From a virus: 64,000 nucleotides of DNA. The notes below the pieces were generated by a model. That model was not told where the DNA came from. It saw only the letters and a program-made list of their open reading frames with translations, and did no database searches. The position numbers were made by a program, and so were the translations under genes. This document shows, one piece after another, positions 1-64,000 of the stretch (positions are counted from its first letter, which is position 1; every line of letters begins with the position of its first letter). The stretch spans positions 3,939 through 67,938 of IMG/VR virus record IMGVR_UViG_3300038701_001282. One strand, given 5' to 3'.

Positions 1-30
1 TAAAGTCCTCTATACAATCTATGATACTGT

Positions 31-357
31 TTATTTGCATTTTGGCTCCGACTCTAGTTCCTCTACAAGACTCATTAAGGTTACCTTTGCTGATTCTGGT
101 TTATCTTCCTTTATTGATTCCAGAGCTTTCTTCACCTTATCTCTCACATTGTCTTCTTTCTTAAGTATTATCCAAGGATATGCACCATCCTCAGATCCTG
201 CTATACATGGTAAACAATCTCTAGTGTATGTGCAGTAATCTAGGTATACCTCGCCAGGCATAGGGCAACGATACTCGGCGAATTGAGAGTATCCAGGTAT
301 TTTTTCAGTAAGTTTTATTTGCATATTATTTCCTCTTATAGTAGCAATGTGACCCAA
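31..357 (-). CDS. hypothetical protein
   Basis: 108-aa ORF in a tightly packed leftward run; no recognised motif. Confidence 0.55.
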   Translation of the reverse strand: MGHIATIRGNNMQIKLTEKIPGYSQFAEYRCPMPGEVYLDYCTYTRDCLPCIAGSEDGAYPWIILKKEDNVRDKVKKALESIKEDKPESAKVTLMSLVEELESEPKCK

Positions 358-778
358 TACTTAGGGTAGGTGTTGTATTGTCCATCCAGGTTCTGTATAT
401 GGTACATTTAGTATAGTACAAAGATCCCATAGTGAAGTCACTAATTTCCTCAGAATCTACTTTTCTTGCTAGTTCTGCTACTCTTAAGTATTCAGCTACA
501 TCTTCATCTCTTATGAAATCTTCTCTGTCATCACATTTGAAACTGAAATGGCAAGCCCAAGGTTTACTTGGGTCATTGGAGGGTTGGCTTACTACATCAC
601 AGGCAGTATTCTTAAATTCTGTGGTTGTATCTTGTACTCTGTTCTTGATTACAAGTGCAACACCCAACATACCTTCATCTCCATCTACAGATGCCTCATT
701 AATCATGGCATCTGTTACACAGAAAAGTTCCATACCTAACTTTAATATCAGTGCTGTGGTGTTGCTATCTAAACTCAT
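326..778 (-). CDS. SleB-like cell wall hydrolase (Hydrolase_2 family)
   Basis: EASVDGDEGMLGVALVIKNRV with catalytic Glu, DVVSQP..HFSF, and C-terminal IGSHCYY match the SleB/CwlJ catalytic domain pattern. Confidence 0.8.
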   Translation of the reverse strand: MSLDSNTTALILKLGMELFCVTDAMINEASVDGDEGMLGVALVIKNRVQDTTTEFKNTACDVVSQPSNDPSKPWACHFSFKCDDREDFIRDEDVAEYLRVAELARKVDSEEISDFTMGSLYYTKCTIYRTWMDNTTPTLSIGSHCYYKRK

Positions 779-780
779 AT

Positions 781-1272
781 CTATGCCCAGGGACAGTTGC
801 TTCTTAGTACTTCTAGTTCTGCTTTGCAGGTATTATTAAAGTAGTTTTTTGCTTTGTTTATTTTTTCTACGGTATCGCCAGATAGTTGCAGTTGACTTAC
901 TTCTTGTTCTGGTATTGAGTCTACAACTTTTCTGATGCCCTCTCTCATAGTTTTAGCTTTGTTAAGACTCTCAGTTATTGTGTAGATTTCACTACGAAAA
1001 AGGTCACTTTCAGAAGTAGCTCTGAGCTGAGCAACGTAACCAAAAAGATCGTTACTAATCTTTTTATTTGGGCACTCTGCAGACACTATACTATTAGTGT
1101 TATCTAGGGAGTAAATCACACTTTGCTTTACACTATTATACTTGGAAATCAAGTCTTCAAAGTCTTTAATACGGTATTCAGCCATCTTCTTCAAATGATT
1201 CAAATCAAAAATAAATTGGCTGATACAGGTTTTACCTGTAATTGTCGATACTACATCATAATTCGTTTGCAT
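781..1272 (-). CDS. hypothetical helical protein
   Basis: 163-aa ORF, operon-packed. Confidence 0.6.
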   Translation of the reverse strand: MQTNYDVVSTITGKTCISQFIFDLNHLKKMAEYRIKDFEDLISKYNSVKQSVIYSLDNTNSIVSAECPNKKISNDLFGYVAQLRATSESDLFRSEIYTITESLNKAKTMREGIRKVVDSIPEQEVSQLQLSGDTVEKINKAKNYFNNTCKAELEVLRSNCPWA

Positions 1273-1465
1273 GGTTTATGTCACTCTCCTCTTTAATTGA
1301 TTTATCTACTGAGTACTCACTAACTAGTCTTCTGGCTTTCTTAATACAAGATGTGCATATTTGTACATCTCCGATACTAACATAAGCGGAGACCTTAGAT
1401 CCACACTCATGGCACACTGTGCACAACCCCTCCATATTCACTATATGCATGATCACTCGCTCCAC
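1256..1465 (-). CDS. small Cys-rich hypothetical protein
   Basis: CHECG...CTSC possible zinc ribbon; overlaps neighbours. Confidence 0.5.
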   Translation of the reverse strand: MERVIMHIVNMEGLCTVCHECGSKVSAYVSIGDVQICTSCIKKARRLVSEYSVDKSIKEESDINHANEL

Positions 1466-1710
1466 ACATCATTAGCTGATTGGTTAATAAGTGACTTCAT
1501 ACGTTGCTTAAGCAATTCATAAGCTTCTTTGTCATTTATCTCGTAGTATAGTTCAGGCCAAGGTAGGATAGTAGAAGGAAGATAGTTGTTAACAACAAAC
1601 TCACCAAATCGCATGAACTTAGTATCTGAAGTCTTTCTAGTCCAATAGTCTCTCCAGTACGCTTCTATGTTGTCCAGAATCTCTTCAAATAAAGCTTTTC
1701 TCTTATTCAT
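1453..1710 (-). CDS. hypothetical protein
   Basis: 85-aa ORF, first gene after leftward promoter. Confidence 0.55.
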   Translation of the reverse strand: MNKRKALFEEILDNIEAYWRDYWTRKTSDTKFMRFGEFVVNNYLPSTILPWPELYYEINDKEAYELLKQRMKSLINQSANDVWSE

Positions 1711-1758
1711 GTATTATCTCTTGATTGGTGTTATTGTTGTGTTTGTATTGTGTACAAG

Positions 1759-1817
1759 TATAAGTATAGACGAATCCTTGGGGAATAATAAATCTATAAG
1801 TAAACTTATAATAATGA
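1759..1817. repeat. composite intergenic repeat, copy 1 (copy 2 at 39430-39506)
   Basis: TATAAGTA-N3-ACGAATCCTTGG plus identical 30-mer ATAAATCTATAAGTAAACTTATAATAATGA (1788-1817 = 39477-39506). Confidence 0.9.
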
Positions 1818-1865
1818 ATATATAATACTATATAATACTATCACATTTCCTAAAGGAATGTCCTT

Positions 1866-1893
1866 ATTATATCACAGTTTTTCAATTTTGCAA
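1866..1893 (-). promoter_or_regulatory. sigma70-like promoter (leftward)
   Basis: minus strand TTGCAA-16nt-TATAAT with TG extended -10. Confidence 0.55.
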
Positions 1894-1944
1894 GTATTAT
1901 TTTTATACTGATTATTTATAATAAGGACAAACTATATAACTAAA

Positions 1945-3375
1945 TTAGAATACTACACTATTACCGTCTGAGTCCACATAAGTAAACAAGTCATTCCAAA
2001 CAAAGGTTAAAATATTACCATAATTGTCTCGGATACTTGGGTGGATCATCTCTGGGATGTCATATGTAATTGGTGGCATCTCTTGGTAGATTACCATATA
2101 ACTTACAATTGCAGCAAGGAAGTAAGTATTAGGTGTACCGTGAGGAGCGCTATCTTCATACAATTCAGCCACAGGAATATCTGAAAGAATACCTGAGTAT
2201 AATTTAGACAGCACTGGCGCTACTGGAATCATCTTGAAGGGGACAAATGGATAATCCTCACGAGACTCTTCATATGCAGCTAACCACCAATCATGTGCAC
2301 TTCCTAGTACTAGGTCATGGTATGCATTAAACTCGCCCTCAGAGATAGGGAATGAATTAGAAACATAACCCATATCACTCCAGCTCTCGTATAGATAGAA
2401 CACTTGTCCAGACTGATTTTGATCTGACCAAATCATAGCATCTACGACTCTAGATACAACACTTGGCTCTCCGTAGAATATATCATCTGGATACACATCA
2501 AGACCAAAGTTCAAGACAGTCATCATTGTACTGGTGAATCCAACACCAGAATATAATGTATCTTCTGCCCAAGGACTTACAAGACCATCCCAACCCCATT
2601 GAGGAGATGGAGGAATCATAGGCATAAAACCATACTGACCTGACATCAAGTAACTCTTATCTTCAGATGCTCCAGCAAACTCTGTTAACCAATGAGGAGT
2701 TGTAGTGTATGGATGATCTTGAGTCTGGTATTCATGATTGATTAGACTATGACCAAAAATATACTGAACCTCATCTTGAGGTAAGTTACAAATAGGACTG
2801 AATTTATCTACTGCAACAGGGGATGGAGTGGCAGTAGGAGTAGGCTCAGGCGTCTCTGTAGGCTCTGGAGTGGGCGTTGGAGTCTCCGTCGGTACTGGGG
2901 TAGCAGTAGGCGTAGGAGTTGCCGTAGCGGTTGGTACAGGAGTTCCTGTGGGTGTTGGAGTTGGTGTGCCATCAGATCCGTACACATTTAGTGTTACCCA
3001 TGCCCAGGCCATATTGTCCCAAGAGTTATGAGGTAAGTTAGGATCATCAATGATAGTCATCATAAATCCACCAGTACCCGTAAAATCAGAGTCTGGTACA
3101 ACAACTACTGTATCTCCTTCGATATATACAGAAGTAACCCCTTGCCAGTCATCCACTACAATAATACTTAAGTAGCAAGATGGGTCTGGATATTGTGGGT
3201 CACAATCAGCATCAGTTGATCCTCCCAATAAGTTACTGAATGGGATAGCAATATCAGTATCATTAAAGATATTGAATGTGCTTTCAGGAACTATAGGAGG
3301 AGCGGCAACTGTAGATGTCATAGCACCGAATACCATAGCTAATGTTAAAGTTACACTTTTAAGTAATGATCGCAT
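1945..3375 (-). CDS. secreted modular protein: signal peptide, cadherin/Ig-like domain, Pro/Thr linker, SGNH-like hydrolase domain
   Basis: N-terminal MRSLLKSVTLTLAMVFGAMTSTVAA signal; VVVPDSDFTGTGGF cadherin-like motif; (TP)n linker; FGHSL...DSAPHG motifs. Confidence 0.75.
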   Translation of the reverse strand: MRSLLKSVTLTLAMVFGAMTSTVAAPPIVPESTFNIFNDTDIAIPFSNLLGGSTDADCDPQYPDPSCYLSIIVVDDWQGVTSVYIEGDTVVVVPDSDFTGTGGFMMTIIDDPNLPHNSWDNMAWAWVTLNVYGSDGTPTPTPTGTPVPTATATPTPTATPVPTETPTPTPEPTETPEPTPTATPSPVAVDKFSPICNLPQDEVQYIFGHSLINHEYQTQDHPYTTTPHWLTEFAGASEDKSYLMSGQYGFMPMIPPSPQWGWDGLVSPWAEDTLYSGVGFTSTMMTVLNFGLDVYPDDIFYGEPSVVSRVVDAMIWSDQNQSGQVFYLYESWSDMGYVSNSFPISEGEFNAYHDLVLGSAHDWWLAAYEESREDYPFVPFKMIPVAPVLSKLYSGILSDIPVAELYEDSAPHGTPNTYFLAAIVSYMVIYQEMPPITYDIPEMIHPSIRDNYGNILTFVWNDLFTYVDSDGNSVVF

Positions 3376-3481
3376 TATATCTCCTTTTAGTGGTTTATTG
3401 CGATGTTTGTTTGTGCTACTTAATTGTTGCTCATTATTACATCATCACTGAGTGAGCAAGCTCAGATTTCAGCACTACTGC

Positions 3482-3709
3482 CTAGATTCTTACACGTTCT
3501 TCACATTCTATCATGAAGCCGTTGATATCTTGCTCTGCTATGAAGATTAACTCTGAGTACTGGAAATACCAATACCCGCCAAAACACACAGACACTTCAG
3601 CCTCTTCGTAGTTGGTATACTTAATGGCTTCCTCGGGTAAGGAAGAACATCCTACAACTAGAGCAGTCAGTAGGACGGATATCACATTAATAGGCAATTT
3701 ATTGTTCAT
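3482..3709 (-). CDS. putative small lipoprotein
   Basis: hydrophobic stretch ending in lipobox-like LVVGC. Confidence 0.5.
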   Translation of the reverse strand: MNNKLPINVISVLLTALVVGCSSLPEEAIKYTNYEEAEVSVCFGGYWYFQYSELIFIAEQDINGFMIECEERVRI

Positions 3710-4562
3710 TGTTTCCTCCTATATGTATGAATCTTGGTAAGATATTATACTCGTCATTCACTAGTTCACCTGGATATCCTACAGGGTTAGTTACAATCTT
3801 GCAACCCATAATTTCACAATCAACCTTATCGTGCGTATGTCCATAAATCCAATAAGTAGGTACTGAAAAAAGCGCTTCTGGCACCTTCGGTGTAAAGTAG
3901 GAGGAGAAGTTACTAGGCCCTCTGTATGGGGCAGCACACATCGGAGACGGAGGAAAGTGAGTTACAACAATCGTCTCTCCTTCAAAGTCTTCTACATCAT
4001 AATTACATTCTAGAGTGTCCTCGATAAATAGCAAGGACTCATTAAATAAAAATTGCATAGTATTTGCAGACATGGAGGTATTACTGGAATCATTTGTTCT
4101 TATCAACCTGAAATCAGATATGCCTGACTCGCAAGCAGCCATGTCTACTGGGTGGTTATTGAAATCTGTCCACAAAGTACTGCCAATTATCCTTACATGG
4201 TTGCCCCTAGAATCAACAAATATCTCATAGTCGTTATCTAATATATGAAGATTATCAAGTTTTCTGTACATCTGAAATTGATGAACATCTGCTATGAAGT
4301 TTAGAATATCTTTACCATAAAACTCGTGATTACCTAATACAAATACTACCTTCCAATACTCATCACAAAGGTTTGCCAGGTATGGGTACAACAAACTCTC
4401 CTCAGAGCAGATATCACCTGCCAATACTAGTATGGTTTCAGAATTATCGTCAATTTGGTATGTAGGTGGGTACCACATCCTTTTTGATCTGAACTCGTTA
4501 TGTATGTCTGAATAATACTCAATCTTCAAGGATAACCTCCCCTTTTTCAAGTAAATCTGCAA
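3699..4562 (-). CDS. calcineurin-like metallophosphoesterase
   Basis: SDIH, LAGD, GNHE, VVTHFPP, YGHTH motifs. Confidence 0.9.
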   Translation of the reverse strand: MQIYLKKGRLSLKIEYYSDIHNEFRSKRMWYPPTYQIDDNSETILVLAGDICSEESLLYPYLANLCDEYWKVVFVLGNHEFYGKDILNFIADVHQFQMYRKLDNLHILDNDYEIFVDSRGNHVRIIGSTLWTDFNNHPVDMAACESGISDFRLIRTNDSSNTSMSANTMQFLFNESLLFIEDTLECNYDVEDFEGETIVVTHFPPSPMCAAPYRGPSNFSSYFTPKVPEALFSVPTYWIYGHTHDKVDCEIMGCKIVTNPVGYPGELVNDEYNILPRFIHIGGNNEQ

Positions 4563-4965
4563 TTTGATAGAAAGTTAGTTTGAGTTCATCGTTCCATTCC
4601 ACAGGGGTGTACTCTTCGTTTTCCAATGGCCCTAACTCATCATAAAATATCGCACAAATATCATTCTCTGGTTCACTCTCTCGAAGTACAAGAGGTCTCT
4701 TATCTACTAAATACAGACAAGTAGGTAAATGAAGAGATACCCCAAGATCCTCAGCCCTTTGGATTGTGATATCTCTGTCTAGCTCATTACAGCACTCTTC
4801 CATAACCTGTAGGCAACATGCTGAGTTAGGTATCTCAGGATGAAACATTACCTGGCGTATTTGGGTGTATTTACCACTACGTAAACCCTCTATCCATTTA
4901 AACGTGAACTCTGGGTTATCTGAGAGCAGTTTTTCAGTCAGTCCGGTTAATCTTAACTTTTTCAT
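4519..4965 (-). CDS. conserved phage hypothetical protein
   Basis: WIEGLRSGKY.Q...CCL pattern seen in many phage hypotheticals (recalled). Confidence 0.6.
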   Translation of the reverse strand: MKKLRLTGLTEKLLSDNPEFTFKWIEGLRSGKYTQIRQVMFHPEIPNSACCLQVMEECCNELDRDITIQRAEDLGVSLHLPTCLYLVDKRPLVLRESEPENDICAIFYDELGPLENEEYTPVEWNDELKLTFYQIADLLEKGEVILED

Positions 4966-5171
4966 TATTCTGTTTCCTCTCGCAACAGTGCATAAGATAT
5001 CACAACAGCACCTATAACTCCAGATTTTTCTAACTCCTGTGTGATGCAGAATAACTGGTAAAAGTAAGTAATTTTAGCTTTAGATTTATATTCCATACAA
5101 TCAAACCCTGATGCATGGGAATAAGATATAAAATAAATATATTTCTTTTCTCTCTTTATGAAATTAAACAT
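4965..5171 (-). CDS. hypothetical protein
   Basis: ORF with AGGAGA RBS directly after leftward promoter. Confidence 0.6.
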   Translation of the reverse strand: MFNFIKREKKYIYFISYSHASGFDCMEYKSKAKITYFYQLFCITQELEKSGVIGAVVISYALLREETE

Positions 5172-5195
5172 AATATCTTCTCCTTAGTTTGTTGT

Positions 5196-5223
5196 AGTAT
5201 ACTAAGTTCACAATATGTGTCAA
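5196..5223 (-). promoter_or_regulatory. sigma70-like promoter (leftward)
   Basis: minus strand TTGACA-16nt-TATACT upstream of RBS at a divergence point. Confidence 0.65.
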
Positions 5224-5310
5224 CAGTGTCGTTATAATAATTAATTATTAGACATAAGCTAAACTTCTGTTAGGCTGAACAACATAACTACAAAAAATTC
5301 AGAAAAGGTA

Positions 5311-5523
5311 ATGCCTATGTACGTTTGCAATTGTAATGTTATAAACGAAGAGGAAATAATAGATGCTACGCATAAACTACAATTAATAGAGGATGCTAGC
5401 ATAGGAGTGACCGAAGTGTTACAAGTGTTAGGAGAAAAGGAATTGCAATGTGGTATATGCTACGCTAACATGAAGGTTACAATAGCTCAAGCCAAATCGA
5501 TGTATAACCCTTACAGAGGATGA
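5311..5523 (+). CDS. bfd: bacterioferritin-associated ferredoxin-like (2Fe-2S) protein
   Basis: MYVCNCNVI.....CGIC, the CxC-x31-32-CxxC Bfd pattern. Confidence 0.8.
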   Translation: MPMYVCNCNVINEEEIIDATHKLQLIEDASIGVTEVLQVLGEKELQCGICYANMKVTIAQAKSMYNPYRG

Positions 5524-5524
5524 T

Positions 5525-5998
5525 ATGACTAGAATTAACTGTGTAGAGCCTAAGTACTTACTTGATGAATGGGTAGGCTCTCATGTCCGTGAGGGGCTAA
5601 GACCCTTAAATAACATATTAAAAGGTAAGGACAGTATTGACAAATCCCCTGACGACTGGAAGTTAGGTCAAGGTCATGAGTACTTCTGTCGTAAACATTT
5701 AGTATTTACTATGAGACAATGGTATGCTGCTAAAGCTGAGTGGGTAATACGTGGTGGCCAGGGGTTTGATTTTACTCCTGCTCCTTTTCTTAGTCTTGAT
5801 GAAAAGTATCTTAACGATTACACTCCGACTACCAAAGCTATTCGGTCTAACATTGCCAGATTATGTAGTAGATGGAGAAACAGAGAAAAAACTTTACATT
5901 TTAAAGGCAAACCTATTGACAATGTAAAACAATTCAGACAATATTTAGCTTATCTTAAATTGATGACTGGCGCTTACAAACCAACGAGGAATTGTTAA
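5525..5998 (+). CDS. denV: pyrimidine-dimer DNA glycosylase / T4 endonuclease V
   Basis: MTRIN start with Thr2, Arg3, Arg22, Glu23, Arg26 at T4 DenV positions; LGQGH and DY.P motifs. Confidence 0.9.
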   Translation: MTRINCVEPKYLLDEWVGSHVREGLRPLNNILKGKDSIDKSPDDWKLGQGHEYFCRKHLVFTMRQWYAAKAEWVIRGGQGFDFTPAPFLSLDEKYLNDYTPTTKAIRSNIARLCSRWRNREKTLHFKGKPIDNVKQFRQYLAYLKLMTGAYKPTRNC

Positions 5999-6228
5999 TT
6001 ATGAAATATACTACATTATTATTGATTATTTGTTTATTATGCTCTGCCTGTACTGTGAGAGTTAAAGACACTCAGACAAGTGCAACACTTAGAGCTAATG
6101 TTGTAGCTCCTGTGAACCGACATGAAGCACAATCTATATGTGCTATGGGGTTTGTTAAGTCATATGTTAAAAAGACTGCAGATACTGACCTTAAGGTTAC
6201 ATGTAGGTTCACTAAGGAGATAAAATGA
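5992..6228 (+). CDS. putative lipoprotein
   Basis: LLIICLLCSAC lipobox-like signal. Confidence 0.5.
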   Translation: MLIMKYTTLLLIICLLCSACTVRVKDTQTSATLRANVVAPVNRHEAQSICAMGFVKSYVKKTADTDLKVTCRFTKEIK

Positions 6229-6413
6229 CAGAAGAGGATGTTCTTGATTTTTTAGGGAAGAATAATATAAGTCTGTCAGAATTAACTACTATTGAAACAA
6301 GGTATTTCTATGAGGAATCCTGGACAGTAGAAGTTGTATCACTTACTGGGATCGCTAAGGTTATTGAAGCTGCACAATCACAAAAACATGGAGATAAAAA
6401 TGATAGTACATAA
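6225..6413 (+). CDS. hypothetical protein
   Basis: ATGA overlap and GGAGA RBS. Confidence 0.55.
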   Translation: MTEEDVLDFLGKNNISLSELTTIETRYFYEESWTVEVVSLTGIAKVIEAAQSQKHGDKNDST

Positions 6414-6894
6414 AAAAGGTTGCTTAATAGAAGCATTCAAGAAAGGTGAAGTAGATGCTATAGCTCATGTAGTTAATTGCCAAGGTGTAATGGGGAGTGG
6501 ATTAGCTTTGCAGATTAAGAAGGAGTTTCCTGAAGCATACGAAAGCTATATGATGAAATGTGAAGTGAATTACGATTTAGGATTTGCTACTTGTGAGTTA
6601 CTAGGAGACACCAGTTTGCCATATCCTGACCATTATAAAGTTTACAACATGTTTGCACAAGACTTTTATGGAGTAAAAGATAAGCACCTAAGATACTACT
6701 ACTTAACACGATGTTTATTAAGGATTGGCCAAGATAAGGGAAACTTTACCCCTCCTACTTTTGACCCTAAACTAGGAGTTCCATGCCTGTTAGGCTGTGA
6801 TAGGGCTGGCGGTGATTGGAGCGTAGTGTTAGAGATTCTTCAAGATTTTTCTGACAATTATGGTATTGAAATTTTTATTTACAGTAAAGATTAA
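6400..6894 (+). CDS. macrodomain (ADP-ribose binding/processing) protein
   Basis: KKGCLI...AIAHVVNCQGVMGSGLALQIKKEFP macrodomain motif; start placed at ATG 6400 behind GGAGA rather than ORF-track 6334. Confidence 0.85.
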   Translation: MIVHKKGCLIEAFKKGEVDAIAHVVNCQGVMGSGLALQIKKEFPEAYESYMMKCEVNYDLGFATCELLGDTSLPYPDHYKVYNMFAQDFYGVKDKHLRYYYLTRCLLRIGQDKGNFTPPTFDPKLGVPCLLGCDRAGGDWSVVLEILQDFSDNYGIEIFIYSKD

Positions 6895-6896
6895 AC

Positions 6897-7112
6897 ATGA
6901 AATTAATATTAACTTTGGTAGTGACCTTAGTATTAATAGGATGTGGAAGCAATCCTTATTCATGTCCAGAGAAGAGGCTGTGGCTAATGACTGAATTCTT
7001 AAAAGAATGCACTAAAGAGAAAGATCCAGAAACTTGTGCTGCAACAGCAAAGCAGTTATACTGTGAGGTAATAGACACTAAATCACAACAGGAAGCAAGG
7101 GACTGGAAGTAA
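6897..7112 (+). CDS. putative lipoprotein
   Basis: LVVTLVLIGC lipobox. Confidence 0.55.
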   Translation: MKLILTLVVTLVLIGCGSNPYSCPEKRLWLMTEFLKECTKEKDPETCAATAKQLYCEVIDTKSQQEARDWK

Positions 7113-7120
7113 AAGTTTAT

Positions 7121-7198
7121 GTCCCTATAGCATAATTGGATTAATGCAGGAAATTTCTAATTTTCAGATTGGGGGTTCGAATCCCTCTAGGGACGCCA
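7121..7198 (+). tRNA. tRNA-Arg(TCT)
   Basis: full cloverleaf GTCCCTA/TAGGGAC, D arm GCAT/ATGC, anticodon loop TTTCTAA, T arm TTCGAAT, encoded CCA. Confidence 0.95.
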
Positions 7199-7202
7199 TA
7201 TT

Positions 7203-7754
7203 ATGAAGATACCTAACATAGATAAAAATTGTTTTAAGTTAGACAAGACATTGGGCTATATGTATGCCATAGTACATGGACATCCTCTAGCTAACAAGTC
7301 TGGTAAAGTTTATGAGCACATTTATGTTGTATGCCAAGACATCGAAAGGAGTCTGTTAGACGAGGAATGTGTTCATCACATAGACAGAGATAGAGCTAAC
7401 AATGCCAGGAATAATTTGAAGTTAATGAGTAAGGTAGATCATGCCTTATTGCATGCTAAAGAAGATGGTAAAAGACTTAGAAAGTCCTTGTCATGCCTTG
7501 TATGCGGCAATATATTCTTGGGAGATGAACATAAAAACAAATACTGTTCTACGAGTTGCCAAAGTAAGGCAGCAAGGAAGTTTGATATAAACAAAGACGA
7601 ATTAACAATCATGGTGTGGAGTTTTCCTACTACGCACATAGCCACAATGCTTAGAGTATCCGACAAAGCAATAGAGAAGCGATGTAATAAGTTTGGCATA
7701 ATTAAACCTCCAAGAGGATTTTGGAGTAAACTAAGAGAACTAAGAAGCAATTAA
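7203..7754 (+). CDS. HNH homing endonuclease with Zn-finger and HTH-like tail
   Basis: VYEHIYV...CVHHIDRDRANNARNNLKLMS..DHALLH HNH motif; CLVC...CSTSC. Confidence 0.85.
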   Translation: MKIPNIDKNCFKLDKTLGYMYAIVHGHPLANKSGKVYEHIYVVCQDIERSLLDEECVHHIDRDRANNARNNLKLMSKVDHALLHAKEDGKRLRKSLSCLVCGNIFLGDEHKNKYCSTSCQSKAARKFDINKDELTIMVWSFPTTHIATMLRVSDKAIEKRCNKFGIIKPPRGFWSKLRELRSN

Positions 7755-7769
7755 TGAAAGGCAATAAAC

Positions 7770-7994
7770 ATGAGAAGTCAACAAGAGATAGAAAAACAAA
7801 TGTTATTGGGAATCATAGCACTCGAAGATCATACTTTACTGGAGAAAATAACCGCACGGAGTAAAGAGATTGTAGATAGAATACTGGCTGACATCTCTGA
7901 TGCAAAGGAGGCAGGTCAAGTCGTAGTAGAATACTCAGCTTTAGCTCTTGCAGTGATCGATGTCTCAGCTATCTTAGAAGAGGAGATGGAGTAA
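7770..7994 (+). CDS. hypothetical protein
   Basis: operon-packed ORF with RBS. Confidence 0.55.
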   Translation: MRSQQEIEKQMLLGIIALEDHTLLEKITARSKEIVDRILADISDAKEAGQVVVEYSALALAVIDVSAILEEEME

Positions 7995-8320
7995 TGGCAG
8001 GCAAAGGCAGTAAGAAAAGACCAACACAAATCAGCAAGGAAGAAGAAGATCTTCGTTGGAAATTAGCTTTTGCAAGTGAAGAGAAGAAAGCTGAAATAAA
8101 GAAGCAATTAGATAAGTTTAAGGCTGAAAGATTGGCTAAATCCCATGACAAAGAAAATTAAATGTAAGAAATTAGCTTGCGGTCAAGTTAAACCTCATAT
8201 ATACTTTAGGAATGGTAGGTGGCATACTGTAGGACTGATGAGAAATCCTTTTAAGGCTCCTAATTACGATTTATACAAGAAAGCCAGTAAGCATTCAGAC
8301 AAATTAAATAGGAAATTAAT

Positions 8321-8563
8321 ATGAGCATCACTGAAGCATTTATTCTATTAGGAATACTCTCTGTAGTTACACCAGCAATAGTGTTTCTAATCTGTCCTAT
8401 ACTAATTATAATACTCACAAAAATCATAAAAGGTATTTGTGTGCTAACTTCTATGCTATTAGTTGCCTGGATTTATATTGTTACACTAGGGAGAGGAAAA
8501 AACTTCAGAGTGACCAAATCCCTGAAAAAATTCATAGAGGAGTACGAACCAAATGAGTTATAA
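8321..8563 (+). CDS. membrane protein
   Basis: two hydrophobic segments. Confidence 0.5.
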   Translation: MSITEAFILLGILSVVTPAIVFLICPILIIILTKIIKGICVLTSMLLVAWIYIVTLGRGKNFRVTKSLKKFIEEYEPNEL

Positions 8564-9623
8564 ATATCATAAGACAGGACAATTCAGAAACGCTGTTTAC
8601 AAAATCTGTGAAATGTCTAAGTATAAAGGACAAGACTCAGAAGGGAATGCTATTATTGATGAATTAGCAAAACCGCCAGAGATCACTTATGTAGGGTCAG
8701 TTAAGCTGCATGGTACTAATGCCAGTATTATTGCACACGAAGATGGATCTATATCGTTTCATAGTAAATCAACCTTGCTAGGTAGAATTGATGTAGATGG
8801 AGAATTCACCTTAAACAAAGACAACTTTTCTTTTGCTCAAGAAATGAATGAAAGAAGAGAGGCTGTATTTAGTGTTGTAGCTAAAGTAAAACATTGCGCC
8901 AAAAAAGAAGGTATTGAGATTGTGTATCCACTTAAGATTTCTGGTGAGTGGTGTGGCCCTGGCATTCAAAGCGGAGTGGGAATTTCAGCTTTAGATAAGA
9001 AATCATTCTTTGTGTTTGGAGTTAGGGTTGGTGATCAATGGTTAGCATGGAATTCATTTTACGTAGGCAATGACACAGTGGCTGGAATCTACGACATATT
9101 TCAGTTTCCACATAAATACATTAAGATTGACTTCTGTGAGCCAGCGTTAGCCCAAAACATACTGGCTAAATATACAGAAGAAGTAGAGGAGCAGTGCCCC
9201 GTAACAGTTAAACTTAAAGAGTATGGAGTTATCCCAGAAGACGCTAGCGAAGTGGGTGAAGGATTAGTATGGGTTCCAGAGGAAACTGAGTACGTAAAAG
9301 ACAGTGATACTTGGTTTAAAACTAAAGGGCAGAAACATTCAGTAACTAAAGTAAAAACTGTAGCTCAAGTGGATGTTGAGAAGCTTAGCTCTATTGTTGA
9401 TTTTGTTGACTATGTAGTTACAGAGAACAGGCTTAACCAAGGACTATTAAAAGTTGGTCTAGACAGAACTAAAATAGGTGAATATATCAAGTGGGTTAGT
9501 TCTGATGTAAATGACGAAGAATCCGACACTCTAGAAAAGAATAACTTGACAATGAAAGATGTTGGTAAGTATATTAGCAACAAAGCCAGAGAATTCTATT
9601 TGTCTAAACTTAACGAGGTTTAA
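8553..9623 (+). CDS. RNA ligase (Rnl2-like family)
   Basis: motif I KLHGTN, GEWCG, FFVFGV, GEGLVW, FKTKG nucleotidyltransferase motifs. Confidence 0.85.
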   Translation: MSYKYHKTGQFRNAVYKICEMSKYKGQDSEGNAIIDELAKPPEITYVGSVKLHGTNASIIAHEDGSISFHSKSTLLGRIDVDGEFTLNKDNFSFAQEMNERREAVFSVVAKVKHCAKKEGIEIVYPLKISGEWCGPGIQSGVGISALDKKSFFVFGVRVGDQWLAWNSFYVGNDTVAGIYDIFQFPHKYIKIDFCEPALAQNILAKYTEEVEEQCPVTVKLKEYGVIPEDASEVGEGLVWVPEETEYVKDSDTWFKTKGQKHSVTKVKTVAQVDVEKLSSIVDFVDYVVTENRLNQGLLKVGLDRTKIGEYIKWVSSDVNDEESDTLEKNNLTMKDVGKYISNKAREFYLSKLNEV

Positions 9624-9894
9624 GTGTATGTGTGATAAAGATTGTCATGTATATGGAGCATGTCCTTTTGCTCACACAGAAGAATCTGAGAAGGTTCAGA
9701 ATTATGGTTGTCTTCCTGGGCCTTACGAGATAATCAAAATGAGAGTAGATCATGGTAAAACTTGGGCTTGTCACTCAGACCGTAGTAAGCCATGTACAGG
9801 CGCTATTAATTACCTCAAGGAAAATGAGTTGCCTTATAAGGTTGTTGATGCTGAACTAGTAACAGATAAAGATGACTGGGGAGTATACCTATGA
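9559..9894 (+). CDS. Cys-rich hypothetical protein (true start probably about 9628)
   Basis: CPF...GCLP...WACH...PC pattern. Confidence 0.55.
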   Translation: MLVSILATKPENSICLNLTRFKCMCDKDCHVYGACPFAHTEESEKVQNYGCLPGPYEIIKMRVDHGKTWACHSDRSKPCTGAINYLKENELPYKVVDAELVTDKDDWGVYL

Positions 9895-10313
9895 ATAGTA
9901 ACTTAACCAAAATTAAAGAAGCCTTCTCAATGTACCAAGAAGGACAGAAACTGATAGAGCAGGCCGATAGGAAGCTCTCTCCAGGCCCTGCAACGTATTA
10001 CATAGGCAGAGTAGAAGAATACTGTACAGCACTGTTTGATCGCTTTGCTCCATTTCAAGAAGGAGATGAAGTAGTATTACTTGCAACTCCAGACTGCTCT
10101 GGTGGCTGGGAACGCTGTAGACATTTCTTGTGTGAGGGGTCTTTAGGAGTAGTACACAGTGTGGATTATACATCTGGTTTATTTCGTGCAGAAGTAGAGT
10201 TTTACAATGAATCATGGATAGATAACGACGGAAATGAACATATCACCAAAGAAAAAGATAGGCATACATTCTCCTTATCAGAGAACTACATAGATACGAT
10301 TGTAACTAAATAA
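9891..10313 (+). CDS. hypothetical protein
   Basis: ATGA-coupled 140-aa ORF. Confidence 0.6.
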   Translation: MNSNLTKIKEAFSMYQEGQKLIEQADRKLSPGPATYYIGRVEEYCTALFDRFAPFQEGDEVVLLATPDCSGGWERCRHFLCEGSLGVVHSVDYTSGLFRAEVEFYNESWIDNDGNEHITKEKDRHTFSLSENYIDTIVTK

Positions 10314-10487
10314 ACAGAATAAGGAATTAACATGAGATACTTACTTTATGTAGTGCTAGATGCACTAAAAATATCAATGCCATATATGTTGGGATTGCTT
10401 GCAGTTATGTGGGCATTGACTTATGCAAGTGAACACAGTTGGTTCAAGGAAATTTGGGATTATATTTTAAACTACGGTATGCAGTAA

Positions 10488-11762
10488 ATGAATAACTATA
10501 TACTCACAGGTACTTATGCATTAAAAATGTATGTATACCCTCCAATATACACTGTAAGGAACTCTAAAGACCTTGATATACTTAGTTCTGAGGAACCGGA
10601 AGTAGTAAGAGAGAAGGAGAGTACACTGGTAGAACAAGTGTCTTCTCTATTTAAAGATCTGGGAGTAAACCATTCAATAGAAAATTGTGATCCTACCAGA
10701 GTTGATGACAGTGTAATGAACACTATGCTTAAGTATTGTATTCCAGTGCTCTTCAAGGGGTTTTACCTTAACATACCATCAATATCAGCCCTATACACAC
10801 TGAAATGTAGCCATTTGGGCTGGGACATTCACTGGGATAAAACTAAGTGGGATGTTCTTCAGTTGGGGCACTTATGTGATTTCAACCTTATAGATGAGCT
10901 ATATGACGTATTAGTAACATACTGGAAGACAGTAAACGGCAGTAAGGATCACCTTAACTTATCTAAACCTAAGAGTGAATTCTTTGATGATTTTGTAGAG
11001 ACACAGTATGATCATGATTACCTACATGAATTAGTTGCATACCCTAATCCCCCAATGTACACTAATTGCTTGAAAGATGGTGAAGAAGTGTTGATATCAA
11101 AAGCGAAATTTGATATACTGAGCCATGAATCCAAGGTGAGGATGTTCAGGGAAGAAATAGCAGTTATTGCAGCAGAGCGGTGGCTATTGAACCCAAAGTC
11201 AGATTTAACTATACTTCAGGCTTACAATGCAGCACTAAAGAAAACAATAGTCAGCCTCACTAAGAACTGGGCAACTGACTTTATAATTTGTAATCTAAAA
11301 GATTTCGTTATATTAGATATCCATTACTTTTTACACTTAATGCAAACTTTACAACCAGACAGGATGAATAAAATGACTAAAACACAAGAAAAACTATTAT
11401 CTGACCTACAGGCCATCTTAGGGGAGGGTTTTCAAGACAGCATAGAGTCCCTTGATATGTTGGCAGTTGGTCTGGCCGATGACGACCTATATGAAATCAA
11501 TGCAGGTTGGAACAGCAAAGCTTGCAATTGGGAGCACGACTACCGACAAAAGCTATTGGATTCTGGAGCTTACGAGCATACGGTACAAGAAGGAGGCGGA
11601 GAAGGTGGAACTGAGTATTGCTACGGAGTGTTTAAATTAAATGACACTCTCTACAAGGTAGAGTGGAGTTACTACTCTTACGATGGTTACTACACCGCAG
11701 GGGCATTCCGAGGCCTAACTGAAGTTAAACCAAAACAGAAAACTATTACTGTGTATGAATAA
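10488..11762 (+). CDS. nucleotidyltransferase-fold protein fused to C-terminal conserved phage domain
   Basis: ILTGTYAL...KDLDIL resembles the Pol-beta hG[GS]...DhD motif; C-terminus GGGEGG...CYGVF. Confidence 0.6.
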   Translation: MNNYILTGTYALKMYVYPPIYTVRNSKDLDILSSEEPEVVREKESTLVEQVSSLFKDLGVNHSIENCDPTRVDDSVMNTMLKYCIPVLFKGFYLNIPSISALYTLKCSHLGWDIHWDKTKWDVLQLGHLCDFNLIDELYDVLVTYWKTVNGSKDHLNLSKPKSEFFDDFVETQYDHDYLHELVAYPNPPMYTNCLKDGEEVLISKAKFDILSHESKVRMFREEIAVIAAERWLLNPKSDLTILQAYNAALKKTIVSLTKNWATDFIICNLKDFVILDIHYFLHLMQTLQPDRMNKMTKTQEKLLSDLQAILGEGFQDSIESLDMLAVGLADDDLYEINAGWNSKACNWEHDYRQKLLDSGAYEHTVQEGGGEGGTEYCYGVFKLNDTLYKVEWSYYSYDGYYTAGAFRGLTEVKPKQKTITVYE

Positions 11763-11883
11763 TAGGACGGTAACATGAATAATTCACAAAAGAAGTTTGA
11801 AGAGCTTATGACTGGGATTGTAGGTGGGTACAGTTACCAATTAATAAAAGATCATGTTGGGCTGGATCAACTAAGCGCAGGTC

Positions 11884-12108
11884 TTGAGTGATCTGGAACA
11901 GCACTACACACATTTGGAGTCAGACGGTGGAGGAGAGGGCGGAGCTGAAGATTGTTATGGAGTATTCCAACTTAAAGATACAATTTTTCGGGTTGAGTGG
12001 AAGTATTATTCACATCATGGAACTTACGCAGATTGTTCATATTCTTCGTTAGCAATTGTAGTGCCTAAGCAAGTTACTGTGACTCAGTACGTAGTTAAAT
12101 GGAAGTAG
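11884..12108 (+). CDS. paralogue of the C-terminal domain of 10488..11762
   Basis: GGGEGGAEDCYGVFQLKDTIFRVEWKYYS vs GGGEGGTEYCYGVFKLNDTLYKVEWSYYS. Confidence 0.75.
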   Translation: MSDLEQHYTHLESDGGGEGGAEDCYGVFQLKDTIFRVEWKYYSHHGTYADCSYSSLAIVVPKQVTVTQYVVKWK

Positions 12109-12117
12109 ATTTATAAT

Positions 12118-12138
12118 GGGGGCGAAAGCCCCTCCTTT
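12118..12138 (+). terminator. GC hairpin (GGGGC-GAAA-GCCCC) with short T tract
   Basis: perfect 5-bp stem, GAAA tetraloop, then TCCTTTT; abuts the 5' end of the tRNA-like gene. Confidence 0.55.
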
Positions 12139-12327
12139 TCTGAGGTAGCTTAATGGTCATTATACTACTTTTTTAGCTAACTGGTAGTATAATGAAGTGA
12201 GGAGGTGTATTTAGAGTCGGAAGCTTGGTAGCTCCCTGCCTAAGACCAATAAAATACACTATCTATTCACTAGAGCGCTGGACGGTTAATCCAGAAGATG
12301 TAGGTTCGAATCCTGCCCTCAGCTCCA
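12139..12327 (+). tRNA. tRNA-Asn(GTT)-like gene interrupted by a 114-nt D-loop insertion
   Basis: 5' half TCTGAGG-TA-GCTT-AATGGT (12139-12157); 3' half AGAGC-G-CTGGA-CGGTTAA-TCCAG-AAGAT-GTAGG-TTCGAAT-CCTGC-CCTCAGC-T-CCA (12272-12327); halves pair in acceptor and D stems. Confidence 0.8.
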
Positions 12328-12341
12328 AACCTTTTAATTCT

Positions 12342-12460
12342 AAAGCACTTTTTCATGTTTTGAGCTATAAATTTCAGCTTTCAAACAGAAAATTAATTTT
12401 CGAATATAATATCAAAAAGCTTGATATCAAAAGCACTTTTTCATATTCTGAGTTGTAAAT
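12342..12460. repeat. 31-nt imperfect direct repeat (2 copies)
   Basis: 12342-12372 and 12430-12460, 27/31 identical, core AAAGCACTTTTTCAT. Confidence 0.8.
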
Positions 12461-12593
12461 GTATATTTACTGTCAGAAATATTCTCCCTAAGTCATATCC
12501 AAACACCCTCCAAATTGCATAAACATGCACCATCATTCATTCTATTCATAAAATTATTCAATAAATATTCATTTTGATTTTTGTCTTTTATTT

Positions 12594-12926
12594 GTGTTAA
12601 TGTTTAAAACATCAAGCAACAAACAAAAAGGTTTATTAATGTTTAGTTTTCTATTTAATGACGGAAAGAAAGAGACAGCACAGTTCGAACACACATACGA
12701 CGAATTGCAGCAACACATAAGCAGATTTAGGCAGGCAATAGTTGATCATGGCCTAGATTATTACGACATACACGAAATACTATACAATTTTCAGCGTATA
12801 CAAGATATGCACCCAGAACTAACAAAAATACTTGAAAAAACTATTGACTTACCGAATAACTTAGTACTAGAATATAAGCCATCAGCTAACAGCTTACCTT
12901 ATTATGCTGTTAATGAGAAAAAATAA
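12594..12926 (+). CDS. early-region hypothetical protein (start probably ATG 12639)
   Basis: ORF following AT-rich leader. Confidence 0.55.
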   Translation: MLMFKTSSNKQKGLLMFSFLFNDGKKETAQFEHTYDELQQHISRFRQAIVDHGLDYYDIHEILYNFQRIQDMHPELTKILEKTIDLPNNLVLEYKPSANSLPYYAVNEKK

Positions 12927-12955
12927 ATAATACTTACTATATAAGGCGGCATACT

Positions 12956-13591
12956 GTGAAATATAAAATTAATGTTATTGAATCTCTTTATGATGTAAAA
13001 GTTGAAAGCTTAGATTGTTTAAATGACACACAAAAACAACAACTTGCAGAAAAACTTATTAACGCTTTTCCAGTTACTTTGAATAACCAAGTTGTAGAAT
13101 ATATTCTACAAAAATCAGGGGAAGACGATGATGCACCTTTCTCTTATGATGATATAACCAATAACACGCCTTACGCTAATATCGAAATAACTAAAATAGA
13201 TGGTTTCAAGTATTGGGTAGAATTAGACCAAAACGAAGCCAGCGAAAAACTTGAATTCTTTGAATACTTAAGAAATAAATCTCAAGAAGTACTTGATAAC
13301 GTAGAATATGAAGATGGTGATAATTATACGTTAATAGAAAAGTGGGAAAAGATAGTGCACAATCTAGACGTTACTTGTGGTAATTTAGAACATGCAGATT
13401 TTGAAAACTACCCTGAGATATATCAATGGTTTTCGTGTAGTGATTATTTAATCTACAAGTTAGAAGAATATGGCGAATGCACCCTTGACGGTGAATACTG
13501 GGGGCGCACATGTTGTGGACAATCAATTACACTTGATAGAGTTATTCAAAAAATAGCTTTTGACTACTTCAAAGAAGAAATAAGAGGTTAA
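12956..13591 (+). CDS. early-region acidic hypothetical protein
   Basis: 211-aa ORF, GTG start behind AAGGCGGC. Confidence 0.7.
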   Translation: MKYKINVIESLYDVKVESLDCLNDTQKQQLAEKLINAFPVTLNNQVVEYILQKSGEDDDAPFSYDDITNNTPYANIEITKIDGFKYWVELDQNEASEKLEFFEYLRNKSQEVLDNVEYEDGDNYTLIEKWEKIVHNLDVTCGNLEHADFENYPEIYQWFSCSDYLIYKLEEYGECTLDGEYWGRTCCGQSITLDRVIQKIAFDYFKEEIRG

Positions 13592-13604
13592 TTAAAAATA
13601 ACCC

Positions 13605-13632
13605 TTGCAATCTAAAATTATGTCGCTATACT
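13605..13632 (+). promoter_or_regulatory. sigma70-like early promoter
   Basis: TTGCAA-16nt-TATACT with A-rich upstream element. Confidence 0.6.
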
Positions 13633-13822
13633 ATATATAACAGCTTACGAAATATAACAAAGGCGGCATAAAATGAAAAAATTAGTTATTCTTTTATTGA
13701 CAATTACAGCTCTAGTGTATATGATTACCAATAATGAAACACGAGTTACACAAGGCTTGATTAAACAACATCATGAGAAACTTGCTAACATTTAACTAAC
13801 ATGTAAATAAGGGCATAAGACA

Positions 13823-14053
13823 ATGAAAGATTTCGCATTTAACACTACTAACAAACCAATGGCTACACAAGACAATACAAAGCTTTGTAATCGATTTTCT
13901 CTGTACCCTGAACCTACCTACCAGGAACGTATTGAAAGCCTTAGAATGTGGCTCTTAGGAGGTTTTACAGCTATCCCTGTAGCCATTGCTATCTTATATG
14001 GTCTTAGCTACTCACAAAGTAAGACTTTACAAATTATGCTAACTTTGATTTAA
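13823..14053 (+). CDS. small membrane protein
   Basis: C-terminal hydrophobic segment. Confidence 0.5.
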   Translation: MKDFAFNTTNKPMATQDNTKLCNRFSLYPEPTYQERIESLRMWLLGGFTAIPVAIAILYGLSYSQSKTLQIMLTLI

Positions 14054-14097
14054 TAGTAACAATTTAATACTAAACATTAACTTAAGGATTAAATATT

Positions 14098-14349
14098 ATG
14101 CAAAATTCACCAGCTATGACACTTTCACAAATTGGGCCATATACACATACAACAACTAACAAGACTAACCCTCAAAAGTTATTCTTTGTGCCAAGTGGTG
14201 CCAATGTTACACAATATCGTAAAGATCGTAAGACTAAATACACTAAAAATGTGAAATTCTCAAACAACACTAACACTCACGCCTTAGTTATGCTAGAAAG
14301 TGGTCAAGTGTGCAAGATGAACACAAAGAACATTAAGAAGATTAAATAG
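14098..14349 (+). CDS. basic hypothetical protein
   Basis: AAGGA RBS, 83-aa ORF. Confidence 0.55.
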   Translation: MQNSPAMTLSQIGPYTHTTTNKTNPQKLFFVPSGANVTQYRKDRKTKYTKNVKFSNNTNTHALVMLESGQVCKMNTKNIKKIK

Positions 14350-14479
14350 TAATTTAGATTAAATAATAGTATTGCGACAGTATGCCCCTATAACCTTGGT
14401 TTATAGTTATCTTTAACACTTAAATTAACTAAAGATTAAAGAGCTTTCCATTCATAGCTATTCTCCATGGTTATCTTAT

Positions 14480-14511
14480 GCTCCTTTGCTCAGTGCTTAG
14501 GGGCTTTTTTT
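14480..14511 (+). terminator. Rho-independent terminator
   Basis: GCTCCT...AGGGGC stem followed by T7. Confidence 0.65.
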
Positions 14512-14522
14512 GTATATACCCC

Positions 14523-14550
14523 TTGCATTTCTCCCAGATAGCCGTATACT
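14523..14550 (+). promoter_or_regulatory. sigma70-like early promoter
   Basis: TTGCAT-16nt-TATACT directly after terminator. Confidence 0.6.
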
Positions 14551-14586
14551 GTAACCATACAGACAACAACACAAGGGCGGCAGATC

Positions 14587-14946
14587 ATGATTTTTCCAAA
14601 CTGGCAACAAGTAGAAGTATGTGAAAGAGACGGTTATAAAATATATCTGAATTTCTTAGTAGAGCATCAAGATCCTTTCCTACATTTTGTGAAAGATTGC
14701 GGTTGGTCAAAAGACCAATACCAAGAGATTGACGGTTTTTATTGGTTTTGTGCTGAAGTAGAGGCCGTGAAATCAGGCTATACTGTAGGTTATGCACATC
14801 TGGGAGTATGTTGCTATGCTTCCAAGGAGGGCGTGATAGGGAGTAGTTTGGATACCATGCTAAACGGGCACATGGAACAATTAATTATTGAAGCAATAGA
14901 AGATTGTGATAAAGTAGCTGAATCAGACTTTAACCCTATTTATTAA
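14587..14946 (+). CDS. early-region hypothetical protein
   Basis: ORF behind AGGGCGGC. Confidence 0.65.
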   Translation: MIFPNWQQVEVCERDGYKIYLNFLVEHQDPFLHFVKDCGWSKDQYQEIDGFYWFCAEVEAVKSGYTVGYAHLGVCCYASKEGVIGSSLDTMLNGHMEQLIIEAIEDCDKVAESDFNPIY

Positions 14947-14957
14947 GAGGCGGTACA

Positions 14958-15344
14958 ATGAGCACTTACAAAAACATTGAAAGATTATATAATGTAGTTT
15001 ATAAATCAATCGCTAGGATTGACAGTAATCTAAGCTACCCTAGAACCTTAGAAGCTATTAACCGCCTATGCGATGCAATCAATACATATTACGATAACGA
15101 AGAAAACCAAGACGAATGTATTTGGTATATAGGTGAGTCTAACGAGTTTAGCCTAGATTCTCTTATAGTTGGGGCTTATTGGTTCACTAGTGATTATCAA
15201 GCATTCGATAGGGCACCAAACCAAGAAGCTATAACACAAGGGCAACTATCTACAGTATTCAGCCCTAATTGCTCTGGTTTGGAGGAAGATAGCGGGGAAA
15301 GAGACGTATACGATTTTTTAGAGGCAAAGCGCAATGAAAGTTAA
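14958..15344 (+). CDS. early-region hypothetical protein
   Basis: ORF behind AGAGGCGG. Confidence 0.65.
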   Translation: MSTYKNIERLYNVVYKSIARIDSNLSYPRTLEAINRLCDAINTYYDNEENQDECIWYIGESNEFSLDSLIVGAYWFTSDYQAFDRAPNQEAITQGQLSTVFSPNCSGLEEDSGERDVYDFLEAKRNES

Positions 15345-15385
15345 CTTTTTAACAGCTAATGATAATGAACTACACTTTAAAATAG

Positions 15386-16866
15386 ATGATCAAAAGGTGT
15401 ACAATGAACAAAGCCCAAGCTAATTACTACATGAAGAAAAAAGCCCCTTTAATATGTAAGCCTTTTCTAGATTCTGTTAACATTCATACTTTAATTAATA
15501 GTAAAGTACCAAAAGAAAAACGAACCTTAGAAAAGGAAAAGATGAAAGCCAGTAACACTTTAAACCTCATTAAGATTAGACTAAAACTAGGCTATACAGC
15601 GAGACAAGCTATAAATCAAGATATGAATTCAACGCCTAGCGACAGAAGGCGGGAAGCTAGGGCTAAGAAATGGATTAAAAGGCTAAACAGAGAGGCAAAA
15701 ACACAATGAAGTACAAAACCAAAGTAGTTACATTCGATAATGTAGAGCATGATTGTGTAAGGGATGCCATAGACCACCTAAAGCGTAGAGAAAGCGCTTT
15801 TATGGCTCAGTTTGAACACAGATTAAACATGAAAAAATCTAATGAGGTAAGGGAGGTGATAGATTCTAATTTACAATACTTCGTAGAATTAGATAAGATT
15901 AGGAAAGACATTAAAGACTATCCCACACATGACGAGGAAGGTTAAACAGTGAATACCAAAACACTTAAAGCCATAGGTTGGTTTCATCCATATGAAAACA
16001 CTTACACTCTAGAAGATGGTGGTAACATCATTAATGCTAAACCATCAGGGCATAGTATTTCAGATGCTGTTAGAGTAGCCCAGGAGCTAGGCTATACACA
16101 TGTATTAGTAGATAATTGTTATAAGAAGCCTTATACAATACAAGTGGGAATCCAAGAGGAACTATATGACAATGGATAAACTAACACACGAAGACACTTT
16201 ATTGTGCTCTTTATCGATAACTATCATACTTTCAGTATCTGGTCAAATAATGATCGGTTATATACATTTACTGTTTTCTATGAGTGCTTTAATACTGTAT
16301 ACCAGTTTTATCGAATTCTTATGCACACATAAGGAACCTAACATTGAAGATATAGAAGAGGAGCATTATTAGCAATGTGGCCTTTTAAACGATGCAACCA
16401 TGATTGGAAAGTAATAAATGAGGTAAAAGAAAAGTCTTTTATAGAGAGGACTAATCCAACTAGGGTAAGGCATATGCATTATGAGTATACCCAAGGTACA
16501 CATATTCTCACTTGTACTTGTACGAAGTGCGGTAAATTCAAACAAACGGTTAATAAGTATTAAGGGACAAATATGGCTATCAATATAATTGAATATTGGG
16601 AAGTGCAAGCTTGTTATGATAAGGCTATAGAAACTATAGCTTATTTTGATAACGAGCAAGCAGCTAAAGCTTTAGCTAATAAGAGTGTATATAACTCATA
16701 CACACATAAAAAAGTAATAACAGTCAGCGGCGAAAAGGAAATATCTGAGGCTGCTAAAAGAGAACGAGTTCTAAAAGCTATAGAAGGTATGGCAGGATCA
16801 GACAAACAAGCCTTGTATGAGTACTTAAAGGAAGAATACACTAGCAATGCAACTCAGATACGCTGA
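15386..16866 (+). other. run of six small rightward hypothetical ORFs (15386-15709, 15706-15945, 15949-16179, 16166-16372, 16375-16563, 16573-16866)
   Basis: tightly packed or overlapping ORFs with RBS-like motifs; no recognised families. Confidence 0.6.
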
Positions 16867-16869
16867 GGC

Positions 16870-18245
16870 TTAACAGACGAATCCACACCTGATGTTCTAC
16901 CCTTTACCTATACCAACCTACCACCTATATGCTAAAAGCCCCTCACGGGGCTTAGAATGCGTTCTAGTGCTATGCACTAAATATCCCCTTTATATTCCCT
17001 AGAATATAGTATTACTTTTATTACTACTAATTATGGTGGTATTAGACTTACATTGTATTAAGACTCTGTATGTAATACATACAATAGCATTAGTTTATGT
17101 ACTACGTACATATGATAGCTATTTATGATGAGTAATTATATCTTGATGGGTGCTATAATTGGTAAATTATGTTTAAGAGATGTATAATACTTGGTGTATT
17201 GTGTTTAGCACATTTCCCTTGCGTATGCAAGAAATCTTTCAATAATTCTTAGAATAATTACATTATTCATCTAATCCTTCTTATTTCTTACAGAAATATA
17301 CTAATCTAACCTAATATAAGCCCTTCTCAGAGCATTAATAATTATCTATGCCAATGCATAGGGTATAGCTATACCTACGCTTAGAGCGTATTACAGAGCT
17401 TAGGCATTGTGGTTACACAATAGAAGGGTGGCTATAAGATGAGATTAATATTAGGTAGGATTGGCTTACTTATTGCTTAGCAATATAAATAGGATAAGAA
17501 ACATACAGATAACGCAGTTGTACTGCGCATAATATCCATTATGTTAAATAGGTGATTTTTAAGTTATATACACTATGTTTCATAGTAGAAAATACTCTTA
17601 AAATACAGTGATATTTTATAATTATAGCTTGCTTTTGAGGTGTAGGTGTGGTAGTGCTAAGCACCAATCTTGTAAATTTATTGAATCCTTCAAAATATAA
17701 CCAACACACCATAGATTATTATTTCATGTCTAGAGACATAGATAGTGCTCTTAACTATAAGTCTAATACATACCAATATTGATATTTTTCAGATGTAATA
17801 TTATCGATAGATCGATAAAAGTGAGTTCAAAATTTTAAATTTTAGTATTAGAGTATGTCCTCGGACAGAGGACTAAAGGTAGGAATGATATATTGTATCA
17901 ATAACAGGTATATTTTAGTATTAGAACTAAAGTTCTAGTATACTCATACTAATATCTTAGATATTTTAGGATAGTACTACAAAAGATAGGTAATTCTCTG
18001 GGAATACAGCAAAATCAATATCTGGAGAGGAGCGTAGCGAGGATTTAGATATTGGGGCGCTGTTGGTAAAGGGTGGTATTATCGTTATAAACGATATTTT
18101 ATCTGTTATTTGGTTGTTTATTGTTGTTTCTTAAGTATTAGATTTGAGGTGAGGTGGTACTTTAGTATTATGTAGGGCAGGGAACACCCCTGTACAGCTC
18201 TCTCAGGGGCTTTATGTTGAAATAGGTAGGTTAGGTAGGGTTAGT
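16870..18245. other. about 1.4 kb non-coding, palindrome-dense region between convergent gene blocks (candidate origin or genome-terminus region)
   Basis: no ORF of 60 aa or more in the track; many short inverted repeats; related elements at both edges. Confidence 0.6.
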
Positions 18246-18246
18246 A

Positions 18247-18507
18247 TTAAAGTCCTTTAAGATACTCCAGCCTGCTTTTACCCGATATATTTTTAATAGC
18301 CCTCTCTAGGGCTTCCTCCCAACACCAAAGCCTGCTTCTACCTGCATATGTAAATCTAATTAGCGACTCACTACACAAATCGCAAGACCTTGAAAAGTCA
18401 TACTCGCTCAATATTCTGTCTATTTCGCTATACTTCCTTGCCTTAAAAAGCTCGGTTATTTTATTGCACATAGGCAATATATCTTTCATTTCAGTGTGTT
18501 TTTTCAT
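18247..18507 (-). CDS. hypothetical protein
   Basis: last ORF of the leftward block. Confidence 0.55.
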   Translation of the reverse strand: MKKHTEMKDILPMCNKITELFKARKYSEIDRILSEYDFSRSCDLCSESLIRFTYAGRSRLWCWEEALERAIKNISGKSRLEYLKGL

Positions 18508-18531
18508 GCGTCACTTCTTAGTTGCTATACA

Positions 18532-18698
18532 AGGTACTCTTGAGAGTTGTGCTGCACTGAGTCGAATCTAACTCTCAGTCCGTGTCGCTTTAGTAAAGAC
18601 TCGAATAACCTCGTCTGTTTTAGCTATCGGCCCCATCCGCTTATATCGGGGCATGCATTCGATTTACATGCTTTACAACACAACTCACAGGAATACCC
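18532..18698 (-). ncRNA. candidate structured ncRNA, element B
   Basis: 13-bp terminal stem GAGTTGTGTTGTA/TGCAGCACAACTC with G-U pairs valid only on minus strand, extendable to about 25 bp; several internal hairpins. Confidence 0.65.
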
Positions 18699-18707
18699 TG
18701 TTATTTA

Positions 18708-20184
18708 TTAAAAGTTTCTAAAACTAATCGCGCGCGTAATTTTTACATAAAATCTTGGAAGATTAGCAACGGCAATATCTGGTGCCAACCAAGGACTAAA
18801 TTCAAACCCAGTGCAACGATAACCTTTCTCTGGATTATGCTTTGGCGCAAACAGGCCAACATGAGTTCCACACCACCCTCGAAGCAACCCAGGAAATAAA
18901 AATATGGCTGTATACCTTACCTGCACTCTAAGTAGCGAGTTTTTACACTGGCCATCCATAACATTAAATTGAATACCAACCAAATAAGGAATATTAATAT
19001 CACTCATACATCACCTTTGTTTGTTGTTAAAAACAAATATCACAAGAGCAATACGATCGGTTGCCGCCACTTGCAATGCTTCCGCTTTCACAATTTTTTG
19101 AACCTTTGAATGAAGGTCCAAAGCTATAACTTGAAACTTTCCCAACATCAAAAAACTTTTTGCCATCTTCACTGTCACGATAGGGCTTGACGCACTCCTC
19201 ACAAACTAATGCCTCTCTATGCGATAGGTCTCCTTTTTTTGTGACTTTGTATTTTGCTTCATTTGTGCATTGGTTTCTATTTCCGCAACATTTCACAATC
19301 TACCCCTCCTCTTTGTTATCTAATACTGCATATAATGCGTGATCGTAGTCGGCTGGGTACGTGTGTCCATCGCATTGATATTTATGCTCTCGTATAGCCG
19401 CCTCTAGCTCTTTTATGCGCTTATCCTTCTCTGACTCTGGCTTTAATGCTTGCGCCTCGTCGTAAATCTCACGAGCTATACGTACAGCCCACTGGCTGAC
19501 GCGATCACATTCCACTATTATTTTTTCTTGTGCTTTGTAAAAATATTGGTCACTCATCACTTCACCGGCCTATTTAATTGTTCGTTTAGTTTCTTAATCT
19601 TGTTTAACGCTGTTTTATAACCTTCCTCTAAAGCAGCATTTCTATCAAGCGCCTTGTTTAATAATTCGCTTTCGAATAAACCTTTATCCATTACTTCATC
19701 CTCACTCATCGTAGAATTCCAATTGAGGACATACCTTAGCCTTCTTGGCTTTAATCCAAGCAACCAATAAGTTATCTTCTTTAGTTGTAGGTAACATGTT
19801 TTCCTGGCGTAGGTACTCTTCTTCTATCTTTCTTTTAGTTCTGATATCACTTAAGATGGCACCTAATAACATAACTAATATGAATCCTCCAGTAAGGGCA
19901 TGTACTTCCAGATCTTCAAAGAAAAACTGCAATAAGACTGTAGAAATAAGAAACAATACAAGACATACCACCACTATTCCTCCTAGAATTACAACCAAAC
20001 CTAGTACAACCTTCCAGAAGTAAAGGCATAAGCTATTAGGTACAATCTTAGGGCTGCATACAAGAGATGCTATTTTGTAGTGGATACTATTTTTATTTAT
20101 TTTCATTAGACTTCCTCTTAATAGTGATAACCTTAATTCTCTTTTTGTTGGCTTGGTTAGTGATATTATCTGTACCAGAGCCAC
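18708..20184 (-). other. small leftward hypothetical ORFs (18708-19007, 19027-19296, 19300-19560, 19557-19763, 19702-20184 membrane)
   Basis: packed ORFs; 19027-19296 Cys-rich; 19702-20184 has two TM segments. Confidence 0.55.
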
Positions 20185-20455
20185 CAGGGAATGCTACCAG
20201 AACATCTGCATTTAAGTCAAGCATTACTGAGTTTCTAATTGGGCCTGCTGCCTTACCATGTAGTTTCCAATTAGGAGGAACTATAACTTCTTGTACTCCA
20301 TTATCTCTAGCCCATTTACCACTTAGTTTGTCTACACCTTCACAATTACCATGAATCAATACTTCTATTTGTAGTTGATTGTTAGCTAAGTCTAAGGCTT
20401 CTCGTATAAATGGCTCGTCATTGAAGTCTCTGCCTCCACACACCACTATGACCAT
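20093..20455 (-). CDS. SLOG/YspA-like (DUF2493-type) nucleotide-binding protein
   Basis: VVCGGRDF...IHGNCEGVD...W..HGKAAGPIRN...AFPGGSGT. Confidence 0.85.
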   Translation of the reverse strand: MVIVVCGGRDFNDEPFIREALDLANNQLQIEVLIHGNCEGVDKLSGKWARDNGVQEVIVPPNWKLHGKAAGPIRNSVMLDLNADVLVAFPGGSGTDNITNQANKKRIKVITIKRKSNENK

Positions 20456-22348
20456 TCGTTGTTAACCTCTAAGTCAGGCTCTTCTAAGAGTCTTTTTGCT
20501 ACGTCTCGGTAATGTTGAATAATATCTGTTAAGTGTAACGGAACTATGAAGTCATCACCAGGCACATTCTTATCAAAAGCTAGCTCACTACAAAACAGAA
20601 GGCCTCCAAAATCATTTCCCCATAGTTCAAGGTTTACTCTGGCCCAATCTTCAAGCTCAATATGATCTACAAACCCTAGTTTATCTGCAAGTATATCTGC
20701 CCCTTTTACGTAGAATTCATCCTTTCTTTCTAATTTCGTTGGAGAAATACTTGAGTACATTATTGCAGCCCAACCTCCATGGCAAGCTGGAGTGTCACAA
20801 AGATTTACTTCTTCTTCTCTTTTATCACAAGGTTCATCCATGTCTACTGCTGTTTCAGCTAAGTTATTTTTAATAACAAAGTCTTCAAAATCTTGTGCTA
20901 CTCGTAGAAACTTTCCTGCTAGCTCTTTATGTTTCATTTGTCTTCTCTCGTTGAGTTAAGGGCATCTGCCAATTCAATTAAACTGTCTACCATCTCTTGG
21001 TATATCATCTCTAATCTTACTTGAGGGTTCTTAACCCTATTTCGTATACCATCTATCTTAGCTTGTACATGACGAAGTTTCAATACTAATTTTGGATCAG
21101 CATTATCTATGATCTTCTCTACTTCTTCGTGGAGATATTCTAACTTATCTTCGTCAGACATGTCAAACAGTTCATCAAATGATTTCATAACTTACCTATC
21201 AATATTTCTAATTTCTTCAATTGATATTATACTTGATAGAGAATAGAGTTCAACATTACCATTATCGTCCATTAGTACCCGGTAACCTGAAGAATAATCT
21301 ATTACAGTGCCATATCTATTGTTAGAGCCTACTATCATAACCCTATCACCTTTGTTGTACTTACAAGCTGTAATTAATGCTACAATTGTTATTGCTATAA
21401 TAATTTTAATCATATCAATCTTCCATCCTGAATCCACTTATACCTACTAAATACCACATACTACCATCTGTAGATTTCTCAAACTCTACTACTCTCTCCT
21501 CTAACATTTGCACATCCACTTCTGGGTACATCTCAAAATGTCTGGGAGACTCTGGTATAACTACTTTAATTCTATCTTTACTTATACTCGAAGGATGTGG
21601 AGTTTCCTTCAGCGCCCAATACAACTCACCTGGAGTTATTCTAAATTTCATGATTTACTTACTCTGGCTAATAATAAGGTTGCTAGCTGTAATTGTTGGC
21701 TTTCAGCATCTGCTATAGACTTATCTAGTTTTCCTAGGGTAATATCAAAGGTGTCTTTTTCTTTTTCTCTTGTGTCGTCTGGAAGTAAATTATACATACT
21801 TTTCAAATTATCTCTACTTTGTTTAGCCAATCTGATTTCTGAACCTAGCCACTCTAATCTTAGTGTATGGCATTCGTCAGATTTAAAAGAATCTGTATCT
21901 TCTTTAAACTTAAAACACACAATGGTTACTATAACCAAGAAAAATAGTACAGCAACTGCAATAACTGTTATGTTTTCATAAATCATGATTAATCCTCCGT
22001 TGGTTTAGGTACACCATACACTTCATCTTTTAATCTTGCAAGAGTCTTTTCTAAATTATTTATATATTGAATGTTTTGTTTCTTATCCTTTGCTTGTCTT
22101 TCTAGAGATTCTTCTTCTGTTTCAAGCCTGTAAGCAACTAAATCAAATCTGATATCATCCCCATACTCTATGTATGCACATACATCAGTAGTTATATCTT
22201 GGTCTTGGGGTAGTGAATCTAAAAAATTATTTAGTGTATCACGTAAGTGTTTTACAGGGTTAGGGTTAAACTTCCCATATGAATTTGAATACTCATCCAA
22301 ATTTAGACTATCAGAGATTAATTTTACTCTTCTTTTAGCTTTGGTCAT
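20446..22348 (-). other. leftward hypothetical ORFs (20446-20937, 20934-21188, 21192-21437, 21415-21651, 21648-21986, 21989-22348)
   Basis: packed ORFs; 21192-21437 lipobox-like; 21648-21986 TM plus coiled coil. Confidence 0.6.
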
Positions 22349-22842
22349 TCAATTCTCCCGTGATTCTCATGAAATCCATATTTGTTCTCTGCTGATTTTC
22401 TTGCACAACAAGCTTCAAAGAAGTCCTCATAACTCCCTATGTAATTTTTCTTCCCTATAGTAACTTCATAGCTAGTGCGTTCAGTCCTCTTCCTGACCCC
22501 AGATATACCAGTCTTATTTCTTTGATCTAGTTTCTTGTTACGATTATTAGCATTAAAATCAGCTTCACGAAGATTTTTAATTATATTATTTCCTGGATTA
22601 CCGTCTATATGGTCTATATGAGATCCTGTTTGATAGCCATAGTGTAAAAACCAAACAACTCTATGCACTTTATACTGACTGCCATTATATTGCAATACTC
22701 TATATCCATAGGAATCTGTAGTTCCTGCCATATCACCTTTTTGAGCCATACTGTTAATTGATTTAGTCCAACGTAAATCTCCATTCTCTGGATTATAATC
22801 AAGCAAGTCTTTTAATTCTTCTGGTATAGGCTTAGCTTTCAT
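22345..22842 (-). CDS. HNH endonuclease with AP2-like C-terminus
   Basis: YKVHRVVW...IDHIDGNPGNNIIKNLR; NKTGISGV...IGSY..FFEACCARKSAE. Confidence 0.9.
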   Translation of the reverse strand: MKAKPIPEELKDLLDYNPENGDLRWTKSINSMAQKGDMAGTTDSYGYRVLQYNGSQYKVHRVVWFLHYGYQTGSHIDHIDGNPGNNIIKNLREADFNANNRNKKLDQRNKTGISGVRKRTERTSYEVTIGKKNYIGSYEDFFEACCARKSAENKYGFHENHGRIE

Positions 22843-23239
22843 TATAAAACTCTCTATTCAATAGTTCAGGGTTAGCATAGATATTACCAATTACAGTTAT
22901 ACCTTCATTAATGTCTAAGGCATACCCATACCCAACAGCTCTGGTTGTAGGTAGAACTTCATAAGATGCATCAAAATCATTCCAAATTATCTGACATATA
23001 ATGTACTTCTTGATGTCATGATCATACATCTTAACAATGTCACCGTCGTATATTTCAGTGCCATTCTTATCTTCTTTGCCAGTCCACTCTACTGTAGGTA
23101 AGTGTGTAATCTCCTGCCTACCATTAAACACATGGGCCAGTACTTCACCATCCCTGACAAAATAACCCACCTGCTTGCTAGATTGCATCATAATACCTTT
23201 CTCAGCATTCCAGGCTCTAACTTTGGTTACTTTAGGCAT
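22832..23239 (-). CDS. YopX family protein
   Basis: KVRAW...TGKEDKNGTEIYDGDIV...VIGNIYANPELL. Confidence 0.85.
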   Translation of the reverse strand: MPKVTKVRAWNAEKGIMMQSSKQVGYFVRDGEVLAHVFNGRQEITHLPTVEWTGKEDKNGTEIYDGDIVKMYDHDIKKYIICQIIWNDFDASYEVLPTTRAVGYGYALDINEGITVIGNIYANPELLNREFYNES

Positions 23240-23396
23240 TTATCACTCCCCTGAAGAATCTTTTGCATACTTCCACTCAACCATACGACCAATAGGTTCT
23301 CTGCTGTCAAAACACTCTTCCCATTCTTGTCGTTCAGGATTTCTGCCTACAATGTACTCACCATCTTGTGGTAATCCATCTTCAACTTTATTCCAT

Positions 23397-23852
23397 TCAC
23401 TCATTTATCAAATCCTTGTTTTCGTAGATGTTACCGATTACCTGAATCTTATTTCTATGGAAAGTTGTCATGAAGTAAGGCTCATATTTTGTACTAGAAC
23501 CACTCCTACCAAAAGGCCTGCCATTGTCATTTAGTCCCCAGACTCCCCATTCTTTAAAAAATCTAACTTCAAATAATTTTTCCTTGTTACTGTTTCCGTA
23601 TTGAACAATATCTCCTTCATAAATATCTTTACCATTCTTATCTTTGAGGTCTGTGTATTCCATTAGTTCAAATTTAGTCTGATTATCTTCGTCAAATGTT
23701 GGATCATCTAAACTAGACCAGCCAGTGCTAAAATAAACATCACTGCCAGAAAATAATATTCCTTCTTTTGCTGAATCAAATAACCTCATTCTTTTATTGG
23801 CATAATCCCATGCTCGAAATTTAATTTCCCTACTCATAATAGATTTCCTCAA
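23397..23852 (-). CDS. YopX family protein
   Basis: REIKFRAWD...YTDLKDKNGKDIYEGDIV...VIGNIYENKDLI. Confidence 0.9.
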   Translation of the reverse strand: MRKSIMSREIKFRAWDYANKRMRLFDSAKEGILFSGSDVYFSTGWSSLDDPTFDEDNQTKFELMEYTDLKDKNGKDIYEGDIVQYGNSNKEKLFEVRFFKEWGVWGLNDNGRPFGRSGSSTKYEPYFMTTFHRNKIQVIGNIYENKDLINE

Positions 23853-24948
23853 GGCTTTCTCTAATCTCTGTCCTTGCGATTGTGACTTCCTCTGATACTA
23901 TTTCAAACATCTCTTTAAATGCTTCAAGCTGAGCTAACATTTCTTTCTTCATGGCTTGTTTGAATTCATCAGATAAGATAAGGCTTCTCTCTGTATTAAT
24001 ATAGCAACAGAGTAGGTAGTCTACATCCTCTCCCCATTCAGATCCTTCTAAGTCAGCATATTTGCTCAGTAAGTAAAATTCTTCTTCATTCATAATCTTC
24101 TATCTCAAAAGCTTCTGATTCATCATCACAATCGTGGAAATATTGTTTCTTCTCTTCTACTGAACAATCAAGTTGTTCATACATCTTAACAATAGCTTCT
24201 GATTTACTGTCGGCTTCAATTATGTCGCCATATATTTGGCACTCTTTCACTATAACTTCATACTTAGGCATCGGTCAAGTACTCGATAACTTCATTTAAT
24301 GCCATTCCAGCAACTACATCAGCTCCTAAGCGTAATGCTGCTTTGTGCCGAAGCTCTCCTTCAGTTAGGCCATCTAAGACATCTGCTGCATTTACGATAG
24401 GTGAGGTTACTGCATCTACTGCTGTACCTAATGGATCATCAATAGCTCGTTCTACTGTACGTGATGCCATATCAAATAAATCTCCGAACATTTTATGTTC
24501 TCCTTCTGTTAGTGGTAAGGTTTTAATCAACTCTGGCTACTGTTGTTAGGAGAGCAGTAACACCATCCTCTCCTTTCTTGTATAATGCCATAATAGCATA
24601 CTTATGGAATCCTACAACACATTCGTCGTCAGACATTGAACCTGTGAGAGGATAGACATCATTCATTCCGAACTCTCCCTCTGATAATAATCTAAGGTTC
24701 TCGTCTTCTGTAGGAGGCTCAGCCCAAAAATCATCTTTATTTAGAACAGGGTTTGTGAATTCATCAGCATATTCTGCCAAGTACAACAAATATGCTTTCT
24801 CTAGTGTATTGCCTTGAGAAATATATTTATTTATTCCCTTTACTACAATAGCCCAACTAAACTCTGCTTGTTCTGATGCCCAACTGCTTGAAATTATATC
24901 TGACATATTAAAACCCTCTCTATTTGCTGTTTGGTGGTTTACCATCAA
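23830..24948 (-). other. four small leftward hypothetical ORFs (23830-24093, 24086-24271, 24264-24530, 24523-24948)
   Basis: overlapping start/stop packing. Confidence 0.55.
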
Positions 24949-25561
24949 TTCGTTTATTACCTATACGCATGTGCCCGATAACAGCAATACGAGTTCCTAT
25001 TGCCACAGGACACTTAACAAAATACTCTTCTTCTATGACATCTGGTCTGTCTTTAGGTAGGCTGCATTCTAAGAATTGAATACATAGCCCAGGCCTAACA
25101 TTTACTGCCTTATAATCATTAACTTCATATTGGGCTATGCAGACTAACTGATCTTCATTCAACTTTCTTTCTGAGTATACTTCAGAGCCTACCCTACCTC
25201 TAACATTGTGAGGTATCCCGTAATATTCTACATATGATCTGTTTACTGCTAGAAATTCCCATCTCCCCTTCTTAAAATCTTTAACCTTAACCCAAGCTGG
25301 GACATTATAGAAATCCATATGGTCTACCCACACTTGGAAACTTGGTTGTACTGAGTCTAACTCTTGATTTCTTAATTTGTCAAGTTCTTGTTGTAATTCT
25401 ATTTTCTTTATTGTTGATTTCAATAAAGCATTATCTTTTAATGATCTATCATCTGCAAGTTTAGGATAAATTGTAAAGTAGCCCCCTATTAATGCAGTTA
25501 ATACTGACACTAGCGCTATGGCTAGTTTAACTGTCATTGAGAATTTTTCTTCTTCTTTCAT
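24920..25561 (-). CDS. membrane-anchored PAS-fold protein
   Basis: N-terminal TM (LAIALVSVLTALIGGYF), coiled coil, then PAWVK...FLAVNRSYVEYYG...G....VY...YEVND...VKCPV...AVIG PAS-like pattern. Confidence 0.65.
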   Translation of the reverse strand: MKEEEKFSMTVKLAIALVSVLTALIGGYFTIYPKLADDRSLKDNALLKSTIKKIELQQELDKLRNQELDSVQPSFQVWVDHMDFYNVPAWVKVKDFKKGRWEFLAVNRSYVEYYGIPHNVRGRVGSEVYSERKLNEDQLVCIAQYEVNDYKAVNVRPGLCIQFLECSLPKDRPDVIEEEYFVKCPVAIGTRIAVIGHMRIGNKRIDGKPPNSK

Positions 25562-25564
25562 ATA

Positions 25565-27402
25565 TTACATAGTTCCTGTATATCTGTAAAGCTTAAATTG
25601 CAACTTACTGGTTATTGCTTCAGTGTCATAATAGAATATTCCATCAATACATTTAAGTAGGCTTATACACACCCTATTACCACTAGGTAAGTGATAAGAT
25701 ATAGTACAATCCTCTTCTTCTCCTTTTGGGAGTACTTTATAATACCTAATTGCGCCCTCTCTTGCGTAGACAGGCCCTCCGCCAAAGTACACTGGACTTA
25801 GGTCTTTGTAGTCTTTGACTAATACAGTTTTTAAGTAAGTTTCTGGAGGTAGGTAATCGTAACTAAGTTTAGATTTAACTTGGCTCCACTCTGAACTCTT
25901 AGAATGTTCTAATATTTTTAATATCTGAGATTCTTTTAATTCTGTTTTGAAGTGCTGCTTAATCTTCTGTATTATTGCATTCATCATGACGTATACCTAG
26001 AAGATCTTCTATTTGATCTTAGTTCCTTTTAGTTTATTGATTAACATACTTAATCCTTACTGTTATATTGCTATTGTAATTGATATTGTATATATCATAT
26101 ACGCAAGTGAACTCCACATAGTGAATAGAGACACTGCTGTGTTAGTTGTTTCTTTTTCAGTCTTAATTCTTCTATCTAAGAATACTTCTGCTGTTACTAC
26201 CAATACCAGCAAAGATAGGTATAACATTGTTAAGCATTTAGTTAGTACTAGCATAAGTTATATTTCTTTATAATAATTAAGTTAATCATGCTTCACCTTT
26301 TTTGTATCCGGCTGCCCCAGTTATATTTTCAATTGTTGTCCATTCTGTAGGACGTGGTACATACTCTCCACCTATGTCTGTTCTAAAATCAACCACACAT
26401 GGCTGAGGTTCTGTTCTTATATTCCCAAACCGATATGACCCAGAAGCTATAGAATTGTTATTGTACTTCAGGAGTATTTGTGAACCATCCTTTGGTGCAC
26501 TATCTATAGATTTCCAAGTTACATCTGTCATCTTAGTCTCCTGTACTCTCTTCTTCAGTGTTTTGTTGGTGTTGTTGATCAATTTGATCTGCTAAATTAC
26601 ATACTTCTTGTTGTATATAAGAATAAAAATTATATCTTTCTGAATACGGCCCAGACTGACGAATCTCAAACTCCATTACTGCATTAATGGTAGTTTCTAT
26701 ATTACTTAATCTGTTGTGTATGTAACTTATCTCTTTCTCAACTGTCATCATTAATCCTATCTTTAATTTTTGTCAGTTCACTTTCTACTAGTTCGTCCCA
26801 ATTGGTACCTCCATTGTAGTACAAAGCTTCGAAAGACACAACACCGTACTCATCTACTTGTACATTGCAGTATTCTACTGCGGGGTCATATTCATTCTCT
26901 ACCTCTACAAAGTATAATTCATTATTAACAACAGTCAAGTCGTAATACCAAGGATCATCATACAGTTGCTCTAATGCATTACTGTATGCTTTAGATAATG
27001 TCCCTTCTTTTCTTAGGATTAATTCTTCTGCCCAGTCTTCTATTGTTATTTCATGAAGTGTGGATTTAACTGGGGTTATCTTACCAGTTGATTTCTCATA
27101 ACTACTCATTATTGTTTTCCTTGGTTAATCTAAGTCTTATCTGATAAGAGATTTTTATGGTTCTTTGCAGACCTTAATGCATCGAATCTATTACAAAATA
27201 TTACACCTTCCAGCCCATCTTCATTTCTAACCCAAAAGAAATGAGAGTGATCTGCATTTAAAAATATTGTATAGCCATCTGGAACTGGTATAGCACCAAA
27301 CCTATTTGTATAGTCAATGCAGCCAGCCTCAAAATATGTCTCAAGGGTTTCCTCTGGTACGTCACAAGCCACTCTATTCATCCACTCCTCAGCTGTTTCC
27401 AC
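25565..27402 (-). other. leftward hypothetical ORFs (25565-25987, 26286-26582 DUF551-like, 26533-26751, 26738-27109, 27130-27402)
   Basis: packed ORFs; TWKSIDSAPKDG in 26286-26582. Confidence 0.55.
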
Positions 27403-27828
27403 TTCTCTACCCTCCTATTCGGTGATGTCTGGCGGGTTTTTTATTTCTTTGTTTAACCTATCTACAAACTTAACAGCTTTATTCCAGGCTACTTCCTTGC
27501 AGTATCGACCAGCTCCAACATACCACACTCCTCCACTGAAAAATATGTACGGTTTGCGGTAAAAGGATCTTTTGAAAGACCTATTCATCTCTTACTCCTT
27601 ATTTGTCAATGTCTGGGGGTTAATCGACATCAACAGGTGTTAAAATATATGGCTCAAAAGCAATGTACCCTTCTTTTGTATCATCAGAATCAACAAACAA
27701 AGCATGAGTATATTCTGGCTCGCTATGCTTAATTTGAACGTCTTCTTTGTCATAAGGGCTGAACGCTATCCAAACTAATTTTGGTTTTTCCATCCTCTAT
27801 CTCCTCATTTATCAGCATCTTGGGTTTT

Positions 27829-28068
27829 TTATTTCTTTGTTCGTCTTGTTCTCAGCCCTTTTTGGGGAAGATCTATATCTTCAACACCGGAAAGCCAAAA
27901 TAAAATCTCATTAGCTCCTGCTGGAGAATCATTAAACCGTCCTAGGTCGCTATTAAAATAAGATCCCCCTCTTTGCATCTCCAGGCTATACGGGGAAGCC
28001 CATAAAACAAGATAGAAACCGTTTTCCTTAGGCTTATCTTCGTCTATAAAAACCCATTCCACTTCCAT
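27829..28068 (-). CDS. DUF551-like small protein
   Basis: EWV.IDEDKPKENGFYLV...W pattern. Confidence 0.55.
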   Translation of the reverse strand: MEVEWVFIDEDKPKENGFYLVLWASPYSLEMQRGGSYFNSDLGRFNDSPAGANEILFWLSGVEDIDLPQKGLRTRRTKK

Positions 28069-28145
28069 CCCACTTCCTCCTACTGGTTAATATCTGGGTT
28101 TAAATTTATATCTTCCATACATCACCTCTTGTTTATAAGTAAATT

Positions 28146-28298
28146 GGTGTTATGTGCTGCGGATTGAATTGAACTAACTTCACAATAACTATCACGCTTG
28201 GCTAACGCTCTTAGTCTGCTACCCAGACGACAGAAATAGTTTTGATTTTAGAGCCGGTTAAGCACAAAACTTTAGATCTGCCCACAACACATAACACC
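28146..28298 (-). ncRNA. candidate structured ncRNA, element A (paralogue of element B)
   Basis: 17-bp terminal stem GGTGTTATGTGTTGTGG/CCGCAGCACATAACACC with two G-U pairs on minus strand; internal hairpins AGTTTTG/CAAAACT and GTCTG/CAGAC. Confidence 0.7.
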
Positions 28299-28305
28299 TA
28301 TTTGC

Positions 28306-28491
28306 CTAATAATTAGGAGAGCCCACACAAAGAAAAACGATCTCACCTTGCGAAGTTTGAGTTTCCAAAATATCACCAAAAATTCGATTGCCAGCATCGT
28401 CATCGCAAGTGCTTACATCTACAGATACAGTTAATTCGTAATCTGGAAGATCTAATAATATTTTTGCTAGTTCGTGCGCTTTCATATTCAT
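28306..28491 (-). CDS. hypothetical protein
   Basis: MKAHELAKILLDLPD, common phage small-protein start. Confidence 0.6.
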   Translation of the reverse strand: MNMKAHELAKILLDLPDYELTVSVDVSTCDDDAGNRIFGDILETQTSQGEIVFLCVGSPNY

Positions 28492-28502
28492 ATCCTATTT
28501 GC

Positions 28503-28715
28503 CTATTTAAAATCAGCACATGCACCTGCTATGTAATTCTCTTGGTAATGTGGCTTTCTATTTAAAAACTTTTTATATTGGCATGTTCGCTTTTCTTGGT
28601 GGGTAGCCTTGCATGATTTTGAGCAAAACTTGCCCCAACCTCTTTTTCTGTCTGCAACTCTGGCCATGAATAATTCACCGCATTGCTTACATTTAACTTC
28701 CACTTTTTGTGGCAT
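28503..28715 (-). CDS. small zinc-finger protein
   Basis: CKQCG...RKRGWGKFCSKSCKA. Confidence 0.7.
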   Translation of the reverse strand: MPQKVEVKCKQCGELFMARVADRKRGWGKFCSKSCKATHQEKRTCQYKKFLNRKPHYQENYIAGACADFK

Positions 28716-28987
28716 ATTTATAGCCTATTTACCTATTTTTCAGTACGCGCCATAAAACCCATAACCCCCAAAGCGCAAGGCATGTCGGGCCGTAATAGCT
28801 GGAAATAAAATCAATCATTCTTTACTGCCTCTTATCGGCAGGGGTTATAAATTCTTTTCGAAGCTTCTTGTTGACTTCACGAATCCAAGAACTGTTAGCG
28901 CGCCTCTGCTTTAAGACATATTTACTATGCCGAAGCTTTGCTTTAACGTGTTCATTCATAATCTCCACATTATTCTCCTACAAACTG

Positions 28988-30590
28988 TTAAATAGACTTT
29001 CCTGTGTAGTCGCTGAGAACTATATCGCCAATACATACATCGTCGCGACCAAGTTCTAATTTTGCCCACGACAAAATGTCTTTAATTGTTCGATCTTCAG
29101 AAAAGCATCTGCTAATGTGATGATCCCTGAAGGAGTCAACACCAACTGTGACGCAAATAGTTACCGTTGCAACAATTTCCACTTTATTCTCCTATAGAGG
29201 GGTTATGAGTTAAAAGCCCAACCATGCACGCCAACCCAAGAATGATAAGAGCCTCTTCCTCAGTTTTTATTACTGTGTTTGTGTTTGCAATTACGAGATT
29301 TCGGAATCTCTTTAGCTTCTCTTTTGTCTCTTCTTCACTCACTATCATTACTCCTTATAAAATACGAGGTTTATTTTTTGGATCGGCTGGAAGCAATAAT
29401 TGCCACAACCTATATCTTTCTTTGTGTAGCTCTTCGTTGGTTGGCTGCTCCACTTTATTCATTGGAGGTCTAAATTTTCTTTTTCCAATGTCGCAAACTT
29501 CGACATGTTGCGTATACTTAAACCATGAGCCATCCTCGAAAGGGCGCAAATACTCCACTATAAGTTTGGTTTTTATTTTTATCCTAAACCCAGATGGTCG
29601 CCTTTTTACTATTTCGATTTCCATATCTATATCTATTCCTTATCTTCTGTTAGTACTGACTTAAGCTCCACAAACAATTCGTATGGACATACCCGGTCAA
29701 CAGCGTTTAAATTGTCGTACTTTTCACAAGCGCGATTTATAGCGCTTTCTAGCTCTTGATTCTTTTTCTCTAATTCTTGTATGCGGTTCTGTTGTTCCGC
29801 AACTAAATCTTGATTGTAGTATTGTGTAATCGCAGCTAGTTTACCTGTAATGACTCCATCTAAGAAAACATTATCTAAGATAAACATAGCCACAATAAAT
29901 GACCCTAACCCAGTAAAGAAATCACACCAATTCATAATTTAATCCTTACCTACTTTCAACATGTGGCTGATGAATTGTTTAAAATCATCTGGCATACTAT
30001 AGGTTATATCTTCTTTTTTAGGTTTGTCTTTTGTCAGTGCTAACTCCAGATTGGCTACAAGCTGTTTTCTCATAACCTCTTTAGATCTGGGGGTCATCAG
30101 GTAAACATCATTGTACTCTATTATAAAGTCACATATGGCACTTTCTAGTTTTTGGTTTCTGCTGGCAAGTTCTACATAGCCGCTGGATAGTTTTGTGTAT
30201 GCAACTCCTAGATCTTTTATTTGTTCTTTAAAAGCAACATTTTCATCTGCCAATCTATCAACATATTCTTTAAAATGATGTCCCATTACTTACCCTCTCT
30301 AAATCATAACGTAATGCAGCATTCTTTAACTCAAGGCCTAATACTAAGTTAGTCACTTCATGCAGCTTATTTGTTCCAAATGCTACTCCATGGCTAGTTG
30401 GCCACCAACCACCATCTTCTTCTAACATGTCTATTCCATACAGTATGTCACGAACTTGAGATTCTTTGTTGCATTCTGGAGTCTTAAGCTGTTTATTCTC
30501 TTCTTCCAGCTCCTGTATGCGGTCTTCTAGTTGCACTATCCTTAGAAGTGCTTTATTCAATAACTCATTTTCAAAAAGATTCTTATCCAC
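28988..30590 (-). other. leftward small ORFs (28988-29182, 29355-29624, 29633-29935, 29939-30286, 30270-30590), several with RIQELE coiled-coil motifs
   Basis: packed ORFs sharing RIQELE(K/E) and LF.NELLNKAL segments. Confidence 0.55.
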
Positions 30591-30592
30591 AG

Positions 30593-31216
30593 CTATAATT
30601 TTCCTTCTAATAAGAAATCATTGTATGTGATATTACACATATCTTGGTAAGTACTTTTTATTGCTTGTTCAAACTCTACTAAAGGAGTTCTGTATATGTG
30701 CATCATATAATCCATGCACACATTTATGTAATTCTTATCTATCCATCCTTTTTCATTAAGCATTAGATATCTATGTGTATGGCCGTGTATGTTTTTCTTG
30801 CCTCTAAGCTCATTTGGGTGTATAGGGGCATGAGACAACCAGAACCCTTTGTATTTATACACCCCGTAAATATCATCATATACTTCAACAAGGTCTGACA
30901 TTTTATTCACTTGTCTGTCTAGGTCATGATTTCCACATATTAGTACTTTCCTTGCCTTGAGTCTAGAAATAAATTCCAACGATTCGTAATCTAGGGCAAT
31001 ATCCCCTAAAAAGAATATCATGGACTTCTTACCATCGATTGCTTCTAGCCCTCTTTTAATAAAAGAGTCATGAGACTTATCAGAATTGAATTCATCTCTA
31101 TACTTACAAATGTTCTTGTGGCCTAGATGAAGGTCTGAACAAATATACCTATTCATTATCCTTCTCCCCAGATTGATAGGCCTGCTCTGAACACCTCTGC
31201 TAAATTGCAACTCCAA
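30593..31216 (-). CDS. calcineurin-like phosphoesterase
   Basis: SDLHLGH, FLGD, ICGNHD, LSHAP, IHGHTH. Confidence 0.9.
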   Translation of the reverse strand: MELQFSRGVQSRPINLGRRIMNRYICSDLHLGHKNICKYRDEFNSDKSHDSFIKRGLEAIDGKKSMIFFLGDIALDYESLEFISRLKARKVLICGNHDLDRQVNKMSDLVEVYDDIYGVYKYKGFWLSHAPIHPNELRGKKNIHGHTHRYLMLNEKGWIDKNYINVCMDYMMHIYRTPLVEFEQAIKSTYQDMCNITYNDFLLEGKL

Positions 31217-31346
31217 TCACAAGAGAATAATATTTCACCAGTATCCTCGTTGATAAAATCTATACAATCATCCTGGTAAGATATTAGAAGCTCCATTGGT
31301 TCCTGATTGTTATTAAGTACTGTAGTGACAATCTGTGTTTTCATTG

Positions 31347-32060
31347 CTATTCCTCGATAATAGACAAAAGATCTTTTAGTTTGTATATTTTGACTCCAGT
31401 ATAGCCTATATCTTTGTAGTTTTCAAATATAAATGATCCTGTATCAATAAATAATGAATTAGCTGCTTTAATAACTTTTTTAGTTATAGTGTGCCCATGC
31501 ACTGTCATTGTGACATTACTGATTCTTCTAGCTTTTTCCGCTCTCTCTATTCTCTTTCTTCCCCAAATCATTTTTGCTGTTATTTGCGGATCTAATTCTT
31601 TCTCTTCTTCCTTTGCCAGATCATTCCAGTCATGAGTTGGAGGTTCTGCATGACATATCCCAACAGTCTTATTTCCTACGTCAACTGTCAGCGAATAAGG
31701 TACAATACTTCGTATAGATTTACATACTTTTCGTAAAGTTTCTATATCTTCTTGGTAATACCATGAGCCTCCATTATTAACCCACATATCATCGTATTCA
31801 CCATCCATTATGGTATCTAGCATTAGTATTTCATGATTACCGAGAACTGGATGAAACCAACCCTTACTGAATAATTCTAGGCACTTGAAACTTTCTGGGC
31901 CTCTATCAACTATATCTCCAACAGAGAATAGCCTATCAATTGCCACATTAAATCCTACACGATCCAATTCTTTTTGTAGTTGGTTGTAACAGCCATGTAT
32001 ATCTCCTACAACATAGTCACTACCTAAGTAATTGTTGGTATAGTTTTTGTGTAGTAGCAT
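31347..32060 (-). CDS. Ser/Thr protein phosphatase (lambda NinI/PPP-like)
   Basis: GDIHG, SVGDIVDRGP, LGNHE, VHGHT, IDTG. Confidence 0.92.
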   Translation of the reverse strand: MLLHKNYTNNYLGSDYVVGDIHGCYNQLQKELDRVGFNVAIDRLFSVGDIVDRGPESFKCLELFSKGWFHPVLGNHEILMLDTIMDGEYDDMWVNNGGSWYYQEDIETLRKVCKSIRSIVPYSLTVDVGNKTVGICHAEPPTHDWNDLAKEEEKELDPQITAKMIWGRKRIERAEKARRISNVTMTVHGHTITKKVIKAANSLFIDTGSFIFENYKDIGYTGVKIYKLKDLLSIIEE

Positions 32061-32082
32061 ATCTCAGTCCTCGGTGAGTTAA

Positions 32083-32595
32083 TTACTTTTGAAACCAGCT
32101 CTTAATGGTTTCTATAGTATCAGATGTATCAAACCTATATCCACCTTCTAGCCCAAATGCATCATAAGTATTTCTATCTTGGTTAAATGCACATGAGTGA
32201 TGGGTATATTTCCCATTTACATATCCTACACCAATACTATCTTTCCATTCAACAAAATTTATCTTTGCTCCTACATTTGATGTTAACTTATCGTTTAGTC
32301 CTCCTTCGACACACTGAGAAGACAGCCCTTTAACATTGTCTATCCCAAAGTAAAGCTCAACATAAGAGAAGTATTTAACTTCTAGTTCATTTGAGAAAGC
32401 TCGTGGAGCAATCACTAACGTAAGGAACACTACCAGCATTACAATAGCAATACCTTTAAGAATTCCTAAGCCTTTCCTGCTGCCAAGAAAGTACTCTTTG
32501 ATTCCAGATAGATTATCTCTGAAAGCATAAACTGTATAAATTACAAGAAATGATAAAATCACTAAGAATGTTACGTCTGTCGATAATAAAGTCAT
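32083..32595 (-). CDS. membrane-anchored protein with beta-strand-rich C-terminus
   Basis: two hydrophobic segments then alternating beta strands ending GLEGGYRF. Confidence 0.6.
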   Translation of the reverse strand: MTLLSTDVTFLVILSFLVIYTVYAFRDNLSGIKEYFLGSRKGLGILKGIAIVMLVVFLTLVIAPRAFSNELEVKYFSYVELYFGIDNVKGLSSQCVEGGLNDKLTSNVGAKINFVEWKDSIGVGYVNGKYTHHSCAFNQDRNTYDAFGLEGGYRFDTSDTIETIKSWFQK

Positions 32596-32604
32596 ATTTT
32601 CTCC

Positions 32605-33165
32605 TTAATATGGTAAATTGATTATTGTTGGTTCTCCTCCACATCCGCTGCTCCAGTAGCAAGCAGCCTCAATGGCAGTTTCTATCTTCTTTTGTATTGA
32701 CATCTTACTTTTAGCTGTGGTGTATAGGCTTCCATAGGCATAGGAGTAACCACAACCTATCGCAGAATAATCGTCTGCATTCTCTCCTACTTGAAAATCA
32801 CATTCTATTGTAAATAGATTACCTCCAAAAGTAACCACAAATGTACCTGCTGTTTCTTCGTTGTTAATCACAGAGGTGTATCCGTGCTCCTTGAGTATCT
32901 TTCTCCACATAGGGACTAGGTACTGCACAGTATATGCATGTGGATCTTCCTGCATTAAATCTCCTGGACATTGTACAGGTTCTGAGTGATACCTGAGTAT
33001 CTGCCCCATCCTGAATGAATCGGTGAACCCGTACCCAATCTCATTGGAGATAAACACTTTCTCGTCAAGCCTGAAGCATCTGTCAGTTCCGGCAGTTCCT
33101 TGTGAGTCTGCTCCAAGCCAAACCTTGTTATTCTTTTGATCTTTGTAGGCAACAACAATTGTCAC
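32605..33165 (-). CDS. HslV-like Ntn-hydrolase (threonine peptidase)
   Basis: N-terminal Thr, LGADSQGT, conserved K (DEKVF), AIGCG..YAYGSL, A.EAA....GCGG. Confidence 0.8.
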   Translation of the reverse strand: MTIVVAYKDQKNNKVWLGADSQGTAGTDRCFRLDEKVFISNEIGYGFTDSFRMGQILRYHSEPVQCPGDLMQEDPHAYTVQYLVPMWRKILKEHGYTSVINNEETAGTFVVTFGGNLFTIECDFQVGENADDYSAIGCGYSYAYGSLYTTAKSKMSIQKKIETAIEAACYWSSGCGGEPTIINLPY

Positions 33166-33389
33166 TGTTGGCCCTCCTCTTCTATTGTTACAGTTATTTC
33201 AAATTCTACATCACCATTATCATCTAAGTAAAGTTTAACATACTTATCTTGTTTTAACAGTACTGCGTGAACTCTGGCACTGTTTACTGTAAAAAATAAC
33301 GAATCCAATCTGTTTTGAGATATGTCTGGTACAGATGTTGTATAAGGTTGAGTAGACTTAGGGGATGAAGATTTTATAATGTACGGCAT
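33162..33389 (-). CDS. hypothetical protein
   Basis: ORF behind AGGTG RBS. Confidence 0.5.
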   Translation of the reverse strand: MPYIIKSSSPKSTQPYTTSVPDISQNRLDSLFFTVNSARVHAVLLKQDKYVKLYLDDNGDVEFEITVTIEEEGQQ

Positions 33390-33493
33390 ATATCACCTAA
33401 TTAATAGTTGCTGTAAGTAACACTTTAACTAACACTATATGCCACAAACTGCAAGCTGTAAAACATGTTATTATATTTTATAGCTATTAAAAT

Positions 33494-34342
33494 TTAAACA
33501 CTAAAAGGATATGGCATAGGGGGGTGATGCCTGTAGCCCTCTACTTCAAAATCGTCTAGTGTAACCCAAGTCATAAGATCTTCTAAGTCCTGGATAAATG
33601 GGTTGATTCTTAATTTCGGGTGTTCGTATGGTTCTCTTTGGAGTTGAACTTTAAAATTATCGATTTGATCTTCATATACATGGACATTAACAATGTTGTG
33701 AAAAGCTTTAGCAGGTTTAAGGCCTGTAATTTGAGCCATGACCATAAGGAGCCAAGCCACTTGCACTTGGTTGAAACAATGCCCCAAAGGGAAGTCATCA
33801 GATCGTTGATCAGATGTAAGATACAGTTTATCATTAACAACACTAAAAGTATGAGTATGCATACAGGCATTAAGACATGCACGATCTCTTTCTCCTGGAT
33901 TATTGAATGTCATTATCTCACAACGATTATCTTTCCCTTGCCGAAGGTCATCATAAATCATTTTTAATTGATCTATACTCTCTCCCTCTGGGTTCTTCCA
34001 GTCTCTCCCTTGAGCACCATAACATCTACCCATGTCATCTGGGCCTTTCCGAAATGGGTTATTAAGCCAAGCTTCATTGTCATTCGCATTAGCATTCCAA
34101 GTATTACATCCAAGATCTCTAAAGTCAGCAGCAGAAGTATATCCTCTTAGGTATCCAAGCATCTCTGCTATAGCCGGTTTCCAGAATACTTTCTTAGTTG
34201 TTTCGATTGGAATAGTCCCATCGCTTACGTCATACTCAAGTCTAGCTCCAATCAAAGTTAAACATCTTTTACCAGTTCTCTCGTTGTAAATCCACTCCCC
34301 CTCCTGGAGGAGCTTCTTACCTAGTTCAATGTATGCACTCAA
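33494..34342 (-). CDS. thyA: thymidylate synthase (Vibrio/Pasteurellaceae-type)
   Basis: NERTGKRCLT, GPDDMGRCYG.Q, catalytic Cys region LNACMH, QRSDD.PLG, HVYEDQ. Confidence 0.95.
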   Translation of the reverse strand: MSAYIELGKKLLQEGEWIYNERTGKRCLTLIGARLEYDVSDGTIPIETTKKVFWKPAIAEMLGYLRGYTSAADFRDLGCNTWNANANDNEAWLNNPFRKGPDDMGRCYGAQGRDWKNPEGESIDQLKMIYDDLRQGKDNRCEIMTFNNPGERDRACLNACMHTHTFSVVNDKLYLTSDQRSDDFPLGHCFNQVQVAWLLMVMAQITGLKPAKAFHNIVNVHVYEDQIDNFKVQLQREPYEHPKLRINPFIQDLEDLMTWVTLDDFEVEGYRHHPPMPYPFSV

Positions 34343-34773
34343 TCTTCAAAATCCTCTGGGTTTTCAAACTCTGAAAGTATATCCTCTACAGCCTCTTGCA
34401 TTTCAAGAATCTGTTTCTCCATACCCTCTCCTGATATTGGGTTATCTTCTGGTATAAGGTCATCGTCGTATAAGTCAGCCAGTACAATACCTCCGTAAAT
34501 GAAGTTATAGTTTTCTGCCATCTCTCTTAATAAGTGGCCCATAACAAGTGGACTCTTAGGAGGCCCTGCCTGAAATGTTGCGACCCTTCCCTCTGGACTT
34601 CGGGTATGAACAATTACTTCTTCAATTTTGCCTTCTTTAGCCGCTCTCAGTAGGTGCAGTAAAGTACAAATAACTCCCTCATTACCATTATCATCTTCTT
34701 TAATATTATTGACGTTTACTCTGGTTTTACTGTTTATATCAAAAACATTACCTTTTTTATCTGTCATAATCAC
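34339..34773 (-). CDS. hypothetical protein
   Basis: operon-packed between phoH and thyA. Confidence 0.6.
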   Translation of the reverse strand: MIMTDKKGNVFDINSKTRVNVNNIKEDDNGNEGVICTLLHLLRAAKEGKIEEVIVHTRSPEGRVATFQAGPPKSPLVMGHLLREMAENYNFIYGGIVLADLYDDDLIPEDNPISGEGMEKQILEMQEAVEDILSEFENPEDFED

Positions 34774-35527
34774 CTATACCTTCTTGAATAAATGCCATAG
34801 TCCACTTCTTACAAGCTTCAGATCTAACAATGTCTTCTGGACGGTTGAAATCAATAAGCCCTGTAAGCTCTTCTAGCTGTGGATTGGCTATGGCCATGTT
34901 TCTTAGAAATCTTAAACCACTCTCCTGTGTTAAATCTGTTTGTCCTATATCGCCTGAAAGTATCATTGTGCAGTTATGCCCGATCCTTGTTAGGAGCTTC
35001 CTGGCTTCTTCCACAGTGATATCTTCTGCTTCTTCAACAAGTACTATGCAATCCTTAAGACTACGCCCTTTAATAACTTCTAAAGGAATAAACTCAATCT
35101 CTTCATGTTTGATAGCCTCTTCTAGGGCACCTTTATCCATACGCTCTTTAAACACAGAGAGTACTTCACCTAGCCATGCAGCAGATTTCTCAGCTAAAGT
35201 TCCAGCAAAGAATCCTAGTGATTTACTCTTGGAGGTTGCAGGCCTTACCAAGAATATTTTATCAATATCTCCTTTTCGGTACTTGTCGCAAGCAAATGCT
35301 GCCCCTAAATAGCTCTTACCAGTCCCTGGATATCCTGTTACAATTATTACTGGCTTACCTTCTTCAAGGTATTTTAGATACATCTTCTGCTCAGGATTTC
35401 TTGGTTTTAGTGGAGCAGCATTAATCTTTTGTTGTCTTTGCTCCATGAATTTAGGAGATATAGTTTTTTCTTCTCCTCTGGCTGCTTTAGATCTACGATT
35501 ATTTCTTGTTGAATCTCTTTTGGCCAT
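34757..35527 (-). CDS. phoH: PhoH family ATPase
   Basis: GYPGTGKS, LVRPA, LGFFAG, RGRSL-like IKGRSL, EEAED, SGDIGQTDL. Confidence 0.95.
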   Translation of the reverse strand: MAKRDSTRNNRRSKAARGEEKTISPKFMEQRQQKINAAPLKPRNPEQKMYLKYLEEGKPVIIVTGYPGTGKSYLGAAFACDKYRKGDIDKIFLVRPATSKSKSLGFFAGTLAEKSAAWLGEVLSVFKERMDKGALEEAIKHEEIEFIPLEVIKGRSLKDCIVLVEEAEDITVEEARKLLTRIGHNCTMILSGDIGQTDLTQESGLRFLRNMAIANPQLEELTGLIDFNRPEDIVRSEACKKWTMAFIQEGIGDYDR

Positions 35528-35805
35528 TACTTATCGCCCTTATCTTCTTTTGATTTTTTAACTTTTTCTTTCGCATACTCTTCTACAGAACTCACAAGAT
35601 CTTGCATACCTTGATGAAAAGTAGGGACATCTTCAGCTAAGAAAGAATTTCCTATATCTCCTCCTCTAATTCCCCACATGGGGTAGCATACTAATAATAT
35701 GGTAAACCTTGTAATCTTGTTACCAGAAGATTTAGGGAGTGTAAACCACACTCCCCGAGCAATTGCTAATAAATAAATACCAAGTAAAGTTAGAAATATT
35801 GCCAC
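35527..35805 (-). CDS. small membrane protein
   Basis: hydrophobic N-terminus, GTG start. Confidence 0.55.
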   Translation of the reverse strand: MAIFLTLLGIYLLAIARGVWFTLPKSSGNKITRFTILLVCYPMWGIRGGDIGNSFLAEDVPTFHQGMQDLVSSVEEYAKEKVKKSKEDKGDK

Positions 35806-35966
35806 TAGGTATATACTCCTTTTTGATTATTATCTAGATACCAGGGAATTTCAGTCTTACATTCATTACATAACTTAATATTCTGACTAGTTAATGAGAC
35901 TAGTCTGGTATCCCCGCATTTAGGACATTCTTTAGTAGTGGTTTTCTTTTTCTCCTCTTCAGCCAT
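35805..35966 (-). CDS. small zinc-ribbon protein (not in ORF track)
   Basis: 53 aa MAEEEKKKTTTKECPKCGDTRLVSLTSQNIKLCNECKTEIPWYLD..., ATG overlaps nrdB end. Confidence 0.75.
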   Translation of the reverse strand: MAEEEKKKTTTKECPKCGDTRLVSLTSQNIKLCNECKTEIPWYLDNNQKGVYT

Positions 35967-36981
35967 ACAGCTTCTCTTCTAGTATCCCCTTATACTTATT
36001 GTAATCTACATTTCCTTTTAGGGGTTCGTGAGAGTAGTCAGTAATCTTCTTCTCAAAGAAATTGTCATGATGTCCTCCAGTAGTAAGCCACTCCATGAAT
36101 TCAAACTCCTCTGGTATTGTAGAAGGTGATGATAACTTTAATCTATTAAGTACTCCCAGCTCTTTTAAACGTGTTTCTTTAAGATGTTTAAAGTATCTTG
36201 CATACCCTTCTTTAGTCAGTCCGTCTTGGTCTGGTAAAAGATCTACATAAGCAAGTTCACAGGCTTCGTATTCAAATGCCATCTCAATGGCAAAATCCTT
36301 AAACTCTGAAACTTCATCTTCAGTACAGTCCTTCAACATCTCCTTAACAATCTTAATGTTGTATTTCACATGAAAATTTTCATCATTAAGTGACCACTGA
36401 TTAATATCATTAAACCCAATAAGTAATCCTTTAGTTTTAAAATTAAGGAAACTGGAAAATGCTCCAAATAGTCCGATACCCTCTCCTAACAACACTTTAC
36501 ACAAATGCTTAGCAGCATTGATAGGCTGAGACAAATCTCCGATATCCTTATCAATTAAGTCTAGCTTATCTTGCATCTCTACATAATCCTTGAACTCTAC
36601 CCAAGCTGAGTCTGGAAATCCAAAAGTCTCTGCAGCTAAAGCATATGCACGTTGATGCACAACTTCACGAGCCAGGAATGTTGAAAGAAGATTACTAATC
36701 TCGTTGTTCTTCACATAGGGGATAAGTTTCTTATAGCCTACACCTACATTCTTATCGATCTCTGTAAACAAGCATATCTGGCTTGCAATTAATTCTTTAT
36801 TTTGTTTATGGGAGACATTCTCAGTTTCCAGTCCCCCATCGCTTTTAAACTGACGTATATCGTCTAATAAGTCCACTTCATGGACATCCCAATGCATGTC
36901 TATTGCATGTTCCTTAGCTGCTTCTACAGCCCATGGGTATTTGAATGGACGATATGTTTCACTTTCTTTAAATACACTCAA
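35959..36981 (-). CDS. nrdB: ribonucleotide reductase class Ia beta subunit
   Basis: FTEID, REVVHQRAY (ExxH plus radical Tyr), GEGIGLF, DENFH. Confidence 0.95.
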   Translation of the reverse strand: MSVFKESETYRPFKYPWAVEAAKEHAIDMHWDVHEVDLLDDIRQFKSDGGLETENVSHKQNKELIASQICLFTEIDKNVGVGYKKLIPYVKNNEISNLLSTFLAREVVHQRAYALAAETFGFPDSAWVEFKDYVEMQDKLDLIDKDIGDLSQPINAAKHLCKVLLGEGIGLFGAFSSFLNFKTKGLLIGFNDINQWSLNDENFHVKYNIKIVKEMLKDCTEDEVSEFKDFAIEMAFEYEACELAYVDLLPDQDGLTKEGYARYFKHLKETRLKELGVLNRLKLSSPSTIPEEFEFMEWLTTGGHHDNFFEKKITDYSHEPLKGNVDYNKYKGILEEKLYG

Positions 36982-36998
36982 TTAATTGTCCTCATTAA

Positions 36999-38834
36999 TT
37001 ATCCTTGACAACTTAAACATTCGGATGGTTCGTAATTAATTTTTTGTTGGTTGAGTGGCTGCTGCACTGAGGACTCTCCTCCAGCCTTCTCTCCTCTCAT
37101 GTAATATAGACCTTTTAAACCTTTAGCCCAAGCTGCCATATGCACATCAGACATGTAAGACTTGTCCCAAAGGTTATTCTTAAACAAATTAACACTTTGG
37201 CCTTGGTCAATATACTCTTGACGTATTGCAGCTAACTCTACAATCCACAAGGGATCAATCTCTCTAGAAGTCTTAAACACCTTCTTGTGTTCCTCTGACA
37301 TCCAGTCAATCCACTGAACAGATCCATCAGCTTTTGCAATAGCCTTCCACACTTCAGGGTTATTTTTATTGTAGGCATCTTCAAGAACTTTTTCAAGATA
37401 TTTGTTCTTAACTAAGAAGCTACCAGCTCTCCCTTGAGCAGTGAAGCAATTATAAGCCCAAGGTTCAATGCTTGGGGATTCACCTACCATATCACTGCTA
37501 GAAGCATTAGGGGCAATTGCCAACAAGTGGCTATTACGCATACCACTGCCAATACAGTCTTCAGGCTCACCTCTTTCTTTAGCGAGCATCTTAGAACCTT
37601 CAATTGCTTCAGATTCGATTAATGAATACATCTCATGAGTTAATGATACAGCACTTCCAAAGCCACCACTTTCGAAAGGTATTTCTTTCTTTTGAAGTAT
37701 GGAATGAAACCCTAAAGTTCCTAGTCCAATAGCCCTCTCTTGAGATGCGCTGTGTACAGCTCTGCTTAGCTCTGGAGGGGCTAGCCGTATAAAGTATTCC
37801 AATACGTTATCAAGCAACCTAACTAGATCCTTGACTATTCCTGTGCCCTTCCACTCGTCATACTTAGCTAAGTTCAGAGATGATAGACAACATACTGCTG
37901 TACGTTTCTCAGAGGTCATGAGATGGATCTCATTACACAGGTTGGATTGTGTCACTGAGTAAGTGTTTTTAGTTATCCATGGATTCCTATCGCGATTTAC
38001 AGTGTCAATGAAGTTAAGGTAAGGCTCTCCAGTCTTATGGCGAACCTCCATCAACAACTCCCACACCTCCCTGGCATTCAGAAACTCTCCTGTAGGGCCA
38101 TGTTTAGGGTCAATTAGCTCATAATCTTCTCCACGAATAACCTTCTCCATGAAGCTATCTGTAATATTCACAGCATTGTTTAGGTTAAAACATTTTTGAT
38201 TTATATCTCCACCAGAGGCAGGATCTCGCATAGACACGAACTGAAGTATTTCAGGGTGGTCAACATTCAGGTAAGCAGCAATACTGCCTCTTCGCGATTC
38301 ACTTTGTTTATAACTTAATGAGTCTGCATCATAGCCTCGCAAGTGTGCCATAACACCAGTAGATTTCTCATCGGGTGATCTGTTAGAAGGGAAGACTCCG
38401 ATACCACCGCCCATCATGGATAGCCATGCAGTCTCCATACGAGTACTAACTAGACCCTCTTTAGTGTCTGGGACATAAGACAAGAAGCAACTGATAGGTA
38501 GCCCATCTGCTGTGACATTCTCCTCTAACCAATCTCCAGCCTCTTCGAACTCAGCTCTGAAGAACTCTGGCCACTCAACAGGTAGTGCTGTAGACAAGAC
38601 AGGGGAGGCAAATGTGAACCACCCTTGACTAGCATACTCATAGATACGTTGTGCAAATTCGTAGTCTCCGAAACTATAGCAAGTAGCTGCCCTAGCAAAG
38701 CTTTTCTGTGGGCTATCTTCTCCGTCTTTCTTGTAAAAGCCTTTCTTGGTAAGTAATGCCATACCCTTCTCAGGTATGCTTGAGTCTCTAGACTTGTCAA
38801 TGACAATGCCTAGGTATTCTTCGACTATACTCAA
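36999..38834 (-). CDS. nrdA: ribonucleotide reductase class Ia alpha subunit
   Basis: FASPVLS, ISCFL, RRGSIAAY, QSNLCNEI, AIAPNASSS, YIDQGQS.N, GLKGLYY. Confidence 0.95.
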   Translation of the reverse strand: MSIVEEYLGIVIDKSRDSSIPEKGMALLTKKGFYKKDGEDSPQKSFARAATCYSFGDYEFAQRIYEYASQGWFTFASPVLSTALPVEWPEFFRAEFEEAGDWLEENVTADGLPISCFLSYVPDTKEGLVSTRMETAWLSMMGGGIGVFPSNRSPDEKSTGVMAHLRGYDADSLSYKQSESRRGSIAAYLNVDHPEILQFVSMRDPASGGDINQKCFNLNNAVNITDSFMEKVIRGEDYELIDPKHGPTGEFLNAREVWELLMEVRHKTGEPYLNFIDTVNRDRNPWITKNTYSVTQSNLCNEIHLMTSEKRTAVCCLSSLNLAKYDEWKGTGIVKDLVRLLDNVLEYFIRLAPPELSRAVHSASQERAIGLGTLGFHSILQKKEIPFESGGFGSAVSLTHEMYSLIESEAIEGSKMLAKERGEPEDCIGSGMRNSHLLAIAPNASSSDMVGESPSIEPWAYNCFTAQGRAGSFLVKNKYLEKVLEDAYNKNNPEVWKAIAKADGSVQWIDWMSEEHKKVFKTSREIDPLWIVELAAIRQEYIDQGQSVNLFKNNLWDKSYMSDVHMAAWAKGLKGLYYMRGEKAGGESSVQQPLNQQKINYEPSECLSCQG

Positions 38835-38882
38835 CTAGTATTCTCCTTTATTTTTAAATTTTAATTTTTTAGGATAGTTCCT

Positions 38883-38910
38883 ATTATAACACAGATTTTA
38901 ATTTTGTAAA
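38883..38910 (-). promoter_or_regulatory. sigma70-like promoter for nrdAB block
   Basis: minus strand TTTACA-16nt-TATAAT with TG extended -10. Confidence 0.5.
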
Positions 38911-38921
38911 GCACTTTTTAG

Positions 38922-39404
38922 TTATAAATAGATATCCCAATATTCTTTTTGTGGGTCTATGTGTTTGCCATTGTGTCTTATTTGGTAGTGTACATGATTT
39001 GGTATTCCATGGTACCTACTACCCAACCCTTGGAACTGGCCAATTACGTGGCCTTCCTCCACTACCATACCCAGAGATAGGGCTGCATCAGGCTCTACAT
39101 AGAAGAACTCATGGTCAAATACCTCTCCATCGTCCTCTGTAGTCTCTATACGAACATATCGATATGATAGGTCATCAGCATAGGGGTATCCAAACTTTGT
39201 CACCACACCAGGCTTAGGTAAGCTCCAGAGCAGATCATCACCTACACTGTTGTAATAGTCAATACCATTGTGTAGCCTTGTGCCACCAGCCCTACTGGCT
39301 CCGTAGTGACCAGCACCAAACGAGTCTACATGTCTCTTGGTTAATTTAGATACAGCTTTTAGTTCTATTGTTGACATTTTAGTACCTTCTCTTTTGATTA
39401 TCAC
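38922..39404 (-). CDS. M23/LytM family peptidase (candidate endolysin)
   Basis: HNGIDY (HxxxD) and NHVHY (HxH) zinc ligands. Confidence 0.85.
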   Translation of the reverse strand: MIIKREGTKMSTIELKAVSKLTKRHVDSFGAGHYGASRAGGTRLHNGIDYYNSVGDDLLWSLPKPGVVTKFGYPYADDLSYRYVRIETTEDDGEVFDHEFFYVEPDAALSLGMVVEEGHVIGQFQGLGSRYHGIPNHVHYQIRHNGKHIDPQKEYWDIYL

Positions 39405-39429
39405 CCTGTGGGTGTTGTATTGGAATGAA

Positions 39430-39506
39430 TATAAGTAGAAACGAATCCTTGGAGGAGCATATGAATATAAGTAAATATAAATCTATAAGTAAACTTATAA
39501 TAATGA
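39430..39506. repeat. composite intergenic repeat, copy 2
   Basis: see 1759-1817; extra TATAAGTA copy inside. Confidence 0.9.
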
Positions 39507-39593
39507 GGAGTTGCTAGTATGCGTGTTACACACATAAGAGTATACTATATATATATATAATAATATCTGTAACCTTTCCCAAGGCTTACTCCC

Positions 39594-39622
39594 ATTATAA
39601 CATGGAAATCCCGATTTGTCAA
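39594..39622 (-). promoter_or_regulatory. consensus sigma70 promoter (leftward)
   Basis: minus strand TTGACA-17nt-TATAAT with TG. Confidence 0.8.
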
Positions 39623-39759
39623 ATCTTTTTTATAGAATATTTTAGCATAACCAGTAACCACGGGGCCTACAGACCTGAAAAAATATCTAATTGGCATAAT
39701 AATCAACAAATAAAGGTGTAATTAATTTAGTATATAACTTATCGATCTAAAAACAGTAG

Positions 39760-39788
39760 TTGACAAATAGCCATTCTCGTGTTATACT
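39760..39788 (+). promoter_or_regulatory. sigma70 promoter for packaging/morphogenesis operon
   Basis: TTGACA-17nt-TATACT with TG extended -10. Confidence 0.8.
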
Positions 39789-39821
39789 TGTAGTATAACA
39801 ATAAAGAAAGGCTTATTAGAA

Positions 39822-40133
39822 ATGACTGATTCTAAATCCAATAAGTCTCCACCAAGGCGTGAAAAGTACTCCAAAGCAGAGGAGGGCGCTGTTGATTACG
39901 TCGTTCAAGCGTACTTCTATGGTGGAGCATATATCTCACCTCACGCATCTGGTTCTAATCATTTAGACATAATTCAAGAATCCTCTGGAGTATACTCTGT
40001 AACAGAATTAGATAACATACACCTTGAACCGGGGTTAAATTTCTGCAGAGAAGAATTAGATTATAAACCTCCTTGGATATCTGAAGATCTTTTAGATTAC
40101 TCTCTTAGAGGTCTTGATGCAATAAAACTATAA
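39822..40133 (+). CDS. hypothetical protein
   Basis: first ORF after promoter. Confidence 0.55.
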   Translation: MTDSKSNKSPPRREKYSKAEEGAVDYVVQAYFYGGAYISPHASGSNHLDIIQESSGVYSVTELDNIHLEPGLNFCREELDYKPPWISEDLLDYSLRGLDAIKL

Positions 40134-40210
40134 CATACTGTTGACTTATAGAAAAAAATTATCTATATAATTACGGTACGGAGATTAATACACACAAAAA
40201 GGAGGTATTT

Positions 40211-40618
40211 ATGCCCAGATTTAAAAAAGGCCAAAGCGGCAACCCAAAAGGTAGACCTCCTGGCAGTAGCAACTCCATCCCCTCAGAAAAAGAAATTATC
40301 GACTCTATAAAAAAACTTAACAAGTCCGCAATAAACAAAATTGCAGAAGTCCTCACAGGAAACAACGAGGATAGAGCTTTTAAAGCAGCAGTTAAGATTG
40401 TTGATATAAACTATAGCATTGCCGTAGACGAAAAGAAAGAGAAATCGCTTAATAAACGTAAGATAGAAAAAGTTAAAGAAGAAGAAGAGGCTGCTGCCAA
40501 AGCAAAAGAGATTGAAGAGGAAAGAAAAGAAAAAGAATCTTCAGAATCTGAAATGACTGTAGAGCAGACTGGCCCTAAATCTAAAGTCTTACGATTACCA
40601 TCAAATTTCGGAAAATAG
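40211..40618 (+). CDS. terS: terminase small subunit (DUF5681-type N-terminus)
   Basis: MPRFKKGQSGNPKGRP motif, GGAGG RBS, upstream of TerL. Confidence 0.8.
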   Translation: MPRFKKGQSGNPKGRPPGSSNSIPSEKEIIDSIKKLNKSAINKIAEVLTGNNEDRAFKAAVKIVDINYSIAVDEKKEKSLNKRKIEKVKEEEEAAAKAKEIEEERKEKESSESEMTVEQTGPKSKVLRLPSNFGK

Positions 40619-40685
40619 CACAGCCTGGTAGTGCACTCGCTTTGGGAGCGAGGGGTCATAGGTTCAAATCCTATTTTTCCGACCA
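40609..40685 (+). tRNA. tRNA-Pro(TGG)
   Basis: CGGAAAA/TTTTCCG acceptor, GCAC/GTGC D arm, loop TTTGGGA, TTCAAAT T loop, encoded CCA. Confidence 0.95.
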
Positions 40686-40703
40686 ACCAACTTAAGGTAG
40701 CCT

Positions 40704-42350
40704 ATGTATTCATCTTGGGAGAAGGTTACTCCTCAACCCGGAAAACAAACTCTTGCCATGTCTCTTGTAGGTAAGGTGGATTTCATGTTGTGGGGTGGAA
40801 GTAGGTATGGAGGGAAAACTGAATTACTTACTATGATCCCAACAATGTTCTGTGATGATGCATATTATCGTGGAATTTATTTCAGAAATACATATGGCGA
40901 GATCACTGGAGCAGGCTCATTATGGGACAAAGCAGAAGGTATTTACCCACTTTTCGATGCAACTAGCAGGCAGAACCCGTTACACTGGAGATGGCCTTCT
41001 GGTTGTCAACAATACTTCACATACATGGACGCAGAAGGAGATAAGGAATCTCATCGTGGTAAGGGGTACAGTTTTGTTGGGTTTGATGAAATAAATAAAT
41101 TTAGTAAAACTCAAATAACTTTCATGTTTACATGCCTTCGTTCAGAAGCTGAGGTAGATGCAACAATGATAGGGACTCTGAACCCAGATCCAGACTCTTG
41201 GTGTTTAGAATTAGTTGAGTGGTACTTAGATGAAGAGGGGTTTCCTGATTTAGATAAGTGTGGAACTATCAGATATTTTATCATAGACGATAATAATGAT
41301 TTTATCTTTGCAGATTATCCTGAATGGTTTGAAGAGCAAGGAGACGAATATGAAAAATATTTGTATGTCTATGATGAAGTTGAAGATGAAACAACATATA
41401 CACCTCCCAGATCATTCACATATATCTTTTTTAATATACATGACAATCCAGCAGGTAAGAAGGCTGAACCTCGCTACTTAATGAACTTAAACAATCTTCC
41501 AGACCATGAACGTAAGACACAGTTATTAGGTAATTGGTATGCAAAACCTAAAGCTGTTTCCATGTGGGACAGAGATTGGGTAAGAGGCGAAAATGGAAGT
41601 AAAGTTTTGTCTAGATCTGATATTCCAGGAAATTGCATAACAGTCAGAGGACTAGATAAGGCCCACACAGAACCAAACAATAACAATAGGTATCCAGACT
41701 ATACTGCTATATCCCCTAAAATCAAGAAGGACTCTGATGGCTTTTATTATTTAATCGGAGATTATGATCCCACAATAAAAGACCCAGAAGTTGTTAAGAA
41801 GGGGAGTTCACAGCGTAAGCCATGCCTCGGAAGATTCAGAAAAGGCCCAGGCGCAAGAGATGCGCTTATCACCAAACAACTTAAGTTAGATAACGAGTAC
41901 GAGAAGGTAACACTAATTGTACCAAAAGATTCTGGTGGTGGTAAGTCAGATGGTATTTATACCAAGGCTAAACTACTAGAAGAGAAGATTCCAGTAGAGG
42001 AAGGAACAACTCAATCAAACATACCCGACAAGAAAATTAAGGATTTCTCTCCTTTTGCAAATGCTTGTCAAATGGGGTTAGTTCATATAGTTGAAGACAG
42101 TTTTGATCCTTACACATTAAGAATTATTTATCAAGAATTAGAAAATTTTAACGGCGAGAGATCTACCTCAGCTAGAAAAGATGACTTTGTGGATGCCATC
42201 TCAATCGGATTTAATTTTTTAATAGATTGTAGAAAGCCTTACTCAACACCTTCATTCAACACTTCAGAAGAATTGAATAAGTCACTAAGTTATGAACTAA
42301 CAAAAACAAATATATTAGAGGACTACCATGACCCAACAAAAAGATACTGA
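40704..42350 (+). CDS. terL: terminase large subunit
   Basis: Walker A GGSRYGGKT, Walker B VGFDE, TLNP, RGLDKA, C-terminal KDDFVDA. Confidence 0.95.
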   Translation: MYSSWEKVTPQPGKQTLAMSLVGKVDFMLWGGSRYGGKTELLTMIPTMFCDDAYYRGIYFRNTYGEITGAGSLWDKAEGIYPLFDATSRQNPLHWRWPSGCQQYFTYMDAEGDKESHRGKGYSFVGFDEINKFSKTQITFMFTCLRSEAEVDATMIGTLNPDPDSWCLELVEWYLDEEGFPDLDKCGTIRYFIIDDNNDFIFADYPEWFEEQGDEYEKYLYVYDEVEDETTYTPPRSFTYIFFNIHDNPAGKKAEPRYLMNLNNLPDHERKTQLLGNWYAKPKAVSMWDRDWVRGENGSKVLSRSDIPGNCITVRGLDKAHTEPNNNNRYPDYTAISPKIKKDSDGFYYLIGDYDPTIKDPEVVKKGSSQRKPCLGRFRKGPGARDALITKQLKLDNEYEKVTLIVPKDSGGGKSDGIYTKAKLLEEKIPVEEGTTQSNIPDKKIKDFSPFANACQMGLVHIVEDSFDPYTLRIIYQELENFNGERSTSARKDDFVDAISIGFNFLIDCRKPYSTPSFNTSEELNKSLSYELTKTNILEDYHDPTKRY

Positions 42351-42675
42351 CATTGTAGTTAATGTTAAAGATGCTCGTCGTAAAGGCTTTATTAAGTTCA
42401 TGTCGGAAGTAAATGAGCAAATTAAGGCAGGTAATGAGCTTATCTTAGATCCACCTAATGCCCCACGAAGCGCACCTTCATTCAGAGCACACTTTAAACC
42501 AACAGGTAAAAAAGTAGAAGCTCCAGAGCCAGTTAAGACTCCTGCAGAAAAGATTGAGGAGTTGACTGGTAAAAAAGATCTTATGGGTCTAGCTAAAGAG
42601 TTAAATATTGAAGTTCCAGAGGATGTTAAAGCTCCTTTATCAATTAAAAAATTCTTGAGAGAGAACATTAAATAA
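42328..42675 (+). CDS. hypothetical protein (HeH/LEM-like tail)
   Basis: KKDLMGLAKELNIEVP; sits between TerL and portal. Confidence 0.65.
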   Translation: MTQQKDTDIVVNVKDARRKGFIKFMSEVNEQIKAGNELILDPPNAPRSAPSFRAHFKPTGKKVEAPEPVKTPAEKIEELTGKKDLMGLAKELNIEVPEDVKAPLSIKKFLRENIK

Positions 42676-42694
42676 TTCTAATTAGGTGCGATGA

Positions 42695-44302
42695 ATGGCC
42701 GATACAGATAGTAAAGACATTAAGAAATCGGAGTCCATTGCATATACCTCTCCAGGGTTTGCAGCTCCGAATAAAACAGAAAGAGGGCAACCCCAGCCTG
42801 GAAATGGAAATCTAACATACATACAAGATCTTAAAAGAGAAGATCTTAAAATGCCTAGACGCATTTGTACTTACGATGAAATGTGTCAAACAGCATCTGT
42901 CTCTCAAGCACTTGAAGTTACTCAAATACTATCCCTGTTGGCCACAGCTAATGGTAAGTTTGTTGGAGTCAAAGGAAGCATTGAGAGCCAAGAAGCAGCA
43001 GACTTTTTAAACTACTGTATCCATAACATGAAGCATGGCACTTGGTTACAGTTCTGCACAGATATGGTTGATTACCTTAAGTATGGGTTTTCTCTTTTTA
43101 ATATCGTACTAGAAAAAAGACAGTATGGAGAGTATAAGGGAAGCATAGTATTAGATAAACTATCTCCCAGATCACAACAATCTCTTCATGGTTGGATGTT
43201 TAACAAAAAAGGCACTGAGCTTCTAGGAATGGTACAAAAGCCCCCTAGAACCAGTGCAACCTATAAGCCATCAGAGTTTGGTGGACTGTTAACATCATAT
43301 TCACTTAGCGATCTTAAAAGTAAGAAATACACACCAATCCTAAATAAAGATTTACTAAGATTTACACACAAAGAAACTAATAGAAATCCTCAAGGTAATT
43401 CACCTCTAGCTAGTTGCTATGAAGACTGGGCTGAGATGAATATTATTCAACAGTACGAGGTTATAGGGGTATCTAAAGATCTTGGTGGATTGGTTGTAGT
43501 AAGAGTAAGACAAGAGTTACTTGACAAGGTTAAGCAACCTGAAATGCACCCTGCTGATTATGCTGCGTATTTACAACTAGAGCAGCAAGTTGCCAACATC
43601 CATGCAGGTAAACAGAGTTATATTATTTTAGGCGATGAAGCTCAAGATGGTAAATACTCCTACGACATAAAGCTTCTAGGTATTGAAGGTCAAGGCAAGC
43701 AATATAAAACATCTGAGATTATCGAGAATAAGAAAAAGAATATCTATAACGCTTTTGGTGCTGGATATCTATTACTTGGTCAAGACTCACATGGAAGCTA
43801 TAACTTATCTTCTACTGCTAAAGTAACTCACTCCTTCTATGTAGAACGAAATAATGCAGAAATTAAATCCGTATTAGATTCAGATTTAGCTCCTAAATTG
43901 CTAGCAGCTAATGGGGTCTATTTGCCATTTAGTAAAATGCCTTATTTTGAGATGGCTGATCCAGACCAATTATCACTCGACGAGGCTAGTAAGTTTATTC
44001 AACGTACTAAATCAGTAGGCGCATTGACTCCCCAAGCAACTGGAGAGATCTATAAAGATGCAGGACTTACTACTGAAGGTATTGACGAATTAGACTTTAC
44101 TGATAAGGGTTCAAGCAGAGCTGGAGAAAGCCAAGGTACAAGTGGTACTGGAAATTCTCAAGATGGAGGAGTTGGATCTACCACTAACAATGAGAATGCA
44201 GTGACATCCAAGTCATTCAGGCTTGATTACGAAGATAATGAAATGTTTATAGCAGTTGATGAGACAACTGGTGAACAGATACAAATTAAAAAGGAGTCAT
44301 AG
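42695..44302 (+). CDS. portal protein
   Basis: size and position; YLKYGFS...LSPR...NPQGNSPL..CY; DSHGSYNLS (Mu gp29/DUF935-like). Confidence 0.9.
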   Translation: MADTDSKDIKKSESIAYTSPGFAAPNKTERGQPQPGNGNLTYIQDLKREDLKMPRRICTYDEMCQTASVSQALEVTQILSLLATANGKFVGVKGSIESQEAADFLNYCIHNMKHGTWLQFCTDMVDYLKYGFSLFNIVLEKRQYGEYKGSIVLDKLSPRSQQSLHGWMFNKKGTELLGMVQKPPRTSATYKPSEFGGLLTSYSLSDLKSKKYTPILNKDLLRFTHKETNRNPQGNSPLASCYEDWAEMNIIQQYEVIGVSKDLGGLVVVRVRQELLDKVKQPEMHPADYAAYLQLEQQVANIHAGKQSYIILGDEAQDGKYSYDIKLLGIEGQGKQYKTSEIIENKKKNIYNAFGAGYLLLGQDSHGSYNLSSTAKVTHSFYVERNNAEIKSVLDSDLAPKLLAANGVYLPFSKMPYFEMADPDQLSLDEASKFIQRTKSVGALTPQATGEIYKDAGLTTEGIDELDFTDKGSSRAGESQGTSGTGNSQDGGVGSTTNNENAVTSKSFRLDYEDNEMFIAVDETTGEQIQIKKES

Positions 44303-44304
44303 CT

Positions 44305-45729
44305 TTGGATAAGAAAGATCTTACAAAAGCGACTAATAACGATAAACGTAGATACTTGTCCAAAGAACTTCCTGGCGAGTTTTGGTTGTTAGATTGGGAT
44401 GATGAGTATGTTTACTTTGATAAGTACAATGCAGTAGAAGATACCATAGTAGCATACAAAGCACCTTACGTACTTGATGGCGTCAACGCTTCTATAGATA
44501 TCGAAAACAAATCAGAAGTAGAAGAAGAGACAGTATACACTGAGAAACAGCTTGAAGGCGTAGTCACTAGATTGTTTCATAAATTATTTGGAGACAGTCA
44601 AGAACAAGGCCGTAAAGTTATCAAAATGTTTGATGACGAAGAAATGGTAGTTGTAGAGCCTCTTTACGTAGCATATGGTGATATAGACGCACACAATGAG
44701 ACTTACTTAAATAAAGAAGCTGTTTATCAGTTAGTTGATTCTTTTAACGAGTCAATTGAAGAAAACATTCTTAAGTCATCTTACTTTCACACGCATGAGA
44801 CAACTTCTTTCAAGTCTGTTAGGGCATGGGTAAACAAAGAAGAGTCTATGCTAGGTGATAATCTAATACCAGCAATGCAGCCACTAGTTGAAGTACAGTT
44901 CACAAACAAAGCAGCTTTTGAGCTAAGAAAAGAAAAAGACCTATTAGGTGTAAGTATTGGTTGTAAGGCTATCCCTCACGATTCAAAAGGTGTTGAGGTG
45001 TCTAAAGATGCTTACTCAGAAAGAGACACATCAAAAGACGCTGTAACTTACTTAAGTGATTTCAACTTCATGTATGAGGGTGCTCACTTAGCTTACACAG
45101 ATGCAAGCACAGGAGGAGCAGCCAGCTTGAATAACGAATATTATGCAATTAAGACAAAGCTTAAAGCTAACTTGTCTGAAGAGCAGAAAAGAATTCTTGA
45201 AGAATCAGGGGAAGATTTTATGCCCCTTGACAAGAGTGTAGAGTCTATCCCTTCCTCTGTAATTGAAGAGGATTCAACAGGGGAGGATAAAATTAAAACC
45301 GAAAACGGAAACAGTGAGAATACTATGACCGAAGAAGAAATGCAAAAACAAGCAGATCTTGAAAAGGCTAACCAAGAGTTGCTTTCTCAAGTTGCTAAGT
45401 TTAAGCGCGATGGCATTAGTAAAGATCTGCAAAAATATGGTTTTGAAGCAGAACTGTGTGAAGAGGTCGCTGACCTTTTTGTTGCAGTCAGTGAAGACCA
45501 AGTAGATGTTCTAACTAAAGCTTTCGATGCAATCGAAGGTAAATTAGAGCAAGTACAAGCTGATCTTAAGAAAGCTAGAGAAGATGCTAAAGAACAAGAC
45601 GACCTAGAAAAGAGTCTTGAAAAAGAACAAGGTTATGCTGACGATGAGCCTGCAGAGCAAGCTCCTACTTCACTTAAAGATCGAGTGAAAGCAGCACAAG
45701 CTAAATTACAAGATAAGGAGAGCAAATAA
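44305..45729 (+). CDS. prohead protease (XkdF-like) with scaffold C-terminus
   Basis: EPLYV..DIDAH, GVSIG, HLAY, GAA; acidic coiled-coil tail. Confidence 0.85.
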   Translation: MDKKDLTKATNNDKRRYLSKELPGEFWLLDWDDEYVYFDKYNAVEDTIVAYKAPYVLDGVNASIDIENKSEVEEETVYTEKQLEGVVTRLFHKLFGDSQEQGRKVIKMFDDEEMVVVEPLYVAYGDIDAHNETYLNKEAVYQLVDSFNESIEENILKSSYFHTHETTSFKSVRAWVNKEESMLGDNLIPAMQPLVEVQFTNKAAFELRKEKDLLGVSIGCKAIPHDSKGVEVSKDAYSERDTSKDAVTYLSDFNFMYEGAHLAYTDASTGGAASLNNEYYAIKTKLKANLSEEQKRILEESGEDFMPLDKSVESIPSSVIEEDSTGEDKIKTENGNSENTMTEEEMQKQADLEKANQELLSQVAKFKRDGISKDLQKYGFEAELCEEVADLFVAVSEDQVDVLTKAFDAIEGKLEQVQADLKKAREDAKEQDDLEKSLEKEQGYADDEPAEQAPTSLKDRVKAAQAKLQDKESK

Positions 45730-46211
45730 TGCCTGACGTAGGTACAGCTAAAAAATATCTATCTCAACTAGTAGCAGGCCCAATTCCATTTGAAGGCCCA
45801 GATGTTGCTAATTTTTTCACTGCACGAGTTAACCTTACTGCTGTTGGTGGTGATGTTGATTACGTAGTTGGTACACCACTTGTATGGGACGCAACTAATA
45901 CTGGCTTTGTTCCGTACGTAGCCCAAGACATTTCAGCAGCAGGTGCTAGTACACTTCCTGACGAGTCTCCTGTGGCTATTTTTATTGGTTCTGCAGCTTC
46001 TGCAGGAGAGCCTGTAACAGTTGCTGAAGATGGTGATACAACTTGTACTGTTCTATTCCGTGGCCCAATCGCAGTTAACACTGACGGTATGGAGCTTACT
46101 GGTATTACTTCACAGAACGTATCGGAGTTTGTAGTTCAGCTAGAAAAGCAAGAAGTTAAAGTAATTTCTGCATCTACTGCTGTTACTCCATCTCACGTAG
46201 ACAACTCGTAA
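45729..46211 (+). CDS. head decoration protein
   Basis: position directly before capsid; GTPLVW, VLFRGP. Confidence 0.75.
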   Translation: MPDVGTAKKYLSQLVAGPIPFEGPDVANFFTARVNLTAVGGDVDYVVGTPLVWDATNTGFVPYVAQDISAAGASTLPDESPVAIFIGSAASAGEPVTVAEDGDTTCTVLFRGPIAVNTDGMELTGITSQNVSEFVVQLEKQEVKVISASTAVTPSHVDNS

Positions 46212-46236
46212 TAACAAAGATAAGGAATATTATAAA

Positions 46237-47316
46237 ATGACTATGACTCCTGCAGACCTAGTAAAAGCAGTTGGCCAGTCCTCTACAGATGCATATGAAA
46301 TGGTTGATATCACTCAACCAATTATCCGTAAACCATCTAAACCTGGACTTCTTTCTGCTATCTTAACTCCAAATCCAGAATACGGTAATACTGACGTATT
46401 TGAATTTGATAATATTGAGTACACAGCTCAACTACCAGAAGGTAAGTCTCGAACTGAAGTACCAGAAGCTAAGATCCGTAAAGACCTACCAACCAAAAAA
46501 TACTACGCTATTCCTTCTTTTGGTCTAAGCTACACTATGACTCCAAAAGATATCGACAAGCGTCGTAAGATTGGTACTAGTGAACTAATGAAAGCTGAAG
46601 ACCTCATTGCTGAAATGGAAATGAAACAGCAACTTGCATGGGAACTTCATAAAGAATTGGCAATGGCTCAATTGCTTACTGCTGATACTAACCTTGTCTC
46701 TGGCGGCCCAGGTACAGTTTACAACTTCTACACTGATCTTGTAGGTGGTGCACGTCCTGCTGCTACTGACATGCTTCTAGGCGGAACTCAAGACCACTTC
46801 GTACAAGCTTCTGAGCAACGCGAAGAATTAGAAGAAGAACTAGCTCGTTATGGCTTCAGCGCTGATCGTATCGCTGTTATCTGCGGTCGTACTTACTTCA
46901 ATGCTCGTCTTGAAATTGAAAAGCAAGAAGGCATTGCTCGTGAGCTTAATAACGCTAAAGATCTAGTATCTGAGATTGTTCCTGAGATTTCTGACGGTAG
47001 CTTCAATTACCAAATGTTTGAATCTCACGATGGTCTTGTTTACATCAAGTACACTGCAAATATTGCTGGTTCCAAATTAATCGCTGACGCTGATGCATAC
47101 ATGGTTCCTCTCGGCGTTACTGAGAACCTAATCACTACTGCATACGCTCCTGCTGTAACTATGTCTTACGTTAACACTACTGCTGTTCCTATGTATTCAT
47201 GGGCAAAAGAAGATGAGCGTTCTGGTATTACAGTAGCAACTGAAAGTAACGTATTGTACGCTAACTTGCGACCTAAAGCAGTTAAGCACCTTACTAGCTC
47301 TACCTTCCCATCTTAA
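46237..47316 (+). CDS. major capsid protein (lambda gpE-like family)
   Basis: size, strong codon bias, position; TAYAPA...TESN.L..N.RP. Confidence 0.9.
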   Translation: MTMTPADLVKAVGQSSTDAYEMVDITQPIIRKPSKPGLLSAILTPNPEYGNTDVFEFDNIEYTAQLPEGKSRTEVPEAKIRKDLPTKKYYAIPSFGLSYTMTPKDIDKRRKIGTSELMKAEDLIAEMEMKQQLAWELHKELAMAQLLTADTNLVSGGPGTVYNFYTDLVGGARPAATDMLLGGTQDHFVQASEQREELEEELARYGFSADRIAVICGRTYFNARLEIEKQEGIARELNNAKDLVSEIVPEISDGSFNYQMFESHDGLVYIKYTANIAGSKLIADADAYMVPLGVTENLITTAYAPAVTMSYVNTTAVPMYSWAKEDERSGITVATESNVLYANLRPKAVKHLTSSTFPS

Positions 47317-47324
47317 TATATTTA

Positions 47325-47345
47325 GGGGGCATGTAGCCCCCTTTA
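47325..47345 (+). terminator. hairpin terminator after capsid gene
   Basis: GGGGC-ATGTA-GCCCC followed by CTTT. Confidence 0.55.
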
Positions 47346-47367
47346 ACTGAATAAAAGGAAACATACA

Positions 47368-47775
47368 ATGGCTTTAGCTTTTGCAGATGCCCTACGAAAT
47401 TCGCAGCTTGACGAAATCACTGCAGATATTGATGCAGGATCAGGCGCAGGCCTAATTCGAATTTACGATGGTACTCGTCCCGCTACTGGTGCGGCTATCA
47501 CAACCCAAACACTATTGGCTACTTTAACTCTAAGTGACCCATCATTCCCTGCTGCTTCAAGTGGCTCAATGACTGCCAACTCCATCACAGATGATTCTTC
47601 TGCTGATGCTACTGGAACTGCATCTTGGTTTCGTGTAGTTGATTCAGATAGTAACTTTGTAATGGATGGCGATGTAGGTACTTCTGGTTCTGACTTGAAC
47701 TTGAACTCTACTGCTATCACCGCTGGTGTTACAGTATCTATCAGCTCATTCGTATTGAATGCTGGTAATGCTTAA
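47368..47775 (+). CDS. virion structural protein
   Basis: G.IRIYDGTRPA...LATL...A.ATGTASWFRV..SD...VMDG.VG.SGSDLNL family common in phage structural clusters. Confidence 0.75.
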   Translation: MALAFADALRNSQLDEITADIDAGSGAGLIRIYDGTRPATGAAITTQTLLATLTLSDPSFPAASSGSMTANSITDDSSADATGTASWFRVVDSDSNFVMDGDVGTSGSDLNLNSTAITAGVTVSISSFVLNAGNA

Positions 47776-48009
47776 TAATAACTAATAAATAACTAAAAAA
47801 GTGGATGACTTAAACACCATTGTGATTTTGTTGGTGGCAATAACTAATAATAAATATATTCCCCAAGACTACCCCTTCTAGCGTGACTAATTGCATATGT
47901 TTTTGTTCATTCACTTTTTAATATAGCAGTGGATACACACTGCTTATGTCAAGCAAAAAGCCAGGTAGCAGAAGTTACTAAATTAAAATAAGCATACGAG
48001 ATAATATAG

Positions 48010-48975
48010 ATGGCTATTAATGGCAAACTTGTAATGACCCAAACCCTCGATGGTGATTTAAGGGGGCAGTATGCAGATGGTGTGTTGCCTGGGCCTGCTC
48101 CAGTAGACACTAATGTTAGAGCTTACTGGGGATCTCACTCGTTAGGTGTATGGGACGCAGAAGAAGAACCAGGAAGTACTGCAGAAAGCTCTATGGGCTA
48201 TTGGCTTAATTTAATGTCAGCAAATGCAGGATATCAAAGTGCTTACACTGGGTCTTTTGGCCAGATGGATTACATTGCAGTACCTCCTTTCGCATCTTTT
48301 GGTTTTGATAATAATTCGTATGACCCTTGGCCAAGTGGAACTTATCAAGCGCAAAATTTTGACTACCACCTGATGATGGCCTCTAACTTTGATTTTGCTG
48401 GTATGACTCCAGCAGCATGGTTGTCAACTACTGCTCGATGCTTTGATTGGCAAAGAGATAATGCTCCTGACATACCGATTATTATGTATCTTCATTACCC
48501 AGAGCCTGCACAGACTCCAACTACAGGCCCTGACGAAGATATGGATGCTACTCAGTGGCAAATATATAGAGACTTTACAAGAAGTTTTGCAGTAGGAGAG
48601 TATGCACGTTGGTTTGTTGATGTACAGAACTTGTTAATTTCTACTTACCCTACATTAAGCTTCCGTACATTCCCTGGTGGCCCTGTAATAGCAGATATAC
48701 AAGAGCTAGCATCTCTAAGTAGCTTAGTTTATACGGATTACTATGCAGATGGTGCTCCTCATGGAACTAGATTGTACTTCTTCCTTGCTGCTGCAATCCT
48801 TTATCGAATGACCCATAACGAGAGAGCAGATGCTAATGGCGCATTTACTCCTCCTCCAGGATTATTACCAACAGTTGTTGAAAATAACCTTACTGAAATA
48901 TTTACAACTATAGACACACGTTTAGATTATTACGACTCACTACCTGCAGCAGACAGAGTTATAGTCTACCCATAA
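48010..48975 (+). CDS. SGNH-like hydrolase, paralogue of 1945..3375 catalytic domain
   Basis: WGSHSL...DGAPHGT...FLAAAILY. Confidence 0.7.
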   Translation: MAINGKLVMTQTLDGDLRGQYADGVLPGPAPVDTNVRAYWGSHSLGVWDAEEEPGSTAESSMGYWLNLMSANAGYQSAYTGSFGQMDYIAVPPFASFGFDNNSYDPWPSGTYQAQNFDYHLMMASNFDFAGMTPAAWLSTTARCFDWQRDNAPDIPIIMYLHYPEPAQTPTTGPDEDMDATQWQIYRDFTRSFAVGEYARWFVDVQNLLISTYPTLSFRTFPGGPVIADIQELASLSSLVYTDYYADGAPHGTRLYFFLAAAILYRMTHNERADANGAFTPPPGLLPTVVENNLTEIFTTIDTRLDYYDSLPAADRVIVYP

Positions 48976-49001
48976 CACCACTCATAATATTAGGTCTTCT
49001 T

Positions 49002-50825
49002 ATGGCGAGCAATGGACAATTAGTCATCTCTCTCACTAATGGGAATATGCTTGGCAGCAACGCTTTAGGCACCTTAGAGGGTATGAGAATAGGTGGCGGT
49101 ACAAATGGTTTAGCTGTTTGGGCAAATGCTTGGCAATTCCAAGATGTGATGAAGAACTCACGCGGTTGGAATGATCTAGGTGGCACTGGCGCATATGAGG
49201 TTAATAGATCAGATCATATTGTTAATATCGAAGGCGATAGATTACTACAAAAATTAGTAGCAAGCGATGTGATTGGTGATGATATACCACCCGGAGGTGT
49301 GTATACAGTCCGTAAAACTAATGGTAGTGCTAATTTAGAATATGGTGTTTCAAACTCAGGAGCACCTGGATCAACAGGATGGGTTACTGCTAGTGAAGTA
49401 ACCTTCACCCATACTCAGGGTGAGAATATTGTTTTATATGCTCGTAGTTCTGATGGATTGCCTGCATCATTAAGCGGATTTGAAATACTTGTACCTGGGT
49501 TTGTTGAAGGACAAACATTTAGAACAGAATGGTACAACTTCTTTGCTGCAATGAACTTGGATACTATCCGATTCATGGATTGGTCAAACACCAATGACAC
49601 ATACATCATGGAATGGAGCGAACGAACTCAGCCAGATGCACTCAGTTATACAGCAGCAAGACATGGAAAGACATTCATGGATCATGAAGATGGAACTATA
49701 GTTCATCATGTTCCTTATGAAGTTCAAATAGAACTTTGTAATTTAATTGGAGCAAATATTTGGATTAACTTCCAGACAAGATGCTCCTTAGCGTATGCCC
49801 AATCATACGGAGCCTTAATAAATTCAGATTTAGATGCTGGATTGGATTGTTATGCAGAATATTCCAATGAAACTTGGAATTGGCTGTTTAATGATAATGT
49901 TAGGTGGGCTTCATTCTTAGGCGCTGAAATCAGAGAAGCTGCAGGAACTGTAGGTAGTAATGTATTACCAATCAATGGAACAGCTCCTGCTGAAGATGCT
50001 TCATTATTTTTGTTCAAACATCCAGATGGCGGATTACGAGATGCCCCTGGCTCAATGAATTTTGGTGGTGTCACCTACCGAGCAATTAATGTTGGTGGAG
50101 GTACATTTGAACTTGTTACAGACGATGACCTCGACACTCCAGTAAACATTGCTGCCGATATGGATTATATATACTGGACAGAAGTTTCTGAAAATCCAAA
50201 CTACGGAGATATTGAAGTTACTGCAGAAAGAACTGGAGTACGCTCTGTACAGTTATGGGACTCTTTCGAGATAGGTCTTGCAAGCTCTCATACTTACCAC
50301 AGAGTCTTAGCTGGAGTTAGTGATTGGGTTTCAATCAATGAGAAGAAGGCTGGAGTTAATGGAGCAAATGGTGCTTATGATTACATGGCAATTGCACCGT
50401 ACTTTGATTTCCATGATACATATACTCCAGGACTAACTAATGCTCAATTAGCAGCATTAGATTTAACAGCGGCCAATAACAGATTAACTGAGTTACAAGA
50501 TCAGATTAACTCTCCATCAAACTTTAATTTAATTTGTTATGAGTTTAACAACCACACTATTCCAGTATACATGACAGGCGGTACTTTAGAAGAGCGAACA
50601 GCAGTAATGGATGCTTACTACAAGTCTCCAGAGTGTGTGACTGTGCTTCAACACTTTCTTCAAGAGATGGCCAACGATGGCGTTGAGCTTGTTTGTTGGT
50701 TTGTTGCAGATATATCTAATGGCGGTGGTTTTGGTTTCTGGGGTGTTCAAGACTCACTGAGCCAGCCAAACAGAGTTAAGTATCAAATGTTGATTGATTA
50801 TGCAGGTATCGTGGAGACCACCTAA
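49002..50825 (+). CDS. glycoside-hydrolase-like (clan GH-A-type barrel) protein, candidate depolymerase
   Basis: IRFMDW..TN, VPYE..IELCN.IGANIWIN, YAEYSNETWN (NE acid/base), AIAPYF, ICYE. Confidence 0.65.
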   Translation: MASNGQLVISLTNGNMLGSNALGTLEGMRIGGGTNGLAVWANAWQFQDVMKNSRGWNDLGGTGAYEVNRSDHIVNIEGDRLLQKLVASDVIGDDIPPGGVYTVRKTNGSANLEYGVSNSGAPGSTGWVTASEVTFTHTQGENIVLYARSSDGLPASLSGFEILVPGFVEGQTFRTEWYNFFAAMNLDTIRFMDWSNTNDTYIMEWSERTQPDALSYTAARHGKTFMDHEDGTIVHHVPYEVQIELCNLIGANIWINFQTRCSLAYAQSYGALINSDLDAGLDCYAEYSNETWNWLFNDNVRWASFLGAEIREAAGTVGSNVLPINGTAPAEDASLFLFKHPDGGLRDAPGSMNFGGVTYRAINVGGGTFELVTDDDLDTPVNIAADMDYIYWTEVSENPNYGDIEVTAERTGVRSVQLWDSFEIGLASSHTYHRVLAGVSDWVSINEKKAGVNGANGAYDYMAIAPYFDFHDTYTPGLTNAQLAALDLTAANNRLTELQDQINSPSNFNLICYEFNNHTIPVYMTGGTLEERTAVMDAYYKSPECVTVLQHFLQEMANDGVELVCWFVADISNGGGFGFWGVQDSLSQPNRVKYQMLIDYAGIVETT

Positions 50826-51421
50826 ATGAAAATATTTTATTCAAAAATTATTGACGGAGAACGTGATTTGTTCTCTGTAGAGCAAGATGTTACAGGATTG
50901 ACGACTATTATTGAAGGTCTTGAGTACCGAGTAATCAAGAATGTAACTATAGGCGAAGATAAAGTTAACTTCGGAGTAATACATGACTTAACTCCAGCAA
51001 AAATGGGATTAAGGCTTGGCGAGTTAGCAGAACTTTATGAAGATCAGGTTTCGTAATGATTGACTACTTCAGAAAGGCAGAGAGACGTTTGTACAAAGCC
51101 ATAAGAGATAAAGATGTTAACTCTTATAACGTTGCTAGAGATTCAATTACAAGTATGTTGAAGCGTCCTAAATTACGACTTACAAGCGATCAAATAACTT
51201 ATTACAAAAGCTTACTGGAACTAAAGATTTAAGGTTTAACAATGACACTGAATGAAATGAGGCAACTTGGTAAACAGCTTGTTGATGCCAAAAGAGATAA
51301 AGACCAGCAAGCATTTGACACATTACAAGAACAGTTAGCTCAAGAATATGAAGATAACCTTATAGGTATGTCACGAGAAAGCCGAATTCATTTCCAGCAT
51401 TTAATTAATTTACAGTTCTAG
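50826..51421 (+). other. three small coupled ORFs (50826-51056, 51056-51232, 51242-51421)
   Basis: read by hand; 76, 58 and 59 aa. Confidence 0.5.
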
Positions 51422-51436
51422 ATAGGGGAAGATCTA

Positions 51437-52885
51437 ATGGCTCGACTCGCAGGCCCAACAATTGCAGAACTAACATCTACATACACGTCCAACTCATTTA
51501 ATGGCTTTGGTTCTGGTATTACGTCTAAGCCAGAATTTATTGCAGATGTTGCTGGAACAGTTACTGGTGTACGAATAGGCGTAAATGATTTCGGAACAGA
51601 CAACTATATTGAAGTTCAGTTATTTAAGAGAACAACCAGTTCAGGTGTTTTTACATTAGTAGGTACAGGTAATACTCCTACAGGTACAGCGTCACCTCAA
51701 TTAATAACATTGACGATAACAGGTGATGCAACTTGTTCAATTGGAGATGAGTTCTGTATTCTCCAGTTTGGTGATGTGTCTGCAACAGACGCTGGTGCAA
51801 CCTGGCGTTCTGCAAATGACGGCTCAGTTGCTCAAGGGGCTGACGGAGGTCTCGCAGGAGTTGATGGAGCTTTAGAAGGAAATCCTCCTGCCACATTCGA
51901 TCTTGATGCGATTGGAACTGAAACAGCAGGTTCATTCTGGATGCAAGTGGATGGTACTGCTGGCTCTTCAGACACTACACCTGATTCATTCAGTTTCACA
52001 GACTTAACTGGTCAAGTAGTTTCCAGTGTAATTGAGTCCAGTGTTGTAACTATTACTGGTATTGATGCAGCCACTGCTATTAGCATCTCAGGCGACGCTT
52101 CTGCAGAATTCCGAATTTCAACTGATGGCGGGACTACATTTGGTTCCTACACCAATGTTGCTACTACTGTTGAAGTCAATGATCAAGTACAACTAAGATT
52201 AACTTCATCCGCAAGTAACGTAACTAGCGTAGATGCTGTTCTAGATGTTGGTGGAGTCACTGATACTTGGACAGTTACTACTGCAGCCGCATCAGGAGAT
52301 ACTACCCCAGACGCATTTACTTTTACAGATGTAACTGATCAGACAGTTAGCACCCAAGTAGAATCAAACGTTATTGTAGTTACAGGTATTGACACTACAA
52401 CCCCAATCAGCATTTCAGGCACTGGTACTCCAGAGTACCGTATTTCTACAGATGGTGGAACCACTTTTGGAGCATACACTTCAAGTGCTGGCAATGTAGA
52501 AGTAAATGATCAAGTACAAGTTCGAGTAACTACTTCAGCATCGTTTTCGACAGCAGTGGATGCTGCTCTTAATATTGGAGGAGTAATTGATACTTTCTCT
52601 GCAACTACTGGAGCTGCACCTGTATATGGCGTAACAGAGACTTTAGAGACTCTTGGATCACCAGGCACATTTGAACCAGACAAAGAATATTTCTTCACTG
52701 TACTAGACGCCACTACGCTAGCAATTGTAACTGGCCCTACAGCTCAAACAACCTCAAGTGGTGTATTTACAATCACTGGATTGTCTGACGCTACTGAGTA
52801 CATAGTAGTTGTAGTAGATGATGCAGATGGAGACAATCTTTCTAACACTCGTGCGTATAGATTAACTTCAGCGGAGATCGTGTAA
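51437..52885 (+). CDS. Ig-like repeat structural protein
   Basis: two about 105-aa repeats DTTPD.F.FTD...ES.V.T.TGID...ISTDGGTTFG.YT... Confidence 0.75.
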   Translation: MARLAGPTIAELTSTYTSNSFNGFGSGITSKPEFIADVAGTVTGVRIGVNDFGTDNYIEVQLFKRTTSSGVFTLVGTGNTPTGTASPQLITLTITGDATCSIGDEFCILQFGDVSATDAGATWRSANDGSVAQGADGGLAGVDGALEGNPPATFDLDAIGTETAGSFWMQVDGTAGSSDTTPDSFSFTDLTGQVVSSVIESSVVTITGIDAATAISISGDASAEFRISTDGGTTFGSYTNVATTVEVNDQVQLRLTSSASNVTSVDAVLDVGGVTDTWTVTTAAASGDTTPDAFTFTDVTDQTVSTQVESNVIVVTGIDTTTPISISGTGTPEYRISTDGGTTFGAYTSSAGNVEVNDQVQVRVTTSASFSTAVDAALNIGGVIDTFSATTGAAPVYGVTETLETLGSPGTFEPDKEYFFTVLDATTLAIVTGPTAQTTSSGVFTITGLSDATEYIVVVVDDADGDNLSNTRAYRLTSAEIV

Positions 52886-52886
52886 C

Positions 52887-55124
52887 GTGGCATTAGTTTG
52901 GGGTACTCAAGGACAAAATAGCAATTTAGCGTGGGGTTCTCAGGAATCAGTTGCACCTACTTCTGCTATTACTAACGTTAGCGGTACATTCACTCCTGGT
53001 GGTACCCTGACTATAACTCACACTGGATTAGGCACTCTTACAACTGCTACGTTGGGAGGCCAATCCCTTACAATAACTGATGGAGCATCGAACCCCTCCA
53101 CAGTTGATATCCCTGCAGACATAGCATTAAGACGCGAGGATACATACACATTAACAATCGGAGATGGCACATCAACTGCATCTCAAATTAGTAATACTCT
53201 TACTACAGAAGCTGGTAGCACTGCAACAAACTTTAATGGCGTTGTACCAGATCCAGCAGAAACCGAAAGCTTTTATGAGCTTATTTTAAATGATGGTGTT
53301 GGTACTCCAGCTATTGATGACCAGTTAATCTGGACAAACAATACCAACATGACAGTAGATGCTCAATGGCAACCAGACATCATACCTTATACTTCAGATG
53401 TAACTGGTACCTACAGATTTTGGGATAACTCTGCTGGAACATTGAGTGCTCCTCAGGCATACTCGATTGAGCAGACAGATACTGCACCTGATGCCTTTAC
53501 CTTAACTGATCAGACAGATGTGGCATTAAGCACTCAGATTGAGTCAAATGTTATTACAGTTACTGGAATAAACGCAGCAGCTTCTATAATTATATCTGGA
53601 ACTGGAGCTGAATATAGGGTATCTACTGACGGTGGAACCACCTTCGGTGCTTATACAAGCACAGGAGGGACTGTAGATGTTGATGATCAGGTACAGGTAA
53701 GACTTACCTCTTCAGCTTCAAATAGCACAGAATCAACTGCTACTTTAACTATTGGTGGTGTATCAGATACTTGGAATGTTACCACAGAAGCATTATCACC
53801 TACTGGAACAATAGCTGAAACTCTAGCAGACTTTACTTCTTCTGCGACAGGAGCAGCTACAGCAAGCGGTACAATCACTGAGAGCTTAGAAAGCTTTACA
53901 TTGACAGCTACAGGAAGTTTGATTCAGACATTGACAGGCTCTATTACAGAGACTCTGGAAGATACCACAAGTAGCATTAGTGCAGATGTTGAAGTTGGTG
54001 GCATAGCATTTAATGTGCTCGAAGACACTGAGTCAACTGCTTCTGGTGTTGTAGGATCGCCTCTTCTTGGATCTATCTCTGAAACTACAGAAGATTTTAC
54101 TTCCGCAGGTTTTGGTGGAATAGGTCAGATCTTATTTGGGTTTGTATCTGAAGACTTAGATTCAGTATCAAGCTCAGCAGCAGGGGAGCTTACAGTTTCA
54201 GGTACATTGGCTGAGACTCTAGATGAGCACACCTCGACAGCTTCTGGTAGTTCATTTGTCTCTGGGTCATTAACTGAAACCTTAGAAGATCAAACAGCTA
54301 CAGCAGCAGGCAGTGCATTCATTGGCGGCTCAATAAATGAATCAACTGACGATATGACATCATCTGCGGCTGGAACAATCGTAGTAGTAGTTCTGGGTAG
54401 CTTAGAAGAAGACACAGACAATGTAACTTCTACTTTCGTGGCTGAAGTTATTGGTAATGGTAACCTAGAAGGCAGTGTAGAGGACTTTGAGTCTGTTATA
54501 TCAGCACTTGCTAGAATACCAGGAACTATCTCTGAGACCTCTGAGGACTTTACTGGAGCGCTCTCTGGTGGGGTAATTATTGCAGGTACAGTAGATACTG
54601 ATACAGGCGATGTAAATTCTAGTACTGCTGGCTTAATAATACAAGATATTGTTGCGACTGGTACTCCTACTACTGCAGATATGACTGTAGTTTCAACAGG
54701 AGAGCTTGGTGTTGGATCTATGATTCAATTAGCCATAACTCAAATGCATACTTGGCTTCCTGACAACAATGTGCTATCGAACGATCAAATGGAAGCAATA
54801 TTAATACCATTGTTTGATAGCCTAGGTGCTGAGAACTACCCTGAGATCTTGTGTAAGGCTCTAGAAAGAGCAGCACTGGCTAATAAGGCTAAGGCTACTA
54901 CTTCTTACGGATTAACCAAAGAGAAGGTTTACAATGCCGAATACATGTATTCAACAGGTGGTAAGTCTCCTGCAGAGTTATGGGATGATTACATTAGAAG
55001 CTTATCAGAAATATGCCCAATATTTGGTTACAACAAACCAGTATCTTTAGGTATTAGAGTTGGAGTTGCTGACACAGTAGAAGCTAACCCTTACTGCAAG
55101 AAGAAGCCTGATTCACTTTACTAG
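52887..55124 (+). CDS. Ig-like and acidic repeat fibre protein fused to putative head-tail adaptor
   Basis: third copy of the DT.PD repeat, about 14 G.I.ET.ED.TS repeats, globular C-terminal 130 aa at adaptor position. Confidence 0.65.
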   Translation: MALVWGTQGQNSNLAWGSQESVAPTSAITNVSGTFTPGGTLTITHTGLGTLTTATLGGQSLTITDGASNPSTVDIPADIALRREDTYTLTIGDGTSTASQISNTLTTEAGSTATNFNGVVPDPAETESFYELILNDGVGTPAIDDQLIWTNNTNMTVDAQWQPDIIPYTSDVTGTYRFWDNSAGTLSAPQAYSIEQTDTAPDAFTLTDQTDVALSTQIESNVITVTGINAAASIIISGTGAEYRVSTDGGTTFGAYTSTGGTVDVDDQVQVRLTSSASNSTESTATLTIGGVSDTWNVTTEALSPTGTIAETLADFTSSATGAATASGTITESLESFTLTATGSLIQTLTGSITETLEDTTSSISADVEVGGIAFNVLEDTESTASGVVGSPLLGSISETTEDFTSAGFGGIGQILFGFVSEDLDSVSSSAAGELTVSGTLAETLDEHTSTASGSSFVSGSLTETLEDQTATAAGSAFIGGSINESTDDMTSSAAGTIVVVVLGSLEEDTDNVTSTFVAEVIGNGNLEGSVEDFESVISALARIPGTISETSEDFTGALSGGVIIAGTVDTDTGDVNSSTAGLIIQDIVATGTPTTADMTVVSTGELGVGSMIQLAITQMHTWLPDNNVLSNDQMEAILIPLFDSLGAENYPEILCKALERAALANKAKATTSYGLTKEKVYNAEYMYSTGGKSPAELWDDYIRSLSEICPIFGYNKPVSLGIRVGVADTVEANPYCKKKPDSLY

Positions 55125-55134
55125 GAGATAACAT

Positions 55135-55533
55135 ATGTATGCCAAATCATTATGGGAATCCGATGAATTAGTATTCTCTAGTGTAGATCCTAGTGCTGGA
55201 TACTATGATGAAGATATGTCTTGGGTAGAAGGGGCTAGAGTAGACTCTAGTCCTATTCAAGGCAGCTTACAACCACTAGATGGTACCCATGCTAGACAAG
55301 TTACTACTCCAAGAGGAGTTACCTTAGAGGGGGCATGGATGTTTGCAACTAAGGATGGGAACTTAGCCTCTGCCGATGAAGTTACATTAGATTTGGCTCC
55401 CAGGACTACTATCCAAGGTAGGGAGTACTATGTAGCAAGGAAGGGAGATTGGACAAGTCCAGGCAACAGAGCCAAGCATTATTTGTATATCCTTCTTGTT
55501 TGCCCAAGAGACACTAAAGTATCGGAGTTGTAA
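55135..55533 (+). CDS. head closure/neck protein
   Basis: GSLQP...IQGREY.V...HY.Y; position. Confidence 0.7.
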   Translation: MYAKSLWESDELVFSSVDPSAGYYDEDMSWVEGARVDSSPIQGSLQPLDGTHARQVTTPRGVTLEGAWMFATKDGNLASADEVTLDLAPRTTIQGREYYVARKGDWTSPGNRAKHYLYILLVCPRDTKVSEL

Positions 55534-55967
55534 TGGATCTAATAAAAGGGGATAGATTCTCTAAGTTTTTAAATAGATTAGATTCTGCAAGTAAAGACTC
55601 CGTCGATATTGGCTGGTTTGCTGAGCAAGGATACCACTACTCAGGTTTAAGTTACCCAGATCTTGCACAAGTACATTTTAATGGGTTGTCAGTACCTAAG
55701 AGAGATATTTTAGGTGTTGCCTTATTCCTGCACAATCCAGCAACTGACAGAGATTTAAAAAATATAATTAAGTCTTGGATTGGAGAAGAGTCTGGCAGAT
55801 CAGAAGAGTTGTACGAAGCGATCGGTATGCTAGAGAAACATAATGTTAAAAAATCTTTTGGCAGTCCAGTACTAGGAGTTACAAATAACCCAACTCCATT
55901 ATTAGATACTGGCGACTGGAAAGAAAATACTCGCTACAAAGTAGAGTCGAAAGGGACTCTTAAATAA
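55533..55967 (+). CDS. neck/tail component
   Basis: V.IGWF...H..GL.Y..LA..H..G..VP.R...NPTPLLDTG. Confidence 0.75.
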   Translation: MDLIKGDRFSKFLNRLDSASKDSVDIGWFAEQGYHYSGLSYPDLAQVHFNGLSVPKRDILGVALFLHNPATDRDLKNIIKSWIGEESGRSEELYEAIGMLEKHNVKKSFGSPVLGVTNNPTPLLDTGDWKENTRYKVESKGTLK

Positions 55968-55975
55968 GGAGAAAT

Positions 55976-56545
55976 ATGGCAACTGATTTAAATGGTGTTC
56001 GTAACTCTCTTATTGCTGTAGCCAGGACTGCAATTGGATCGAGACTTTCTCAAGTACCAGGCCCAAATAGTACAACACTACCAGCAATTATAAAAGAGTT
56101 TAAGAAAGGTCATGAGCCAGATTTTCCTTTTGCTTCTATAAGTATTCAAGCAAGAAGAAGACAAGGTCTCGATACCATGACAGAGTTCTTAGATGAAGAT
56201 TTCATGACACAGTTTGTAAGATTTTATGATTACTTTGTGTCATTCACAGTTTTCGGAAGTGACGCTATGGAACTTGCGGGAGACCTGGAGGTACGTTTTT
56301 GTGATCAAACCTCTATAGCTCAACTCAAAGAAGATAATGTCTATCTGGTAGACACACAAGATATTATCTTGTCATCAGAACTTAGAGGAGAGGACTACAT
56401 AAGCATAGCTACTTTTAACATGATAGTAACTGTACCGGATCTGACTGAAACAGACTTAGGTTGCTTTGATTCTATGACGTTAAATGGAGAACTTTATCGG
56501 GATCAAGATGACCCAGATCCTACAACTTTTAATTTTGAAGTGTAA
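55976..56545 (+). CDS. tail completion/terminator protein
   Basis: position directly before sheath. Confidence 0.65.
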   Translation: MATDLNGVRNSLIAVARTAIGSRLSQVPGPNSTTLPAIIKEFKKGHEPDFPFASISIQARRRQGLDTMTEFLDEDFMTQFVRFYDYFVSFTVFGSDAMELAGDLEVRFCDQTSIAQLKEDNVYLVDTQDIILSSELRGEDYISIATFNMIVTVPDLTETDLGCFDSMTLNGELYRDQDDPDPTTFNFEV

Positions 56546-56563
56546 TTTATCAAGGGATATATT

Positions 56564-57946
56564 ATGGCAATAAACACAGTATCAGTTACAATCGACTTAG
56601 CTACTACTCCCGCTACTCAAGCTGGGTTCGGTACTCAGTTGTTTGTAAGTACTAATAAATTTTTTAATGAGAGAGTTCGAGTTTTCAACTCTCTGGAAGA
56701 TGCAGAAGATCTGCCTTCAAACTCAGATGAGTATAAAGCAATTTCTATGCACTTTAACCAGTCTCCAAGCCTACCGATTAAGATTGGCCGTAGAGATACA
56801 ACTCAAGTGCAATTAACTCCAATCAGTGTTGATGAAGGTGATGTTTTCTCTTTCACAATCACAGTTAATGATGGAGATGACCTCGACGTAACTTACACTG
56901 CTGGCGCTGCAGAGACTGCAACTGATGTTGCAACAGCTATTGTATCCCAGATCCAAGGTAATGCTGCTGTAGCTGCTCACGTAACTGCTACTGATAACAC
57001 TGGCTCATTGACTATCGTAGAAGATTCTGCAAGTGATTTCTTTTATATTTCAAATGCATCCTCTAACTTCACTTACACTGCAACCTCTTCTGAGACTCCT
57101 GCAGATGTACTTGATGCAGTTGAATTGGCAGATCCAGATTACTATGGTATTACTTTCAACGAGACTAATGATGCAACTGTATTGCTTATGGCTGCTCAGG
57201 CTGAAGCACGTAACAAGTTGTTCTTGTACTGTACTGCTGACACTGCTGTACTAACTGCATGGAATAAAACTGACTCAGGTGTTGATGTACTAGCTGACTT
57301 GAACTTAGTTTCACGTAGGCAATCTGTTGGTATCTTCCACCATGAAGCACAAGACACTTTCCCAGAAGTAGGTGTATTTGCTTATTTCGCTGGACGTGGA
57401 TATCAACCTGGAACTATTACTTGGAACTGGAAAACTATTTCAGGTGTAGGCCCAGCACAGAACCCAACATCAGGTGAAGTTCTTACTGCTACAGAGATTG
57501 GTTATGTTAAATCTCGTAACGCTAACACATTTGAGCGTGAAGCTGTAGGCACTATCTTTGGCCCAGGCTCTGTTGCTAAAGGTACTGGATCAGGTACTGG
57601 TGAGTGGATTGAGCATGTAACTTCTAAAGACTTCTTGACAGCTCGAATCACTGAAGCTTACAAGACTAAGTTCTATAATCTTAACAAGATTAGCTATAGC
57701 TCTGTTGGTATTAACAGCCAGAAGTCTACTCTAGCTACTGTACTTAACCGTTATGTAGAAACTGAGACTACTCCAAATATTCTGGATATTGATCGTCCTT
57801 ATGAGTTGATCTTCCCTCAGTCAACAGATGTATCTTTTGCTGATAAGGCAAGTCAAACATTACCAGTTAGTTTTAAAGCTTATTTGTCTGGAACTCAAAC
57901 TAGTATAGTAGTTCAAGGCACATTGACTTTTAACGCTAGCGTTTAA
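56564..57946 (+). CDS. tail sheath protein (DUF3383-like)
   Basis: T.AGFG..LF, PGTITW.WKT.SGV, GEWI..V...DFL.ARI. Confidence 0.9.
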   Translation: MAINTVSVTIDLATTPATQAGFGTQLFVSTNKFFNERVRVFNSLEDAEDLPSNSDEYKAISMHFNQSPSLPIKIGRRDTTQVQLTPISVDEGDVFSFTITVNDGDDLDVTYTAGAAETATDVATAIVSQIQGNAAVAAHVTATDNTGSLTIVEDSASDFFYISNASSNFTYTATSSETPADVLDAVELADPDYYGITFNETNDATVLLMAAQAEARNKLFLYCTADTAVLTAWNKTDSGVDVLADLNLVSRRQSVGIFHHEAQDTFPEVGVFAYFAGRGYQPGTITWNWKTISGVGPAQNPTSGEVLTATEIGYVKSRNANTFEREAVGTIFGPGSVAKGTGSGTGEWIEHVTSKDFLTARITEAYKTKFYNLNKISYSSVGINSQKSTLATVLNRYVETETTPNILDIDRPYELIFPQSTDVSFADKASQTLPVSFKAYLSGTQTSIVVQGTLTFNASV

Positions 57947-57964
57947 TAAGAGGATTTCAACATA

Positions 57965-58462
57965 ATGATTTTACCAGCATATATATCTAGAAATATTGCT
58001 ATGGCTTGGGGAGACATCACGTTTGATGGCCTAGCTCCTGAGTTTTTAACGATTACTCCTAACGCTGACATCTCCAGTACTGTAGTAGGTGCAGATGGTG
58101 CTCGTGCTCCTTCAATCAGCCCTGACTACACCTGTCAAGTAGCTGTCACTTTGCAGCAGAATTCACCAACCAATCGTAAATTAGCTTGGTACTTGAATTC
58201 ACAACGTGCACAACGTGGCTTGGGTGTAATGGATTTCACTTTGAATGATCCTTCAGGTGGTACATTTACACTATTAAAAGAAGCATACTTACAGTCTGGC
58301 CCAGAGCAAGATTTTGGTTCAGAGCCAGGTACTCGTACTTGGACTTGGAATGCTGAACTTAACTATGATCAATTAGCATCTGGTGTTGAGTTTACTTCAA
58401 GCATTGCAGCTACTATTGAAGCTGAGATTAATGCAGCAGTAAGTTTATCTTTATCGCTATAA
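57965..58462 (+). CDS. tail tube protein (DUF3277-like)
   Basis: VGADG...V.L.QNSPTN...D.SGG....EAY.Q..PE..FG.E...RTW. Confidence 0.85.
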   Translation: MILPAYISRNIAMAWGDITFDGLAPEFLTITPNADISSTVVGADGARAPSISPDYTCQVAVTLQQNSPTNRKLAWYLNSQRAQRGLGVMDFTLNDPSGGTFTLLKEAYLQSGPEQDFGSEPGTRTWTWNAELNYDQLASGVEFTSSIAATIEAEINAAVSLSLSL

Positions 58463-58473
58463 TTAAATAGAAA

Positions 58474-58526
58474 GTCCTACCTCGAAAGCCTCTTAATAAT
58501 GCTCAAACTTCGGGGTAGGCATTTTA
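58474..58526 (+). terminator. large-loop hairpin after tube gene
   Basis: CCTACCTCGAA/TTCGGGGTAGG 11-bp stem then ATTTT. Confidence 0.45.
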
Positions 58527-58550
58527 ATAAATAATTGTTGAGAGAGAACA

Positions 58551-59090
58551 ATGAAAGAGCTTAAATCATCTGATATGCAAGCAGAGCTTGGTATCAAAGA
58601 AGAAACTATCGATGGTCATCGATTTGAGATTAAATTATTGCCTTGTGGCCCAGCAGGTGAATTATTCATTGAAATTATGGATATCATAGGCCCAGGATTA
58701 GGTACTGTAGTAGATAAGATGCAAAACTATCACTATATAGAACCAGAAGACAATACAGCATTTACCGAAGTAATTAACACTTTTACCAGTAAGTTAGCTA
58801 GAGGTAACTATAACACTGTATTAGATATTGTATTAGAAGGGTGTCTTATTGATGGCGTACCTTTTGACAGAAATAAACATTTACGAGGGAAGTTTGGTAC
58901 TTATGTATCTTTAGTTAAGTTAGCATTGGAGGCAAACTTCTCTGATTTTTTTACTGGTGTTCTCAGGGATATGGGTTTGGAAATCCCTACCTTGAGCGGC
59001 TTAATGGCAACGATCAAGGAGATGGCAGAGGAGCGTCAGTCGATGACTCAAGCAGTCTCGGAAGATTTGGAAAACGAATCTCAAGAATAA
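58551..59090 (+). CDS. tail assembly chaperone (G)
   Basis: between tube and tape measure; ends ALEANFSDFF region. Confidence 0.8.
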   Translation: MKELKSSDMQAELGIKEETIDGHRFEIKLLPCGPAGELFIEIMDIIGPGLGTVVDKMQNYHYIEPEDNTAFTEVINTFTSKLARGNYNTVLDIVLEGCLIDGVPFDRNKHLRGKFGTYVSLVKLALEANFSDFFTGVLRDMGLEIPTLSGLMATIKEMAEERQSMTQAVSEDLENESQE

Positions 59091-59311
59091 TTAAAGAGAA
59101 TGATTCTTTAGGTACTTGGAAGCAAGTTATATTCGATGCTTATTCATCTAAGTATTGTAAAATACAAGACTGGAGAGAGTTGTATTACAATTACTACCCT
59201 AAAGAATTTTTAAACCTCTTTGAATTTATTTGTCAAAAAGAAGCCATTGAAGAAGCAGTACATAAAGATGCTGAGGCAAAAGCTAAACAAGCTAACAATA
59301 AGGCTAGGTAA
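58551..59311 (+). CDS. tail assembly chaperone GT via -1 frameshift at 58946-58952 (253 aa)
   Basis: slippery T-TTT-TTT; -1 frame open for 119 codons to TAA 59309-59311, 2 nt before TMP start. Confidence 0.85.
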
Positions 59312-59313
59312 TT

Positions 59314-61095
59314 ATGGCAGGAACTAATAATAGGGGCATGGATTATACTTTAAAGATCGGTGCTGATTTCTCTGCTGTAGAGAAGTCTCAGAAACGGATT
59401 GAGGCTGTCTTAAAGCGTACTGGAAGGGTAGAAAGAACCTTCAACAGAGAGAGAATCAACGCTGCTAATAAGCTCCTAACCTTAGAGAAAAGAATAGCTA
59501 ATGAAAGACTTCGAGGTATGAGGTCTTCTAGTGTAGCAGCTTCAGCACAAAGAGAGTTAGTTAGGTCAGAAGCTTCTTTGAGAAGAGGTACTTCAAGGGA
59601 AGCTTTTACTGCTCCAAGCTCGCGTTTAGTATCTCCTGTACAGACCCAAGATCAAATAAATAGAGCTGGAGAACTTAGAGACAAGTTAACACAAAGAACT
59701 GATGTATTTGACACCAAAGCTTTAGATGACATTAATCGAAGGATTGATCGAATCCAAGGCAAAATGCGTAAGACTACTAATCCTCTCGAGTTCAGAAGAT
59801 TGAAGAGAGAGTTGACTGGAGTAAACACTCAAGTTAATAAGACAATCCGTAACTATGACAGACTTAATCGTAAGATGTCTATGTCTCAGTTTGCTACTAA
59901 TGGATTGTCCAGTTCCTTGATGAACTTAGGTAGATCATATGTTTCTGTATTTGCTATCATTGAGGGTGCTACAGCCTTCATTAGAATTACTAAGCAAATT
60001 GAAACTGCAGAAGTAGCTTTACTTAATGCAGCAGGCAGTGCAGAACAAGCAGCTCAGGATTTTGAGTTTGTTAAGCAGATATCCAATCAGCTTGGACTAG
60101 AGATGATATCAACAGCAACTGCATTTGGTAAGTTTAACTCTGCAGCTAAATTAGGAGGGCTTACTCAAGCTCAAACTGAGAAGACATTTTCAGATATAGC
60201 TAAAGCTGTAACCAGTGCCTCTTTAAGTGCAGAGAGAGCTTCATTAGTCTTCCAAGCATTCCAGCAGGTAATGTCGAAAGGCGTTCTGTCTATGGAAGAA
60301 GTTAGGCAGCAGATCGGTGAATCTTTGCCACAAGGTATGGCTGCATTATCTAGAGCTACAGGTAAGACTGGACAAGAGTTGTTTAAGTTTATTGAGAGTG
60401 GTGAAGCAATCTCCAAAGACATACTCCCTGTTTGGGCAGCAGAACTTGCTAAGATCTCAGAAGAGTCAGGCGCTCTCTCCTTAGCATCTAATAACTTAAA
60501 TGCAAAATGGAATAGATTCCTTAATCAGCTCACAGAAACAGTAGATATTTTAGGTAATGACTTAGGCATTAAAGCCTTGATGATGGGGATACTTGAAGTA
60601 TTGTCAGACATTACTGAGGCATTCAACTCTACCTTAAAATTAGCCAGCAATCTATTTAAACTCATCTTCATGTGGAATGATGAAGTAGGTCAGATTGAAG
60701 ATGGCATGGACAAGATAAATGATAAGCTTGGAGCCATGCAGATATTGGTTAAATTCATATCTGGAATTTGGAAGGGGTTTATCGGATCTATCAAGCTTGG
60801 AATAAGCTTCTTTGAGATATTCTTTGATAATCTCAGAAAAGAAGGCTTACTTGATGCCTTTAACCTTACAGCAGAAGAATTTGCTAAAGGTAAAGAAGAG
60901 GCTAAAAGAATTGCCGAAGAAAAGAGACAGGCAGATATCAGAAAGAATAATAATGCAATCAAAGCTGCCATAGAAGTTAATGTCAATAACGAGATTAACT
61001 CTAATAATACTGATGAGATTCTAGATCAAGTTGAATCTACAGTTAAAACTGGCGTAGAGAAAGCTATACAAGATAAATTCTCTCAGGCATTTTAA
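59314..61095 (+). CDS. tape measure protein
   Basis: helical; tape-measure domain FVKQISNQLGL...QVMSKG.LS.EEVRQQIGE.LP. Confidence 0.9.
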   Translation: MAGTNNRGMDYTLKIGADFSAVEKSQKRIEAVLKRTGRVERTFNRERINAANKLLTLEKRIANERLRGMRSSSVAASAQRELVRSEASLRRGTSREAFTAPSSRLVSPVQTQDQINRAGELRDKLTQRTDVFDTKALDDINRRIDRIQGKMRKTTNPLEFRRLKRELTGVNTQVNKTIRNYDRLNRKMSMSQFATNGLSSSLMNLGRSYVSVFAIIEGATAFIRITKQIETAEVALLNAAGSAEQAAQDFEFVKQISNQLGLEMISTATAFGKFNSAAKLGGLTQAQTEKTFSDIAKAVTSASLSAERASLVFQAFQQVMSKGVLSMEEVRQQIGESLPQGMAALSRATGKTGQELFKFIESGEAISKDILPVWAAELAKISEESGALSLASNNLNAKWNRFLNQLTETVDILGNDLGIKALMMGILEVLSDITEAFNSTLKLASNLFKLIFMWNDEVGQIEDGMDKINDKLGAMQILVKFISGIWKGFIGSIKLGISFFEIFFDNLRKEGLLDAFNLTAEEFAKGKEEAKRIAEEKRQADIRKNNNAIKAAIEVNVNNEINSNNTDEILDQVESTVKTGVEKAIQDKFSQAF

Positions 61096-61108
61096 TATAA
61101 GGGTAATT

Positions 61109-61741
61109 ATGGCTATATATTTTATATCGGCAACAGTTGACAACGTAGAGTATATTTATGCCCTTGATGCCACAGAGACTTCTTCTGTCAATTCTAGTGG
61201 CCAACTGTCCACTCATAAATTAGAAAGTGGCGATTACGCTTCAGATAACTACAGGAATAACCCCAGTACAATATCACTTAGAGGGGTTATTTCTGATGTT
61301 TATGTAGGTAATAACATATCGGAAGATGATCGTAAAACCACTAAAGAATATATTGAAGGATTAGAGAAGTTAAAGAATGATAGGATACCTTTTACAGTAC
61401 ATTACGCTTCAGATTTAACTCCAAAGTATCCATGCTTTTTTAACAAGCTTACTTATAGCCAGAACAAAGAACTAGGGTTCTCTGGATCTTCTGGAGATGG
61501 ACTTAGTATTAATGCCTACAAAGTTTCAATGCAAATAACTGAGACTAGGATTGGTAGGACATCTTCTATTACCACTGGTAAAGCATCAGCATTTATAGAC
61601 CCCACCCAAGACAAACAAGAAGCTTCTTCACCAACTAAAAGTGAAGTGACAAGCAGGGCTACAAGTGGATATTTAGACATATATGATTCAGCTACCAACT
61701 TTACAGAGGTTGGAACAGGCACAGAATTACCGGGAGGTTAA
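61109..61741 (+). CDS. baseplate/Dit-like protein
   Basis: TH.LESG..ASDN....P..ISLRGVISD. Confidence 0.75.
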   Translation: MAIYFISATVDNVEYIYALDATETSSVNSSGQLSTHKLESGDYASDNYRNNPSTISLRGVISDVYVGNNISEDDRKTTKEYIEGLEKLKNDRIPFTVHYASDLTPKYPCFFNKLTYSQNKELGFSGSSGDGLSINAYKVSMQITETRIGRTSSITTGKASAFIDPTQDKQEASSPTKSEVTSRATSGYLDIYDSATNFTEVGTGTELPGG

Positions 61742-62104
61742 ATGGCAGTACAGCTACCAGTACCTTTAGTCTCCTATTCGGAGATTGAAGTATCTTTATC
61801 AGGTATTACCTACATCCTAAATTACAGATTCAATACAACCTTCAAGAAAGATGAGAATGATGAGGGTACTTGGATGCTAGACATAATGGACTCAAATAGA
61901 AATTTCATTATTAAAGGACTTGGAGTAGTAGGTCAAGGATTCTTAATGGATAACCTGATAGTAGAGGGGTTTGATCACGGAGATATACTTTGTTCTAAAA
62001 ACCAACAAACAACTAAACGGCCTACCAGAAATAATGTAGGAATAGATAACGAATATATTTTAGTATACCTCACTAACGAGGAGATAGCAGATGTCTTCAG
62101 TTGA
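61742..62104 (+). CDS. baseplate protein
   Basis: LSG.TY.L.YRFN......W.LDI; position. Confidence 0.75.
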   Translation: MAVQLPVPLVSYSEIEVSLSGITYILNYRFNTTFKKDENDEGTWMLDIMDSNRNFIIKGLGVVGQGFLMDNLIVEGFDHGDILCSKNQQTTKRPTRNNVGIDNEYILVYLTNEEIADVFS

Positions 62105-63125
62105 AGCTTTTGGTTATGAATATTCACTAACTGTAGGGAGACCAGATGCACTTATAAATTCTGGAGTCCCTTTTGTAGACTTATCTAGTGCAGTTGTGGT
62201 TGCCACTGCATCTAAGCCTACATCTCCATCTTCAGTAGGAGGCCAAAACTCTAACAAAGAAGACTACAGAACAGTGCCTGTTAGATTTTTTGAAGTAGTG
62301 GATAAACAACTAGAAGCGAACATACAGAATACAAAAGATAATGACAATCCTACTAAGATATCTGTATATAACTTAACACCGAACCAACTGAATTTAGTAA
62401 AGGAAAACTCTTCTGTAGTGTTACGTGGAGGGTATGCTACTGAGATAGGCCCAGGATTAGATAGAACTAAATTACCTATGTTGTATGTAGGACAAGTAAT
62501 ATCCACTACTACCATAGACGACGGGGTTAACAAGATTACAGAGATTTTATGCTCTTCAAGCAGAACCCCAATGAAGAATATAAAATTGTCCATAAGTTGG
62601 CCTCCTGGCACTACTTGGTTAGATATGGTGTTCGACCTTATTGATATAACTAATCAGGCAGGTATACCAGTAGGGAATGTTGTAGGTGATGTCGAAAGAC
62701 GTACAATTATTAATGATCCAGCACCTGATGGCTACCAATTGTCAGGGTTACTAGGAGAAGAGTTTTTAAAACTACTCCAAAGCGTTGGATATAGAATGTA
62801 CATGGTCTTAGGTAAGATACACATAGAGCCAATATACGCTGACCCAGATGTTGAAGTTATAAATATTAAATCTGAAAATATTAAAGGAACTATCAATAAA
62901 GAGGAAGATGGTTCTGTAGGGTTATCAGGAGACGGGCAAGAAAGAGTCGGAATTAAGTTAAAAACATTCCTTAATGGAAATATAACCACAAACAAAATGT
63001 TAAGGCTTACTGAATTACTTAATAAAGAGTTTGAAGGTGATTATAAAATTAATTCAGTAGAGCACGTCATGAATTATGAAGGTGATGTGTGGGACACTGA
63101 AATTAGTGCTGTGAGAGTAAAATGA
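62091..63125 (+). CDS. baseplate hub protein
   Basis: I.VYNL...V.LRGGY...LYVGQV...FLNG.I......Y.I.SV.H..N..G..W.TEI. Confidence 0.8.
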   Translation: MSSVEAFGYEYSLTVGRPDALINSGVPFVDLSSAVVVATASKPTSPSSVGGQNSNKEDYRTVPVRFFEVVDKQLEANIQNTKDNDNPTKISVYNLTPNQLNLVKENSSVVLRGGYATEIGPGLDRTKLPMLYVGQVISTTTIDDGVNKITEILCSSSRTPMKNIKLSISWPPGTTWLDMVFDLIDITNQAGIPVGNVVGDVERRTIINDPAPDGYQLSGLLGEEFLKLLQSVGYRMYMVLGKIHIEPIYADPDVEVINIKSENIKGTINKEEDGSVGLSGDGQERVGIKLKTFLNGNITTNKMLRLTELLNKEFEGDYKINSVEHVMNYEGDVWDTEISAVRVK

Positions 63126-64000
63126 TAAAGAACTTTAGAGAAGTTGTTAGAAGGTTAATACGGGAGTGGGTAGTAGGTAATGTTGAAACTTGCCTTCCTG
63201 CAGTCGTAATAGATATAGGTGGGTATCAAAGTACTCAACAAATTAAAACACTCCAACCACTTCCTAACGTATTGTTCGATGACCTTCAAGCAGTGGAGAT
63301 GCCCTATATCTATAATGTGCCTGTAGAGCTTACAGGAACTAAAGAGAGTCTTATATCAGTACCTATCAAGGTAGGTGATACTGTAATGGTTAGATTCTCT
63401 AAGAGAAGCATCTCAGAGCTTAAGAACCAGACTAGTGCAGAAGCGTACACACCAAAAAACTTTAGACAGTTTGATAGTGTAGATGCTACAGCATTGCCTG
63501 CAGTACTTAACTCCCCAGCGAATTTAAATCCCAGTGCAGATCATACCGAGATAAAGTTTAAAGATATCTTAGTTAGCTATCAAGACGATGGCACTGTATC
63601 TGTGACGAATGGTGTTGTCACTAATGTTTATTCTCCTGATGGGAATATAAGCTTAAACAATGACAATGCCACTATGACTATAAGTCCCGAGGGGGTGCTG
63701 GATTACTCAAGCTCGCCAGTCTCTCTCACCTTAACTCCCTCGGGCAACCTTTTGAATGTTGTGGCAGCAGATACAGTATTCTCTGGTAATGTCTCTGTAG
63801 GGGGTACTATGGATGTCACAGGAGCTACTTCACTGAGCAATACCTTAGCAGTAACAGGGTCAAGTACCTTATCAGGGGCCACTTCTGTTGGAAACACACT
63901 GGCAGTAGCAGGGGCTACTACAATGGCTGGAGCCAGTATGACTGCTGCAACTATTGGTGGTGCAGATTATACACAACATACCCACTCTAATGTAACTTCA
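63122..64000 (+). CDS. baseplate central spike (Gp138-like), truncated by window end; absent from ORF track
   Basis: MIKNFREVV...TCLPAVV...NVPV...PIKVGD.VMV.FSKRSI...FD..DA; ends in HTH (HxH apex motif). Confidence 0.85.
   Translation, partial: MIKNFREVVRRLIREWVVGNVETCLPAVVIDIGGYQSTQQIKTLQPLPNVLFDDLQAVEMPYIYNVPVELTGTKESLISVPIKVGDTVMVRFSKRSISELKNQTSAEAYTPKNFRQFDSVDATALPAVLNSPANLNPSADHTEIKFKDILVSYQDDGTVSVTNGVVTNVYSPDGNISLNNDNATMTISPEGVLDYSSSPVSLTLTPSGNLLNVVAADTVFSGNVSVGGTMDVTGATSLSNTLAVTGSSTLSGATSVGNTLAVAGATTMAGASMTAATIGGADYTQHTHSNVTS

Follow-up and report, generated by a model that had tools for sequence, protein, structure and literature searches.

A tRNA-Asn gene interrupted in the D-loop

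The stretch of DNA analysed here (the window, 64,000 nt) comes from a phage found in a marine alga-associated sample, with an estimated genome of ~165 kb of which 72.5 kb (44%) are available. Its Vibrio- and Alteromonas-phage-like proteins suggest that the host is presumably bacterial. At 12139-12327 lies a 189-nt locus in which the two parts of a tRNA-Asn gene are separated by a 114-nt insert (12158-12271; Table 1). A tRNA-Asn cloverleaf split in the D-loop had been proposed for this position in the first-pass annotation, and the proposal was borne out. With Infernal, the Rfam tRNA model RF00005 matches 12139-12324 on the plus strand end to end (model positions 1-71) with 39.0 bits, above its gathering score of 29 (E = 1.1e-4 in the whole window, 8.4e-7 locally). 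The alignment contains a single unaligned stretch of 115 nt, directly 3' of the D-loop sequence AAUGGU. In-silico splicing, the check suggested with the proposal, agrees: ARAGORN reports tRNA-Asn(gtt) for nearly all excisions around 12158-12271, and the excision originally proposed yields a tRNA of 75 nt. The expectation that standard finders would miss the gene holds for ARAGORN, which is blind to the unspliced locus, but not for Rfam/Infernal.

Table 1. Features of the interrupted tRNA-Asn locus and its surroundings (positions in the window)
Feature	Position	Strand	Description
RNA ligase gene, 356 aa	8553..9623	+	PF09414, 42.7 bits; PHROG 548 'RNA ligase', E = 6e-62
Terminator-like hairpin	12118..12135	+	GGGGGC-GAAA-GCCCC and U tract; ends the upstream operon (terminator scan)
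tRNA 5' part	12139..12157	+	Acceptor UCUGAGG, U8 A9, D-stem GCUU, D-loop A14 A15 U16 G18 G19 U20 (Infernal; pair table)
Insert hairpin 1	12158..12194	+	Arms CAUUAUACUAC / GUAGUAUAAUG, palindrome UUAGCUAA in loop; first base is the next after U20 (predicted fold)
Insert hairpin 2	12196..12271	+	Interrupted stem AGUGA-GGA-GGUGUAUUU / AAAUACAC-U-AUC-UA-UUCACU, variable tip around GGAAGCUUGGUAGCUCC (predicted fold)
tRNA 3' part	12272..12324	+	A21, D-stem GAGC, G26, anticodon arm CUGGA-CGGUUAA-UCCAG, variable loop AAGAU, T arm GUAGG-UUCGAAU-CCUGC, acceptor CCUCAGC, U73 (Infernal)
CCA end	12325..12327	+	Encoded (sequence)

Twenty of the 21 stem pairs are intact. The pairings named earlier for the two halves are present in the pair table, with CUGAGG/CCUCAG forming acceptor pairs 2-71 to 7-66 and GCUU/GAGC forming the D stem with a U13·G22 wobble; the anticodon stem is CUGGA/UCCAG and the T stem GUAGG/CCUGC. 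All bases for tertiary contacts are kept (U8, A14, A15-U48, G18, G19, A21, G26-A44 and the T-loop UUCGAAU). The exception among the pairs is the U1·C72 mismatch. Together with G33 (12284) in the anticodon loop C-G-G-U-U-A-A, directly before the GUU anticodon (12285-12287), and with U73 (12324), it had been listed as an oddity of this gene, and the sequence and the Infernal alignment show all three to be real. The deviations thus fall at functional positions (33, 1-72 and 73), and the stems are otherwise spared.

G73 is the acceptor-end identity base of tRNA-Asn by the E. coli rule. Here the marks of the Asn isotype are the GUU anticodon and the ARAGORN call after excision, with U73 in place of G73. 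The 3' part is closest to annotated phage tRNA-Asn genes and is ~79% identical to those of Streptomyces phages. The locus departs from a canonical elongator tRNA in its length (189 nt versus ~73-93 contiguous nt), in G33 and in the open 1-72 pair. In the explanation favoured below, it is a genuine RNA gene of the tRNA-Asn(GUU) type whose structure has been preserved. The tRNA-Arg and tRNA-Pro of this phage also appear to encode CCA, as judged from ARAGORN coordinates that end 3 nt past Rfam's and not from the bases themselves; an HNH endonuclease gene adjoins the tRNA-Arg.

The insert occupies the variable pocket of the D-loop between U20 and A21. When all 189 nt are folded together, the cloverleaf persists in the minimum free energy structure (-57.4 kcal/mol, z = -2.5), and two hairpins form within its D-loop. 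Folded alone, the insert reaches -34.6 kcal/mol (z = -3.7), and 1 of 200 shuffles is as good. Both hairpins are flush with the junctions in the predicted fold, the last base of hairpin 2 lying immediately 5' of A21. The hairpin 1 stem has 12 bp (11 Watson-Crick pairs and a U·G), and hairpin 2 has an interrupted stem of ~17 bp. The perfect 11-bp hairpin and the long stem of the first-pass annotation therefore stand, but the GGAAGCU/AGCUCC cap drawn on the latter is merely one among several near-equal tip folds. The insert holds D-arm-like fragments, UAGCUAACUGGUAG and AAGCUUGGUAGCU, and in hairpin 1 a half-site CATTATACTAC-N-TTAGCTAA is found on both strands around a palindromic centre. Two elements described earlier as paralogous (18532-18698 and 28141-28303) show, by eye, no evident likeness to the insert.

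The last U of the upstream terminator's U tract is position 1 of the tRNA, and no promoter was seen between the terminator and the tRNA gene. A candidate partner, but no more than that, is the RNA ligase, whose gene belongs to the same co-oriented block, 2.5 kb upstream of the locus. Judged by its profile matches, the protein belongs to the Rnl2-like nucleotidyltransferase group; sequence searches of PDB and NCBIfam gave no match. Members of this group join 3'-OH to 5'-phosphate ends.

Relatives of the insert and the base at position 33

A tRNA-Phe-like gene (L218) with a 42-nt insert in the same place of its D-loop belongs to an unrelated soil phage with a complete 177-kb genome (IMG/VR record 3300021403_000003, here G001). 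Hairpin 1 and the start of this insert are alike at 20 of 22 bases, a similarity reached by 1 of 20000 shuffles. Conserved are the junction, where GGU is followed by CAUUAUACU, and the closing pairs CAUUA/UAAUG. Since the junction hairpin is homologous to an insert at the same site in G001, the insert is not a private accident, and on this similarity we assign hairpin 1 at least to a horizontally spread insert family. The G001 junction hairpin has 5 bp rather than 12, and the shared sequence is limited to the ~20-nt junction block. Hairpin 2, which is not conserved in G001, had no homologue and no Rfam match. Because of this, and because ~20 nt are shared with a single homologue, there is no comparative support for the whole insert structure. 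An unconserved and unstructured insert had been named as a sign of a pseudogene; the homologue gives a mixed answer, keeping the junction block and losing the second hairpin.

Other members of the family were sought with the motif CATTATACT...TTAGCTAA. Scans of IMG/VR and of GTDB genomes gave chance hits alone, and a regular-expression scan of all 249 fetched loci gave none. The hairpin 1 motif was found nowhere else in either phage genome, and the element is single-copy both in the 72.5-kb contig and in G001, without target duplication. A general phage promoter motif was considered and rejected, the motif being single-copy in both genomes and the insert containing no sigma-70-like site.

Hairpin 1 could instead act at the DNA level as a palindromic protein-binding or recombination site, such as an operator, a homing-endonuclease immunity insert or the end of a tiny transposon, and its location in tRNA genes would then reflect a target preference for the conserved D-loop DNA sequence. 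The two half-sites around the palindromic centre are consistent with this proposal, as are the better fit of the bottom-strand copy than of the top-strand copy to the G001 block, the use of the target GGT^AGAGC in two unrelated phages and two tRNA types, and the HNH endonuclease gene beside the tRNA-Arg. MITE and IS200-IS605-derived palindromic elements have several copies per genome, terminal or subterminal hairpins and a fixed target sequence; here hairpins are present at both ends and the target after the D-loop GGT is the same in two phages, with one copy per genome. With a single-copy motif in both genomes, no target-site duplication, no linked transposase or nuclease and one half-site alone in the G001 copy, we regard an element acting at the DNA level as very improbable. 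It could coexist with the other explanations, because it is silent on whether the RNA is functional.

Close relatives of the interrupted tRNA-Asn gene were not found in IMG/VR, JGI metagenomes or GenBank phages. Exact searches of IMG/VR with the anticodon-arm 17-mer and the T-arm/acceptor 25-mer gave chance or coding hits, or nothing; a looser 3'-half pattern retrieved other G33 tRNA-Asn genes from JGI metagenomes, none of them interrupted; and blastn of the insert returned no hit among GenBank phages. Relatives of the neighbouring DUF7275 protein do not exceed 50% identity, and the flanks read around its best homologues (L027-L030) contain normal tRNAs alone. Four of five related Vibrio or Pseudoalteromonas phages carry normal tRNAs alone, and the fifth carries none. 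The locus was present with identical sequence in two algal-metagenome runs, with no insert-free form, and a look for RNA runs returned none.

Interrupted tRNAs were collected by pattern scans with D arms GTAGCT...GGT/AGAGC, insert lengths of 42-72 and 90-120 nt, and the T-loop variants GGTTCRANTCC (42-72-nt scan) and GGTTCGAATCC (90-120-nt scan). Besides the tRNA-Asn described here, these patterns, which are blind to the anticodon loop, revealed five tRNAs with an interruption at this D-loop position. A33 is present in two of them, a Lys-UUU-like (L106) and an Arg-UCU-like (L183) tRNA, and the G001 tRNA (L218) has C37. In a background of 1043 phage tRNAs, position 33 is U in 95.4% and a purine in 8 (0.8%), and against these 8/1043 purine-33 is enriched among the interrupted tRNAs (P ~6e-4). 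In three independent interrupted tRNAs the single aberrant loop base is position 33, always a purine, and positions 34-38 are canonical. Another four 'interrupted' matches (L184, L200, L210 and L227) are tandem partial duplications in tRNA arrays. L106 retains 20 of 21 pairs by way of five G·U pairs. Homology between its whole 103-nt insert and the insert described here was not supported (global alignment P ~0.09), and a scan for motifs common to the two returned L106 and a coding chance hit alone.

Where the tRNA array can be read, the interrupted genes are spare copies: G001 also carries a normal tRNA-Phe, and the array of L106 contains two normal tRNA-Lys(UUU) genes. In addition, several other phage and metagenome contigs have tRNA-Asn genes that contain the CGGUUAA loop with G33 and lack an insert (L046, L052 and its group, L059/L096 and L093/97/98); in L046 and L052 the 1-72 pair is open too. 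Two syntenic homologues of the G001 gene, L249 and L244, show 7 and 3 both-sided stem changes, respectively, and no broken pair. As judged from these substitutions, odd tRNA-like genes such as those in the G001 lineage are under selection for pairing.

These comparisons bear on whether the gene is dead. A young pseudogene would have arisen when palindromic mobile or recombination-derived DNA entered GGT/AGAGC and killed a tRNA-Asn gene, with G33, U1·C72 and U73 as the first neutral hits. Consistent with this, the gene is a singleton: it has no conserved relatives, lies directly downstream of a terminator and has no promoter of its own, and neither splicing machinery nor a ribozyme was found in the available contig. 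UAGCUAACUGGUAG and AAGCUUGGUAGCU resemble recombination debris, and several 'interrupted' matches at other loci are tandem partial duplications. The interrupted copies of G001 and L106 are redundant with faulty anticodon loops, and the conserved part of the insert is a 20-nt block. On the other hand, changes at three functional positions contrast with 20 preserved stem pairs out of 21 and a full set of tertiary-contact bases, no mismatch is seen in the 11-bp arms of hairpin 1, and dead DNA is usually deleted quickly from phage genomes. G33 recurs in otherwise normal phage tRNA-Asn genes. A purine at 33 as the aberrant base in three interrupted tRNAs, each with canonical 34-38, is unlikely for random hits; L106 preserves its pairs, and the gene lineage of G001 shows compensatory change. 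Taken together, these observations make a pseudogene somewhat unlikely. Of the explanations put forward in the first-pass annotation (an intron, a decoy and a decaying tRNA), plain random decay is the least consistent with the data, because the stems and tertiary bases are intact, G33 is recurrent and purine-33 is enriched in interrupted tRNAs; the first-pass interpretation as a whole is supported in part.

Removal or retention of the insert

The insert does not correspond to a group I, group II or bulge-helix-bulge intron. Group I introns are at least ~200 nt long, contain a P3-P9 catalytic core, follow a U at -1 and end in G. The insert has the U at -1 of the 5' junction, but it is 114 nt long, shows no P1 pairing, ends in U and gave no match to Intron_gpI (RF00028) at E <= 1 for the locus or E <= 10 for the insert alone. 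Group II introns are six-domain ribozymes of several hundred nucleotides with a domain V, and the insert is too short for one and has no Rfam match of this kind. A bulge-helix-bulge, cut by EndA in the cell, consists of two 3-nt bulges at the splice sites with a 4-bp helix between them; here each junction is the foot of a separate hairpin with no joining 4-bp helix, and EndA (PF01974) was not found in the 72.5-kb contig, which covers ~44% of the genome and the phage side alone. Self-cleaving ribozymes (hammerhead, twister, pistol, hatchet and HDV-like) gave no match in the insert at E <= 10. A nested tRNA or other known RNA family inside the insert was likewise rejected, as Rfam gives noise-level miRNA and snoRNA matches alone, and no Rfam family other than tRNA matches at the locus.

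The insert could still be an intron removed by proteins. Host endonucleases would cut at the hairpin bases, leaving 3'-OH and 5'-phosphate ends: RNase P would treat hairpin 1 as a minihelix, and hairpin 2 would be cut by RNase Z, RNase III or RNase E. Pairing in the acceptor and D stems would keep the halves in contact for sealing by the phage Rnl2-type ligase, giving a G33 tRNA-Asn able to decode AAY and resistant to anticodon nucleases. Several features fit this proposal. The exons make a near-perfect 75-nt tRNA-Asn with CCA, the hairpins lie exactly at the junctions, and the 12 bp of hairpin 1 equal the length of an acceptor and T-stem stack. The ligase gene is encoded nearby, and a search of the available 72.5 kb gave no kinase/phosphatase, RtcB or EndA, in keeping with ends that need no healing. 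The junction sequence and the CAUUA/UAAUG pairs are conserved in the G001 homologue. Because insert-free G33 tRNA-Asn genes exist, G33 may be compatible with function. Unexplained tRNA introns also occur in Lak megaphages (PMC6784885).

Other features argue against removal and lead us to consider an intron of this kind unlikely. In the complete G001 genome, profile searches detected neither a PF09414 ligase nor RtcB (PF09511 gave nothing either, with an uninformative control). Because G001 has a homologous insert without PF09414 ligase or RtcB, a phage-run cut-and-ligate pathway is not a family trait. The 5-bp junction hairpin of the G001 insert provides no 12-bp minihelix, hairpin 1 itself lacks a 3' RCCA, and hairpin 2 is unconserved. 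The preferred substrate of Rnl2-type ligases is a nicked duplex, and here the ends would meet in a single-stranded D-loop. We know of no such protein-based removal pathway in bacteria, and the proposal leaves the purine-33 enrichment and the spare-copy status of the interrupted tRNAs unexplained. The full scheme of ribozyme-free tRNA splicing in bacterial viruses, in which host endonucleases and a phage Rnl2-type ligase yield a nuclease-resistant G33 tRNA-Asn, seems to us quite doubtful.

We tentatively favour, as the best explanation, that the RNA is a tRNA mimic that retains its insert and occupies proteins that read the Asn anticodon arm. We base this on the predicted fold and the intact stems, on the homologous insert in G001 and on the enrichment of purine-33. 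The transcript would most likely be made through read-through of the upstream terminator, RNase P would trim its 5' end, and a tRNA-shaped product of ~189 nt with the insert kept could then persist. tRNA positions 20/20a/20b naturally hold extra, outward-facing bases. Because the insert is located there, with hairpins that start and end at the junction and with A14, G18, G19 and A21 kept, the L-shape can stay intact. The large mass at the elbow, a purine-33 that would disrupt the U-turn, the open 1-72 pair and U73 suggest that the RNA is not an ordinary decoder. It would nevertheless display a canonical Asn anticodon arm (G34-U35-U36-A37-A38-U39-C40-C41), which is why we read it as a mimic that may occupy arm-reading proteins, for example the host anticodon-arm nucleases of phage defence. 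The segment U36-A-A-U-C/C41 is the context in which PARIS AriB cleaves E. coli tRNA-Asn, and the possibility that viral tRNAs act by competition has been raised (PMC12409363). Several observations speak against a mimic: a good terminator lies directly upstream with no promoter seen, the gene has no close relative, the insert shares ~20 nt with its one homologue, and the association of anticodon-loop defects with inserts is also expected of dead genes. No decoy tRNA with a D-loop expansion is described in the literature searched.

The insert thus represents either a new kind of tRNA intron or part of a non-decoding tRNA look-alike. If it is an intron, it would be removed by a pathway undescribed in bacteria, which might explain why phages carry Rnl2-type ligases. 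If it is retained, a tRNA look-alike would work with its insert, which would connect it with the anti-phage defences that cleave tRNAs and with the phage tRNAs opposing these. The link between a D-loop insert and purine-33 points to non-decoding tRNA mimics as a class of phage genes absent from the output of tRNA finders. Such genes are under-counted in phage tRNA inventories, because ARAGORN missed the locus and Infernal placed another interrupted example below threshold.

Comparison with known introns and tRNA-like RNAs

New here are a hairpin 1 homologous to an insert in G001, purine-33 in interrupted phage tRNAs and the recurrence of G33 in uninterrupted tRNA-Asn genes. Bacterial tRNA introns are self-splicing and located in the anticodon loop, and to our knowledge protein-dependent tRNA splicing is held to be archaeal and eukaryotic. 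Group I tRNA introns share with the insert a bacterial-type host tRNA gene and a U preceding the 5' junction, but the insert differs from them in size, in the lack of an Intron_gpI match and P1 pairing, and in its last base. Small stable RNAs that are tRNA-like or tRNA-linked, processed by the tRNA machinery and non-decoding include T4 species 1 and 2 (rnaC and rnaD) and the YrlA Y RNAs. Unlike the locus described here, T4 species 1/2 and YrlA are not full cloverleaves with an isotype-defined anticodon arm.

Archaeal tRNAs contain non-canonical introns, including some in the D-arm and D-loop, in which EndA cuts a bulge-helix-bulge and RtcB joins the exons (reviewed in PMC4090602). They share with the insert a position outside the anticodon loop and a mature domain that can fold, and protein removal is an archaeal feature. 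By contrast, our locus has no bulge-helix-bulge, neither EndA nor RtcB was found in the available contig, and the host is presumably bacterial.

The 'enigmatic' introns in tRNA genes of Lak megaphages (Devoto et al., 2019, Nat Microbiol; PMC6784885; preprint 10.1101/356790) are similar in that they are short, lie in phage tRNA genes and contain no recognised ribozyme, and their authors suggested that intron-bearing tRNAs are perhaps common in large phages (PMC6784885). The likeness is one of description: in both cases a foldable tRNA is left and no ribozyme is found, and whereas the Lak inserts are conserved between genomes, conservation here is the 20-nt block shared with G001. The Lak introns were mapped by eukaryote-mode tRNAscan, for which an anticodon-loop position is expected, and some are tRNA-like. 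The insert described here is at the D-loop 20/21 site, is not tRNA-like by Rfam, and belongs to a ~165-kb phage and a tRNA with G33.

Host tRNA nucleases are evaded by phage tRNAs whose anticodon arms are altered (van den Berg et al., 2023; PMC10264068), and the tRNA-Lys, tRNA-Thr and tRNA-Asn of T5 have been studied against PARIS AriB (PMC11464382; PMC12409363). Our locus resembles these escape tRNAs in that a phage encodes an isoacceptor targeted by nucleases, Asn-GUU, whose anticodon loop carries a substitution. However, the changes in the escape tRNAs are at or near the cleavage site (39-41 for AriB), and none has a D-loop insert. Here, the AriB cleavage context is unchanged, and the substitution is at the near-invariant U33.

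A tRNA-Asn body with a structured D-loop insert

The split tRNA-Asn gene with its insert is real and unusual. The window contains a full-length match to the Rfam tRNA model at 12139-12324 (+), with a score of 39.0 bits (gathering score, 29; E = 1.1e-4 for the window) and one unaligned stretch of 115 nt after the D-loop AAUGGU. The first-pass annotation expected standard tRNA finders to miss the gene; this holds for ARAGORN, which reports only tRNA-Arg(TCT) and tRNA-Pro(TGG) in the window, but not for the Rfam model. After in-silico excision, ARAGORN calls tRNA-Asn(gtt) for nearly any cut around 12158-12271, and removal of exactly that stretch yields the normal-length cloverleaf predicted at first pass (75 nt). 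Twenty of the 21 stem pairs are formed, the sole exception being U1·C72. The bases of the tertiary contacts, as read from the sequence, are all kept (U8, A14, A15-U48, G18, G19, A21, G26-A44, G46 and the T-loop UUCGAAU). The other oddities noted earlier, G33 and U73, are present along with the 1-72 mismatch; the anticodon loop is C-G-G-U-U-A-A, with the G at position 33 (12284). CCA is encoded, as it appears to be in the phage's tRNA-Arg and tRNA-Pro genes, because their ARAGORN coordinates extend 3 nt beyond those of Rfam. The 3' half of the gene is closest to annotated Streptomyces phage tRNA-Asn genes (~79% identity over 56 nt).

At minimum free energy, the 189-nt sequence still folds into the cloverleaf (-57.4 kcal/mol, z = -2.5), and the 114-nt insert alone folds into two hairpins (-34.6 kcal/mol, z = -3.7). 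The perfect 11-bp hairpin described at first pass reappears as predicted hairpin 1, with one additional pair. The long capped stem described beside it corresponds to the stem of hairpin 2, but its tip settles on no single cap. Hairpin 1 begins at the first base 3' of U20 and hairpin 2 stops one base short of A21, therefore leaving the conserved D-loop bases undisturbed. tRNA positions 20/20a/20b tolerate extra bases. Rfam searches found no family except tRNA in the locus (E <= 1) and noise only in the insert alone (E <= 10), excluding a group I core, a group II core, known small ribozymes and a nested tRNA. A bulge-helix-bulge cannot be drawn on the predicted folds, since the two junctions lie at the feet of separate hairpins.

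Features of the interrupted gene, its neighbourhood and comparison loci (L-numbers, other phage or metagenome loci)
Feature	Location	Strand	Description
Hairpin 1	12158-12194	+	11 perfect pairs and U·G; 13-nt loop with palindrome UUAGCUAA
Hairpin 2	12196-12271	+	interrupted stem of ~17 bp; tip with several near-equal folds
Macro-domain-like protein			co-oriented block; match slightly under Pfam cut-off
tRNA-Arg(TCT)	7121-7198		co-oriented block
HNH endonuclease			co-oriented block; match slightly under Pfam cut-off
RNA ligase			co-oriented block; PF09414, PHROG 548
DUF7275 protein	10488-11762		co-oriented block; 424 aa
38-aa ORF	11775-11891	+	
74-aa ORF	11884-12108	+	
Terminator-like hairpin	12118-12135		last U is tRNA position 1
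Spacer repeats	~12344-12372, ~12432-12460	+	AAAGCACTTTTTCAT(G/A)TT(T/C)TGAG(C/T)T(A/G)TAAAT, two copies
tRNA-Pro(TGG)	40609-40685		
abiF RNA motif	58480-58516	+	44.6 bits (cut-off 37)
L218			42-nt D-loop insert; Phe-GAA-like; C37
L183	~5206-5325	+	46-nt D-loop insert; Arg-UCU-like; A33
L222			68-nt D-loop insert; Ile-GAU; normal loop
L168			71-nt D-loop insert; Phe-GAA; partial tRNA 5' repeat at insert end
L106	9658-9815	-	103-nt D-loop insert; Lys-UUU-like; A33; five G·U pairs; 20/21 pairs kept
L106	11715-11827	-	44.9 bits (Rfam tRNA, above threshold); insert just 3' of anticodon loop
L249	4139-4244	+	59.9 bits (Rfam tRNA, above threshold); 33-nt insert in anticodon loop
L246	2446-2572	+	42.5 bits (Rfam tRNA, above threshold); insert in variable region

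Position 33 and other interrupted phage tRNAs

G33 is not a private defect of the interrupted gene. The CGGUUAA loop is found in otherwise ordinary tRNA-Asn(GUU) genes on several unrelated phage or metagenome contigs (L046, L052/L054/L055/L078/L086, L059/L096 and L093/L097/L098). L096 has two tRNA-Asn copies, one with U33 and a long variable arm and one with G33 (3959-4031), and the 1-72 pair is open as well in the tRNA-Asn of L046 and L052. tRNA-Asn without U33 seems to be a trait that recurs among phages. Position 33 was tallied in 1043 distinct tRNAs of IMG/VR loci that had been retrieved for unrelated purposes (L099-L232): U accounts for 95.4%, C for 3.8%, A for 0.5% and G for 0.3%, so that C33 is much commoner than purine-33 (0.8%) in this sample. 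tRNA-Asn also occurs with A33 (L184) and C33 (L162), and loops such as UCGAUAA (Ile-GAU) and CCUUUAA (Lys-UUU) recur across contigs.

A pattern scan (GTAGCT...GGT D-arm start, gap, AGAGC, 26 bases, T-loop), filtered for pairing between the acceptor strands flanking the gap, revealed five phage tRNA genes with an insert between the D-loop GGU and A21. Candidates in L184, L200, L210 and L227 were merely tandem partial duplications. Purine-33 is present in two of the five, against the 0.8% background (P ~6e-4). In three independent interrupted tRNAs, including the present gene, position 33 is the sole loop anomaly and 34-38 are canonical. Normal copies of the same isoacceptor accompany the interrupted gene in L106 and in G001, the phage genome carrying L218. 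Both interrupted A33 genes have a G27·A43 mismatch and a U32 able to pair with A38; a 5-bp anticodon stem shifted by one, with a 5-nt loop (AUUUA or AUCUA), would result. Inserts of 33-55 nt are found outside the D-loop in L106, L249 and L246, and that of L249 includes a T-loop-like GUUCGAGUC.

A homologous insert in a second phage

The L218 insert starts with CATTATACTCAGTTAGCTAA, identical at 20 of 22 positions to the bottom strand of hairpin 1 (CATTATACTACCAGTTAGCTAA), a match whose score was reached by 1 of 20000 shuffles. The first nine bases of the hairpin 1 top strand are also the same as in the L218 insert, likewise right after GGT. In models of both RNAs, CAUUA/UAAUG closes the junction and UUAGCUA(A) lies in the loop. 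Hairpin 2 has no counterpart in the L218 insert. The shared motif is single-copy in both phage genomes, and exact-pattern scans of IMG/VR and 185,579 prokaryote genomes found it nowhere else. G001 (IMG/VR record 3300021403_000003; 176,865 bp, rated complete) is from a JGI metagenome sample, taken to be soil, and is unrelated to the present phage as far as tested. Because the homologous block occupies one D-loop site in unrelated phages, it has moved between unrelated phages and tRNA types, always to that site. Searches of G001 gave no DUF7275 homologue, no homologue of the present phage's ligase, no PF09414 ligase and no RtcB; PF09511 also had no match, a weak result as its control matched nowhere.

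The interrupted gene in G001 (163367-163484, equivalent to L242 5866-5983) has two alternative D-stem 5' strands, both GCUC, one directly after A9 and the other directly before the loop ACAGGUAA. In an unconstrained fold, the proximal GCUC is used and the distal UAGCU pairs with the insert AGCUA; formation of the D stem may thus face competition from the conserved UUAGCUAA loop.

In relatives of G001 (58-64% identity in DNA ligase), the tRNA arrays contain homologues of the L218 gene at the equivalent position. One lacks the D-loop insert and has an aberrant anticodon region (L244 5219-5302); in that of L249, the D arm is uninterrupted. Comparison of the L218 gene and these two homologues with one another gives 7, 3 and 7 both-sided stem changes and 0 broken pairs; selection thus acts on the fold in this lineage, regardless of the role of the inserts. 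The arrays contain other insert-bearing tRNAs too (L106, anticodon-loop side; L246, variable region).

Genomic neighbourhood and fate of the insert

The parent IMG/VR record is 72.5 kb (44% complete by CheckV), and the phage proteins are 37-54% identical to those of Vibrio, Alteromonas and Pseudoalteromonas myophages. The locus was found in two algal-metagenome runs with identical sequence, at ~2260x in one. The gene closes a co-oriented block and is followed by an AT-rich spacer, in which a promoter-like repeat occurs twice, and by the next genes; the repeats look like tandem promoters of the following gene block. An HNH_3-type endonuclease gene (7203-7754, +) lies 5 nt past tRNA-Arg(TCT), resembling the T4 tRNA cluster, in which free-standing homing endonucleases are present. 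The 38-aa and 74-aa ORFs overlap in different frames shortly before the terminator. The 74-aa product shares a PHROG (13591) with the C-terminal 70 residues of the DUF7275 protein; a small paralogue of this domain and a frameshifted gene are the two options for its ORF. In a distant relative (L029/L030 8581-16720), the DUF7275 gene adjoins an RlaP-type nucleotidyltransferase, near a PNKP-like kinase/phosphatase and a PF09414 RNA ligase on the opposite strand; DUF7275 may be a member of RNA-repair gene neighbourhoods. For the abiF motif match, one possibility is an RNA counterpart of an abortive-infection system in the host.

No interrupted homologue was found in IMG/VR or JGI metagenomes (exact and degenerate anticodon-arm plus 3'-end patterns), in loci around the best DUF7275 homologues or in five related GenBank phages, one of them without any tRNA. 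A search of 5.8 billion proteins gave no relative of the DUF7275 neighbour with more than 50% identity. Close homologues of the gene with or without the insert, envisaged at first pass, were absent from these pattern and synteny searches. A singleton with a terminator upstream and no removal mechanism found could be a young pseudogene; we consider this somewhat less likely than the reading favored below, and the non-random placement of the anomalies fits it poorly. The 72.5-kb contig, 44% complete, yielded no EndA, RtcB, AAA_33-type kinase or further tRNA. Both hairpins sit flush at the junctions, hairpin 1 is 12 bp long, the junction is conserved, and the ligase is accompanied by no end-healing enzyme in the contig; all of this would fit endonucleases leaving 3'-OH and 5'-phosphate ends, and hence an intron removed by proteins. 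However, G001 counts against the phage ligase as part of the insert family's biology, and we regard such removal as slightly more doubtful still.

Tentatively, we favor a tRNA-shaped, non-decoding RNA that keeps the insert. With the body intact, the anomalies concentrated at 33, 1-72 and 73, and D-loop inserts, purine-33 and spare-copy status going together, no other reading accounts for all of these jointly; this one also fits the lack of RNA ligase matches in G001. An RNA displaying the anticodon arm G34-U35-U36-A37-A38-U39-C40-C41 could act as a decoy for anticodon-arm nucleases, a concrete guess made because this arm is the cleavage context of PARIS AriB in E. coli tRNA-Asn (PMC12409363). 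Each of the three readings is compatible with a role of the palindrome as DNA.

Unexplained introns have been described in Lak megaphage tRNAs (Devoto et al., PMC6784885). Ribozyme-free inserts in phage tRNAs are a poorly understood class, which is now extended to the D-loop, gains a second member by sequence homology (L218) and acquires an association with purine-33.

Follow-up and report, generated by a model that had tools for sequence, protein, structure and literature searches.

Two co-directional small open reading frames (ORFs) of an uncultured phage are separated by an intergenic stretch whose two ends are complementary to each other over a long distance. The question raised by this locus, which we call element B, is whether it is the gene of a structured RNA, the relic of a mobile element, a repeat that acts at the DNA level, or a signal carried by a longer transcript. 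A first-pass annotation had taken element B for the second copy of a candidate family of non-coding RNAs with several conserved hairpins, the other copy being element A of the same DNA. Here we compare the two elements with each other, with shuffled sequences and with described systems.

Source phage and gene block

The window, that is, the whole stretch of 64,000 nucleotides that was analysed, is contained in a 72.5-kb IMG/VR phage record with a completeness of ~44% (CheckV), and the phage DNA was found in two algae-metagenome sequencing runs; among the runs listed for this DNA there was none of RNA. The large terminase shows 44% identity with that of Pseudoalteromonas phage H101 and ~40% identity with those of 130-kb Vibrio phages, and the phage belongs to the terminase-packaging myovirus type. 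Element B lies within a 21-kb gene block on the minus strand, which runs from ~39.4 kb down to 18.2 kb and comprises genes for ribonucleotide reductase, PhoH, thymidylate synthase, phosphoesterases, YopX, HNH and a SLOG protein together with many small ORFs. No RNase III gene was found in the 72.5-kb record, which is ~44% complete. At 39587-39795, where the early block borders on the terS/terL block, 50-nt inverted arms carry TTGACA-N17-TATAAT-like hexamers and are arranged as a symmetric divergent promoter pair. At 22400-26500 the source run contains variant strains with 80-95% identity, whose contigs omit 23404-24520 and 24921-25957 and carry short replacement sequences instead; this small-ORF region differs among strains.

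Closing helix of element B

Element B occupies positions 18529-18701 (173 bases), is intergenic and is read on the minus strand (Table 1). Its ends form a closing helix, in which 25 of the 27 positions of 18701-18675 pair with 18555-18529, four of these pairs being G-U and the other two positions 1x1 mismatches; the energy of the arm duplex is -35.8 kcal/mol. The first-pass annotation had recognised a 13-bp core at 18544-18556 and 18674-18686 and had considered the stem extendable to about 25 bp, and both statements hold; the two C/A mismatches of this core on the plus strand become U-G pairs on the minus strand. When the whole element was folded and compared with dinucleotide shuffles, the z-score was -5.2 to -5.5 for the minus strand and -2.5 to -3.3 for the plus strand. 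The outer 15 nt of the 5' arm can also form an alternative local hairpin, ACAGG/CCUGU.

Table 1. Coordinates of the parts of elements B and A and of the adjoining start sites in the window.
Feature	Position	Strand	Remarks
B, 5' arm of closing helix	18675-18701	-	core UGUGUUGU at 18675-18682
B, 3' arm of closing helix	18529-18555	-	core GCAGCACA at 18548-18555
B, interior (119 nt)	18556-18674	-	four hairpins in the MFE fold; stability not above chance, z -0.83
B, hairpin ACUGAG-AGUUAGAUUCGA-CUCAGU	18556-18579	-	abuts the 3' core; sole interior feature with a counterpart in A
SD-like AAGAAGUGA and AUG of 86-aa ORFan (18247-18507)	18505-18519	-	9 nt past the 3' arm of B
A, 5' arm	28282-28308	-	core at 28284-28291; opens with the UAG stop codon of the 61-aa ORF upstream
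A, interior	28163-28281	-	119 nt when counted between the 27-position arms, 123 nt from core to core; z +0.74
A, 3' arm	28136-28162	-	core at 28153-28160
SD AAGAGGUGA and 12-codon mini-ORF (28080-28118)	28080-28130	-	stop overlaps the SD of a 79-aa ORFan (27829-28068)

Comparison of elements A and B

Element A (28136-28308, minus strand) has a closing helix of the same size, in which 28308-28282 is matched with 28162-28136 through 25 pairs over 27 positions, including three G-U pairs, with an arm duplex energy of -31.8 kcal/mol. The z-scores of its whole-element fold were -4.0 on the minus strand and -4.3 on the plus strand, so that the fold says little about the strand of A. Counted over both elements, seven G-U pairs are found on the minus strand versus two on the plus strand, and these pairs, together with the direction of the flanking genes, would put any RNA on the minus strand.

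Since MAFFT gave no correct alignment of A and B, their register was set by a script from the shared core. The 8-bp core UGUGUUGU/GCAGCACA is identical in the two elements, both U-G pairs included, in agreement with the earlier assignment of B to the family of A. Within the six positions beyond the core, GUG/CnC is kept, and a 14-bp inner helix segment, GUGnnnUGUGUUGU/GCAGCACAnnnCnC, is conserved with its two U-G wobbles. The 1x1 mismatch at position k8 is also common to A and B. The outer part of the helix was compared over 17 positions, of which 8 are changed on both sides with pairing kept, 2 differ on a single side and 4 are the same in A and B; each copy retains pairing at 15 of the 17, at an arm identity of only 35-41%. 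When the 3' partner was slid by 1-3 nt, the number of pairs dropped from 23 to 7-14. As had been proposed in the first-pass annotation, the pairing of the closing stem is evidently maintained by compensatory change between the two copies, for which the covariation counts are few because there are two sequences only and the two core G-U pairs are common by descent.

No other local inverted repeat in the entire 72.5-kb record is as strong as A and B. In shuffled windows, stems with at least 22 of 24 pairs arose 0-2 times each, the best of them at -29.4 kcal/mol. Since stems of such quality appear occasionally in shuffles, a single stem alone would not be compelling. The stems of A and B are nevertheless not a product of chance, because two intergenic stems have one common core in one register, and the two elements are paralogues.

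The enclosed sequences were then considered by themselves. On the minus strand the interiors of both elements showed no extra stability over dinucleotide shuffles (z-scores in Table 1), and their local alignment was not significant, 204 of 500 shuffles scoring as well. Their global similarity was marginal (9 of 500 shuffles), appeared in the same orientation only and was confined to the 3' third. The hairpin beside the 3' core has similar loops in the two copies, AGUUAGAUUCGA in B and GUUAGUUCAA in A, and the interiors are of similar length, 119 nt in B and 123 nt in A. When B alone was used to build a model, this model found A at 20.2 bits, via the stem only. Since the fold signal lies entirely in the helix and the interiors behave as shuffles do, the selected feature is the helix and not a multi-hairpin fold.

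These results divide the claims of the first-pass annotation. Its internal arms GCATG, CCCC, AGAC and ACTGAG are indeed part of the MFE fold of B, but the interior that they make up is no better than shuffles, and of these hairpins the ACUGAG one, with its loop, has a counterpart in A and the rest have none. The idea of a non-coding RNA with a conserved multi-hairpin structure is not borne out, given interiors that are not stabler than shuffles and whose similarity is limited to the 3' third. Selection at the RNA level, which had been proposed for the whole element, applies to the closing helix and not to the interior, and a suggested link to host defence found no support.

Genomic context and transcription signals

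Both elements lie between co-directional small ORFs of the minus-strand block. Element A starts with the stop codon of its upstream ORF, and the stem of B starts 6 nt past a TAA-TAA, the nearer TAA being at 18708-18710, in line with the earlier remark that B begins soon after a stop codon. At 5-9 nt beyond the 3' arms, both elements are followed by AAGARGUGA and then AUG, which opens the 12-codon mini-ORF after A and the 86-aa ORFan, with its weak coding score, after B. The SD-AUG unit 3' of B aligns with that 3' of A, the similarity of the 3' flanks being reached by 29 of 500 shuffles.

A consensus scan revealed no promoter-like site in or just upstream of A or B and no terminator after the 3' arms; its sole terminator-like calls were the local hairpin in the 5' arm of B, on both strands. 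Because neither a promoter nor a terminator of its own was found, the element looks like part of a polycistronic transcript rather than an independent gene. A switch in which another hairpin would mask the SD-AUG after the element is not supported either, since this hairpin was no stabler than shuffles.

The surroundings of B differ in coding quality from those of A. The minus-strand ORFs just upstream of B (18708-19150), which consist of a 99-aa ORF (18708-19007) and the tail of an 89-aa ORF, have coding scores of 0.08-0.14 bits per codon versus 0.3-0.5 for the genes around A; this stretch is not structured either, and its gene calls are uncertain. At 16867-18246, a 1.4-kb AT-rich gene-free stretch separates the converging plus- and minus-strand blocks and contains several hairpins, with fold z-scores of -3.5 to -4.7. 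The summed contig depth of the source run reaches 12683 at 17207-17613 versus ~2300 nearby, so part of this stretch may be common to other genomes in the sample.

Search for further copies and relatives

Rfam 15 gave no match at B or A, either at the gathering threshold over the whole window or with E up to 10 around both elements. At 58480-58516 on the plus strand, between the tail tube and tail assembly chaperone genes, it reported the abiF RNA motif RF03085 at 44.6 bits versus a gathering score of 37. No match was obtained by blastn against GenBank phages. In pattern scans of IMG/VR and metagenome contigs, the matches listed were only chance ones, in coding DNA and with no extended stem; scans of species genomes returned chance matches or none, and the pattern of the 3' module had 0 matches in viral and genome contigs. 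Neither model R1 nor a generic scan for long stems revealed a comparable element in Pseudoalteromonas phages H101 and HM1, in the first 119 kb of the 130-kb record of Vibrio phage 1.101.O, or in the BBAY78 contigs with homologues of a 163-aa neighbour gene. The sole strong inverted repeat of H101 lies inside gp115.

Related-locus scans with single proteins (TerL and the 163-aa protein) gave no result. The flanking 79-aa and 86-aa proteins had no homologues and are thus ORFans, and exact look-ups returned the same contigs only. An invariant PACHGGW motif marks the family of the 163-aa protein, whose gene lies beside B (20446-20937). Members with 45-50% identity are encoded on BBAY78 contigs L147 and L148 (JGI 3300000979), with 4-6 paralogous copies per contig of these related phages, and on L148 a gap of 2 kb (5384-7348) is free of genes and contains strong GC-rich inverted repeats.

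Two candidates for further copies in the window were rejected. The one at 59052-59158, which model R1 scored at 11.8 bits, falls within the -1 frame of the G/T gene of the tail chaperone, and its loop motif occurs at chance frequency; the stem at 12315-12434 is AT-rich and has a fold z-score of only ~-1. The -1 frame of the tail assembly chaperone (58551-59311, plus strand) is open from before the stop codon to 59311, which is the usual G/GT frameshift arrangement, and the tape measure gene comes next. From the collections covered here, A and B appear to be an orphan two-copy family in one uncultured phage, belonging to no described family.

Possible functions of the elements

We tentatively suggest, with a confidence somewhat below an even chance, that A and B are cis-acting double-stranded RNA sites of the RNase III processing or stability type within a polycistronic transcript. 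A long minus-strand transcript, running from the RNR/PhoH/ThyA genes through the small ORFs, would carry both elements, and the functional part would be the closing helix with its conserved inner segment, its mismatch in fixed register and its outer segment, which is free in sequence but paired. Once formed in the RNA, the helix would be recognised and cut by a factor specific for double strands, the obvious candidate being host RNase III. A cut would separate the upstream from the downstream cistrons, the stem remnants would set the stability of these cistrons, and the ~120-150-nt interior would be released as a by-product or as a small RNA. Bacterial RNase III substrates of the double-cleavage type have an intramolecular helix of at least about two turns, and both copies of the element provide 25 pairs over 27 positions. 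Such substrates are characterised further by staggered, rnc-dependent cuts with 2-nt 3' overhangs and by base-pair preferences in proximal, middle and distal boxes near the cut. A helix of 25 bp makes more than two helical turns and suits double-strand-specific RNases. Double cleavage in intramolecular stems is described in PMC6212723. The identical core with its two U-G pairs, together with the common k8 mismatch, may be signs of sequence-specific recognition. A plain RNase III site needs no 120-nt interior, so the similar length of the two interiors is not explained by this model.

Another reading is a processed trans-acting small RNA, in which the interior would be functional and the closing helix would only excise or stabilise it, as for stable RNAs released from operons. 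The conserved length (119 vs 123 nt) agrees with such an RNA, as do the hairpin loop AGUUAG(A)UUC(G/A)A that A and B have in common beside the 3' core, the marginal global similarity of the interiors in the same orientation (9 of 500 shuffles), and the retention of some interior hairpins in centroid folds. We consider it unlikely, however, since the interiors fold no better than shuffles and have no significant local alignment, Rfam has no match even at E up to 10, no promoter or terminator was found, and no homologue was seen among the matches listed for the collections searched. The size and architecture of the elements, 27-nt inverted arms and 173 bp overall, fit another kind of origin as well, namely a miniature inverted-repeat relic of the Correia (CREE) or ERIC type, whose two intergenic insertions would now be co-transcribed, with a hairpin effect that is incidental at most. 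The inverted repeats of CREE are roughly 26 bp. Both A and B are intergenic and have ORFan neighbours, and ATA is present on both flanks of B, although these flanks are AT-rich and a 3-nt repeat is weak evidence. The length of CREE is 153-157 bp (PMC2649163). Such an origin is nonetheless quite improbable in our view, as there are two copies only, deeply diverged from each other and with none elsewhere among the matches listed. Conservation of the inner part with variable termini is the reverse of what transposase-bound ends would show, and compensatory change indicates selection on pairing and not on the sequence of the arms. Moreover, A has no matching flanking repeat, the similarity of A and B extends into the 3' flank including the SD-AUG unit, and no transposase was identified among the 50 ORFs scanned.

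It should also be considered that the repeat might act as DNA, as the border of an invertible segment, a recombination site or a pair of protein-binding sites, with its arms kept alike by recombination. Both copies have inverted arms on either side of ~120 bp and a core that is conserved, concerted evolution between arms might look like compensatory change, and in the source run the main contig stops at 18699, where B has its outer edge, a hint of strain variation from there on. On the other hand, an inverton is accompanied by a site-specific recombinase in its own genome, and no tyrosine or serine recombinase (Phage_integrase, Resolvase) was found in the 72.5-kb record, which is ~44% complete. 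No sigma-70-like promoter is present inside A or B, the interiors are alike in the same orientation only, and the contigs across B show one orientation. Furthermore, the arms are 78-81% Watson-Crick complementary and the remaining positions are mostly compatible with G-U pairing on the transcribed strand. Taken together, a role at the DNA level seems very unlikely to us.

The processing or stability site is thus the reading that we prefer. If it is correct, A and B would offer a small illustration of the means by which a 21-kb early transcript of a large marine phage is split up into units that differ in stability, and would indicate that selection can fix a long RNA helix and its core while the enclosed sequence drifts. 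There is in addition a slim chance that A and B represent a wider and so far undescribed class of stem-closed RNA cassettes in phages, in which the helix would be the handle for a processing enzyme and a cargo of ~120 nt would diverge or be swapped, giving different small RNAs from the early transcript. If such cassettes were common in phages, one could usefully search for small RNAs of phages with a template that combines a shared processing handle and a variable cargo. The weight of these implications is modest at present, for a two-copy orphan of one uncultured phage.

Comparison with known systems

Several known systems differ from the present locus in their associated genes or motifs. Retron non-coding RNAs (msr-msd) go with a reverse transcriptase, for which the 72.5-kb record has no RVT_1 match, and the neighbours of A and B are small ORFans. 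The end boxes of integron attC sites (RYYYAAC ... GTTRRRY) are absent, no integrase was found in the ~44% complete record, and the sole GTTRRRY match within B is located in the hairpin loop and not at an end of the element. CREE (nemis) of Neisseria are closer: like A and B, they are intergenic elements of ~150-170 bp with inverted repeats of ~26-27 nt. In mRNA, co-transcribed CREE fold into hairpins that are bound or cleaved by RNase III (PMC2649163). They number, however, more than 100 near-identical copies, whose termini are conserved and which have TA target sites, whereas the phage has two deeply diverged copies in which the termini vary and the inner helix is conserved.

Among stable phage RNAs, rnaC and rnaD of T4 and the stable RNAs of T5 resemble A and B in being non-coding elements of 100-200 nt in large lytic phages. 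They are known RNA species and lie in tRNA clusters, whereas A and B lie between protein genes and are compared with them by description. Y RNAs, including YrlA, and the pRNA of phi29 likewise have their 5' and 3' ends in a long helix and measure ~170 nt overall, and their long terminal helix carries a protein-recognition site. No match to Ro60 (TROVE) was found in the 72.5-kb record, nor any Rfam match at A or B, and phi29, unlike the present phage, is not of the terminase-packaging myovirus type.

In their probable mode of action A and B resemble, besides the Correia-type hairpins, RNase III processing stems, that is, the intercistronic sites of T7-type early mRNAs, the stems of rRNA operons and the intervening sequences of 23S rRNA. 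The core sequence of A and B corresponds to no described RNase III site, and the T7 sites are compact hairpins of ~50-60 nt that have no 120-nt interior. Like A and B, these stems have a long helix of more than two turns; an intercistronic position in a phage transcript of the early type and a mismatch near the middle of the helix are also found in both, and the rRNA stems and intervening sequences, as A and B do, place such a helix around a sizeable variable interior.

Follow-up and report, generated by a model that had tools for sequence, protein, structure and literature searches.

Two gene junctions of an uncultured marine phage carry real, paralogous structured elements, A and B, which do not code for protein and whose folding is biased toward the transcribed strand. 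They lie in the minus-strand gene block of a 64,000-nucleotide window (the whole stretch of DNA analyzed) taken from a 72.5-kb IMG/VR record whose completeness is estimated at 44%, and they are an uncatalogued pair within a poorly understood class of phage small structured RNAs. The interpretation which we favor, with a probability of roughly 0.4, is that A and B are structured RNAs embedded in an operon, whose long terminal duplex would serve as an RNase III-type processing site for the release of a branched RNA.

Anatomy of the two elements

Element A was originally described as an intergenic RNA closed by a 17-bp stem with two G-U wobbles on the minus strand. This stem was borne out, GGUGUUAUGUGUUGUGG at the 5' end pairing with CCGCAGCACAUAACACC at the 3' end over 17 bp that include both G-U pairs (28303-28141, minus strand); the corresponding 163-nt stretch has a minimum free energy (MFE) of -50.3 kcal/mol and a z-score of -4.2 against 200 dinucleotide shuffles. 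The stem is in fact longer and reaches, without gaps, 25 pairs over 27 positions between 28136 and 28308 on the minus strand. The start of A, placed in the initial annotation within a few nucleotides of the upstream stop codon, actually includes it: the TAG (28308-28306) of a 61-aa ORF forms the first three bases of the 5' arm. Three or four hairpins had been announced inside A, and four are enclosed by the closing stem in the predicted minus-strand fold. A first arm of the form GCA..TAAA..TGC, which had been thought common to A and B, is by contrast disfavored in A, the alternative fold that contains it reaching -34 kcal/mol vs -48.8 kcal/mol for the preferred one; forcing a "B-like" fold on A carries a penalty of 15 kcal/mol. 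The parts of both elements are as follows.

28136..28308, minus strand: element A as a whole, 173 nt, delimited by the extended closing duplex (an inverted repeat), fold z = -4.2
28282..28308, minus strand: 5' arm of the A closing duplex, beginning with the upstream ORF's TAG and with TAGGCAAATAGG as its outer 12 nt
28136..28162, minus strand: 3' arm of the A closing duplex, partner of 28282..28308
28284..28291, minus strand: 5' strand of the A core, UGUGUUGU, paired with 28153-28160 with two G-U pairs
28153..28160, minus strand: 3' strand of the A core, GCAGCACA, paired with 28284-28291
28163..28186, minus strand: 3'-proximal hairpin P4 of A, stem AUUGUG/UUCAAU with the 12-nt loop AAGUUAGUUCAA, adjoining the 3' strand of the duplex
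28187..28281, minus strand: variable interior of A with three more hairpins, for which no alignment with B is possible
18530..18700, minus strand: element B as a whole, 171 nt, paralogue of A, with 25 of 27 positions paired, a covariance-model match and fold z = -3.1 to -3.8
18674..18700, minus strand: 5' arm of the B closing duplex, 7 nt past the upstream stop, with the core UGUGUUGU at 18675-18682
18530..18556, minus strand: 3' arm of the B closing duplex, with the core GCAGCACA at 18548-18555
18556..18579, minus strand: 3'-proximal hairpin P4 of B, stem ACUGAG/CUCAGU with the 12-nt loop AGUUAGAUUCGA

Like that of A, the closing duplex of B comprises 25 pairs over 27 positions. Upstream of B, the stop codon of a 99-aa ORF precedes the start of the 5' arm by 7 nt; downstream, 22 nt separate the end of the 3' arm from the ATG of an 86-aa ORF.

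A non-random and covarying pair

The two elements stand out from the rest of the window by several independent measures. When ungapped stems of 27 positions with a span of 111-300 nt were scanned on both strands of the entire 64 kb, B and A occupied ranks 1 and 2, tied at 25/27, both on the minus strand and with spans of 171 and 173 nt. A composite pattern made of UGUGUUGU, 90-118 nt, AGUUAG, 8-20 nt and GCAGCACA is present at exactly two places in the window, and none of 100 shuffles contains it. A single-sequence covariance model built from A alone (R1) recovers B with 22.7 bits and E = 2.8e-4, as the top match after A itself and the reverse strand of A, while the next match (E = 0.58) lies within an ORF. 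The paralogy and the common closing-stem core of the initial annotation thus hold, the same UGUGUUGU...GCAGCACA pairing with the same two G-U pairs being present in both. No third copy was detected by R1, either in the window or in the other 8.5 kb of the record.

Comparison of the two duplexes, anchored on the core, reveals how differently their parts have been kept. The 8-bp core is identical in A and B (U-A, G-C, U-A, G-C, U-G, U-A, G-C, U-G). Across the duplexes, nine compensatory double changes are observed (positions -17, -11, -10, -9, -7, -3, -2, -1 and +8), together with two one-sided changes that preserve the pair and 12 identical pairs. Position -8, that is 8 positions outside the core, is mismatched in both elements (A-A in A, C-A in B), and each duplex possesses in addition one private mismatch. 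The hairpin P4 is also common to the pair, with a 6-bp stem in each element, a single compensatory change of U-A to C-G and a 12-nt loop of the form AGUUAG(A)UUCRA. The other three interior arms are comparable in number but differ in size and order; they cannot be aligned between A and B, and RNAalifold scoring of about 7,000 gap placements yielded no common interior structure. A loop-loop complementarity was considered as well (6 bp in B, 5 bp in A); it involves different parts of the loops, is close to chance level and was rejected.

At the sequence level, neither the two elements nor their flanks resemble one another by BLAST, and the proteins encoded next to A are unrelated to those next to B. 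MAFFT, for its part, aligns the pair with the core out of register. Since the elements and their flanks are no longer similar by BLAST while the duplex still covaries, the pair goes back to an old duplication, with pairing, stem length and core having been kept during the drift. The covariation which the initial annotation had expected among homologues accordingly exists as nine double changes between A and B but in no homologue elsewhere; because none was found beyond this contig, the evidence is that of the paralogue pair alone.

Strand bias and non-coding character

For both elements, the transcribed strand folds better than its complement by about 9 kcal/mol. For A, the MFE is -48.8 kcal/mol on the minus strand vs -40.3 kcal/mol on the plus strand (z = -4.2 vs -3.6), and for B it is -47.0 vs -37.2 kcal/mol (z = -3.8 vs -1.8). 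The duplexes show the same asymmetry, with 7 G-U pairs that become A-C on the plus strand as against 2 C-A mismatches that become G-U, which agrees with the strand-specific RNA signature claimed at the outset. The minus strand is also the sense strand of all surrounding genes. The plus strand of A nevertheless folds significantly too (z = -3.6 to -4.2), leaving room for an inverted repeat at the DNA level and for a role of the DNA itself.

Stop codons are present in every frame across A and B. Mini-ORFs of 6 and 15 codons start in the 5' arms and read the core in different frames; they are not conserved, and a type I toxin mRNA was discarded. An intron was likewise rejected, as excision of the element would leave in-frame stop codons, and so was a riboswitch, whose P1 helix would be unable to switch if it were 25 bp long. 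In composition, the elements (GC 0.42-0.46) contrast with the other gaps of the block (0.21-0.41), which are unstructured on the minus strand (z > -1.5).

Genomic context

The identity of its large terminase subunit (TerL) reaches at most 44% with Pseudoalteromonas phage H101 and several Vibrio phages of 130-139 kb, and is 38-44% for the five nearest phages. A and B are located in a tightly packed minus-strand gene block which runs from about 39.4 to 17.5 kb. Its head encodes an M23 peptidase, both ribonucleotide reductase subunits, PhoH, thymidylate synthase and two metallophosphatases, and it continues into small orphan ORFs, about 40 in number, and an HNH endonuclease. No gap between the 86-aa ORF and the M23 peptidase gene is larger than those at A (237 nt) and B (200 nt), and the element occurs at just two of about 55 gene junctions. 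Longer gaps are found solely in the convergent zone below 18.2 kb. Both elements have orphan ORFs (61-99 aa) as immediate neighbors, and 6-22 nt separate the stem from the next ribosome-binding site.

No sigma-70-like promoter was found at A or B. An intrinsic terminator, defined as a GC-rich hairpin followed by a U tract, is likewise absent: no terminator-like site exists at A, neither 3' arm is followed by a U run, and at B the transcribed strand offers a single candidate, a 15-nt hairpin (18687-18701) that precedes the element at its 5' edge, such sites occurring in numbers near the shuffled count. That the elements are something other than plain terminators, as had been anticipated, is therefore supported. 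With neither promoter nor terminator at either element, discrete A and B RNAs, if any, must be cut from the polycistronic transcript.

The 12-mer TAGGCAAATAGG, which forms the outer part of the A 5' arm, is a recurring gene-junction motif also found before the starts of two upstream genes. Element A would hence occupy a "gene slot", its 3' arm pairing with a pre-existing junction. Judged from the sequence, this pairing of the 3' arm with an existing 12-mer appears to reflect selection for a long duplex.

The tRNA genes of the window (at 7121, 12139 and 40609) are encoded on the plus strand, while A and B are 6-21 kb away, on the minus strand and among protein genes. The phage also carries an interrupted tRNA-Asn-like gene, the insert of which was examined as a possible relative and proved unrelated to A and B.

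Searches for relatives

No match to Rfam 15 was obtained at E<=10 in the regions 27900-28500 and 18300-18900, in accordance with the statement that no known family is recognizable; at gathering threshold, the window-wide search returned tRNAs and abiF, elsewhere only. Searched by BLAST, neither A nor B nor the surrounding 3 kb matched any of about 50,000 phage records. The neighboring proteins are equally isolated. The 61-aa ORF and a 160-aa ORF (membrane-protein-like, phrog_944) are singletons among 5.8 billion proteins, a 213-aa ORF and TerL have no relatives in IMG/VR, and the single match of a 79-aa ORF, from a high-GC source, was dismissed as spurious. A 70-aa zinc-ribbon ORF has 37 relatives, at whose loci R1 detects nothing.

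Larger collections were screened in seven scans with four exact patterns, covering viral contigs, metagenome contigs and about 185,000 prokaryote species (one genome each). The 16 matches recovered correspond to about chance expectation, and none is supported by R1 at its position. Three of the early matches have fold z-scores of -0.6 to -1.9, and two of the 16 are inside coding sequence. R1 also found nothing in the five nearest phages or in 151 genomes of a marine gammaproteobacterial order which includes Shewanella. In phages H101 and 1.101.O, a scan for analogues of the long-range stem yielded just inverted repeats that are AT-rich or coding and that do not resemble A and B. These negative searches are of limited power, R1 being a single-sequence model and the large collections having been scanned by exact pattern. 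The proposal of a new phage non-coding RNA family consequently stands as far as an uncatalogued, structured, non-coding pair is concerned, but the pattern and R1 searches revealed no member beyond this contig.

Comparison with known RNAs

The last arm had been likened to a T-loop, and the whole element to a tRNA elbow. The arm itself is indeed common to A and B, but the likeness amounts to the UUCRA pentanucleotide found in both loops, complemented in A by a 9-mer, GUUCAAUUC, which matches the T-loop consensus. Neither element has a T arm of the tRNA type (5-bp stem, 7-nt loop GUUCRANNC, adjoining 7-bp acceptor helix and free 3' end). The T stem would have 3 of 5 pairs in A and, in B, 0 of 5 Watson-Crick pairs with at most one U-G wobble; the helix runs 17-18 bp past the acceptor-like core, and a 3' CCA is absent. 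The tRNA model RF00005 and ARAGORN, at its default and at a 90% threshold, found nothing in A or B. At 80%, ARAGORN proposes a cloverleaf in A, at noise level since the window then contains 35 matches vs 21 in a shuffle. A and B have neither a canonical T arm nor a D arm nor a 7-bp acceptor end. With tRNA model and ARAGORN negative and a common stem of 6 bp with a 12-nt loop instead of 5 bp and 7 nt, the elbow mimic is not supported.

Bacterial and phage Y RNAs (YrlA/YrlB, bound by Rsr/Ro60) resemble A and B by their long terminal stem, their conserved imperfect protein-binding segment and their variable branched module; A and B differ by lacking a recognizable tRNA-like module. The Y-RNA models (YrlA and Y_RNA, as far as contained in the Rfam 15 set) gave no match at E<=10, and a TROVE/Ro60 domain (PF05731) is absent from the 72.5-kb, 44% complete record, in which the positive controls respond. 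A retron is not indicated either, no RVT_1 reverse transcriptase domain being present in the record. The phi29 pRNA was rejected as well, since no match to it was obtained (as far as Rfam 15 contains it) and since this phage possesses a packaging motor of the terminase type.

Small stable RNAs of unexplained function are a long-known product of large lytic phages such as T4 and T5, and these RNAs are the closest precedent in form for A and B. Based on record annotations and folds, T5 RNAI, RNAIII, RNAIV and RNA2H and T4 rnaC and rnaD are likewise phage-encoded RNAs of 103-172 nt with a helix joining the 5' and 3' ends and 3-4 internal hairpins, RNA2H (172 nt) having the same size as A and B. 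There are several per genome, they are processed from longer transcripts, and they are annotated as of unknown function. They differ from A and B by their position in tRNA clusters, whereas A and B are surrounded by protein genes on the strand opposite to the tRNAs, and by closing helices of 8-12 bp vs 25. Moreover, rnaC, RNA1 and RNA2 contain a true GGUUCGAAUCC T arm, unlike A and B. In sequence, no kinship is apparent: R1 scores reach at most 6.6 bits on the T4 locus and 10.5 bits on the T5 locus, none being significant, with 9.4 bits and E = 0.2 on RNAIII and no match on rnaC, rnaD, RNA1, RNA2 or RNA2H.

A possible RNase III processing site

In the mechanism which we favor, a long leftward operon would be transcribed from the genes for ribonucleotide reductase, PhoH and thymidylate synthase onward through dozens of small orphan ones, A and B being co-transcribed within it. 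Each module consists of an end duplex (about 25 bp over 27 positions) with its invariant 8-bp inner core and its mismatch at -8, of P4 stacked on the 3' strand, and of a freely varying interior of about 95 nt folded into three more hairpins. The host RNase III may cut the long duplex and thereby liberate a stable branched RNA of about 120-150 nt. The same cut would divide the polycistronic mRNA in two, with a 3' stem remnant on the upstream part and a short leader before the next ribosome-binding site. That the modules are transcribed and cut, and that the RNA set free has a function, is inferred.

Inter-cistron duplexes that segment the early mRNA are familiar from phage T7, whose sites are plain hairpins of about 60 nt, and in rRNA precursors the flanks of 16S and 23S pair with each other and so release a structured RNA. 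The T7 sites resemble A and B as duplexes between cistrons of a polycistronic phage transcript, but they lack a 120-nt branched interior. The rRNA stems share with A and B the pairing of two flanks around a structured RNA, although they enclose RNAs of kilobase size. The idealized substrate of Escherichia coli RNase III covers two helical turns (22 bp); mismatches in it direct cuts of a single strand, and helices of about 22 bp or more may contain isolated mismatches (PMC3867540). A and B each have 25 pairs over 27 positions. RNase III release is plausible because this duplex exceeds the 22 bp of the ideal substrate, and it is favored because a duplex of fixed length, about 25 bp, with isolated mismatches is the most carefully kept feature of the elements. 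As no RNase III gene was found in the phage record, the host enzyme would be needed.

Several observations fit this RNase III model less well. It leaves the invariant 8-bp core and the 12-nt loop unexplained, a pattern that rather resembles the site at which a specific protein binds; the covariation comes from two sequences alone; and the good fold of the A plus strand runs against it. Speculatively, the core, the fixed mismatch and the 12-nt loop point to an additional, specific binding partner. A broader and unlikely version makes A and B the first examples of a novel phage RNA class. In it, a fixed platform, made up of the 27-position duplex with its G-U-containing core and fixed mismatch and of the stacked hairpin with the 12-nt loop, would bear a swappable branched payload; the whole would be excised from the early mRNA by a double-strand-specific nuclease and recognized by a host or phage protein dedicated to it, perhaps serving to sequester a host RNA-binding or defense factor as a decoy or sponge. 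A decoy for a host defense system, as put forward in the initial annotation, is pure speculation.

Alternative explanations

The elements might instead act in cis within the mRNA, without excision, as a barrier or insulator that shields the upstream message against 3' exonucleases or stops 5'-end-dependent RNase E scanning, or by uncoupling the translation of adjacent cistrons. Their situation in a polycistronic block that has neither promoter nor terminator would suit such a role, as would the position of the 5' arm at (A) or 7 nt past (B) the upstream stop codon and of a ribosome-binding site soon after the 3' arm; the genes flanking A and B are unrelated, and the module is therefore independent of gene identity. 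A simple hairpin would, however, suffice for these purposes, so that the core, the shared mismatch, the 12-nt loop and the lengths of 171 and 173 nt would be left without explanation, and the element is present at only two of about 55 junctions; a cis-acting element is rather improbable in our view. A role at the DNA level, either as a folded single-stranded recombination or replication site or as a MITE-like mobile cassette, could be suggested by the terminal inverted repeats, the intergenic location and the two copies, by the "gene slot" of A behind a junction 12-mer common to two neighboring genes, by the good fold of the A plus strand and by the HNH endonuclease genes of the block. MITEs and integron attC sites are, like A and B, short and intergenic, with imperfect inverted repeats at their ends, and located right behind small gene cassettes, and attC sites also keep structure above sequence with specificity for one strand. 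Yet the conservation of the inner 8 bp, with the outer 17-18 bp retaining pairing only, is the reverse of what transposase-bound termini display: these outer positions are wholly different between A and B though paired, no target-site duplication or other direct repeat flanks the elements, and the flanks are dissimilar, on which grounds a MITE or other element with terminal inverted repeats was rejected. The attC core sites (RYYYAAC...GTTRRRY), as read from the sequence, are not in the expected orientation, and attC was discarded too. No transposase, integrase or reverse transcriptase was found nearby, and both the G-U/A-C asymmetry and the advantage of about 9 kcal/mol favor the sense strand of the operon. 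We hence regard a DNA-level element as distinctly improbable.

An RNA that mimics a protein-binding partner, in the manner of a tRNA top half or a Y RNA, would use the core and P4 as a platform for a tRNA-handling enzyme or a Ro60-like protein, the interior being an insert. The fixed platform with its variable interior recalls Y RNAs, P4 adjoins the 3' strand of the closing helix as the T arm does, its loop has UUCRA and, in A, GUUCAAUUC, and the RNA toolkit of the phage, with tRNAs and an interrupted tRNA-Asn-like gene, is unusual. Such mimicry is nonetheless very doubtful given that neither tRNA nor any other Rfam model matches at E<=10, that ARAGORN is negative or at noise level, that a T stem is impossible in B and a 3' CCA missing, that no TROVE/Ro60 domain exists in the 72.5-kb record, that R1 matches neither T4 rnaC and rnaD nor the T5 RNAs, and that A and B are distant from the tRNA genes and on the other strand. 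The elements could lastly be functionless, decaying remnants of a duplicated sequence that fold by accident, as two copies on one orphan contig, without homologues and with an unalignable interior, might lead one to think. Nine compensatory double changes which maintain a 25-pair duplex despite divergence beyond the reach of BLAST, the first two ranks among the long-range stems, the near-equal lengths and the common position of the mismatch speak against accidental folding, and we give this explanation hardly any credence.

Significance

For the time being, A and B have limited practical value, the phage being an uncultured orphan without database relatives. To the small stable RNAs of T4 and T5 they add an example which is unrelated in sequence and which has a clear anatomy, with a conserved platform and a free interior. 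Their placement, outside the tRNA clusters and in a protein-coding early operon, is unusual. Should the duplex be an RNase III site, the phage would be excising a structured RNA from an mRNA in the way cells do with rRNA, in which case the conserved core and loop would indicate a specific binding partner that merits a search.

Sequence motifs and small genes beside element A

Around element A, a folded non-coding element on the minus strand, the 12-mer TAGG(C/T)AAATAGG recurs in three copies spaced 200-230 nt apart:

28724-28735 (-), 10 nt ahead of a gene start
28494-28505 (-), 10 nt ahead of a gene start
28297-28308 (-), making up the outer part of A's 5' arm

This 12-mer looks like a common cassette junction or a translation-initiation sequence. 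Two small genes lie in the immediate vicinity of the element. The first, located 200 nt upstream (28503-28715, minus strand), encodes a 70-aa protein containing a CxxC and an FCSKSCK motif, a zinc-ribbon or FCS-like finger. It matches none of Pfam's families and has 37 relatives in IMG/VR contigs (49-75% identical), some of them in records of 296-517 kb. The second is a 12-codon ORF (MEDINLNPDINQ; 28069-28120, minus strand) located between element A and a 79-aa ORF and preceded by a strong ribosome-binding site, AAGAGG. Its initiation region shares 77% identity over 40 nt with that of the 99-aa ORF located directly upstream of element B, the diverged paralogue of element A.

Transcription and gene content of the block

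No match to a sigma-70-like promoter was found on either strand between 27500 and 29000, while shuffles predict 4.6 ± 2.3. This absence is consistent with read-through transcription of that part of the block, the run of tightly packed minus-strand genes containing both elements. Midway along the small-ORF array that separates A from B lies an HNH endonuclease gene (phrog_99, E = 1e-54), and after it come two phrog_98 genes that are paralogues of each other and have no known function (22345-23852, minus strand).

Other structured regions

Downstream of element B lies the convergent zone (16900-18200, both strands). Its long gaps, of 691 and 534 nt, hold 150-nt windows that are strongly structured, and a long-range stem also occurs in the zone:

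16925-17074 (+), structured window, z = -4.3
17300-17449 and 17825-17974 (both strands), structured windows, z = -3.6 to -4.8
17362-17658 (+), long-range stem, 24/27 positions paired

The windows and the stem are candidate bidirectional terminators or additional RNA genes.

At 12139-12324 (+), the Rfam tRNA model aligns end to end over 186 nt (39 bits), marking a tRNA-like gene interrupted by a long, structured insert. The insert, of 92 nt according to ARAGORN with introns allowed, has no relation to elements A and B. The 3' end of this gene is overlapped by a long-range stem on the minus strand (12314-12435), in which 24 of 27 positions are paired over a span of ~120 nt.

The abiF RNA motif is usually located upstream of abortive-infection abiF genes. 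A match to this motif (RF03085; 44.6 bits, for a gathering score of 37) was found at 58480-58516 (+), within the phage late/structural region, and this phage copy might be an antitoxin or a defence mimic.
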